Origin: Auanema rhodensis
Lineage: Eukaryota > Animalia > Nematoda
Length of the DNA stretch: 64,000 bases
Reading direction: 5' to 3'
NCBI GenBank assembly: GCA_964057225.1
Contig: OZ059898.1
Location: forward strand, 16,244,001-16,308,000
Positions 1 through 64,000 of this stretch are shown here, piece after piece (position 1 is the stretch's first letter; each line of letters starts with the position of its first letter). The position numbers and the translations under genes were made by a program. A model generated the notes under the pieces. It was not told the origin of the DNA, did not search any database, and worked only from the letters and a program-made list of their open reading frames with translations.

Positions 1-480
1 TTCAATCTAAACTGTTCTTTGAAAAATTACGATAAATTGGAAATAAGTGAAGACTTAGTTTGGTCTGACAATCTCTAGTGGTTGAATGACTGAAGCGTTC
101 CAGCTTGCACGATGTCCATACTTAAGTTGGTTATACACAGCTTAGGAGGAGTTGTTTCACATACTCGAAAACGGCTGTTAACGTAACCAATGAATTGTTG
201 GAAAAAGGCTATACTATGCACGGCAAATGTTGAAAAAGTCTGAAAACTGTGTTTTGACTTTACTTGCCACCCTGGCCATCTTTTGATGAATGGCACATTG
301 GCTATATCTACAGATATGAGTCTTATTCGGGAGAGGGCAGGCTGTCAAAAAAACGAGAAATGCCCCCTTGGGACAAGACAACGAAATTGTTCTCTGTCAC
401 ATCGTATATGAAGATTTCACGGCGGCCAGCTAGCCCTGTTTAGGCATCCATATCAGGCCATCGACTTTGGCCATCGCTTT
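1..480 (+). mobile_element. Probable decayed Tc1/mariner transposase remnant in an unc-2 intron
   Basis: GC-richer island. Across two +1 frameshifts it reads HTRKRLLT*PM / KRLYYARQMLKK...AIF / DEWH, resembling the Tc1-family KPLLT..M...KRL..A....IFSDE segment. No intact ORF. Confidence 0.35.
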
Positions 481-916
481 TAATTTCGAATTTAGTTCAT
501 CTTCAATGTTTTTCGGTTATTTTCCTTGATTTTGTGGTAAAAGAAGTTTCAATGAGCACAATTTTCAATTTATTTTTGAAAGATATTTCAATTTTACTCA
601 CTCTTTCATAATGTTTTCTTTTAAAAAAGTCAGATGAATTCTTAATAAGCACGCAAATAGTAAATTCATTCTCTTTCTTTTCAAAATATCTCATTTACTG
701 AAGAAAATAAAACTTTAGAAATCATTTAACAAGGTTAAAACTAGGAGCAAAGGTTGTATTCTCTGAATTGAACATCTGTTAGTCTGTTAATAAGGCCTTG
801 TCTGGTATTCTAAGAAATTGTTATCCAGAGCCTTCACAGAGAGAAAGAAAGAGAAAACGACGCGCACATATATACGACGTTTGACTTTGTATATTCTGTT
901 GTGCGAGCACACACAT

Positions 917-988
917 CTATCTATATAACTATATATAACTATATATATATAGTTATATATATATATAAATCTATATATATATATATAT
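917..988. repeat. (TA)n microsatellite, interrupted
   Basis: TATATA runs visible directly. Confidence 0.9.
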
Positions 989-1195
989 GTTTATTTTGTT
1001 TTTTAAGGCAAAAAGTTAATAAGTTAAGTTAATGAGAGAAAAAGACCATGTCTGATTAACTGACTGGAGAATCAAAACTTACTTTTTCAGCAGAAAAAAA
1101 TATAATATATCAGTATATGTTTGAAATTTTATTTATTTTAACTATTATAATTATCTTTTATTTATAATTTTAATTAATATTCTTTCTCTTTTCAG

Positions 1196-1282
1196 AGTTG
1201 TGGATGTGAGCGATCATAAAACATGTGCCTTATTGATGGCCAAAATGAAAGAGAACAGTCGACAGTTGCCCTCACCTAGCCA
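1196..1282 (+). CDS. unc-2: unc-2 alternative N-terminal internal exon (87 nt, phase 2-2); its upstream exon(s) lie before the window
   Basis: TTTTCAG acceptor and GTAAG donor. Encodes VVDVSDHKTCALLMAKMKENSRQLPSPS(Q) and joins in frame to exon 9449 (CA+A = Q, then LAAEEARR). Confidence 0.8.
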
Positions 1283-1627
1283 GTAAGTTTTTTTTTTTTT
1301 GAATTTTATTCATAATTATAATATTATTATTTATTTTAATTTTATAATTTGTTATATTGATTTAATGGTAAAATTAAAACGTTGTTATAAGGTTAAGGTA
1401 AAAAACTTCGGTTTGATCATTATTATTTGATGTCAGAATGAAATAACGGCACCCACATTTTAAACTTGTAAAATCTTTAAAAGGAAGTATATGCTTAGAT
1501 CTGTGATGCTGAGAAAATCAAGATGGCATCTTCAGTTCAAATGCTGATATAGGGATCATCCAAGTATATCTTTGAGTGTCTAGTTATCTGCTTGAAAACT
1601 TCCTAACATCTTTTATTCTCTCTTTAC

Positions 1628-1910
1628 TCATGTGTAATCTGAATTTTGCAATGACGTTTGAGTGAAATAGCTGATGATCATGAAGTTTCGAGGCAGATAA
1701 GAATCCAAAAAGTGAAGAAAAATGAAAAACGATGTAAAAGCTGATGAATAGAGAAACATGATGATGGAGAAGACAATGATCTTCAGCCCATTTCTCATCT
1801 CTTCCTGTCTTCGAACTGCTAATATATTCGCATTTAGTTTTCTAATGAAATATGTATGTATGAGACAAGAAGTCACCCAGGAACGTATGGGCTTCTACCA
1901 GCTGCTTCAT
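1628..1910 (-). CDS. Candidate 74-aa single-pass membrane microprotein, antisense inside an unc-2 intron (exons 1910-1877 and 1818-1628)
   Basis: AGCAG directly before the ATG. A 58-nt AT-rich GT..AG intron (1876-1819). The 225-nt frame reads MKQLVEAHTFLAVRRQEEMRNGLKIIVFSIIMFLYSSAFTSFFIFLHFLDSYLPRNFMIISYFTQTSLQNSDYT*. Confidence 0.3.
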
Positions 1911-3183
1911 CTGCTACTTGTGATGATGATGATGGTCGTAGCGCTTGTGGCGTTATTGAAAACGAACTAATCTAATGTCTTTTTTGATTACTTCGCTTGA
2001 TATAACCAAGCTTTTGTTGTCTCCAAAAATTTTTATTTCCAAAGGACTCTTTGCCATCCAATCCACTTTCTTTCATTTCTCGTCACGACTCTCTGTTTTG
2101 TGTCGTCGTCTATATCTTCCACCTCGTTTTCCGATTTTCACAAGAAAATTTTTGAGTTTTCAATTTTTTCATAAATCTAACAAAATGAAAAATAATTGTA
2201 TTCTCATTCTCATTTTCATTTTTCTTTTTTTAAACTTTTTTTTGGGTAAATGTTCATCTATCTTTAAGTAACCTATTCTCTACATTTCTACTATTGTTTC
2301 AAACTAACTCATTTGGAGTATGTAGTTTCAAGCATTTTTTTGTGTTCAAACATTTTCCTGAGCTACTAACTTGGAAAATCAAGAGAAAGATTTTGATTCC
2401 CATCTGACCTATTATTCTCAGATTTCAGATGTCCTACTATGGCTTGTTAAATTCAAAATCTTCTCCAAATAATATAAGTTTGTGTTTTCGTCATAAGACC
2501 AAATTGTCTATTTCTGATAGGTTTTTTCTGTTTCCTTAAATACTTCCCATATTCTCCGTACGATGATTCGTTTTAAGTGTATTACTGCAAAGGCTGATGT
2601 GTTATCTTCAAAACGCGAGACTCCCACCAATCCTCACTCCTTCTCTCTTGTCCTGCCTTTTCTATTTCAATTTCCTTGCAGTACTATTTCTTTCAATCAC
2701 TCCAAATACTTCAGAGGTTTCGTTTTCATGGATACCTCCCATATGAAGAATGTGAAATCTTCTTCTATCGCTTTCTTTCTTCCCACTTCTCCTTCTAAGC
2801 TTTTAAGCTTTTCTCTCTATTTCTCCAGTACCTTGTAGCCGGATCCTCCCATTTTTCTCTCATTCTACACTATTCTACACCATTTTATACCTCTCAAATT
2901 ATTTTTCAGACTTTTTAACACTCCCATCATTTATTAATTAATTTTTTCAAATAACAAGCTATTGATCGAATTTCCACAACTTTTTCTTATAATATTAAAG
3001 ATATAAACAACTAATTTTCTATATTCTTTCATTACTATTTTCACTTTCTTATTTCTTTATTTAGTTTTGAAATTCTATTCTCTACAGTTTTCATTATTAA
3101 ACACTGAAAAATATGAATATAATTGGATGTTTTATCATTTAACAACTATTTCATTTATCTATCCATCTATCCCTCTACCTATT

Positions 3184-3187
<4 letters not shown>

Positions 3188-3224
<37 letters not shown>

Positions 3225-3268
3225 ATATATATAGTTAGATATATATAGTTAGATATATATATATATAT
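3188..3268. repeat. (TA)n microsatellite with TAGTTAGA interruptions
   Basis: Visible directly in the sequence. Confidence 0.9.
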
Positions 3269-6200
3269 GCATCTACATATACTCTTACCATGTAAGTGTT
3301 AGTCGTATTGGAACGCTAATATACTAAGATGTTCCCACCCCAAATACACTATCTCATTTTGGTTCGATAACAATTCGTCTATTTCCATTAATTTTTTTGT
3401 TTTTTTTTAACTAGAATTTATCTCTCCTTATTAGTAGCTTTAATATGGATCCTGTTTATTTCGTTTATTTTCGTTTTCTCTCCCCATATTTTTGTATTTT
3501 TCTCCTTCTTCATTTTTTTTACTGAAATCTACTCCAATCTTACATTTTTTCACTTCTATTATCCACATTTACTTCTTTTTTTCTTACGTTTAATAAGTTT
3601 TTTTGAAAAAAAAAATCTTTTTGAGGATTTGTTTCTATGACCAAAGGTTCGTAGCAAGCTCATTCATCTAAGCTTTCAATTCAATATCCTTACGATCACG
3701 GAAGACCCGTGGTAGTCTCATGAAACACAAGAAAAAGAGAATTTGATACCTACTATTGCAGCAAGATATTTGAATCTTCTGGCTTCTTTTCTTAACATCA
3801 TTCTTTCTATTTTTACATAACTGTCAAGTTAAAAAGAATGTGTTGCCCAAGTTCAGTTATGTTAACCAAAACAAAGTCTGATGCGTCACGCATCATCCTG
3901 AAATGCAATTTTTCCAGACAGCTAAACTCAAATTTTGCTTCAATGTTACGGTGTTCAAGATCTTTATAATTTAATTTTTCAATTAATTTATAATCTTACA
4001 TAATGAATTAATTTAATTTTAGTAACTTATAATCTCATATGAATGAGGTTAAAGATTTTTATGTTTAATTAAATAATAATTGAAAATAAAACACAAAATA
4101 ATATATTTTTAAATATATATATATATATATATACTATATATATAATATATATATTGTATATTTTTTGAAAAAAATTAATGTTATTCGATTAAATTGAATG
4201 ATTTTCTCACTAGTATACTTGAGTAAAAATTCGGATTATGCCAATATTGACTAAAATAGTTCAAAATATTCTCTATAATTACAAATATTGAAGCAATTAT
4301 CTACTTAATTCCTTAATGATGTTCACGGAAATCCGAACACGAAGAAGATACTCTTCGTCTCTTCACATCAATCACTCTCATCACTTCCATGGCATTACTA
4401 GAGGAAAATCAGATGCTACTGAATTTGAATTGTCTGCAAAACTAAAATGCATAGATTGAGTAAGGCTAAAGAATAAAAAGATATAAAATATGACGAAAGA
4501 AATGAGAGAAATGGATTATAAAGTTTTAACAGATGTCGTATCTCAATGTGAGTTCGAAATTTTGCTTCTGCTTTATCATTTCTTTTCATGAATGTGAGTA
4601 AAAAATTTAGTTTTCGTCGCGAATTGTTGAATTTCCATAAAGGATTATCATCACTTCGCAGCTTTTTTTTGTCCCTTTCGCCCCTCTTTGAATTATATGT
4701 ATTAGCTATATATGTATTTTGGAATACTATAAATTAAAGGAAAAGAAATGTAACTTGTTTATTTCAAATTCTTCTGAAGCGTCTAATTGTTCTGAAGAAG
4801 CGTAAACAGATAAGCCGTTGAGACACGGCTTGTGTTTCTTCCTCTCGTCTGTTGCCAATTGACCGCCATGACTATGTGGCTATTCTAGAGCCCTTTCTTG
4901 CTTTTTCTTTCCCTCTTCTATGTTTTTGACAATAAATCTCCTATTTCCATGACATTATTTGATTTTCTTTTTCAAATGTGTCTTTTTTTTGTTTTCAAAA
5001 AGTTAACCTCCTACCTTATGCCTTATATATCTATCTATCTATATATATATACAAATATATATATATATATATATAATATGCTATTTTCGTATATTGTAGC
5101 ATGTATATGATGATCTTGTCGTCTCATTTACGTGTTAGCATTCAACAAAACCCGTTACATTTTTCAAATAAATATTAAATATAATTATTATTTCATTTTC
5201 ACTACTAGGGTCATTAAAAATAAAATTTATTTTTTATTTTTTGTAAATAATAATTTATAATATAGCTTTTCCTATAACTCTCATATTTTACTATATGTAT
5301 ATAGTTACATGAATATACATATGTATGTATGGATGTATGTATTTATGTACATCTATTACTATTTTCTTTTTAACTTTTACTAATATTATATATAAAAATA
5401 TCTTTTTAACTATATATGTACGTATATATATATACCTAAATGCGTATAGTATACTTTATAAACACTTATACATCTACCTTTTTGCCTTTTTTCTTTCCAA
5501 AAAAATAATACGAACAACGGAAAAGAGTTGAACCAATTATTGTCAGACGACGGAACTTCTTAAGGTGGAAGTCTGGGATATAAACAAAGTTCTTACCTGC
5601 TATCTTTAGCCGTACAAAGCTCAGATGACATATTCATATAGTCGAAACTATCATATACTTGGCTATTACTCTTCATATTTCTGTTCATATCAGAGAATTT
5701 AATTTAAAATCAATTATATTAACTCATATTTATTCTATTTTTCCATCATATAACTAATAATTTATTAGTTTTGAAATTTCTTGTTTCATAAACTTTCAAC
5801 AAATTTTCTCATAGCATAGTTCATTATTTAGAAAAAAAATAAAATGAAATAGTTAGTTTCACAATACTAACATGTTTAGAATATAAATAAGAAGTTTACT
5901 CGTTTTTTTTTCTTTCTTTCATTCATACATATACATATTATGTATGTATTTTCATTTTTAATTTGTAATTTTAACTTTTTTTTTGCAAAAGCTTGCGAAT
6001 ATATGTAGTTTTAACTGAGTGGAACAACACCTTTGTATAAAATACCTTGGAGTTTGTGTAAATTATTTTATTTTTTAATCAGAATATACAACTTACATAC
6101 TACGAATCAAAAACTTTTTTTTAAGTAAGATTTTCCAAAAAATAAAATATTTTTTCACCATAATCTAATTATTTTTTACCTTCTCATCTTAAATATTTTA

Positions 6201-6689
6201 TTTGAATTTAAATCAAATTATTTTGCCTAAAAAAATAAATTTGTAATCAATTTTCCCTATTTTTCATTATGAAAAAGAAAAAAAAAGTTATCATTTGTCT
6301 TTTTTTTATTCGTATAATATTATATTCCTATATAATAAAATATTATATATAATAATTATTTAATGACACCTGCAAATATAAAATAAATTTGACAAATAAA
6401 ATAAGTTTTTAGAGAAAAAATTGAAAGTTTAATATCTTTTAATTTATCTGGTTATTCATCTAATATTTCATGCTTTACTGAGTTTCAAACGTCTATTCAT
6501 TTAAGGTTTTTTCTCTCTTTCAATTATTAATTTCCAATTTTAGTATTAACTATTTTATTTTTTAACTTCACTTATTACTTTTTACAATTCTTATTTTAGA
6601 ACATCATCTTTTACTCTTTCTATTTTCATTCTATTTTTTTTCGTAATTCTTGAGTTTTTCGTACAATTGTTGGTATTTTGGGGTGCCCT

Positions 6690-24031
<17,342 letters not shown>

Positions 24032-25437
24032 GATACTGTAGAATTACCAGAAAACGGGTGATCTCAATCTAGGATATCTAACAGGTCTCCCAACTTCTCT
24101 TACTGTTCTAGTCATTCTTTGCTAGGAACTTATTCGAAACCTGTTCCTTCCATTTTCGAAACTCAAAAATTATGTATCTGATAGTCAAGCCCTCAGTATT
24201 GGCAGCAGCACATGTTATTCATATCGACTTCATAGCTCACCACATTCCTTTCACTTGAAATCCTTTTGTTTTCTTTCTTTCAGTTAAATAACATTAAATA
24301 CAATCATTATTTCAAAATCAAAAACATATAATTAATATAAAGAAATTATTGTTTCTTCTAACAGTACTTACTACGTAAGCAGTTCAAAAGAAAAAAATCA
24401 AAGAAAGAAAGAATTAAGTTGAAAACTAAAAATTTTTTTTTTAATTTTCCAAATCTTTCTTTCATTATTATTTATGTAAAATACATGTACATATAGTATT
24501 CTATATGTTTTCATATCTTTCACATATGTATTTCTTTGAAGAAAGAAAATATCTTTCTAGTCTTCTTACGTAATACGATACAATTTTTTTTATTTCTTTC
24601 AATTCATTTTGATGTTTTTAATTATTATTATTATTATTATTTATTTTATAATTTCATATAAAAACTGTCTCAATGTGATATCTGTCATGTTTTTAACCTG
24701 TGAAATATACTGTATTCCTTTATTCATATTGTTTAGAGGTGATCAAAGGGTGTTTCAATTTTTTTTATTAAATATACTTATAATATATATAAAATTTATA
24801 ATTATATATCTTTAATTTTATATTTTTATAACAAATACATATATCATACTATATAACTAATTTCTTACTTCATCAACTAAAAATTAATCAAATGCAACAC
24901 TGTTCTGGCCTAAATATAGATGAAGTCAACTTGATGTCTAAAATTCAATATTTTAGTTTTAGTTAGGAAGACTCCAAATTAATATATTTTTTTTATAATT
25001 TTATATTATTTAATGAAAAAATATATATATAATCAAACAATATTTATATTTTAATAAAAATAACAAAAAATAATATTAAATATATGAAGTAATTAAGAAA
25101 AAAATGATTAATTGTTAGTTGAGGATAATTACCAAAAGGAAATCTTTGTTATTATTGTTTCTTTGATTATTATAGCTATTTCATAAAATTTCTTTAAAAA
25201 ATCAACTTATCTTCAATCTATAGAAATATTTTATAAAATATGGAAATTGGATAAATTTCTTAATTAATCAAAGTTCTCGGATTACCAATAATAGACAAAT
25301 GGATTTCTGATTACTGTAGATTGTATTTCAAACACTTCGATAGCATAATCTACATACATATATGTATTTGGTTTTGTTTATTTATATAAAAAATATAATT
25401 TATATACAATTATAAGAAAATAAGTAAGTTTAAGGTT

Positions 25438-26386
25438 TTATTCCATAGCTAGTTTTTCTTTTTTTAATTTTTTATAAGCTTTAAGTTCTTCCTTTGTAAC
25501 CATTACTTCTGTCTTCATATTAGAAAGAACAGATTCCTTTCGTGCTCTGAAATATTTATTAAATGAAAGAATATTTAAAATATTGAAATTTTACCGAATA
25601 ATCAATGAAGCAATTCCAACTAAAAATAAGGCTATATTGAGAGCCAATGAAATATAAAAGATAATGTCAAACGGAACTTTTTTCACTTCACATGCTAAAG
25701 GGCATTCTGTTGCTATGAAAGCCTTTGACTTAGCCAACTGACTCTGAAAAAACGTTTGAATAGAATTAATTTTTTCAGAAGTTACCAAAGTATTATCAAC
25801 AAGAGCTTCAACTATAGGTTTAGCTTGATCCACAGTCAGTACTTGATTTTCATCTTCAACATTAGGTGTTTTAACCTTTAATTAATCTTTATAATTCTAT
25901 ATTTTTTAAATTAAATATTATACTGTATTCATTATATTAATTGTTTGTTGTATCAGATCATTTCGAGTATATGGAACTGAATTTCTTCGACTATTAGCAA
26001 CATTTACCTAAATAAATTAATAATTATTAAAATTTTAATTATCATAATATACTTCAGATGATATGAATGCTCTCATAATTCCAAATAATGTTTGTTCATA
26101 GTATTTCAGAGTATTATTGAAACAATCTAAGTTCTAAAATAAGTTTTAATCTTGAATTCATAAATTGTAAAGAACTTACATCATCAAACAATGGACTACA
26201 ATGTGATGAACAACCCTCAACAATTGGTGTTTCACTGTTAATGACATGTATACAAAGAATTAATATTAATATCTAAATTTAAATTTAAATTTATATGTAT
26301 TAAATAAGAAATATATAATTATAAATAACTATATTATATATATATAATGTAATAAAAAGAGAAAAACTGAAACATACCAGCTTCAT
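25438..26386 (-). CDS. Small type I membrane protein with signal peptide, Cys-patterned ectodomain, TM helix and basic tail (~6 exons, ~220 aa)
   Basis: Spliced translation MKL|ILILILCIHVINSETPIVEGCSSHCSPLFDD|NLDCFNNTLKYYEQTLFGIMRAFISSE|...ECPLACEVKKVPFDIIFYISLALNIALFLVGIASLIIR|ARKES...KLAME*. All junctions are GT-AG and in phase. An in-frame upstream ATG exists near 26413. Confidence 0.8.
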
Positions 26387-27339
26387 ATTGACTGCTTTAA
26401 TCGATTCTTTCATCACAATTGATAAGGAACACTTTTCATCAAGAGAATCTATAACTGTCCAAATAGAAGTAAAGTATTAGAATATAATAATGTTTTTTAA
26501 AACTTGCTAAATAGAAATAAAACATTTTTATGAACTTATTCCTGTATATTGAAACATAATAAACTGAAATGACCATCGTTTCGTTTGATATTATGGAAAA
26601 TCAATATCATAATCTAGTATCCTGTTAGCAACAAAAAAAGAAAAATGAGGTAAACATAGTATGTGGTCATCAAAATATCTTTTTTTTTCCAAAATTTATA
26701 TTGTTAACGAAAAAGAAATTGAGGTTGAATTCTCAGAGTTTTCTGGCAATTTCTTTATTTCCGTACAATGGCCGAACTTCAAGATTGTGCCTCAGCACTA
26801 CATAATCACATGACTAACTTTCTCCGAGATAATATGCTTAATTGTGAATATTAAATTGATAAATCTTAAATCATGCATATTATATTGAATAAGCCGGAGA
26901 ATATTTCTAAGAATCTCACCATGTAGTGTGTTCCTGTCACAAGTAACTCGAAAATCTCATTAACTATGTGTATAACAATTGAACTTCTCCAATCAAAACT
27001 TTATCTGTTCTTAACTATTTAACAGAAATCATCACTAAAAGCACTTTTTGTTGTAATTATTCTATCTATTAACAGCTAAGCGGTTTATTCTTTTGATTTC
27101 ACAATGTTGTAAATCAACTCTTAATTATATTTCTTAATGTGTTCCATCACACCTTGATATTAAGAGTTCTTAATTACATTTTTCGAGAAATTTGGAATAA
27201 ACAAGGCCATTCAACTATATTTCTTATTACTTCAATGTTTTTATTATTACAAAATATATTGAACATATGATCTTTATTTTAATGATACTATCTCATCAAT
27301 CAATGTATAATATGCTAATTATGTTTAATTCATTTAATA

Positions 27340-29010
27340 CTTGCAGACGCTTGTATCGGTTGTGTTGTTACCTTCGTATTTCTTCTCAAACTTCTCTTAT
27401 ATTCAATTCGGTTCTTATATTCGTTGGTTCATTCAGCCATGTGTTTCGAACATTAGTCGAAACATAATAATTAAAAACTTTCTCCAACTTTAGAAATTAA
27501 TGTTTCTATGATTATCGAATTCCTATTTAACCATATAATGTTTTATCATCTCATAAGTTTCCATGAAATCGTCCTTCATCGTCTTTATGACCATAAAAGC
27601 CGAATAATCGTTTGGGGTCTGACGATAAAATCACAGCTGTAAACGGGTTTATCCATCTAAATGAATTGATAGCTGCTTACCTGATATCTGGCTACAATAT
27701 CGGTCTGTATAATTTTCTCTCATTTTCTATCTATCTCACTCCTGATATTTATTTATGTTTCTCATTAAATTAGTTTCTTTTCATCTTAATAATATTGTAA
27801 TGACAAGAAAAAACCTTTGTTCTTTAGACCACATAACACATATTCTATTCTTATAACAATTACTTTTAATTTCATAATACTTTTAATTTAATAACAAAGT
27901 TTATACTATTATTTGATATTCTTCTTAATTATTTCATTATCTATAATAATAATATTATTTATAATCTTAATATTCAATTGTTTAGACAACTGAAACTATT
28001 TTTTTGTATATTTTCTTAAAACCTATTCTTGTTCAGATAATTAAAACTGACAGAAAACGAAGAACTGACCTTTTCCTTTTTAATCTCAAAATTAAGAATT
28101 GTTATATCAATGACCCTTTTTAGAATTGATACCAGTTTCTTTTTCTTCTCAACTCTATATTTCACTAAATATCATTTCGAACCATATCACTTCTTCATAA
28201 TATGCTCCAATACTAAATGATTATGATTCATATACCACTTCTGAAAATCAAATATTCCTCTGAATATTGCTTTTATTCGAATCTTTTAAACGTCTTCTAT
28301 TGATATTCTTGTGATTTTCTCCATATGCTTTGCATTTCTTGTTCTTTCCCTACTTCATATCTAGTAAGACATAAACAACCACATAGTTTTAAGGCTCCCT
28401 TCTCTATTCCTATTGGTTGTATATAATATTTGAGACTTAAAACATTTACTTATTTCGTTTTTCTGTTTCTATCCATTATATAACAAATGACTTTTTGTCT
28501 TATGGATATTGAGCAACCTGGCAAAAAAAGTTTGTAAATTATCGCTCTGTCTTCCTAATCCTTTGATGCTCATGCTCTTTCAACATAATGTCTAAAAGAA
28601 CGGTTGAAACATGTTTTATCTGATTCTCATAGAAATATTAATGAAAACATACTCAAATATTAATTTGAAACATTATTTTGCTGCTCTTTTCTGCTTTTTT
28701 TGTTCTTGAACTACTATCTATCCCATCTCCAGACAATACCTCCTTATTGCACCAGCTTAGATATGCATGAATGGAAGTCCAAAGTGTTGAATGTGGATTT
28801 TTGATATCAAGGACTTTGAATTAGTAACTATTTCAAACAATTTTTCACCCCTTGCTCCCTCTCTATTTCTTTCTCTCAACTTTTCATTTCTATGTATCTG
28901 ACCCTGTTATAAGGGGAGAAGAAGATAGTTCTTATTCCTCGGACTGTAACCCTCTACTGTTAACTGTCCCTGTCCCCCGAGAAATTCCAATAATAGTAGC
29001 AATACAAATA
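27340..29010 (-). pseudogene. Probable degraded multi-exon gene of unknown family
   Basis: Several exon-like blocks bounded by AG/GT carry protein-like frames, most broken by single stops: GISRGTGTVNSRGLQSEE*EL; LDIKNPHSTLWTSIHAYLSWCNKE; LKYYIQPIGIEKGALKLCGCLCLTRYE...YQ*KTF; RPIL*PDIRWINPFTAVILSSDPKRLFGFYGHKDDEGRFHGNL*DDK. One apparent intron is only 24 nt. Confidence 0.35.
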
Positions 29011-30817
29011 GAACCAGTCTACTTTTTGAAAATATTATTGATAGAAAATCAACTTCATACATCTTAACCATTGTCAATATAACATTCAAATATATGGCTT
29101 TCGTTCATTACTAAACCATTTATCAACTAAATTATTTTTCTAGCACATATCGTTCAATCTTTTGCAATGAACTTGCTTACTATTGCAGTGTAAAAAGGAA
29201 TATTTTTTATTTCGTTTACCAACACCTGTTGATGAAACAAGAGAGGAAATCGCTCAAGTTCAGAACTCCTGCAATAGGTCTTAGAACACTCGTTCAAACT
29301 TGTCAAAACTTATTTCATGATGAACATAAATCATATATCCTTGTCTTCTATTTTATACAAAAAACAACTGTTTCTCCCCTTTCTTGTCAGCAATTTGTCC
29401 TTATCTTTTTCTTGTTTATCTTGAGAAGAACCATCCATCATCATTACAATGATCGTCGTATGTTTATAAATTCTAAAGTTCAAACGTAATTACTGGAAAA
29501 CATCAAAGCCTCAGAAATTTCCGCATCGAAAGCTGATCAGTACGAAATTAGCACACAAGGCGAGAAATGTTCATCACCTGAGAAGCTTACGATTGATATC
29601 CGATATGCCGTTCCATCGATCCCTTCTTTACAGATTTTCCTTTGTAAGAATTATCCGCCTTAAATTGTGCCAATGTTGAGATTTCTATGCTCTCTTTAAT
29701 GCTCTAAAGCTCAATTTTCATCCCATAATTTTAGAGGTCAAACTTGCTCCATTCTCTTCTCTGAAAGTCCAAGTAATTTGTAACTATGTCAGCAACAAAT
29801 CTCTTTCTTTCATTTTTTTTTCTAATTAACCTCAAGATGTTCGACGAGAGCATTGATCTATCTAAACGACATCCATCAATTACAAAAGATTTGATGAAAA
29901 AGTTTTAGCAGAATTTCTCCACCTACTTCAGAAAGTAGGCATTGCACATTGAGAGCTTAATGGCTCGTCAGCTGCCACATCAACTTTTCCATTCAAACCA
30001 TTACATGGTCATCATATATTCTTAACTACCTTACCTTCTCATCTAAATCACAACCACATCATTTCACAACATTCAAAGATGTTGCGACTTTCACTTTTTC
30101 TATTTGGCATCTTCTTTATATGTTGCGGCCGCCCTGTGTGGTCATAAGTTGCAAAAAATAAATTTCTGGTGAAACCTTTGTGACTCCTAAACTTAGAAAT
30201 CGTTTCTGAGTGCTAAAATTGACTTTAAATGTATAGATAAGGTTAGAACACTTCCTAACTTCATTTCAATAGTCAGTATTGAGTTCAACGACATCGTTAA
30301 CAATCATCTTACGCTAACAATACCACCAGAAATACTTACCTAATACGGTTTATAGAATACAATTATCTTATTGTTCTCTTATATTTACTTTCACAAGGCT
30401 ACAAGGCTCACGACAACAGCCCGCTGGTTTCTAGTTGTTATGTCTAGTTACCATGCCCCATGGTCTATTCTCCCGCCAAAACCATATTCGAATCAGAGCG
30501 TGAAATTGGTAAAACCTAAATCAATTAAGCCAGCTTATGCTAATTCGAAGCTATTTTTTTATTTTATTTTTTTGCTTTTCGAATTAGTTTATTTGTGTAG
30601 ATGATATCACAGATTGTAAGAAACTTTTCTTATTTTTAATGGGAAACTATTGCATATAAGCCGAATTGCTAAACTTTTCAACATAATATATTAGTCATTA
30701 TCTTTCTTAATGTTATAATTTCACAAATTCGAATATTATTTTTTATAATTCCTTATACTTAGGTGAATGCTTTTTTCATTTTGAATTGAATTACTCGTCA
30801 ACAAAATCAGAAAAAAA

Positions 30818-32754
30818 ATGAGGCAATATCCCAATGATTATCGAGGGAACGCTTTGGACACTTCCGAACTTGATCCGTGCTTAGCAGCAGAATCTAGAAT
30901 GAAGAAATCTGTTCTTAGTAATAAGTAAGTAAAAAAAAGTGATTTATTGACAGTTTAACGCCTGATTTCAGAATGAAAAGAATCTTACTATTTGTTGCTA
31001 TACTCTTACTGTTGTTCTTGGTTCTTGGACTTCTACTTCTCATCTTGTCTCGTGATGATACTGCTGATAATACTATCGATTACGAAGAATTGGAATCTCC
31101 TTCTGGAGGATTTGACAGATTACAGGAAAGCAGTTTATTTGGTAGCAAGGTTAGTCTAACTATATTTCTTGAACACTTTTTTTGTTTGTTAACTCCACGA
31201 CACTTCCCTTTAGCCTCATGTAGTTGTTCCACTCCAAAACATGGGTATTGCTGTAGAGGTAATCTAGTGGCGCATAGTTTTAGTTAAAATGCTTAATTCG
31301 CTTTGCTTCTACACAACACAATTAATTTTAGCGTGCTTCTATATTGTCTGACTAAATATATTTTATTTTTCAGAATAGTCCAGATTTAAAAGAAATTCCT
31401 CGTGTTGTAACCACTCGGCTTCCTCTTCTGCATCTGAATAAGTTCGCCATCGTTAAAAGTCGTAAGCACTAAAATTATATCTCTTCAGAGAATCAACGAC
31501 TCGTGCTAGTGTAGTTCATATTAATGTTGATACGACTGCTGTCCCTAAAACAACTCAAAGGTGAAGCACATTTAATCATAATCTGGATTTTATTATTGTT
31601 TAGAGTTTACACAGTGCCTAGAACCACAACCAGTACCTCTACTACTACAACACCAAGAACAACGACCACAACAACTACTACAGCTCAAACTACCACCGTA
31701 AAGCAGATAGAGGTTTTTTTCATTTTCTTTTCTCGCTTACGCTAACATTTGCTCTATTAGGATATTTTCGATCCTCGGCCTACAGTTATATCGCATATCC
31801 CCCTTTCAACAACTGTTAGAAGGGTAATTTTTGTTTTGTTTGATTGTTTACATGATAAGCTTTAGAATTGCTTGGAGCACAAAGTTGAAGGCTTAGGTTC
31901 TGGGGTATACCTCATCTCACCAGATGGGCGTGGAAGATATCAAGTATTTTGTGACATGGAGACAGATGGTGGCGGATGGACTATTATTCAAAAGTAAATT
32001 TATTTTTAAAGAAAGTTTTAATCTGAAAACCTAGACGAATCGATGGCAATATGCCTTTTTACAATAGAACTTATAACGAATATGCTATGGGCTTTGGAGA
32101 TGTATCATGTAAGTGTTTACCTATGGTAGAATGGTGTGAAAACTTCAATTTTTTAGCTTCATATTGGTTGGGCTTAGAAGTTATTCATGCTTTAGCTCCT
32201 TCTAATGGACCTTTATGGGCTTTACGTATTGAGCTTAGAGGTGACACTTGTCAGGAGTGCAGTAACCAACCTCATGGGTACTGGTGGGGTGAATGGGATT
32301 TTGGGGTTAGACCTTATTATTCTAGAAAATAAAGAAAATTTACTCTTACAGCTTGGAGACCACACATCAAACTATCGTTTATCTGTTAGTGAATACCAAA
32401 TAACAGGTAATCTTTCTGCCCCAGCTAAAGCTCGCAAAATATACTGGGAACAAATGAGTAACGGTATGGCATTCACTACTATTGATCGGGATAATGACCG
32501 TGAACCGGCTTCAAATTGTGCACAGCTGAGAAACTATGGGTATGTTTAAGTTTTTTTTGTCAAAACTATTGTTTTTCAGAGGTTGGTGGCATAATAGTTG
32601 CACCACCATGGCTCTTAATGGAATGTATGGAGATAAATCTAAAAAGCTTCGTTACCTCGTTTATCAATATGAGACACCCGTTCATAGTGGAAGACCTCCG
32701 ATATATTTCATTCATCCAAGACAAACAGTAATGATGATTCGGCCAAAATACTAA
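30818..32754 (+). CDS. Type II transmembrane protein with Thr-rich stalk and C-terminal fibrinogen-related domain (FReD)
   Basis: N-terminal cytosolic segment, then TM ILLFVAILLLLFLVLGLLLLIL, then a TTTSTSTTTTPRTTTTTTT stalk. FReD motifs: SGVYLI..QVFCDMETDGGGWTIIQKR, YAMGFG, YWLGLE, FTTIDRDND, GGWWHNSC..LNG.Y. Stop at 32752-32754. Confidence 0.92.
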
Positions 32755-33400
32755 GCTAAGAGTAGTCTTTCTGTTTTGTGTTTCATGCGATTGATATTTA
32801 TTTTGAGGTAGCCAACTACTATAGTTGTAAATAAAAAACGAATTATTATATAGTTTTATTCGTTCTTAATAAGCATAAGAAACTATAAGTGCTTCTGAAA
32901 AATTTGCTCAGCATTTTTGAAATCCTAAGTCTTCATTACTTTAATATTGGCTATCAAATTTAATTTGCTTTCTCAATTTGTGTGCTTGAAATTCATATAT
33001 TGCATCTGATTGCAATTCTGTGTTGCCAATCTCTGTGTTACGAGTAGAAAAGTTATCCAGAAAACTTGCTTATCGATATCCTATACATCATTACTTATAC
33101 TTTATGTATTGTCACCTAATTGATTACTCGTCCTTTCATACTCTCACTCCACTCATGTTTTTTCTTTTGGGATTATAAATTTCTATTATTTTGTTGTTGT
33201 ATGTTATACATTATGAATCGTTTACGATCTCATCTTGCGTTGCCTTGTCCTTCAGAGCAGATGGCTCTTATATATTTAAATTCAGAAGATGAATATCCAG
33301 ATGTTTATCACATTTTTTCTGAGCGTCTTCACCAGGGACAAGAAATGAAACAAGGTTTTTTGTTTATTCACAAACGGGAATGGTCAACATATTAAATTTG

Positions 33401-35632
33401 TTATGACATTTCAATTTTTCTACTTTTTTCTGCGTCAACGTCGGATACTTTTTCTTTACCCCATGACTGTGTTTCAGCTGAAATACATATTGATTTTGTA
33501 AATTAAGTTTCTGTTACCTGAACCACAAAAGAAAAAGAATGTGCCAGAAAATAAGTTGATGATGCTGCATATTATGAAAAGATTGGGCCATTTACTGTCT
33601 GGTGTTAATAAACTGAGAGCACTCAAAATCATAGGAGCAGAAAGATTTCCTAAGGTTCCAAAGATCATTGCAACAGATCCCATACTTCCGGAATGCCGAG
33701 GAGCTAAACTGAGCATACTGGTGTAAAAACCACTAACAGTAGCAGAGAGGAAGAATCCTATAAAGGTGAAATTTGCAAGAAGTTCGTATATAATATGTTT
33801 TCACCTATAGCTCCTAATATTATATGAGCTAAATATGGAGTATGACATGACGGGAAATACGCTAAGCAGAACATTGCTACTGCTGATCCAGTAGAACCTA
33901 AAACCGCCGGATATTCACATGAGAAATTTAAAGAAAACCGATGTTACTTATTGTCTGAAAAATTCTGACGGCTTTGGTATGTGTCACAATTTTATTTCGC
34001 TTCAGGTAATCAGCTAAAATTCCTAGTATATTCTTGAAAACCAATTGATTAATGAACGGAATTGTTGAATAAAGTCCGTTCTATAAAACGTTACTTTGAA
34101 TCATCAAAAAGATATGCGTACCGAAGCTATAGGGAGATATAACTCTTCTTTCAAATATGTGGGAACAAATGCTTGCAAAAGACTAGCTTGCAAATTAAAA
34201 GCATATTGACAACAAAGTGCTGCCCAAAGTGGAGCTGATGTAAGAAGTTGTCTCCATGGAAGCATATGAGATTTCTAATTATATAAACTATTTTTTGACC
34301 TGAAAATCTATCAAACCTTTTTACCACTTGGTACGGTCATTGATAGATATTTTTTCTCTTTCTCTGACATCCATTTGTTAGAATTAGGAGAATTTGTAAA
34401 AACCATGCCCCAAACTATCATCCAAACAATTCCTAACGATCCGAACAGATAAAATATTGATGGCCAACCCCAAGACGATGCACACAGCTCCGCTGATATT
34501 AAAGTAGCGGCGATCATAGCAATCTATAGAAGTTTAGCTTCTTATTGATTTATATATTATTTTACCTGATTACCAGAGGTAAAAATAGCGGCCATGGATG
34601 ACCGCTCGTTAGGAGCGAACCATTTTCCTGCAACAGAGTTCAAACAAGGGAAGGTGAATCCCTTAATCATTAGCGTTCATAAAGACTTTTTATATTTATC
34701 AATTACCTCACCCAATCCCATCATTATACGACTACCGAAATATGCATAGTATGAGAATCGTGCTGTCCAAGGTGTTAACAAAGTTACAACTACATAATCG
34801 AAAACCAGCGCTGGAAAAGGATATAGTTAGAAATAGTATTTTTTAATTCTCTTAATTTATCCCCTTTTTGTCTTCATTTTATATAATTACTTTCTTTCAA
34901 TTAAGGATTCATAAATATTTAGGTACAAACTTTCTGCCCTCAAAATATGAATATTCAATAACGCAACAGGCTTATGTGCAACTTTTTTCAACCAATGCAA
35001 TGAAATGAAAATGAGGTTCCGTTTACGTGACAAATTGATCAAGTCTATCATGATAATTTCAGGACAAAATGATATAATATAGGCAACTTCAGACATCACA
35101 ATATTACCTAATAAAAGAACTTTCGCTCCAAAACGATCGGCTATGTAACCAGAAAAACTTGTTGTCACTAAAGCTCCGTAAAAAGTAGCTGAGAACAATA
35201 GAGATTGCATATGTGGAGACCATAGTAAATCACCCTGAAATATCAAAGTTCAAATATCAGTCAATTTTGATAAAACAACTCGCGTTTCGTAAAGGTGTGG
35301 TTTGATAATTATTGCAAGAAATACACTTACATTGTAACCGGATTCAGATGCCAATTCTGAATTTTCTAAAACATTAAGGCAGGCCTCATGAACGCTGACA
35401 TTTGATGATGTTTGCTGTACTGGTGTGGAGAAAGCAGTAGAGTTTACCATGCAAACAACAGCCATACTAAGATCAACTCTCATAGATACTGATGTGGCAA
35501 GTCCTTTAGATATTACATTTAAGTTTTTTACATGAAACGCGAAGCTATGTTACCTAACATCATTAATAAGCATATTTTAAATCGTAAGGAACTAAAGCTA
35601 TAAGGTGATACATGCTCAAATTCTTCTTGCAT
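33401..35632 (-). CDS. SLC17 / anion:cation symporter (MFS) family transporter
   Basis: Motifs MRVDLSMAVVCMVNSTAF, WSPHMQSLLFSATFYG..GYIADRFG, ERSSMAAIFTSG, GWPSIFYLFG, PWRQLLTSAPLWA, LAPRHSGSMGS and C-terminal GSAETQSWG. Multi-exon. Confidence 0.93.
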
Positions 35633-36445
35633 ATCTAAATATCTAAACGAAATAATGTTTTAAATGAAAAACTGAATTTGAAACAGGCCTGGCAACAGAG
35701 CCGTAACTGAAAACACTGAACATAATATTTGATTTCATCTTATATTAATATGTATATGATTAATCCTTGCCTCAATTTGCATGATATCATGTCGGTGAAA
35801 GTGTTAGGAATAGAGGTTAATACTAGTTTTTAACTGATTGTTTTTTGAAGAAAGATAGATCAACTAATATCAAAATATGAGGGAATAACGTCATATATGA
35901 TTATTAATTATAATTCTTTAATTGTTTTTTCTTTGAGCAAAGAAAGATCAAATAACCAAATGGTTGGACTTAATATAGCAATCTGTTACTAGTCTTCAAC
36001 TGTCTTTTTAATTTTGTATAAAGTAATTAAGAATGGTTTAAGAGATGTGATAACATAATTACAATAATCACACCTTTATGATTTAATCCTGTGTTCATTT
36101 CTCATATCAAACTGTTCGATCATTGCAATGACTTTAATGCTTTGAACTTTCTCTTGCCCATTAGTTCGTTTGCACTTTTCGTGTTCTTCTCTGTTGAGTA
36201 GATATTTTTCTGCAGTCTACAATTATGTTCATAGATTGACCATTGAGAATACTTTTTTACATCTTTGTTCATGATCCGGTCTCTCACCCACTCTTTCAAT
36301 TAACCCTCTTACTGGTCAACAACGACAGACCTTTTATTGGAGGACATCTGCCTCTCTTTGGTGCTCTCCCCACACACCATCGTCTATTCCCCCCCACAAA
36401 TCGCACAATGCGAATAGAAGCCGCAGACAGGCGTGTTTTTCGCCC

Positions 36446-36453
36446 TATATAAA
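36446..36453 (+). promoter_or_regulatory. Candidate TATA box of amx-1 (~200 nt upstream of the TTTTAG likely trans-splice acceptor at 36650-36655)
   Basis: TATATAAA at the end of a GC-richer block (36320-36445) between the divergent SLC17 and amx-1 genes. Confidence 0.35.
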
Positions 36454-36657
36454 CCATTCTCTAATTTATACAAATAAAAATAATATGATTTTTAAAAAAA
36501 TATATTTTATAAAATATAATTATAATATTTGCTCAAAAACGTAAATACTTTCCTTTGTTTGACTATGTTCTATAGCGTAAAAAATGTGGCCAATCGTTAG
36601 GTTATTGATTGATGTTCAATTGGCATTTGTCTGATTATAGTTTTCTCTATTTTAGTA

Positions 36658-37408
36658 ATGAGCCGGTATCCTAGCAGATCGCCTCGTAAAAAGCCAGAAG
36701 ACAATGATGATATTGATTTGTTCGATCCTTCTCCTATCAAAAGCCGTTTACGCTCAGCCTCGAACTCACCTAAACGGCCCGCCAAGCGTATGAAGGTTTG
36801 AAGAGATTTTGAGAAGATCTGTTTAAATTTGGATATTTTGTTGTTTCAGCTAGAGTATGACAATAACTTTGAGGATGAATCGCCTAATGTCTCTCCTCGT
36901 ATTAAACTACGAAGAGAATGCGCTGAAGCTGCGATTAAAAAGATCAAACAGGACGGAAAACCCGATGATAAGGAAGGAAAGGTTTTCAAATCCTTTCATG
37001 TTATTTAATTTCATTGTAAGATACTTAAGGGAGAACAGAATGATTCACGAGAAGGTTCGTGTGAAAGAAACGAATGTGCGTTACAAAAAACATGTTGTTT
37101 GACATTATCTACAAGGTAATACCAAAGTTGTTGATTAATCATTCAGAACTTCTCCTTATAGTTGTGTTGGCTCTGTAGCTGATCCCATGGGAAAACTTTT
37201 CCACCATCTATCTCGGAATGAACATGTTTGCCACATCTGTTATGACATCTTGTGGAAACCGTAAGATTGTAAAATATTATTTACCTAATCAAAATTTCCT
37301 TGTAGTGGCACTAAATTCGGTCAAATCTTCACCGATTGGAAAGCTAGTTGGGTAGAGGAAAGTCGATGTAATCCAAGTGTTAAAGCTTTTATTATGGTAT
37401 GTTAATTG

Positions 37409-37461
<53 letters not shown>

Positions 37462-40400
37462 GAATGTATAAAATGATATTCAGGATCAAATTCTTCCATA
37501 TTGGGTATCTTGTAATGATTGTGGAAAATATCGAAGTGTGGTTTCTGAAACTGTTTTAACATATGATTTTTTACTTTCTTACACTTGCTCAAACTGTAAA
37601 ATCAATGAAGAACACGTAAGCTTTTTTTTGAAAACTGTAATTTGGTTTTTTTCGTTCAGGCAGCGTTAGATGCAAAAGATTTCTCTTGGATATTTTCTAT
37701 CGCTGTTAGTCCTTTGTTACAAAATTCACCCAGTCTTCATTACCTTCAAGGTGGACATTACTTCTATGATGAGTTGGGACTCAGTCCTGTTGAATGTAAA
37801 TACGAAACATTAGGTTTTATAAATATCCAAAGTTTATACATCTATACTTAAATTTAGCATGTCGTACATCTGAATTCATGTATCCTTTCAATATTCCTGA
37901 TCAGCAATCAAAAGCTTTTTGTCTTCGTCCTGATGTCATGGAGTTTGATGAAGTGGTATGTTTATACTATCATATAAGTAAATCAAATGTCTGTTTAGTC
38001 ACATTTTCCTGAATATTCCAACGAACCTGTATTATATCTAGCTATAAGAAATCTTATAGTAACATTATGGAATATTAATCCATTTGTATGTTATGATCTA
38101 GTTTTGAAACAGAATTAATTTATTTTATTAGACATACCTAACTTTGGAAAATTGCATTCCTCACCTTGTATGTCGAGGCTTAGCCCGAATATGGTACATC
38201 AAAGAACTTGGCCGTATTTTAGGATATCTTTCCTCTAAAAATATAATTAACTATGGTGTTCTAGATGTACCGAAAGAAATTATAAGTTCCCAAAAGGCCA
38301 GTTAACAACTTAAATCTATTTTCTTAATTTTATATTGCGTTTTAGAAGCAACTTGATGTGATTATCGTAGGTGCTGGTATAAGTGGTTTAGCTGCAGCAC
38401 GTCAATTGAGAAACTATGGTGTTAATGTAAAAGTATTGGAAGCCAAAAATCATATTGGAGGACGAATGAAGGTATCTGAATATTTACTAATTGGAAATCT
38501 AATGTAATATTCAGGACGATTGGAGTTTAGGGGTAGCTGTTGGTTGTGGTGCTCAGTTAGTTACAGGAAGTATCAATAATCCTATCATTCTTATGTGCGA
38601 ACAAGTAAATTGAAGTTCTCCTTAATATATTTTACTAACTCATTAAGATTGGAGTAAATTATCGAATAGTAAGTGGAACATGTCCTATGATTGATGGCCA
38701 GTCAGGTAATGCCATCGACCCCAAGGTAATCAGGAATTTCCATACCAGTTTTTTTAATAAAAGAAGTTTTAGGTTGATCGATTAGTTGAGGAGCATTTTG
38801 ATTGTATTTTGGATGCTTTGTTTACTTGGAAATCAAGTTCTTCTACTCCACAAGATGCTAGTTTAGAAGGTAAGATATTTTTCTATAGTTTTTCACGTTC
38901 GCAGAAGTGCATGTCCTACAAAAGAAAACTATATGTCTGCATGTATTATCTCAACCCACTTTTTGTTCTTATCATCTCTCTTATGCCGTTGATATTACAT
39001 TGTACAATGATGTATTTTGTGTCTGATTATCTAATTTCACATTTATATGATATGACGTTTCTTGTTTAATCGTTGTTTTCGAATCTGTTTCATAACAGAT
39101 CTACCTTTTTTCCACCTAAGTTTCAGATTTTCTATTTTTCATTCAAGCGCTATGACGTCTACTGAAAAACCGAAAGAATCATCATCTAGTATCAGCTTTA
39201 ATGTTTTGTTTGCCTTTTTCATAGCTGCCCTTGCTGTTGTATATTTCAATACGAAGGTTGAAACTGTAAGTTCAACTTTTAATCCGCATTTATTTCTGTC
39301 TTTTTCCAGTATGTTCTTGTTATTCCTAAGCCTGAAGTATCGGATAATGGAGAATTAACTTACAACTTAATTGTTGTTACGGATCTTGATCATGACAGTA
39401 AAAGCACTACCAAGAAAAATACTTGGGAGAGTCATGTTAAATTAGGAAAATTGAAACTCTCGTACGCTACTTCCATATAAATATTTTTTATTATACTATT
39501 TGTTCCAGAAAAGAAATGAAATCAGCTGAGCTAACTTGGGATGAATCTAGTGAATTCCCTGTTAAAACGTATATTTAAAAATATTCTTCTCTTCTCATCT
39601 TTCATATTTAGACAAATTTCTGCTGGAGGTCGAGCTATGGAACTTTCCGACTTATGCATATTCAATGGAAAATTACTTTCCATTGACGATAGAACAGGCA
39701 TTGTCTATGTAATTGACCAAAAAACTGTATGTTTTTTCTGCTTTAAATTATTTTTTAATGATTTGTTTTGAGGCTTACCCTTGGGTTATTTTAAATGATG
39801 GACCTGGAAATGTTACCAAAGGATTCAAGGGAGAGTGGATGACAGTAAAAGATAGCATGTTATATGTAGGAGGATTAGGAAAAGTAAGGAAAAAAAAAGA
39901 AAATAAAGTTAAAATTTTCATTTGAAGGAATGGACTACTACTACTGGAGAATATGTAAACGATCATCCAATGTGGGTGAAAGTTGTTTCTACTAAGGGAG
40001 AGGCAAGTTCCAACTTCTATTATATCTTACAGTTAGCTGTTGTTTTAGGTTCAGCACATAAACTGGTACAATGCATTTGTCGAGGTTAGGAAAGCATTAG
40101 ATATTGAATACCCTGGGTACATGATCCATGAAGCTGTTCAGTGGTCTGCTACGTAAGTGTTTCTTCTTCAAAGTTCAAATATAGAATTTCTTCAGACATA
40201 AGAAGTGGTTCTTCCTTCCCCGTAGAGCTAGCAAAGAAAAATATGATGAAACCGCCGATGAGACCAGGTAATGTCTTACGAAATGTTTTTTTTCCTTACA
40301 CACATGTTTACAGAGGAGTCTCCGTTCTTATCGAAGGAAGCGAAGATTTAACTAGCTTCAAAGCTCATAATGTTGGTGTCAACCCAGACCCGGCCAGAGG

Positions 40401-42098
40401 ATTTTCAGCTTTCCAAGTATTTTGTTGAAAGTTGATGAAATTAGAACCGATCTTTTAGTTCATTCCTGGTACAGAAGATAGATTGATTATTGGACTGAAA
40501 AGTGAGGAAAAGGATGGAAAGCCAGTCGCTAGCTATGCTACCGTATTTGATGTCGAAGGAAATGTAATTCTTCCAGACACTCCCTTAAGTGGAGCTTATA
40601 AATACGAAGGAATCAGCTTCTTCTAATTTACTTAAATTCATCTCCTTATATTCCGCATTTTCAATAATTTTTACTTGTTCTACTTGTGGGTTGAGATTTA
40701 GGTAGAAACAATAAATTATGTCTTACATGATGCATGCATATGTAGTGTTATGATTGTCCTGTTGTTTCTTTGTCTATGTGATATGTTTATAAAATATTAT
40801 TAATTCTTTTTACAGATCAAGCCTCACTTGTTCATAAAACTTTACTTAAGAAAGCTAACATCAAATGGGGTGATAAGGAAGAACGAGCATTACAATTCCA
40901 TTTTGGAAATATTGAATTCTCTTGCGGAGCTAAAATGAAAGACGTGAGTTTGTTTTTAATTTTTAAATCTAAGTTCTTTTGTTTTAGGTTTCTTGGCGTC
41001 ATTGGGATCAGAACGAAGCCGTGGCTTTGTTTGCTGGATCTCATGCTTTGCTAACTGATGGTTCTTCAGTAAATTTTAAAGATATGTGCGCACAAATGAA
41101 AATTATTTTCAGGAAGTTCTGAAAAAGCTTTCAGCAGGTACTGATATTCGTACTAATCATGAGGTTAATCGTGTAGAATGGTCTAATGATAAGAAAAAAG
41201 TATCCGTATTTTGTTCAAATGGTAAAAAACTAGTCGGTGATAAGGTGTGTACTTTTTTTTTTAATTTCACAAAAGTTTTGCTCAGGTTCTAATTGCTCTT
41301 CCCTTATCTGTTGTACAAAAACAGTCTGTAGTATTTGATCCCGTATTACCAAAAGCAAAGAAGCATGCTTTAACTAAAATAGGAGCTGGACTTATCGAAA
41401 AGGTGTGTTATTTCTGTGGAAAAGTTAAATATCTTTTTCAGGTTGCTGTGAAATTTCCCAGAAAATTTTGGGCTTCAGTTACAAAAGATGGTGAATGCAA
41501 TTACTTCAGCTTAGTGCCAAAAAAGGGTATGGATCGTGGACTCTTCAATATGTTTTACGATTTTTCTAGTAGGGTAAGAGTTCTATCCTTGTCTTCAATC
41601 GTGAATTGTAAATCTTAAATTGTTTTTAGGGTTCTCCAACTAAACAACAAAAACATGTTTTAATGTCATATGTATGTGGTGATAGTGTTAATATGGTTAA
41701 TCAGATGAGTGATGTTGAAGTTGTTGATCATTTCGTTGATGTTTTGCGATCAATGTTCCCTGATGAGGTGAGTATATAAACATTTATATCAGTGTAATCA
41801 TTGTTATTGATAGGATGTTCCTGACCCTGAAGGTCATGTGGTTACCCATTGGGGTCGTGATCCTCACATAGGAATGTCTTATTCATATGTTCGTGTTGGA
41901 GGTAAAGGGGAACATTATGATTGTTTAGCCTCTTCTGAGAATAAAAAACTTTATTTTGCGGGTGAAGTAAGTGCTTTTCGATTTCAATTAGATTCTGCTG
42001 TATTTCAGCATACCAATCGCTTTTTCCCTCAAACGATGACAGGCGCTTATTTGAGTGGTTTACGAGAAGCTGGAAAAATGTTGGAAGACATACAATAA
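36658..42098 (+). CDS. amx-1: LSD2/KDM1B-type FAD-dependent histone lysine demethylase
   Basis: N-terminal Cys/His zinc finger (SCERNEC...CC...C...[15 protein letters not shown]). zf-CW ([17 protein letters not shown]). SWIRM ([16 protein letters not shown]). FAD fold [13 protein letters not shown]...[10 protein letters not shown]. Catalytic-Lys region [12 protein letters not shown], then [13 protein letters not shown] and [23 protein letters not shown]. Intron 38870-40815 joins in phase (G|AT = D). Confidence 0.95.
37409..37458. repeat. (TA)n microsatellite in an amx-1 intron
   Basis: Visible directly in the sequence. Confidence 0.9.
39152..40626 (+). CDS. apy-1: Calcium-activated nucleotidase / apyrase (CANT1 family); 10 exons, nested on the same strand within amx-1 intron 38870-40815
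   Basis: N-terminal signal-anchor [17 protein letters not shown]. Motifs [99 protein letters not shown]. Intact frame. Confidence 0.95.
40710..40715 (+). terminator. Probable polyadenylation signal of the nested apy-1
   Basis: AATAAA 84 nt after the apyrase stop, followed by GT/T-rich sequence. Confidence 0.6.
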
Positions 42099-42391
42099 GT
42101 TTTAGCTTAGCTTAGTTTAGTTATTGTTGTTCAAAAATTGTTATACTCGTAGTTATGAAACGAATGTGCCAATATTCATGATCTCTGTTTTCAAACTATT
42201 CATATATATTGAAATTATTTATTCTTATTCGCATAATTGCTTATAAATATTATAGATAACATTAGTTTTAAGATTCTTAATTTACATTATAAATTAGGTT
42301 ATTCGTATCAAATATATAATACAGATAAGTTCAATTAAATTATAAATAAATGTTGCTCAATGAGAAGCTCCTAAGTTATAGTTATAACTAC

Positions 42392-45300
42392 TTAACATTT
42401 ACCTCCATTGAGGAGAGCTTTAAGATTGTCTTGAGCATCAGCATCTAACCAGAATGAATCTTCATCATCGTGCATACAGTATGCACCAGATTCATGAAAT
42501 CCACGAGGACATTGCGAAACTGGAAATACATATAGTCAATAAATTTTTATCTGGAATTGCATATTGCAAAGTAAGGAATATAAAACTTACAGCATCTTCC
42601 GTATAATAGCATTCCGTCCTTACATTGACACTGAGCGACGTTTTTATCACTCTTTCTCTTTTCGCAATACGTATTTGGACATCTGGATGAGCATTCAATG
42701 TCTGTGGAACATCCATACTCTCCTGGCCACAATTTCCTTAACAATATAATTATGATATAAGTACAAAAAAAGATATTTCTTACATTCTACATACACCGTT
42801 AATACATTTTTCATTGGGTAAACAAGTGCTATCAGGATCAATTCCTAGATCTGTAGAGTTGGAAAGGCAATTACGAACTTGAGCAACATTGAAGAATACT
42901 ATAAAAGAAGTGAATGCATAAAAAATACCAATAAATGCTTACATGGCTGATCAGTAATATTTCCTGTTGGAGCAAAGATTGGACGTCTTCTAGCAGTTGA
43001 AAAGACAAATCTGGAAAAAAAACAGTCCCTTAGAAAGTGCTCAGTATACTTACTTGCAAGGAGATCCGTACTGATCACATCCATTTCTAGCAATGGTAAG
43101 AACATTTGGTGGCATACGGATACATGATGCCCCGTTGGAAGATGAACCACTACTGCAAGCACATACACCTTGAACACACTGAGAACATCCATTGTCATAT
43201 CCATTACATTGGGTGGATGCTTGACATGTTGATCCAGGAACTTGATTGTATATAGTTGTAGCTAAAATAGATAAATGTCTTAAGAAGAAGAATATTTGAA
43301 GTCTTACCTGAGCTGCAACATGTTCCCATAGCACAAGATGATCCAGTTGGACATACACTATTGGCTGAACATTGGCAAATAGCTGTAGATCTTTGAGGGC
43401 AAACTGGCTCCATTGAAAGTGGGCAGCATCCTCCTAATGGAGTACATCCATACCCAGGAGGACACTCTGTACCACGGTTACAACGTTGAGCCGATCGTCC
43501 GCCGTTTGGACACAAAGGTAAAGGTTCTTGGCAACATCCTCGTCCTTCACATACATATCCTATTGGGCAAGAATTTCCAGTTCCACACACGGATGCAGCA
43601 ATAGATCCAGTAGAACACATTGGTATCGGGCAACAAACTCCATTTTCGCATTGCTAAAGAAAAAATAAGAAAAATACTGGATTTTAACCCTCTTACATGA
43701 CCAGGAGAGCAACCAATGCCCATTTGGCATCTCTGAGATGCAATCAAACCGGAAGGACACCTTGGCAATGGACAGCAGCCACCATTGATGCATTCAGACC
43801 CGCTGGAACATGCTCCTGTACAAGCAGATAAGGCAACAATTCCTAAGAAAATACAATAATTAAAAAAAAATTATAACTTTTTTGAATGGTACCTGATGGG
43901 CATTGAGGAAGTGGACAACAACCTCCATTCATACATGAATGGCCTGATGGACAGCAGTTAGTGCAACCTCCTGAGCAACTGAAAAGTTTTGAAAAGTAAT
44001 ATGGGAAAAGGAATGAAGATAAGTACCGTTGAGTACTGACAACATTATTGGAACACATTGGTAACGGACAACAAGCTCCATCAGCACATTCAACTCCAAC
44101 ACGGCCACAGTCAAGAGTTCTTGAGCAAACACCTGAAGAAAACAAGAAGTAAATGAGTAATACCATAAATCTGTTCGTACCAAGAGAAATAATTCCATTT
44201 GGACATCTAGGAAGTGGACAGCATAATCCGTCAAGACATGACAAACCAGATCCACAAATACGTCCTTTAGTGCAACGAGAAGCTGCTTGAACACCGGTAG
44301 GGCAGAAAGGATTAGGACAGCATCCACCGTTAGAGCATTCCATTTTAGGTCCACATTCCTAAAAGTAAGCAGAGTTAAATAAGAGATTGAAGTTGAAATA
44401 TCAATTTAAAGAACTTACTGAATCAACATAACAACGTTTATTACTCTGTTGTCCGTTACTACATACAGGAAGCTTGATGTTTTCTTGGCAGCAAGAGCCA
44501 TGCTGCTTGAAGCATTGACCAGTCCCACAAGATCCAGAAGCACAAAATCCTACTGGGTTCTATAAGAACAATATTAGTATCAATATCAAACAAATAATTA
44601 AAAAATACCATTCCAGATGGGCAGGACAAAGGACAACATGCTCCTTGATAACAAGCTAATCCATTTCCACATCCATTTCCACAAGGTGTAGTGGCTGGTG
44701 ATCCATCTAGAATGCAATATAAGCTATTAATTTCTCATCTTTTATATTATTACTTGGACAAAGTAAAACAACATTGTAAACAATATCAGTTGATGGTTGA
44801 GTAGCTGATGGACAGCACATATTCATTGCTTGATTACATAATGTTCCACTAGGGCACGAGCCACATACTCCAACAGGAGGAGAATATGATCCTGGGCATA
44901 AAGCTGAAATGAATTTTGCAAATAAAGAAAAAATCTTTTTTTTTTCATTATTAACAACCGCCGGAATTGAATGTAAAATTCGAAAAATTATTCTATGAGC
45001 TATTGAAAAATCATGTGAGTACCACGCTTTTATGAAAATCAACCAAAATTCTTACTAATTTGAATAGTTGGTTGAGCTGGTTGATTAATGTTACCAACAG
45101 GTAATGGACAACATCCAATTCCGGGAGCGCATGTGGAGTCTGTAAACTATCTTTATAGACAATCCGAAATAATAGTTTGAACAAACATTGAGGACAAGTT
45201 TCTGTACACGACGCCAATGGAGCAATATGCGATCCAGGACAAACTGAAATCAACAAGTTTTCTTTCTTATTCTATCTATTTTTTGAAAAGGCGGTTTAAG

Positions 45301-46948
45301 GACTTCTCAAATAGAAAAGTGAACCAAGAACTTTCAATCTGTATTGGAAGGTGTTTCACTTACGAGGTGCTTGATTCTGGATGAAATTTCCTGTGATAAC
45401 ATCAGTTCGTTGACAACAAACATTCTGAAACAATTATTATAGAAATATGATAGTTATTAAAAAGTTTTTACGTTTTGACATGTGGTTACACCTGGGCAGG
45501 AATTTGAAACTGCTGCTTGGGCACAGCTACATACAGGAATCTGAAGTAACTTATTGCGCATAACCATATATATTTAATATATAAAGAGACCTGTTGTGAT
45601 CCGCATGCATTTTGAGAAGCAAGTGGAATACAGACAGCAGCATTAGAATCAAATACAGTACCAGTAGCGCAAGGTAACCGTTGCCATTCACCACAACCAG
45701 CACTAGAAATATTTTTTTGTAAAAGTATAATATGCAACAGAAATCATACGTAGTAGATTGTGCAGCACATTGAAGGAAATAAGCATTACTTGCTGTATCT
45801 CGTTGAAGTTGAGCTGTTAACCAATTACATGGAGAACCAACCAATGGATTGGTGTTTGCAGCTAAATTATTATTTTGGATCAGATTTACATGTATAAACT
45901 ACCTGAACAAGGTGTTTGACATCCGTTCGTGTTAGGATTCTGACTACAAGTCGCTTGTTGTCGTCGGAAAGTTTTTCGATCAACACAACGTTGCTTTCCT
46001 TCATCAAATTCGTGTCCTTGAGGACAATCTCGAAGGTTCCAAACTCCCAGATACTTATTCTTCAAGCTATATCCTTCGATCTATGTATTTACTAAATAAG
46101 TTTGCCTAATAGTTAAATGAAAACCTCTTCTTTTCCCAGTGGAGAACATTCGTAAAACTGGGATGAGTTATCGGCTTTTCGAAAATGCTCAACTGTCATA
46201 CAAACATGTCCAGACGCAACGTTAGCTTCTATAATTAAAACTTAACAGATAAAGAGAAAAACTATGAATTTCAAGTGTTTGTTCTGCTTCCAAAAAAGCT
46301 GATCCATATTTTTCAAAAAATAAAAACGTTAAGCTAAAGCTTAGCATATAGAAGTAAGTCTAGTTTTGATTTTTGAACTATTAAAAGAAAAATACGACAG
46401 TTTGAAAAGCGAAAAGGAAACAGGTAAAAATCCCAAATTCTCATGTTTCTTATGCATTTTTTCTTTGGAATACAACAAAAAAAAGAAAACAATTGCCGTT
46501 CATTTGTTCACAATACCAAACAGAAGGAACATCTGATCTATTTGTTCTTGTAATTTTAAAATGAACATAAGAGAAAAAGCTCAAATAAGAAAATGAGAGA
46601 GAAACAATGTTGAAGATGGAAAATGTACTCTAAAGATTAGACAAAATCTGAAAGAGCCGACTCAAAAGGCCTTGATAATAGATGAATCGGGACAACAAAC
46701 ACTGAATATACCAATGTATTTCATTTCATTTCTTATAAATTCTTGAAAATGAAATGTCCAAGTTCAATAATACAATTAGATGAACATATTTAGAAAAAAA
46801 AATTGTGTATTATGGAACAAACAATTGAGAAGAAAATGTGTTTTTGAGATGAAACGAGATAAATATGGAATGAAAATTCATTGTTAGACTTACCATTTGA
46901 TGAGGCTATTTGAAAATGTGCAAATAGTAAATAGAATATTAAGAACAT
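42392..46948 (-). CDS. Secreted cysteine-rich extracellular-matrix-type protein: chitin-binding type-2-like modules, many CC/Cys-rich repeats, C-terminal EB-like modules
   Basis: Signal exon MFLIFYLLFAHFQIASSN. ChtBD2-like segments SQFYECSP...DCPQGHEFDEGKQRC and YFLQCA...LPCATGTVFDSNAAVC. Tandem C-x-x-G...C..G.CCPLP.C repeats. C-terminal PGEYGCSTDIECSSRC...QCQC..G...YGRCF. Stop at 42392-42394. Confidence 0.88.
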
Positions 46949-49900
46949 TATAGAATAATATTTCGTTTAGAACTTGAGAGTATGATGATGATGATAGACA
47001 CACTACTAATAGGTTTCTGTTAGTTTCAGAACACAGAACCTTCTCTTTCCGGAGAACTGTCCGGTTGAAACGGTATTTATGTACCGCGTTCAACAGACTA
47101 GACTGGACAACCGGTCTGAAGCTGAGGAGCGCGACGTGCCCCTAGGCAATAGCACTGTTATTTCTCTGGTACTCTACGCCTGATTTTCGCATCTCTCGAC
47201 CTTTGCTCATGAGTTCTTCGGAACTCTCCAATAGTCTGTCTGATTTTCTTCAGGGGTATAGTGTCAGAAATGTTCATTTTTTGATCTCTAGGTACAACTT
47301 GAAGACCATTTTCACTGATAATCAACCTGAAATCTCTCGATCAAACTCCAGATTTATGATGTCATCTGAATTTATTTAGATAGTCTTCATGTGCTTCGTC
47401 ATAATTCTTTGAGTTTGCTTCCGTATGATGATGATGCAGTTGATGACATGGAAGACTGGATTCACTTTAAAGTCACTTTGATTACTCATCCTAGCTTCAT
47501 GCGTGAGTCATAATTGCTAAAAACTTTCCGTATATTATATGTATCTTTCAGAATATATTTAAAATCTATGGCAAACAGACAACTTCAGAAAATAATTTTC
47601 TTTAGAAGAACAGAATAATTATTTTTATTTTAAAATATTAAGAAAAAACGATTCATATATTACAAGTATAATTTAATTTTAATTCTTATTAAAAATACAA
47701 ATTATGATTAGAAAGTAAAATTTAAATTGTAATATTAACAATGAATATCAAAATATTTACAATTTTGTAGTTAAAATTATGAAAAATACAAAAACAATTT
47801 ATTTGAATTGTAGTTTTTCTAATTTAATAATACTTATTAATATAGAAAAAAATAATGATTATCTAATTTTATTATATAAAATATTAATAAATCAATTTGA
47901 AATTTATTTAATTTATTAACTATATTTATATATTTTATATTGAAATAAATATTTTACATATATGTATGTATGTATGTGTATCTATGTACATGTATAGATA
48001 TCTTAATTGATTTTTTTTCTTCTTCTTTACAATAAAATTGTACTTATAAGCAAGTAATTTATATATTTCATATCTAAAAATTATTATTTTTTTTCTTTTG
48101 TACTGTAAATTTATAACCAAATTTAGAGCAAATACTATATTATGTTATCAAATGATATTTTGATTTTCGTCTCGAAAAAAAAAGTAAAGAAATTGTTATT
48201 GTTTACGTTTCTTTTGACTATTCGTTTCGATTTCTGAACAATGAAAATTAAGCTCATTTTTCGATGTAAATCTGACTAAACTAATAGTAAATTTGATGAA
48301 AAAACAACATTTCCGAATAACAGTTGCACCATTTACAATTTGAGCCACACATACGCAGAATTCTGAATATTGCTCAAGGTCACTTCAACTGTAATTTCAT
48401 CACCTAGTTCTCTCTATGGTCTCACTCTCTCCCTCTCTCTTCATCTTTTGCAACCGTTTTCATTTTTAACGAATTTATATGAAAAGAACATCTGTTTAAC
48501 TAATTGCTCTATTACAGCTGACACCATCTAATATATCATTTTTTACTTTCAATTTTCAATTTAAATGTTATAAGTTGATAGTTAAAATTATTTTTATTAT
48601 ATTCATATAAAAGTTATAAATATTATATAAAATAATTTCTATTCTTTTCATATAATCAAAATAAAGATTCTAAGATAATCATGTATGAAGAAATAGGAAA
48701 TTAAAAGCTTATAAAGTTTTGAACCTAATCGTTATAGGTTTATACCATAATTAAGAATAATAACTATCTTTATTGACTGTATTCATGTATATCTAACCCA
48801 TTTAATGGTAGCGCAAACCTTATGAACTCTTTTGTAAAATCTTTACCATCCTTTCCTTCACTCATTCTTTCTCTGTTTCCTCCTTTTCAAGACATGTTTG
48901 CAATCCGACCTGCTTCTTATTGGCCCATTTATGGAAGTGAAAACGATGAATAATGTTCTTTTCGAAAATTTCAACTTTTCACTCGCAATACATTACCTTA
49001 GATTCCGTTCTCACCTTCATCAAGTTATTTCAGTTGAATAGGCCTTCTTCTGGCACTACATCTTATAACTTTTCATAGAAATTATATTTTCTCCTTGATG
49101 TTTTATGTCTATTTAAAACCTTTTTGTACTATTTATTTCAGTTTAATCATCTTTTTACTTTCAAAATAAACATATATCTATCTATCTAACTATATCTATA
49201 TGAATACATTAAAATGATTTCTGACTGTCTATGCTTCTATATTCGTGTTCAATATACAAACATTCATTCATTCATTCATACATTCATACATACATATATT
49301 AGCCAAGACAACATATATATATTTATATAAAATTGTGAACGAATCTTCTATTTAGCTCAAGTTTTTATACTCTAATTCTTTTTCTAATACTATGCATTTT
49401 AAAAGTTCAACCACATTAGGACATGTCATTTACAATATTTTGCAATATCAATGAGCTAAAAGAGATGAGAGATGTGCAAATGAAACACAATATGCTCTTC
49501 ATTCTTTTACAACTAAATCTATTCATTCTCATCTATATCATTATCCAAATTTTATTTTTTTATTTCATTTAATTTCCCTTGAAACTGCTTTGTTTTTGAC
49601 TAATTGTGTGAATACTGTTTTCATATAATTCCCCGAATAATAAAGTTCGTTCAATCAAATTCAGTTATTGACACTTAGCTCTCAATCATATCGTGGTACT
49701 AAGGCTCAAAAGAGCTGCTTATACATAACATAACCAACTAAATAAATAAATTTCTTTTCTACATCAATCAATTATTCTCGTATTTCGTGTCTCCAATCTC
49801 ATATCTATAATTTCCATTTACGAAATATTATTTTTGTTCAGAAAAAAGACTGAAAACGCTGCAAATCTTTTAGAATACAATATAAATTGGGAAGACTGAT

Positions 49901-50969
49901 AGCATATTTCATATTTCAGCTGACAAAAATGTTCTAAACTGTTGTCTTTTCATATTTTTTCTTTTACAAATTCTGTTTTCAATATTCTTGTCAGTTCTTT
50001 GTTGTATTTCAGTTGTGGAATTAAGGAAATCAACAAAAACGAAATAATCATTATAGAAATAGGTATGCAGTATCTATGGAAACCAGTAGAGTGAAGCAAA
50101 AATTTTCATTGGAAGGCTGTTCTTCAAGCTGCTCATACCCATAATTACAATAACTTTTTATCATAATACCCATTTATATTTGAAAACTCAAAATATTTCA
50201 AATGGTTAATATCCACTGAATACATTAGATTATATAAATGTTATAAACTATATATTATAGTTAAATTGTTATAGTTTTAAATAGATTACGATTTTTAATA
50301 ATATAAATTTTCTAAAATTAAATTTTTCTTTTTATATTTTCTAAGCTGATTAAATAATGATTTGTGTTGGAAGTATTAAGCTAGACTTTTGTGTTTAACC
50401 TGGATTCATATATTGTTTGTCTTACTGACTAACATATATAACTTTTATATTTAAATTAAAAGAATTATATATAAATATATATTTTTATAATTTATAATTC
50501 TTAATAATATTTTATCCTATTCATATTCTTTTTATTGTTACTGCTGACCAGCTATTCTTCTCTCTAATACTAATTAAGTCATATTGAACAGACAAGAGAA
50601 GTGTACAAAAAAACTCAAAAAAGTTATTTGAATAGATGAAGAAAAAGAAGAAAAAAGAAGATGAAAAACAATAAAAGATGCATGGTCATATTAGCTGTCC
50701 ATATTCTGTGGGAAAATATTATTTTCTCTTTATCAACTCATTTATTTCTTCAACTATCGTCTTAGTATTCATTCTGTAGGAATTTTCATATCTTATTCTT
50801 TTAGCTTTGAATGAGCTAATAATTCTGTTTAGAAGAATACACTTTTTGTTTTTTTTTGTTTTTTTTTTCAAATAATATATATTCGTTATTCTGAATTCAA
50901 AATAATTTTACTTTTATTCCAATATTTTGTCTCATAATCGTTGATTGATCTATCATTTATATGAGCCCA

Positions 50970-51001
<32 letters not shown>

Positions 51002-53058
51002 GTCATCCAATCGCTCTTTCTCTTTCTCGTTATTGCTTTGGGTTTGAAATCAAAGCTCTGTTTCATTTAGTAATAATAAAAGTATTTTTTTTTAAAATAA
51101 AATAATACTAAATCGGACAAATATAATCCGGTTTCTTTGACATTCTTTTAATTTTCAAAGGCTATTCTACCTGTTTACTAGCAATGAGGACTTTTCTGTC
51201 ATTTTTCTTTTAAATCTCAAAGCTTAACTTATCTCAATGACGTAATTGCAAATAGGATTTATTCATCTATGTGTAAGAAAACTGTAATCATTCTAAATAT
51301 TCATTATTAAAAGAAAAATACTTATTCCTCTAAAGTTTTTATATTTTCTAATATTTCTAATTCCCATAGGAAATTATAACTTGGAGTTGTAAAGCTTAGC
51401 TGACTAGTTTTTTCAAACAATTAATTGAAATATGTGGTGAAATGATATGCTTTTCAACAAAATAAATATTTTTTGTATCAACTGATCCACAAGTTTCAAA
51501 GGTTAAAAAGCATTCCACAAGTGCAGTTTAAGTTCAGTTACAAAACTAAGTTATATACTCAAAAGTACAAGTATTGCAAACTTCAATATCCGAACTGATG
51601 AGTTAAGGATGAAAAAAGCTTTAAAAAGACAAGTTTTCTGCAAAGTTGTATTAATACAATTATAATTTTATAATAAATATATGAATATACTATGTACATA
51701 TATATATATATATAAATACTATATACTATAATACTTTTACTATAAGAAAAAAAAACTTTATCTACTAAACCAATACTGGTTCGATTTTATTTCAAATAAA
51801 ATTCTGCTGCACAGCTGGCTAGTCAAAGAGAGATAGATGTAAACGGAGCTCAATCTAATCAACAAGATATTCATGTATTAAACTAGCTTTCATTTATTTT
51901 ATCCAATTCTCTCTTCTTTTTCCTAGATCTTTATAAGTTTCTTTATTTTGTGTATTCACATATACATACATTCATGTGAACGTCTCTCTCATCTTCTCAA
52001 CTCTTTTCATTTTTTTTAAAATCATTTTCTGATAAGAATTTTATATTCTCATGAATATTGATATTAGCGAATTTTTCTCCTTTTTTGTTTAAGAAAAGTA
52101 AAAATAGACTGACAATCTTTCACCAACATTTTCCAATCAAAAAATAATTTGGAAACATAGACAGTCAATTTCATGGGTATTTCATTATTTTCATCAAGGC
52201 ATTATAATGCGAAAAAGCTTTAATCACTAAAAATTTAAAAGAAATAAGAATTTCGAGTAACAGAAAATATAGGAAAAGCTCTCAATTTTACTTTTGTTTG
52301 AATATACATACATATATACATTGTTTTTCAAAGTTACAAATATTGCCATTTTTCAACAAGAAGAAGCAACAGCAAAGCTTGTTATTTAGATTTTGATCCT
52401 AACAGAGCGATTTATTTTAGTTAAAACACATATACATATAATATATAAAAACTTTTATATATATATATATATTACGTTTTTTATTATATTTCTATCTGAG
52501 TTTTCATAATTTAATTTATTTTTTAATAAAACATGTACAAGAGGTAATGCGAATATCTAATTTTGATTACCGCTTTTTCTCTCACATAATCTGTATGAAT
52601 CTCATTTCATTAGCTTTGGTGTTGAAATTGTTTGAATTTTACATTTATGTTCACTCTTCGATTCTCATGTTCCATCTTTATCTTCCTCGTCCTCTGATGT
52701 TTGGTCGATTCTCCTTGTGTTACATTGGAACGCATGACTTCATGTGTACTTCCTCTCTGAAGATGTATCTAATGCCGTCTCTCTTTTCACTCATTTGCCC
52801 TATTTGATTCATAACCTTCTTGTCATTTCAAAGATTTGTTGCCATCAGTTTAGATTCTGAATTCTAATTCTCTTAGGCATTTCCTTTGCATTTTTCTGTA
52901 CTTTTATATGTTTTTTCCATCTTCCTTTTTTCTTTTGAATATTGAACATCACATTGTTCTGCTAGTGAACTATTCCAACTTTTAAGCTTTTTTTTCTCAC
53001 AAAAAATAAGGTCAGCAGTTGTTTTCCTAGGCTGAACGAGTATTTTCAGCACGAGAAT

Positions 53059-53080
53059 TGACTAGATGTGTACTCAAATC
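53059..53080 (+). ncRNA. Candidate miR-279/mir-44/mir-61 family microRNA-like sequence
   Basis: TGACTAGATGTGTACTCAAATC has the family 5' end (UGACUAGA) and the ACUCA core. It pairs imperfectly with an upstream arm (CTGA..GAGTA) and with a downstream TCTAGTCA (53145-53152). Confidence 0.25.
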
Positions 53081-53775
53081 AGTGTCCTTGCTTATCATGT
53101 ACAACATATTGTTGGACAGTTGCATACAGCTGACGTACCTATTGTCTAGTCACGTCCAAGACCTCGAGACTTTGTAATTTGATTTACTCTTCTATCGTTC
53201 CAATAATTTTTATTCTTTAATATTTTCAATAAATTCATAAAAGAAAAGATAGAAGAATGAATTGACTTTATAATTTGGTTTATCTTCTTATGATCTGATA
53301 ATCAAAATGTTTTCAAATATAATTTCATTGATTATTTTAAAATTTTGAATAATCATCTATTTATTCAATCTCAATTTATTTAGTTGTGGTTCATCGAGTT
53401 GTTCTGTAACCACAATTTTTTTGTTTCGTTAGTTAGACTTGAACAAAATCACATTTCCTTTGAAAAAGGGAACATTATCCCGATAGCATACACTTAAGCA
53501 TCCAAGTTTTTTTTACGAAAATTCCTACGCTGGAAAATGCTTCAATTTATTTTTCAGCTTTTATACATATGGGATATACATATTCTGTATATTATGTAAA
53601 TGTGTAAATTATGTGTTCAATTGATTAATTTATTCATTTATAAAACTTTTATATTTAAATCTTCATTTAATTATATTCAAATGCTCAATCATCAAATAAA
53701 TATTGTATTTTGCAATACTTACATATTCATTATGATCTTTAATTGCAGTAATTTCCCTTTTACCTCATTATTTTT

Positions 53776-53779
<4 letters not shown>

Positions 53780-53814
<35 letters not shown>
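53780..53814. repeat. (CT)n microsatellite (another lies at ~50976-51001)
   Basis: Visible directly in the sequence. Confidence 0.9.
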
Positions 53815-53816
<2 letters not shown>

Positions 53817-56354
53817 TTCTTTCAACCAATCCTTCTTTTCGATTTTCTGTCCTTTTCCTTTTACGCTTACACTATCTCTTCTTCCTTCATCGCTTTTACT
53901 CTGTATTCATTATTCCTTTTAGAATATCCTGGAACAAGATATACAAAAGAATTTCCTCAAAGAAAATTCTCTCACTTTGGCTTTTCTCGATTTGCCTCCT
54001 CTAGATTCCCGCCTGATTGCTCGCCTGTTCACGCCTGGCCACACATTGGATTCTTCGTCATCATCTTCTTTCTCGAAATATTTGGAATTTCAAGCAAGCC
54101 AAAATTAAATTTCGAAACTTCAACTCGCACGACTTATATGCTGCTTTATCAGTCAAAACTTCATGTGGGGCTTTTTTCTTAGCAAAAACGTCTTGCTTCT
54201 AGTCGTTATTTTCTCATTAAGGCAACGCAAAGCTTTGATGTCTATACGATTTATGCGCAGCGGGGTGTGTCGACTTGTCAAAAAGCATTAAGTTTTCCGC
54301 AGTTTTCTTCCATCCTTGACTCCCTCTTACTTTGAGTATTAGCGTCTCCACTTCTTTTTTTGTTCATGATTTCATACATTTAGCTAAGTAAATACAAATT
54401 TTTATTCAAAAAATACACACATATATATATATATAGTATATAATATATAGTAAAGTATAATATAATATTCATATTACCTCATTTTTTCTTTTCTATTTTT
54501 ATATTCCTATATATATAGAGAGAGAGAGAGAGAGATAAAAAAGATTTAAATTCTTTATATAGTAAGGTCATTTGTTTTTGAATGTACTTTTTTTTTGCAA
54601 ATTTAATTTATTCATATAAAATATAAATTTTTTCTCCAAAACTATTATTTATTTTATATTTTTTTCTACTTAGTTCATTGTGTATGTAGGTAATGACTTT
54701 TAGATTGAAATCGCAAAATCTTTGCTTGTGTCAGTCACAGTTTTGTTTGATAAAATCTTAAAGAAACAGTGGAACGCTTTTCATTTATTTTCTATTTTAA
54801 CTTTTCTTTTTTCTATTTTATTTGATTAATATAAATAATAATTAATATTATTTATATAATTTTATATATATTATATATCAATATGTATTCACTTTTCTCT
54901 ATTTCTCGACTTCATTCTTATCGATATTTGGTTTTATGAACTTAACAAGATTTAACCCATATACTTAAATTCTTATTCTTTAACTTCCTTTTTCTTCATT
55001 CATTTCATTTTTTATTAATCATTCTTGTACTTTTGGTTTTGTTCGTAAATTTAGAAAAGTGAAGAGAAAGAGGTGACAGAGAAAAAAAGATTTTTTCTTT
55101 AATTTTTGTACTAAAAAAAACTTTTAAGCCATTCACTCTTTTCACTCAATGAAAGTATTTTTTGCGCTAATTGACAGTTTTCATTATGATCCCTCATGTC
55201 TTTGATATTTTGACAAGCAAGTACATGAAAAGAGGAAATCGTTTTGCAGTTAACTGTTTCGAATATAAAAAAAAGGAAAAAACTCGTTTTTTTCTGATTT
55301 TTCTTCTTTGTGATACTTCGTCATTTATTGTTATCATCTATTTGCAGCTTTTTTTTCAAATTTCTCATAATTATTAATTTTCCTATTCTTTCTCTGTTTT
55401 TCTCTTTCTCTTCCCTCTTCTCTCGTATATACTTCCTCTTGTCTTCCATCGTTTGTTGTCTTATAATCGTCATCTGATGCATTTCTCACGCCTCACTTGC
55501 ATGTAGCTTACTAGAATATTCACATGACATGTTAATACTTATTATAATCAATTATGCTTTAGGATATATTAAATACTTTATATAATTAAATAATAATAAT
55601 AATCATTATTATTATTATTATTTCTTCTTTATTTGTTTTTTTTTCTCGTTTACACATCAAACTCATTTTGAACTTTTCGTCTTCTTGCCCTTTTTTCTAT
55701 TTGAAGTTAATGTTGTACTTCAAACATTCTAAGCAAAAATGATTCCTTCCCACTAGATATGATGTATTTATTTGAAAATACATATCATCATGTTTTCATT
55801 ATTCAATTTTTAAATCGAATTTAAAAAATTATTTTTCTTATTGCCTTCAATATATGTATGTCTGAATCGTAAAATCATTCGTTCACACTCGTTATGTTAG
55901 CAAACATGATCTTCCACCTCACAACCAACTTTTACTGTCAGCATTTTTTTAATTTTAAAATCATTATTATTTGAATTTTTCTTTTTTATTCTTTTTAAAG
56001 TTCTTGCTGACTATTTGACCATTTTACATTCTTGAGAAACACTCTTTCAATCATTCAACCTTGAAAATTGTGGGCAAGAGCATCTGCCTCTCATTCCCTT
56101 CTAATACATCCTCATTGTCATCATCATCGTCTTCCATGTACATACATACATACATACATTCTTCCTATCCAATATTGTTTAAAATCATTATAAATTATAT
56201 TTTCTTAACTATTATATTCAAATTAAATTATTTTTTTTTAATTTAGATTTATATAAAATTTCCTCAACTATTCATTTTTATTTCTAAGTTATATATTATA
56301 TTCCTCGTTTTCGTATAGAAATCAATATGTTGCTTACAGAATTGTAATCCTTCT

Positions 56355-57293
56355 ATGGGAGAAATTCGATCCAAATGCCAGATCAGTTTGCAATGTTCCT
56401 GTGTCTGCGTTATGGTGATTCTATCAAAATAAATATTCTTATATATCAACTGAATTCAAAACTTTTTTCTTTCAAATCTTCAGTTTCCATTCAAAAAAAA
56501 AATATTTTGTCTTTAATTGATAAAATCATTTTTCTTTTTTAGGTTATCGAAGCATTAGCCGTATCTCATGGAATAGTTTTTTCAATTGCTAATTTAATAC
56601 AAGGAGCAGAACATTATGAAGAATTATATAATTATTTTTCACAAATTGTTCTTTTTGATTATCTACTTCCTTTAACCATAATTCAGGTATTTTATATTTT
56701 CTTTTCTTTTTTATTTCTTTTTGAATTTCAGATTGTATGGGTAATTACTAATATATTGGCATTATTAGCTATTAAATTTACTGTACCATATCTTATTTTA
56801 CCTTACTCTGTTATGTCAACAGTTGCTCTTGGAGTAGTTTTTTTATTTCTTGTATTTGTTGGTATGTTTTTATATATTAAATAGAAATAATCTTAACTAT
56901 AATAATAATATATTCATTCTTATCTTAATATCTAGCTTAAATTTTTGCTATCTTCAAATACATTCGAGGTTACAAGTACATTTATAGCTGAACAATTGGT
57001 GACAAGTCCAGAATGGTCATGGCCGGGACCAGTTCTTATACTAATCTTCACCCTTTTCATTGTACTGCAGATGTACTTTAGTGGAATCAGAATACGTTGC
57101 TTCCGCTATTTGGTAAAAAGAAAAAAAGTAGGAAAACCCATGTTAATATGAACTTTAAAAATTCTTTAAGGCTGTGCAAGGAACAAGTGAAGAAAAGCCA
57201 AATGTAGCAGATAGTGATAAATTCCATTCATTCAGTAGACGATCAACTATAATCATAACTGATGAATGTTATGAACCTCCACCTAAAATATGA
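56355..57293 (+). CDS. Small nematode multi-pass (~4 TM) membrane protein of unknown function
   Basis: Exons MGEIRSKCQISLQCSCVCVM | VIEALAVSHGIVFSIANL...LPLTIIQ | IVWVITNILALLAIKF..PYLILPY... | ...WSWPGPVLILIFTLFIVLQMYFSGIRIRCFRYL | AVQG...PPPKI*. The exon 3/4 junction can be 56851>56936 or 56861>56988; both are in frame. The 5' end is uncertain. Confidence 0.75.
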
Positions 57294-57872
57294 ATTCCTT
57301 TGATGAATTCTTTAATGGAAAAGAAACATATATTATGTGAATTTACTTGGAAAATCAACACCTTATCTCTTACTGGTCACTAATTTTTGTTTAAAAATTC
57401 ATTTTTAACTTTTATCACTCAAATAACAAAAAATTCTACATTTTCTTATGTTTCGTCATGTTATTATTACAGGATTATTGTTACATATCAGGGTAAGCTA
57501 TGAAGCTTTAATTTTTAAAAAAAGTATATGAATTGAATTATATTTAGGTTTACAACATACTTGGTCTCTATTATCTCTTGCTCAAAATTACTTTATTATT
57601 TGCAATAATGCATTATTATATTTATGAATTATGAATAAATATTATTCTTTCTTTTAAAAATACATTATATTCAACCAATTTTTTTAAAATAAATTTGTTT
57701 TTTATTGTATATGATAATAGTTTTTATTATCTTTTCTATAATTATATATATTTAAATACATTATTTTACTTGAATGTTTTTATTGGAATCGAAATTGAAC
57801 AAATTAGAAAGAAAAATTCTAATAATCTACTAGTTAATCATATTGAGAAATGATTCCACATCTTCTATCATA

Positions 57873-60081
57873 CTATAACATATCAGCTGTTTGGATTTCT
57901 TCGTTTTCTTCCAACGGAACTATAAATTTTCTTTTTCTTTTTTTTTTCATTGACAATAGCACCTACCAGCTCTGTATTGAATAAAGAATTTCGAGATATA
58001 GAATCGGTTGTAGACGACGACAGGCGTTGGATTGTTTAAACTTGTAAACGTTCTGTTATAGAACTCGGGACAGCAAAATCTTGAAATTCATATTCTTTGT
58101 TGAAATAGAAATTTTATTTTCAAATATTCTGACCTTGGACTTGTAGTCTTGATATCAGGCATTCTTTTAATTTCAATTCCATTAAATGGACATGAGATTT
58201 GGCATTGATGATTGGCAATATTCATGATTTTGGTTTCAATTTTAGTACCAGGAGGAGTCTTAATAAGAAATAATTAAAATAAGAAATTTAAAAATGTATT
58301 ATACCTTAATCCATGTAGTACATACAGTAAAATCATATCGAAGTACATTAGTTTCTTCACCAATTTCAATTTTTATTTTTTGCCATTCAGGTGTTGCTTC
58401 TAAAATAGAACCACAGGTACCATCATTTGGCTGAAAATAGAGAATATAAAGATTTGAAAAAAGAAAAAAAGAAAGATTTTACCCTTTCATTACATGCAAT
58501 ACCACCATATCCTAATGGACAAACACATTTAGAACAATCATTAGGATTAGGATATCCTCCATTTGTACAGACAATAGAAGTGGATGAATCACATACTTCT
58601 TAAAAAACACAAAATATTTTATAAAATTAGTAAATCAACTAAAACTTACTATCACATGAGTAATGAATGTTGAGCATAAGCATATCATAAAATGAAATCA
58701 TACGATTACCCAAAGTAAAGATATAATCAAGATCATTTGGTACAATTGAATATCCTTGTGTACTTGGACTTGCAAATCTAAAATAAATTTATTTTTTTAT
58801 TGAAATAAATTGAAAATAAGCTTACGAATTGGCACTGTAATGTAAGAAACTACCATATTCATATGGGGTTAAGCTCTTTTCTTCATTTGTTGTTAACTTA
58901 GCAAAGTTCATTTCCATATTATCCTAAAACATTGTTTTAGATAAAACTTGTATTACTATTCTAGTAAATACATCAATATTATCTAAATCAATAGTAACAT
59001 GCTGATCACGATCAGCTCTCATTTGTGTGTGCCATATGCCCAAAGCATGAGTTAACTCATGAGCTACAGTTCCAATCTGAATAAAAAAAAAGAATAATTT
59101 TTGTTTTTTAATTAAAATTTGAGAGAGAATGGTTTGGAAAAGACGTACTACACTACATCCGTCACCAAGTGATAATGTTTGTTCTCCACCAAGCATACCA
59201 ACTGATGCATAACATCCAACACCTTTGAAAATCTTTACACGATTTTTAGCTTCAGCATTATTCTCGAAACGAATACATGTTCTTGATTCAATATACTTAA
59301 TAGCATCAACAATAGATAATCTTGTTTCATCATCTAAAGATAGATTTAGATAGATTGTTAAAGTTTCAATTTACCTATTTCTGGCTCAATAGTATAGAAT
59401 AAAGTATTATTTGCCCATTTATTATATATTTTTGTAATTTGTCTTTTAGCTCTTCTCATTGATATACTACTATCAACTTCTTCATCAGCTAATGATATTT
59501 CTATTTCATCAAACTGCCGGCTAAAATAGAATTTCAATTTCTATTTTAAAATATATAAAACTTACTCAGAAAGTACAATATCTCCTTGGAATAAATATTC
59601 AGCTAAGCCTGACTCAATATTTTTTGCAATTGGATCTGTGTCATTGAGAACACTAGTGAATTCAATATTTGGAATTAACTAAAAATTATTTTGAGAAGAT
59701 TTGAAAGACTTTTCTGAACGAACCTCTTGAAGAAGACCAACATTCTTATGCTTTTCTCTGTAAGCAGTGAAGTTTTGCTTTCCGAATAAATCAGAAAGAA
59801 CTCTTAAACGATCTCCATGATGTAAAAGATCTTGAGTCAGCTGAATTTGTTTTTATATTCAAAAATAAAAAATAAAAATAGAAACTTACATTTGATAGAA
59901 GTTGATCAGTAGCCTTAACCGTTTCTCCAACGGTGTGCCCAACAGCAAAAGCACTTTGTCTTACAGTGTTCACTATCTCAGTTCCAAGTTGATCTATTAA
60001 TGTCCACAAGGAATTTGGCAAATGAAAAGTTTCGGAATTTCCAACCAGGAAAAATAGGCAGATGAGCGGTGCTAGATGCAT
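57873..60081 (-). CDS. Astacin (M12A) zinc metalloprotease: signal-pro-astacin-EGF-CUB
   Basis: Signal peptide MHLAPLICLFFLVG. Propeptide LFQGDIVL with an RAKR cleavage site. Zinc motif HELTHALGIWHTQMRADRD. Met-turn region YEYGSFLHY. EGF CTNGGYPNPNDCSKCVCPLGYGG..C. CUB CTTWIK..CQCQISCPFNGIEIK...PRFC. Confidence 0.93.
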
Positions 60082-60149
60082 CAGACGTTTTCAAACACAA
60101 AACTCTGAGGAGAATTAGCTCCGGATGATTGAACTACTTCATTTCCTAC

Positions 60150-60158
60150 CTTATATAC
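60150..60158 (-). promoter_or_regulatory. Nematode-type TATA box upstream of the astacin gene
   Basis: GTATATAAG (fits GTATAWWAG) ~70 nt upstream of ATG 60081. Confidence 0.5.
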
Positions 60159-61043
60159 CAAAGCCATTTTTGTTTTTTTTATTTTGAAGAATAACTGATC
60201 AAATGATTTAACATTTCATAAGTTAAAGTATTTTCAGATAAACAACTTTTGAATTTTCAAAATAAATTTGAAACAATTGCTAAATGAAATCTTTTCATCT
60301 CAGTTGTTTTTTTTTAGTTTTTCTTTATTTGATTTTTTATTAATAAAAAAAATAAACAAAGTTAAAAGATTCCGTCACATATTTACTATAAGGTGTTAAT
60401 GATTCAGCTGTGTTTGAGCTTTTTCCACCCAAAGTTCATAACATCCACATGTTTTGAATAAAATTGTTTTCGCAGAGTATACTATCTTCTTTTGGAATGG
60501 GAATAAGAGATAGAAGAGAAAGTTGAAAGAGAGAGAGAGAGACAAAGATAGAGAGAGAGATTCCTCTCGGGTAGTTCATAATCACGTTTCCACATCACGT
60601 CGTTAGATATCATTCATATCAGAAATATGTATGTATATCACCATATAGTGATTAACAGCTGATAAAATCTTTTATTTAAAATTTGATCGAAATTAATCTT
60701 AGAAATACAAAAATTTGATAAATTCAATTGAATCTTCTAAAAATAATTCCTGTATTCAAGTATACAATATTTTTCTTCTTCTTAGAATATTTTTTTGTTA
60801 CTTTTGGAAGAAATATTTAAAAAATTTGACATTTATGAACATATCTGTATGTAGTTATGTATGTAAAAAGTAGATTGGTAATTATAAAATTGAAATATTG
60901 ATAAAATAATATGAGACAAGGCTGTAATTATATTTAAAATTGAAGAGAAGGTTAAGAGAGGCAGTATAGTTGTGTTTATGTGACTTTATTAGGAGACATC
61001 TCTAGATAAGAATGAGCTGAATTAGATAGGAGTCACAGCAGCT

Positions 61044-64000
61044 ATGCGGCGTTGTACTCTTATTTTAATTTCCCTCGTTGTTACAGCATTATTCTTATTG
61101 GGTTTATTCTTATTAATTCCATTTCCTTTGGCAATTTTTCAAACAATTGTTGATTCACAAGTATATTTCCAGTAAGTTTCAATTTTCTAAAAACTTTTTT
61201 CCTCAATCAAGTTTTCTCAAGGTTTCAAACTTTTGATTTGATTTCTTTTTGTTTTAGACGAACTAGCACTGGTGAACTTCCAAAAGCTACCTATTACTGG
61301 AGTAGCTTACCTGCTATTCAACATTTTGATTTTTATTTTTTCAATGTTACAAACCCTGACGAAGTTTTATATAATGGAGCTAAAGCACATCTACTTGAAA
61401 TGGGCCCATATTCATATGCGTATGTTTTAAATATAATATAATATAATATAATAATTTATAATTTATATATTATAGTGAAAGAGAATTTAAAGAAAATATT
61501 GAATGGCTGAATAGTGATACAATGGTTTATTATTCTAATAATAAAACATGGGTAAATTTTTTTATATTTTTGTTTTTATTTCTTTTCTATTTCATAGACA
61601 TTTGATCCAGCTAATTCTTGTCCTACATGCCGTTATTATGATCCTTTGAATATGCCAAATCTACCATATATGGTTAGTTTTATATATTTATTATAATTCA
61701 ATTATTCTAAAATTACATATACATATGCGATATATTTTTTTATTTTCGCAAATCACCACAAACACGTGTTTTCTGAGCTCAGAAGTCAGAAAAAAAATCC
61801 GTTCTATCTATGTGAGTGTTGTGCAGAAAAGGAAATTGATAAGCAATTTGGCGCCATGAGCTGCCTACAGCGTTTTCGTTTGCACCTGCTTCACGTAATC
61901 CTCTAGTGCCTACATGGGATGATTGATAGAAAAAATTTTTTTCACCAAAACGCAAATTTTTTTTCAAAACTCCAATTTGAAATCAATCGGATTACAAAGT
62001 TACATGACAGGTTGAGATATGATATGGCTACTGTTCTTGAAAAAAAAATTTCTTTTATGGAACTAAACATGATAAATAATTTTTATTATATTATAAAGCC
62101 TCAATAATGGAAAGAGACTGTGAAATAAAAAATTTTAACGTCAAATTTGACTATTTATCACTATCACACGTGGAAACATAAATTCTTATCAAAGTTATGC
62201 GAAAATGAAATGAATTAACATTCTTATATCCTTTTCAGTCTTTGCTAAAAATGAAAACTGATAACAACCTATCAGGAATAGCTGTAATAATTATGGATAT
62301 TTTCTCATTAATTCTTGGAGAATATCCTTTAACGTATGAAAAAATTTCAAATAATTTCTTTTTAAAATTATAAATTTTTAGAGTTGTACCAATGGCAAAA
62401 GCAACATTTGATGGATATGATGATCCATTAATATCATTTATGAATAGTGAATTAATTCAAGTAAATCATATAAAATATATAATAATTTAATATATTTTTC
62501 ATTAATAGAATCTTACAACTATTTTCAATTTACAATTACCACAACAAGACGCTGGTGGTTTCTTCCCATTAGTATGTTTCTTTTTCAAAACATTTTTCTA
62601 AACATATTTATAAATATTTTTCATTTTTAAGTTTAAAGTTTTTATAATTCTTTTACAATATTTAAAGAGTTAAGTTGGTAATCAAAAATTATGAGAGTAA
62701 AAATTTGATCAAGATATATTCAAGATTATCATGAACTCCCACTTTTTCTTTTGTGTTATAGTTTTGTCGACCAAAAATCGTAAAATTCTTATCATTCCTC
62801 AGTTTTCGGAACCAAAAGAAATACAAAGATAAAATAGCTTTTCATTGATATAAATTGAATGCAAAGAATATGAAAATTTGAAAAAAAACCATAAAATTTT
62901 ATTTTTAAAAAAAGAAATTTACTTTCAGTATAACCATACAGCTGATGGTAGTTATTATACAAAAACTGGTAAAGATGATGTAAATAAGTATGTTTTCATT
63001 AATTATTAACAAAACATACAAATAATTAATTCTTATAGCCTTGGACTTATCCAAAAATGGGTAAATACTTCACATTTACCATGGTGGGGAGATGAATATT
63101 CAAGAGATATATCTAATAGTGGAGGTTAATATATGATAGTTTATATTTATTTTATAATAAAAACAAATATTTAGATGGATCATTTCAAAAACCAAATTTG
63201 AAAAAAGATGATACACTTAAACAATTTCAATCATTTGTTTGTAGGTAAGTATTTTATTTTATTTAAAATTGATTAAATATATCAATAATATTACAGATCA
63301 TTTTACTTACATTATGATTCAAGTATCTCAAATGGTAATATTCCGGCTTATCGTTTCAAAATGAACGATGATACATTTGACACAACTCTTCTCAAAAATA
63401 AAGGATATCAATATGAAAATCACGAAAAAATTGTTGGTTTTCATTAAGAATTACAAAAATAAGATTATTTCTATAGGATTATTTCCCCACATGGCCTTGT
63501 GGTGCAAATCATACGTATAAACCTGATGATTCTTGCACCAATTTTGATTGTTCTCTTAGACAAAACTGGTGTAATTCTTGTTGCAAAGGAACACATTATA
63601 ACGATACCGTATTTTTACCACCAGGAATGTTTCCTCTTCGTTGTTTCCCAGGTAAATTGCACTGAATTTCACTTTTAATTTGAACAATTGAAGGAAAATT
63701 TGAATTACTACCAGTGGCAGCTTTCATATCTCCTCCACATTTTATTTGGTCTCCAGAAGAAGTGCAAGAAAATGTATATGGGTTGAATCCCGATCCAACT
63801 ATTCATCACCCTGGTATATTTGATATCAACCCTGTATGATTTCAAACTTTCATTTTATTTAAAATTATTCATATAAATTTCAAGACTACTGGATCAACAC
63901 TAGGAGGAGCATTCAGAACACAATTCAACGTTCCAATTTACCATTCAGATGATTTCACGTAGGGCTGATATAAGATTTTTCGCAGTCCATATACCAATTT
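61044..64000 (+). CDS. CD36/SCARB-family scavenger receptor (SCAV-like), 3'-truncated by the window
   Basis: N-terminal TM, then FYFFNVTNPDEVLYNG..LLEMGPYSY, FDGYDDPL, YYTKTGKDD, W..LPWW, FQSFVCRS, a Cys-rich insert, ISPPHF, GLNPDP..H...FDINPTTG. Confidence 0.92.

Follow-up and report, generated by a model that had tools for sequence, protein, structure and literature searches.

How can a cell make two unrelated proteins when one gene lies complete, and on the same strand, inside an intron of the other? This question is raised by a 64,000-nt stretch of Auanema rhodensis DNA (hereafter the window). An original prediction placed here an intact, multi-intron apyrase gene in the same orientation as its host, the LSD2-type demethylase gene amx-1, and in the middle of the host amine-oxidase domain. 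Our analysis confirmed this nesting, and RNA contigs indicate that both genes are expressed. Taken as a whole, the locus is best explained as a real and very old same-strand nested pair, with an apy-1/CANT1 ortholog inside intron 14 of amx-1, and we consider this reading very likely to be correct.

Results

The host gene encodes an LSD2/AMX-1-type protein of 847 residues in 22 coding exons on the plus strand (Table 1). Its model was built from the reading frame and from the number of exonic nucleotides in each RNA depth bin. Exon 14 ends in phase 1 at 38869 (...GAA G/GTAAGA) and exon 15 starts at 40816 (TTTACAG/AT CAA GCC), and with these two positions the breakpoint and the in-phase restart proposed earlier hold to the base. 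Exons 1–14 encode a zinc finger, zf-CW, and SWIRM, and also the first, FAD-binding part of the amine-oxidase domain. Exons 15–22 supply the remainder of this domain and are followed by a 3′ UTR that extends to about 42170–42234. Pfam searches with the exon translations returned, in this order, zf-CW (3e-7), SWIRM (1e-3), NAD_binding_8 together with positions 1–30 of Amino_oxidase, and positions 328–443 of Amino_oxidase. When all PDB chains were searched with two of the host exons, KDM1B entries were the sole matches. Full-length relatives are nematode SWIRM/zf-CW amine oxidases with 52–74% identity. Judged by sequence, this domain order, which is that of human KDM1B (LSD2) and C. elegans AMX-1 (PMC8357103), and the PDB matches place the host with LSD2/KDM1B (nematode AMX-1), closer than with LSD1 or other amine oxidases.

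Table 1. Coordinates of host and guest features, numbered from the first letter of the window
Feature	Position	Strand	Evidence or remark
Host upstream (leader) exon, 3′ end	35466..35496	+	Loose end of host contigs (X1, X3, X4), unique placement
Host coding exons 1–14, residues 1–524 plus first base of codon 525	36658..38869	+	Gene model, Pfam, PDB
Host intron 14, 1946 nt, phase 1, GTAAGA...TTTACAG	38870..40815	+	Contains the entire apyrase gene
Stretch without RNA coverage, 236 nt, candidate internal promoter or outron	38870..39105	+	Depth bins explained without coverage here in 4/4 runs
Apyrase 5′ UTR with two candidate (trans-)splice acceptors, TTTCAG/A at 39127 and TTCAAG/C at 39148	39106..39151	+	
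Apyrase (CANT1/apy-1-type) CDS, 10 exons, 357 aa	39152..40626	+	Pfam, PDB, RNA joints
Apyrase exons 1–5	39152–39265, 39310–39461, 39509–39568, 39612–39726, 39773–39883	+	
Apyrase exons 6–10	39928–40002, 40049–40152, 40196–40267, 40314–40416, 40459–40626	+	
Apyrase AATAAA	40710..40715	+	83 nt after the apyrase stop codon
U-rich spacer, 100 nt, from apyrase poly(A) signal to host 3′ splice site	40716..40815	+	Length conserved across species
Host coding exons 15–22, residues 525–847 plus stop codon	40816..42098	+	RNA contigs, gene model, Pfam, PDB

Host residues 441–466 align with residues 382–407 of the LSD2 chain 4gu0_A, and host residues 530–565 with 470–505. Since the net difference is one residue, no host sequence is missing across intron 14. 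Exon 14 alone gave no match in the PDB search, and continuity was taken from exons 12 and 15. The claim that intron 14 stands among introns of mostly about 50 nt is sound for the remaining 20 coding introns (39–87 nt) but overlooked a second long intron 5′ of the first coding exon. This intron (35497–36655, 1159 nt, GC-AG) has a GCAAGT donor at 35497 and an acceptor AG at 36654–36655, and its removal joins the leader exon to 36656. Opposite the leader exon, the minus strand carries a coding exon of a transporter-like gene. An Rfam scan of the entire window found no RNA family, so the long introns are not explained by an SL RNA or snoRNA.

The apyrase gene was found as originally predicted in all its coordinates, with nine introns, its own AATAAA, and the orientation of the host. 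The introns measure 42–47 nt, and intron 6 is of the GC-AG type (GCAAGT at 40003). Seven exons match the Pfam Apyrase profile (PF06079) consecutively at positions 47–82, 85–121, 122–146, 147–179, 182–204, 207–238, and 239–290 of 291, six of them with E values of 1.6e-5 or better and exon 9 weakly (E 0.12). Exon 10 matches the human CANT1 structures (chains 1s18 and 2h2n, 2e-10), and the protein is 59–66% identical to nematode apyrases over about 310 aa. A hydrophobic stretch at residues 15–31, a candidate for the N-terminal signal anchor of an ER/Golgi type II enzyme, was seen by eye in the translation. Like human CANT1 and C. elegans APY-1, the guest thus carries profile positions 47–290 and resembles CANT1 structures, and by this similarity it is a predicted ortholog of the secretory-pathway Ca-dependent nucleotidase apy-1/CANT1. 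The AATAAA at 40710 is the only one between the apyrase stop codon and the host acceptor. A repeat search in intron 14 found no terminal or target-site repeats and hence no sign of a recent transposition of the apyrase gene. Both proteins are ordinary by sequence; what is unusual is their genomic relationship only.

RNA evidence came as assembled contigs from four runs of one study (X1–X4), a form in which caps, spliced leaders, poly(A) sites, strand, and true levels are not visible. All nine apyrase introns appear as RNA joints in each of the four runs. The host joint 38869>40816 is absent from the list of 15 joints and was deduced by arithmetic. Three independent fits require it: the per-bin depths in 4/4 runs, the 421-nt contig tails, and the total joint count. 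For the bin depths to agree to two decimals, the host-upstream contig has to bridge 38869>40816 and stop at 40843, and the identical tails correspond to 393 exonic nt plus 28 nt. The apyrase contig also ends at 40843, where two paths into exon 15 merge at k=31. These data show that full-length amx-1 mRNA is made by 38869>40816 splicing, with the entire guest removed as one 1946-nt intron, and that a separate apy-1 mRNA exists from which all nine introns have been removed. The earlier statement that full AMX-1 needs skipping of the guest accordingly finds its joint, by depth and tail arithmetic, in each run. The guest lies wholly in one host intron, the host exons are spliced across it, and the guest has its own mRNA, which makes this locus a same-strand nested pair.

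Host-upstream, apyrase, and host-downstream RNA assembled into separate contigs in the four runs, with k-mer depths of 43/301/85, 6.4/113/26, 37/202–278/65, and 43/211/57. The apyrase contig is 5–18 times deeper than the host-upstream contig and the ratio differs between samples, contig depth being a poor measure of expression. The host-upstream contig crosses the donor without a branch in 4/4 runs. The higher depth of the host 3′ half could be plain 3′ bias.

To locate the origin of the guest mRNA, we compared the 5′ ends of the apyrase contigs. They start at 39106 (X1), 39125 (X2), and 39146 (X3 and X4), and the contigs of X3 and X4 carry 32 and 5 extra 5′ letters, respectively, that are placed nowhere on 36500–42400. 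The apyrase contig has its own 5′ end (39106–39148). Both acceptors proposed originally (39127 and 39148) coincide with the positions at which the contigs of X2, X3, and X4 break. The original prediction had also seen no AATAAA between the host donor and these acceptors, and a search from the host donor to the apyrase ATG likewise found no poly(A)-signal-like hexamer. RNA contigs of Heligmosomoides polygyrus carry over 2 kb of uninterrupted sequence before the apy-1 ATG; this fits transcription entering from the host equally well as a distant internal promoter. A scan of 38800–39200 for bacterial-type promoters and terminators was discarded because it has no meaning for a nematode.

At the opposite end of the guest, the apyrase contig continues without a break across its 3′ UTR and on into exon 15 of the host, and four H. 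polygyrus RNA contigs (L001–L004) extend from the final apy exon to a point 29 nt into that host exon. Thus, in two species, RNA begun in apy-1 does not stop at the poly(A) signal and reaches host exon 15. In four species, 100, 106, 99, and 110 nt separate AATAAA from the host acceptor (P about 5e-4 under a uniform null). A fifth species, Caenorhabditis auriculariae, has 109 nt with TATAAA, a variant hexamer chosen after the fact. Intercistronic distances in C. elegans are mostly 50–200 bp with a median of 129 bp (PMC7668243). The near-constant gap of 99–110 nt has the geometry of a nematode operon junction, and this is the new point of the present analysis. The read-through from apyrase into exon 15 could be unspliced host pre-mRNA, and an assembled contig is no proof that a single molecule spans the junction.

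The original prediction considered the nesting novel unless many nematodes share it. A synteny check disproved this novelty: the same intron holds the guest in at least four other rhabditine genera at the DNA level, and fused predictions occur in at least six more. The DNA-level cases are Pristionchus fissidentatus (L013), where the nesting is annotated as such, C. auriculariae (L014), Mesorhabditis belari (L008), and H. polygyrus (L005), whose contig ends before the host 5′ half and makes the 3′ adjacency alone visible. Predicted proteins that fuse SWIRM, Amino_oxidase, and Apyrase from Auanema, Diploscapter, Nippostrongylus, Dictyocaulus, Haemonchus placei, and two Angiostrongylus species would imply nesting there as well. 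In aligned fusions from H. polygyrus, Diploscapter, and Dictyocaulus the downstream host part begins at host residue 521–526, and a separate N. brasiliensis model (P0270) begins at residue 525.

In C. nigoni (L007), no amx-1 exon was found within 10 kb of apy-1, in keeping with the statement in the original prediction that the two genes are unlinked in C. elegans. The C. nigoni apy-1 gene still has Vps52 and Band_7 as neighbours, as in C. auriculariae. We take the nesting to be older than the diplogastrid/rhabditid split and to have been lost in derived Caenorhabditis; in these, apy-1 stayed beside vps-52 and both amx-1 halves left the locus. In support of orthology, the nested copies and Caenorhabditis apy-1 fall in a tree outside a well-supported paralog clade adjoining a Ctr gene.

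Three apyrase copies, from D. viviparus (L011), Auanema (L010), and P. pacificus (L009), were set aside because they are not nested. The tree identifies the latter two as the paralog adjoining the Ctr gene, and Auanema and D. viviparus carry their nested copy elsewhere. A 778-aa protein with a C-terminal apyrase (P0014) was rejected as a host–guest fusion candidate, as it is a repetitive mis-prediction without amine-oxidase similarity.

Discussion

Could the host be two genes that flank the apyrase, one for an N-terminal SWIRM/FAD half and one for a C-terminal amine-oxidase half, or could the region be misassembled? The public annotations of M. belari and C. auriculariae do show three genes, and the host 3′ half has the higher depth. 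Against this stand the bridging contig in 4/4 runs, the reading frame and LSD2 alignment that continue across the intron, and the fact that neither half alone could work as a flavin amine oxidase. The same gene order also recurs in independent assemblies of at least five genera. The two-gene reading is already contradicted for the A. rhodensis genome, and we find this alternative as a whole hardly credible.

We propose that apy-1 transcription starts within the 236 nt after the host donor, that the 5′ end is cut back to 39127 or 39148, presumably through SL1 trans-splicing, and that the 3′ end forms after the AATAAA at 40710; taken jointly, these steps are probable. One could also do without an internal promoter if SL trans-splicing at 39127/39148 and cleavage after 40710 carved apy-1 out of the amx-1 primary transcript; each transcript would then yield either amx-1 or, mostly, apy-1, which would be the switch of the original prediction. 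Only 257–278 nt separate the acceptors from the host donor, this interval lacks a poly(A) signal, the contig breaks coincide with the acceptors, and the continuous H. polygyrus contigs lie within the host intron. Even the missing coverage over 38870–39105 is compatible with carving, since outrons are short-lived. However, guest depth exceeds host-upstream depth by a factor that varies between samples, the host-upstream contig is unbranched at the donor in all runs, and the X1 contig reaches beyond both acceptors while 38870–39105 stays uncovered even at a depth of 301. We therefore regard carving as unlikely. Because no RNA covers this stretch, one contig starts upstream of both acceptors, and the guest/host depth ratio varies, we lean towards an internal promoter as the more likely source of the apyrase mRNA. 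In the cha-1/unc-17 cholinergic locus, VAChT is nested in the first intron of ChAT and a leader exon is shared. By analogy, the host upstream exon ending at 35496 might be spliced either to 36656 (amx-1) or to 39148 (apy-1), and the 32 letters that precede 39146 in X3 are absent from a stretch that does not include this exon. These letters also fit an SL remainder of 20 letters plus adapter, the contigs of X1 and X2 follow the genome without a jump to the left of 39148, host contigs pass from leader to 36656 without a reported branch, and no leader-to-apyrase joint was seen. A shared leader is therefore very unlikely.

The guest 3′ end and the host acceptor may be functionally coupled, in that the spacing would let polymerases continue into the host 3′ half, or in that the acceptor would double as a trans-splice site. 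An extreme version would be an "operon inside a gene" formed by apy-1 and the 3′ half of amx-1. Acceptor 40816 would be cis-spliced to exon 14 on guest-skipping transcripts, whereas on apy-1 transcripts it would be SL2-type trans-spliced or keep the polymerase going. Use of the guest poly(A) site would then set the amount of full-length demethylase mRNA, a switch that would have been under selection since before the diplogastrid/rhabditid split. The depth fit indicated no contig with foreign letters before 40816 among the window RNA contigs. We think this operon scheme doubtful. If it were true, the C. elegans group would be a natural knock-out of the processing switch. Our literature search found no paper that treats apy-1 with amx-1 together, and none on coupling of guest 3′-end formation with host cis-splicing.

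How does this locus compare with known arrangements? Nested genes in Drosophila are antisense in 71% of cases; same-strand guests are single-exon genes in 72.5%, and among the remainder the median intron number is one (PMC3814207). Like the same-strand nested genes of Drosophila and C. elegans, the apyrase sits in one host intron, the coding sequences do not overlap, the mRNAs are separate, and the functions unrelated. Unlike the Drosophila cases, this guest has nine introns, a higher contig depth than its host, and a place kept across a whole nematode suborder. With SL2 operons of the C. elegans type the locus shares the same-strand order, a gap within 50–200 bp, and RNA contigs that are continuous across the junction. 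In contrast to these operons, the "downstream cistron" is an internal exon (15 of 22) whose usual cis-splicing partner is a donor 1.9 kb upstream, and a transcript starting at exon 15 would encode a C-terminal fragment only. The cholinergic locus is likewise a long-conserved case of a same-strand guest in a host intron. It differs in that no shared exon is seen in the amx-1/apyrase contigs, that the host intron is not the first but a mid-gene intron splitting the catalytic domain, and that the products are functionally unrelated.

The locus offers a clean test case of a multi-intron, highly expressed sense-strand guest kept inside an essential-looking domain over very long evolution. For every amx-1 mRNA, the spliceosome and the 3′-end machinery have to pass over nine introns and a canonical AATAAA, and the near-constant, operon-like distance from guest poly(A) signal to host acceptor hints at a coupling of 3′-end formation and cis-splicing. 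The nesting was lost in derived Caenorhabditis and kept in basal Caenorhabditis, Pristionchus, and Auanema. Since these worms can all be grown in culture and several lend themselves to genetics, what the nesting does to amx-1 (germline H3K4 demethylation, DNA-damage response) is directly testable.

The nesting also corrects public data: because gene predictors cannot handle the amx-1/apyrase locus, at least eight nematode proteomes carry chimeric SWIRM–amine oxidase–apyrase proteins (H. polygyrus, H. placei, N. brasiliensis, D. viviparus, two Angiostrongylus species, Diploscapter, and Auanema) or an AMX-1 split into two genes (M. belari and C. auriculariae).

Results and Discussion

The interval 38870–40815 is, according to our gene model, one intron of a plus-strand host gene of the LSD2/AMX-1 type (amx-1) with 22 coding exons and an 847-aa product. 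Pfam searches with the exon translations place an N-terminal zinc finger, a zf-CW, a SWIRM, and a flavin amine-oxidase domain in this order. Intron 14 divides the last of these, with Pfam positions 1–30 upstream and 328–443 downstream. The last base of exon 14, in phase 1, is 38869, and exon 15, starting at 40816, completes the codon. Exons 12 and 15, searched against the full set of PDB chains, matched human KDM1B/LSD2 only (residues 441–466 to 382–407 and residues 530–565 to 470–505 of 4gu0_A). The flanks of intron 14 are just one residue out of register relative to human KDM1B/LSD2, so the model lacks no coding exon. The remaining 20 host coding introns measure 39–87 nt.

Intron 14 holds a CANT1/apy-1-type apyrase gene on the same strand (39152–40626), which consists of 10 exons and encodes 357 aa. 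Seven exons correspond to consecutive blocks of the Pfam Apyrase domain (positions 47–290 of 291), which confirms every splice site placed between them, including those of a GC–AG intron (GCAAGT at 40003). The last exon has hits among human CANT1 structures. An AATAAA lies at 40710. The nesting described in the original prediction is right to the base.

Splicing was examined using assembled contigs from four RNA runs of one study (X1–X4). Because these contigs lack every intron they represent RNA, despite the label "RNA?". The nine guest introns appear as joints in all four runs, with the joint of the GC–AG intron printed as 40000>40047 owing to three ambiguous letters. The 15 joints listed, out of 29, do not include 38869>40816; this joint is required by three fits, to bin depths, contig tail length, and joint count. 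Bin depths are matched to the second decimal in every run only if the host-upstream contig covers 38864–38867 and then 40814–40843, the two ambiguous AG letters at the joint being assigned to the right side. If this contig is taken to end at 38869, the three informative bins of each run are missed by 0.06–4.4 depth units. The same contig extends exactly 421 nt past 38294 in all four runs, which equals the 393 exonic nt that the model predicts up to 38869 plus 28 nt. Finally, 29 joints is the number of introns in the host and guest models minus one joint dropped across a (TA)n repeat.

The contig end at 40843 is that expected from a k = 31 graph in which two paths merge at 40816 with a common preceding AG. 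The guest contig, too, ends at 40843; from exon 10 it continues without a break over the 3′ UTR and past the acceptor. RNA of two kinds therefore enters exon 15, some joined to exon 14 by splicing and some continuous with the apyrase 3′ UTR. None of the nine guest donors (39265–40416) is in phase 1 (chance about 0.03), so that any guest exon joined to host exon 15 would be out of frame, and mis-splicing from the host donor to either guest acceptor, which is expected to be rare, would lead to a stop within 3–10 codons. Judged by reading frame, mis-spliced chimeras of host and guest would all be nonsense transcripts.

Related loci were reached by searching with apyrase exon 10 and by follow-up searches, and were then probed with both window proteins (see table). 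Predicted fusions of SWIRM, amine-oxidase, and apyrase domains were also found in Auanema sp. JU1783, Diploscapter pachys, Nippostrongylus brasiliensis, Dictyocaulus viviparus, Haemonchus placei, Angiostrongylus costaricensis, and A. cantonensis. The first is related most closely to the window, with 74% identity to the N-terminal half of the host protein and 71.5% to the apyrase. In the fusions that were aligned, those of H. polygyrus, Diploscapter, and D. viviparus, the host segment on the downstream side begins at host residue 521–526, and a separate amine-oxidase model from N. brasiliensis (P0270) begins at residue 525. The nesting is thus not unique to this genome. Public annotation renders the nested locus correctly once and elsewhere as fusions or splits. 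The 843-aa AMX-1-like protein P0294 from Dirofilaria immitis carries the NCBI name "Amine oxidase and Apyrase domain containing protein", with no Apyrase among its listed Pfam domains. This name hints that the two genes may be linked in filarial nematodes (clade III) too.

Nested apyrase loci and the junction between the apyrase gene and the downstream host exon
Species (locus)	Order of parts	Annotation	Stop codon to host acceptor (nt)	Poly(A) signal end to first exon base (nt)
Auanema rhodensis (window)			189	100 (AATAAA)
Heligmosomoides polygyrus (L005; 3′ side)	Apyrase, 228 nt, host exon from residue 525; contig stops short of host 5′ half	Fused 664-aa protein	228	106 (AATAAA)
Mesorhabditis belari (L008)	Host part, apyrase, host part as in P. 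fissidentatus	Three genes	240	99 (AATAAA)
Pristionchus fissidentatus (L013)	Host residues 489–523, apyrase, host residues 520–544 onward; all +	875-aa SWIRM/amine-oxidase gene, apyrase nested	359	110 (AATAAA)
Caenorhabditis auriculariae (L014)	Host part, apyrase, host part as in P. fissidentatus	Three genes	172	109 (variant TATAAA)

The junction between the guest stop codon and host exon 15 resembles that of an operon. Each of the four intervals with a canonical AATAAA contains this hexamer once, and C. auriculariae has the variant only. The four canonical gaps agree within 11 nt (P about 5e-4 under a uniform null). Spacing on the 5′ side of the guest, between host donor and apyrase, ranges from 282 nt to over 2 kb. 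We infer that guest 3′-end formation and the host acceptor are tied by a constraint. Intercistronic distances in C. elegans are mostly 50–200 bp with a median of 129 bp (PMC7668243). Four independent RNA contigs from H. polygyrus cross the spacer from the last apyrase exon and end 29 nt into host exon 15, which repeats the merge pattern of the window contigs. The first in-frame Met past the 40816 acceptor is residue 564; a transcript starting at this acceptor, as might arise if it also received SL2, would give a C-terminal fragment only, which makes a protein-coding role doubtful.

As to the 5′ end of the guest mRNA, 38870–39105 has zero coverage in all four runs, and the depth bins are fully explained without it. 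From the host donor to the apyrase start codon, no hexamer resembling a poly(A) signal was found. Guest contigs start at 39106 (X1), 39125 (X2), and 39146 (X3, X4), and those from X3 and X4 carry 32 and 5 letters before 39146 that match nowhere on 36500–42400. The starts at 39125 and 39146 coincide with the AG of both acceptors originally predicted (39127 and 39148). Reads trans-spliced to SL1, whose 3′ end is GAG, would begin to align at precisely these starts. The guest mRNA is probably trans-spliced to SL1 at 39127 or 39148. The guest contig has 5–18 times the k-mer depth of the host 5′ part, a sample-dependent ratio of contig depths, which are poor measures. Based on this ratio and the 39106 start we cautiously favor a transcription start internal to the host gene over carving of the guest mRNA from the host pre-mRNA, which is possible but less likely. 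The mutually exclusive amx-1/apy-1 switch originally proposed is a legitimate hypothesis. In H. polygyrus, RNA contigs (L001–L004 versus L005:1–1972) follow the genomic sequence colinearly over more than 2.3 kb 5′ of the apy-1 ATG; this stretch lies within the presumed host intron and precedes the spliced apyrase exons. Possible explanations are a long outron, retention of a host intron, and a distant start site.

The simplest history is that the nesting predates the divergence of diplogastrids and rhabditids, and that derived Caenorhabditis lost the host from the locus but kept the guest there. No amx-1 exon was found within 10 kb of C. nigoni apy-1 (L007), which retains the Vps52 and Band_7 neighbors of C. 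auriculariae in the same order. The gap between apy-1 and Vps52 is only 257 nt, which implies that the 1.5-kb 3′ half of amx-1 was cleanly deleted, and a zinc-finger gene occupies the place of the 5′ half. C. elegans amx-1 is presumably on a different chromosome. The nesting was not found around the apyrase of Strongyloides ratti. In a maximum-likelihood tree, the M. belari nested copy is sister to Caenorhabditis (88/92), and nested copies together with Caenorhabditis apy-1 fall outside a clade of non-nested paralogs (100/97) that adjoin a Ctr copper-transporter gene and include Auanema and P. pacificus copies.

Among Drosophila nested genes, same-strand pairs are a 29% minority, and most of their guests are single-exon genes, with a median of one intron if any (PMC3814207). 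Work on C. elegans has centered on 567 antisense pairs (PMC12274878). The apyrase gene has nine introns, is strongly expressed, interrupts the coding sequence of a catalytic domain midway, and has been kept across a whole suborder. The apy-1/amx-1 pair stands at the far end of the known same-strand distribution and forms no new category. None of the papers searched mentions both genes.

Additional Observations

The second apyrase lineage lies directly 5′ of the Ctr gene in Pristionchus pacificus (L009) and Auanema sp. JU1783 (L010), and in Aphelenchoides besseyi the two are predicted as a fusion (P0202). Apyrase/Ctr is another conserved same-strand neighbor pair that misleads gene predictors.

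GC donors usually make up roughly 1% of donors. Within the 7-kb region they occur in 3 of about 31 introns (35497 GCAAGT, 38297 GCCAGT, and 40003 GCAAGT), two of them backed by RNA joints, a frequency that seems far above the usual one. Host intron 5, the sole other intron above 60 nt, is filled by a (TA)n/(TATACA)-type microsatellite (37399–37470), which was skipped as a repeat in the read analysis.

Upstream of the coding region (35241–36656), a host exon ending at 35496 is spliced across a 1159-nt GC–AG intron to 36656, with the ATG 2 nt further. It overlaps, in antisense, a coding exon belonging to a transporter-like gene on the minus strand (33477–35549), as far as this host exon is concerned. 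Host contigs extend several hundred to about 1500 letters further upstream; these letters are probably the neighbor's mRNA joined through unstranded assembly. Just 5′ of the first coding exon, the long first intron contains a block richer in G+C (36240–36460) with a TATATAAA motif. This block, which has no match in Rfam, is a possible promoter for a shorter host transcript. Tail-to-tail with the host, the minus strand carries a long gene of repeated cysteine-rich modules (42400–46100; motifs such as GGCCPLPxCPSG), which is expressed as a 3039-nt contig in run X2.
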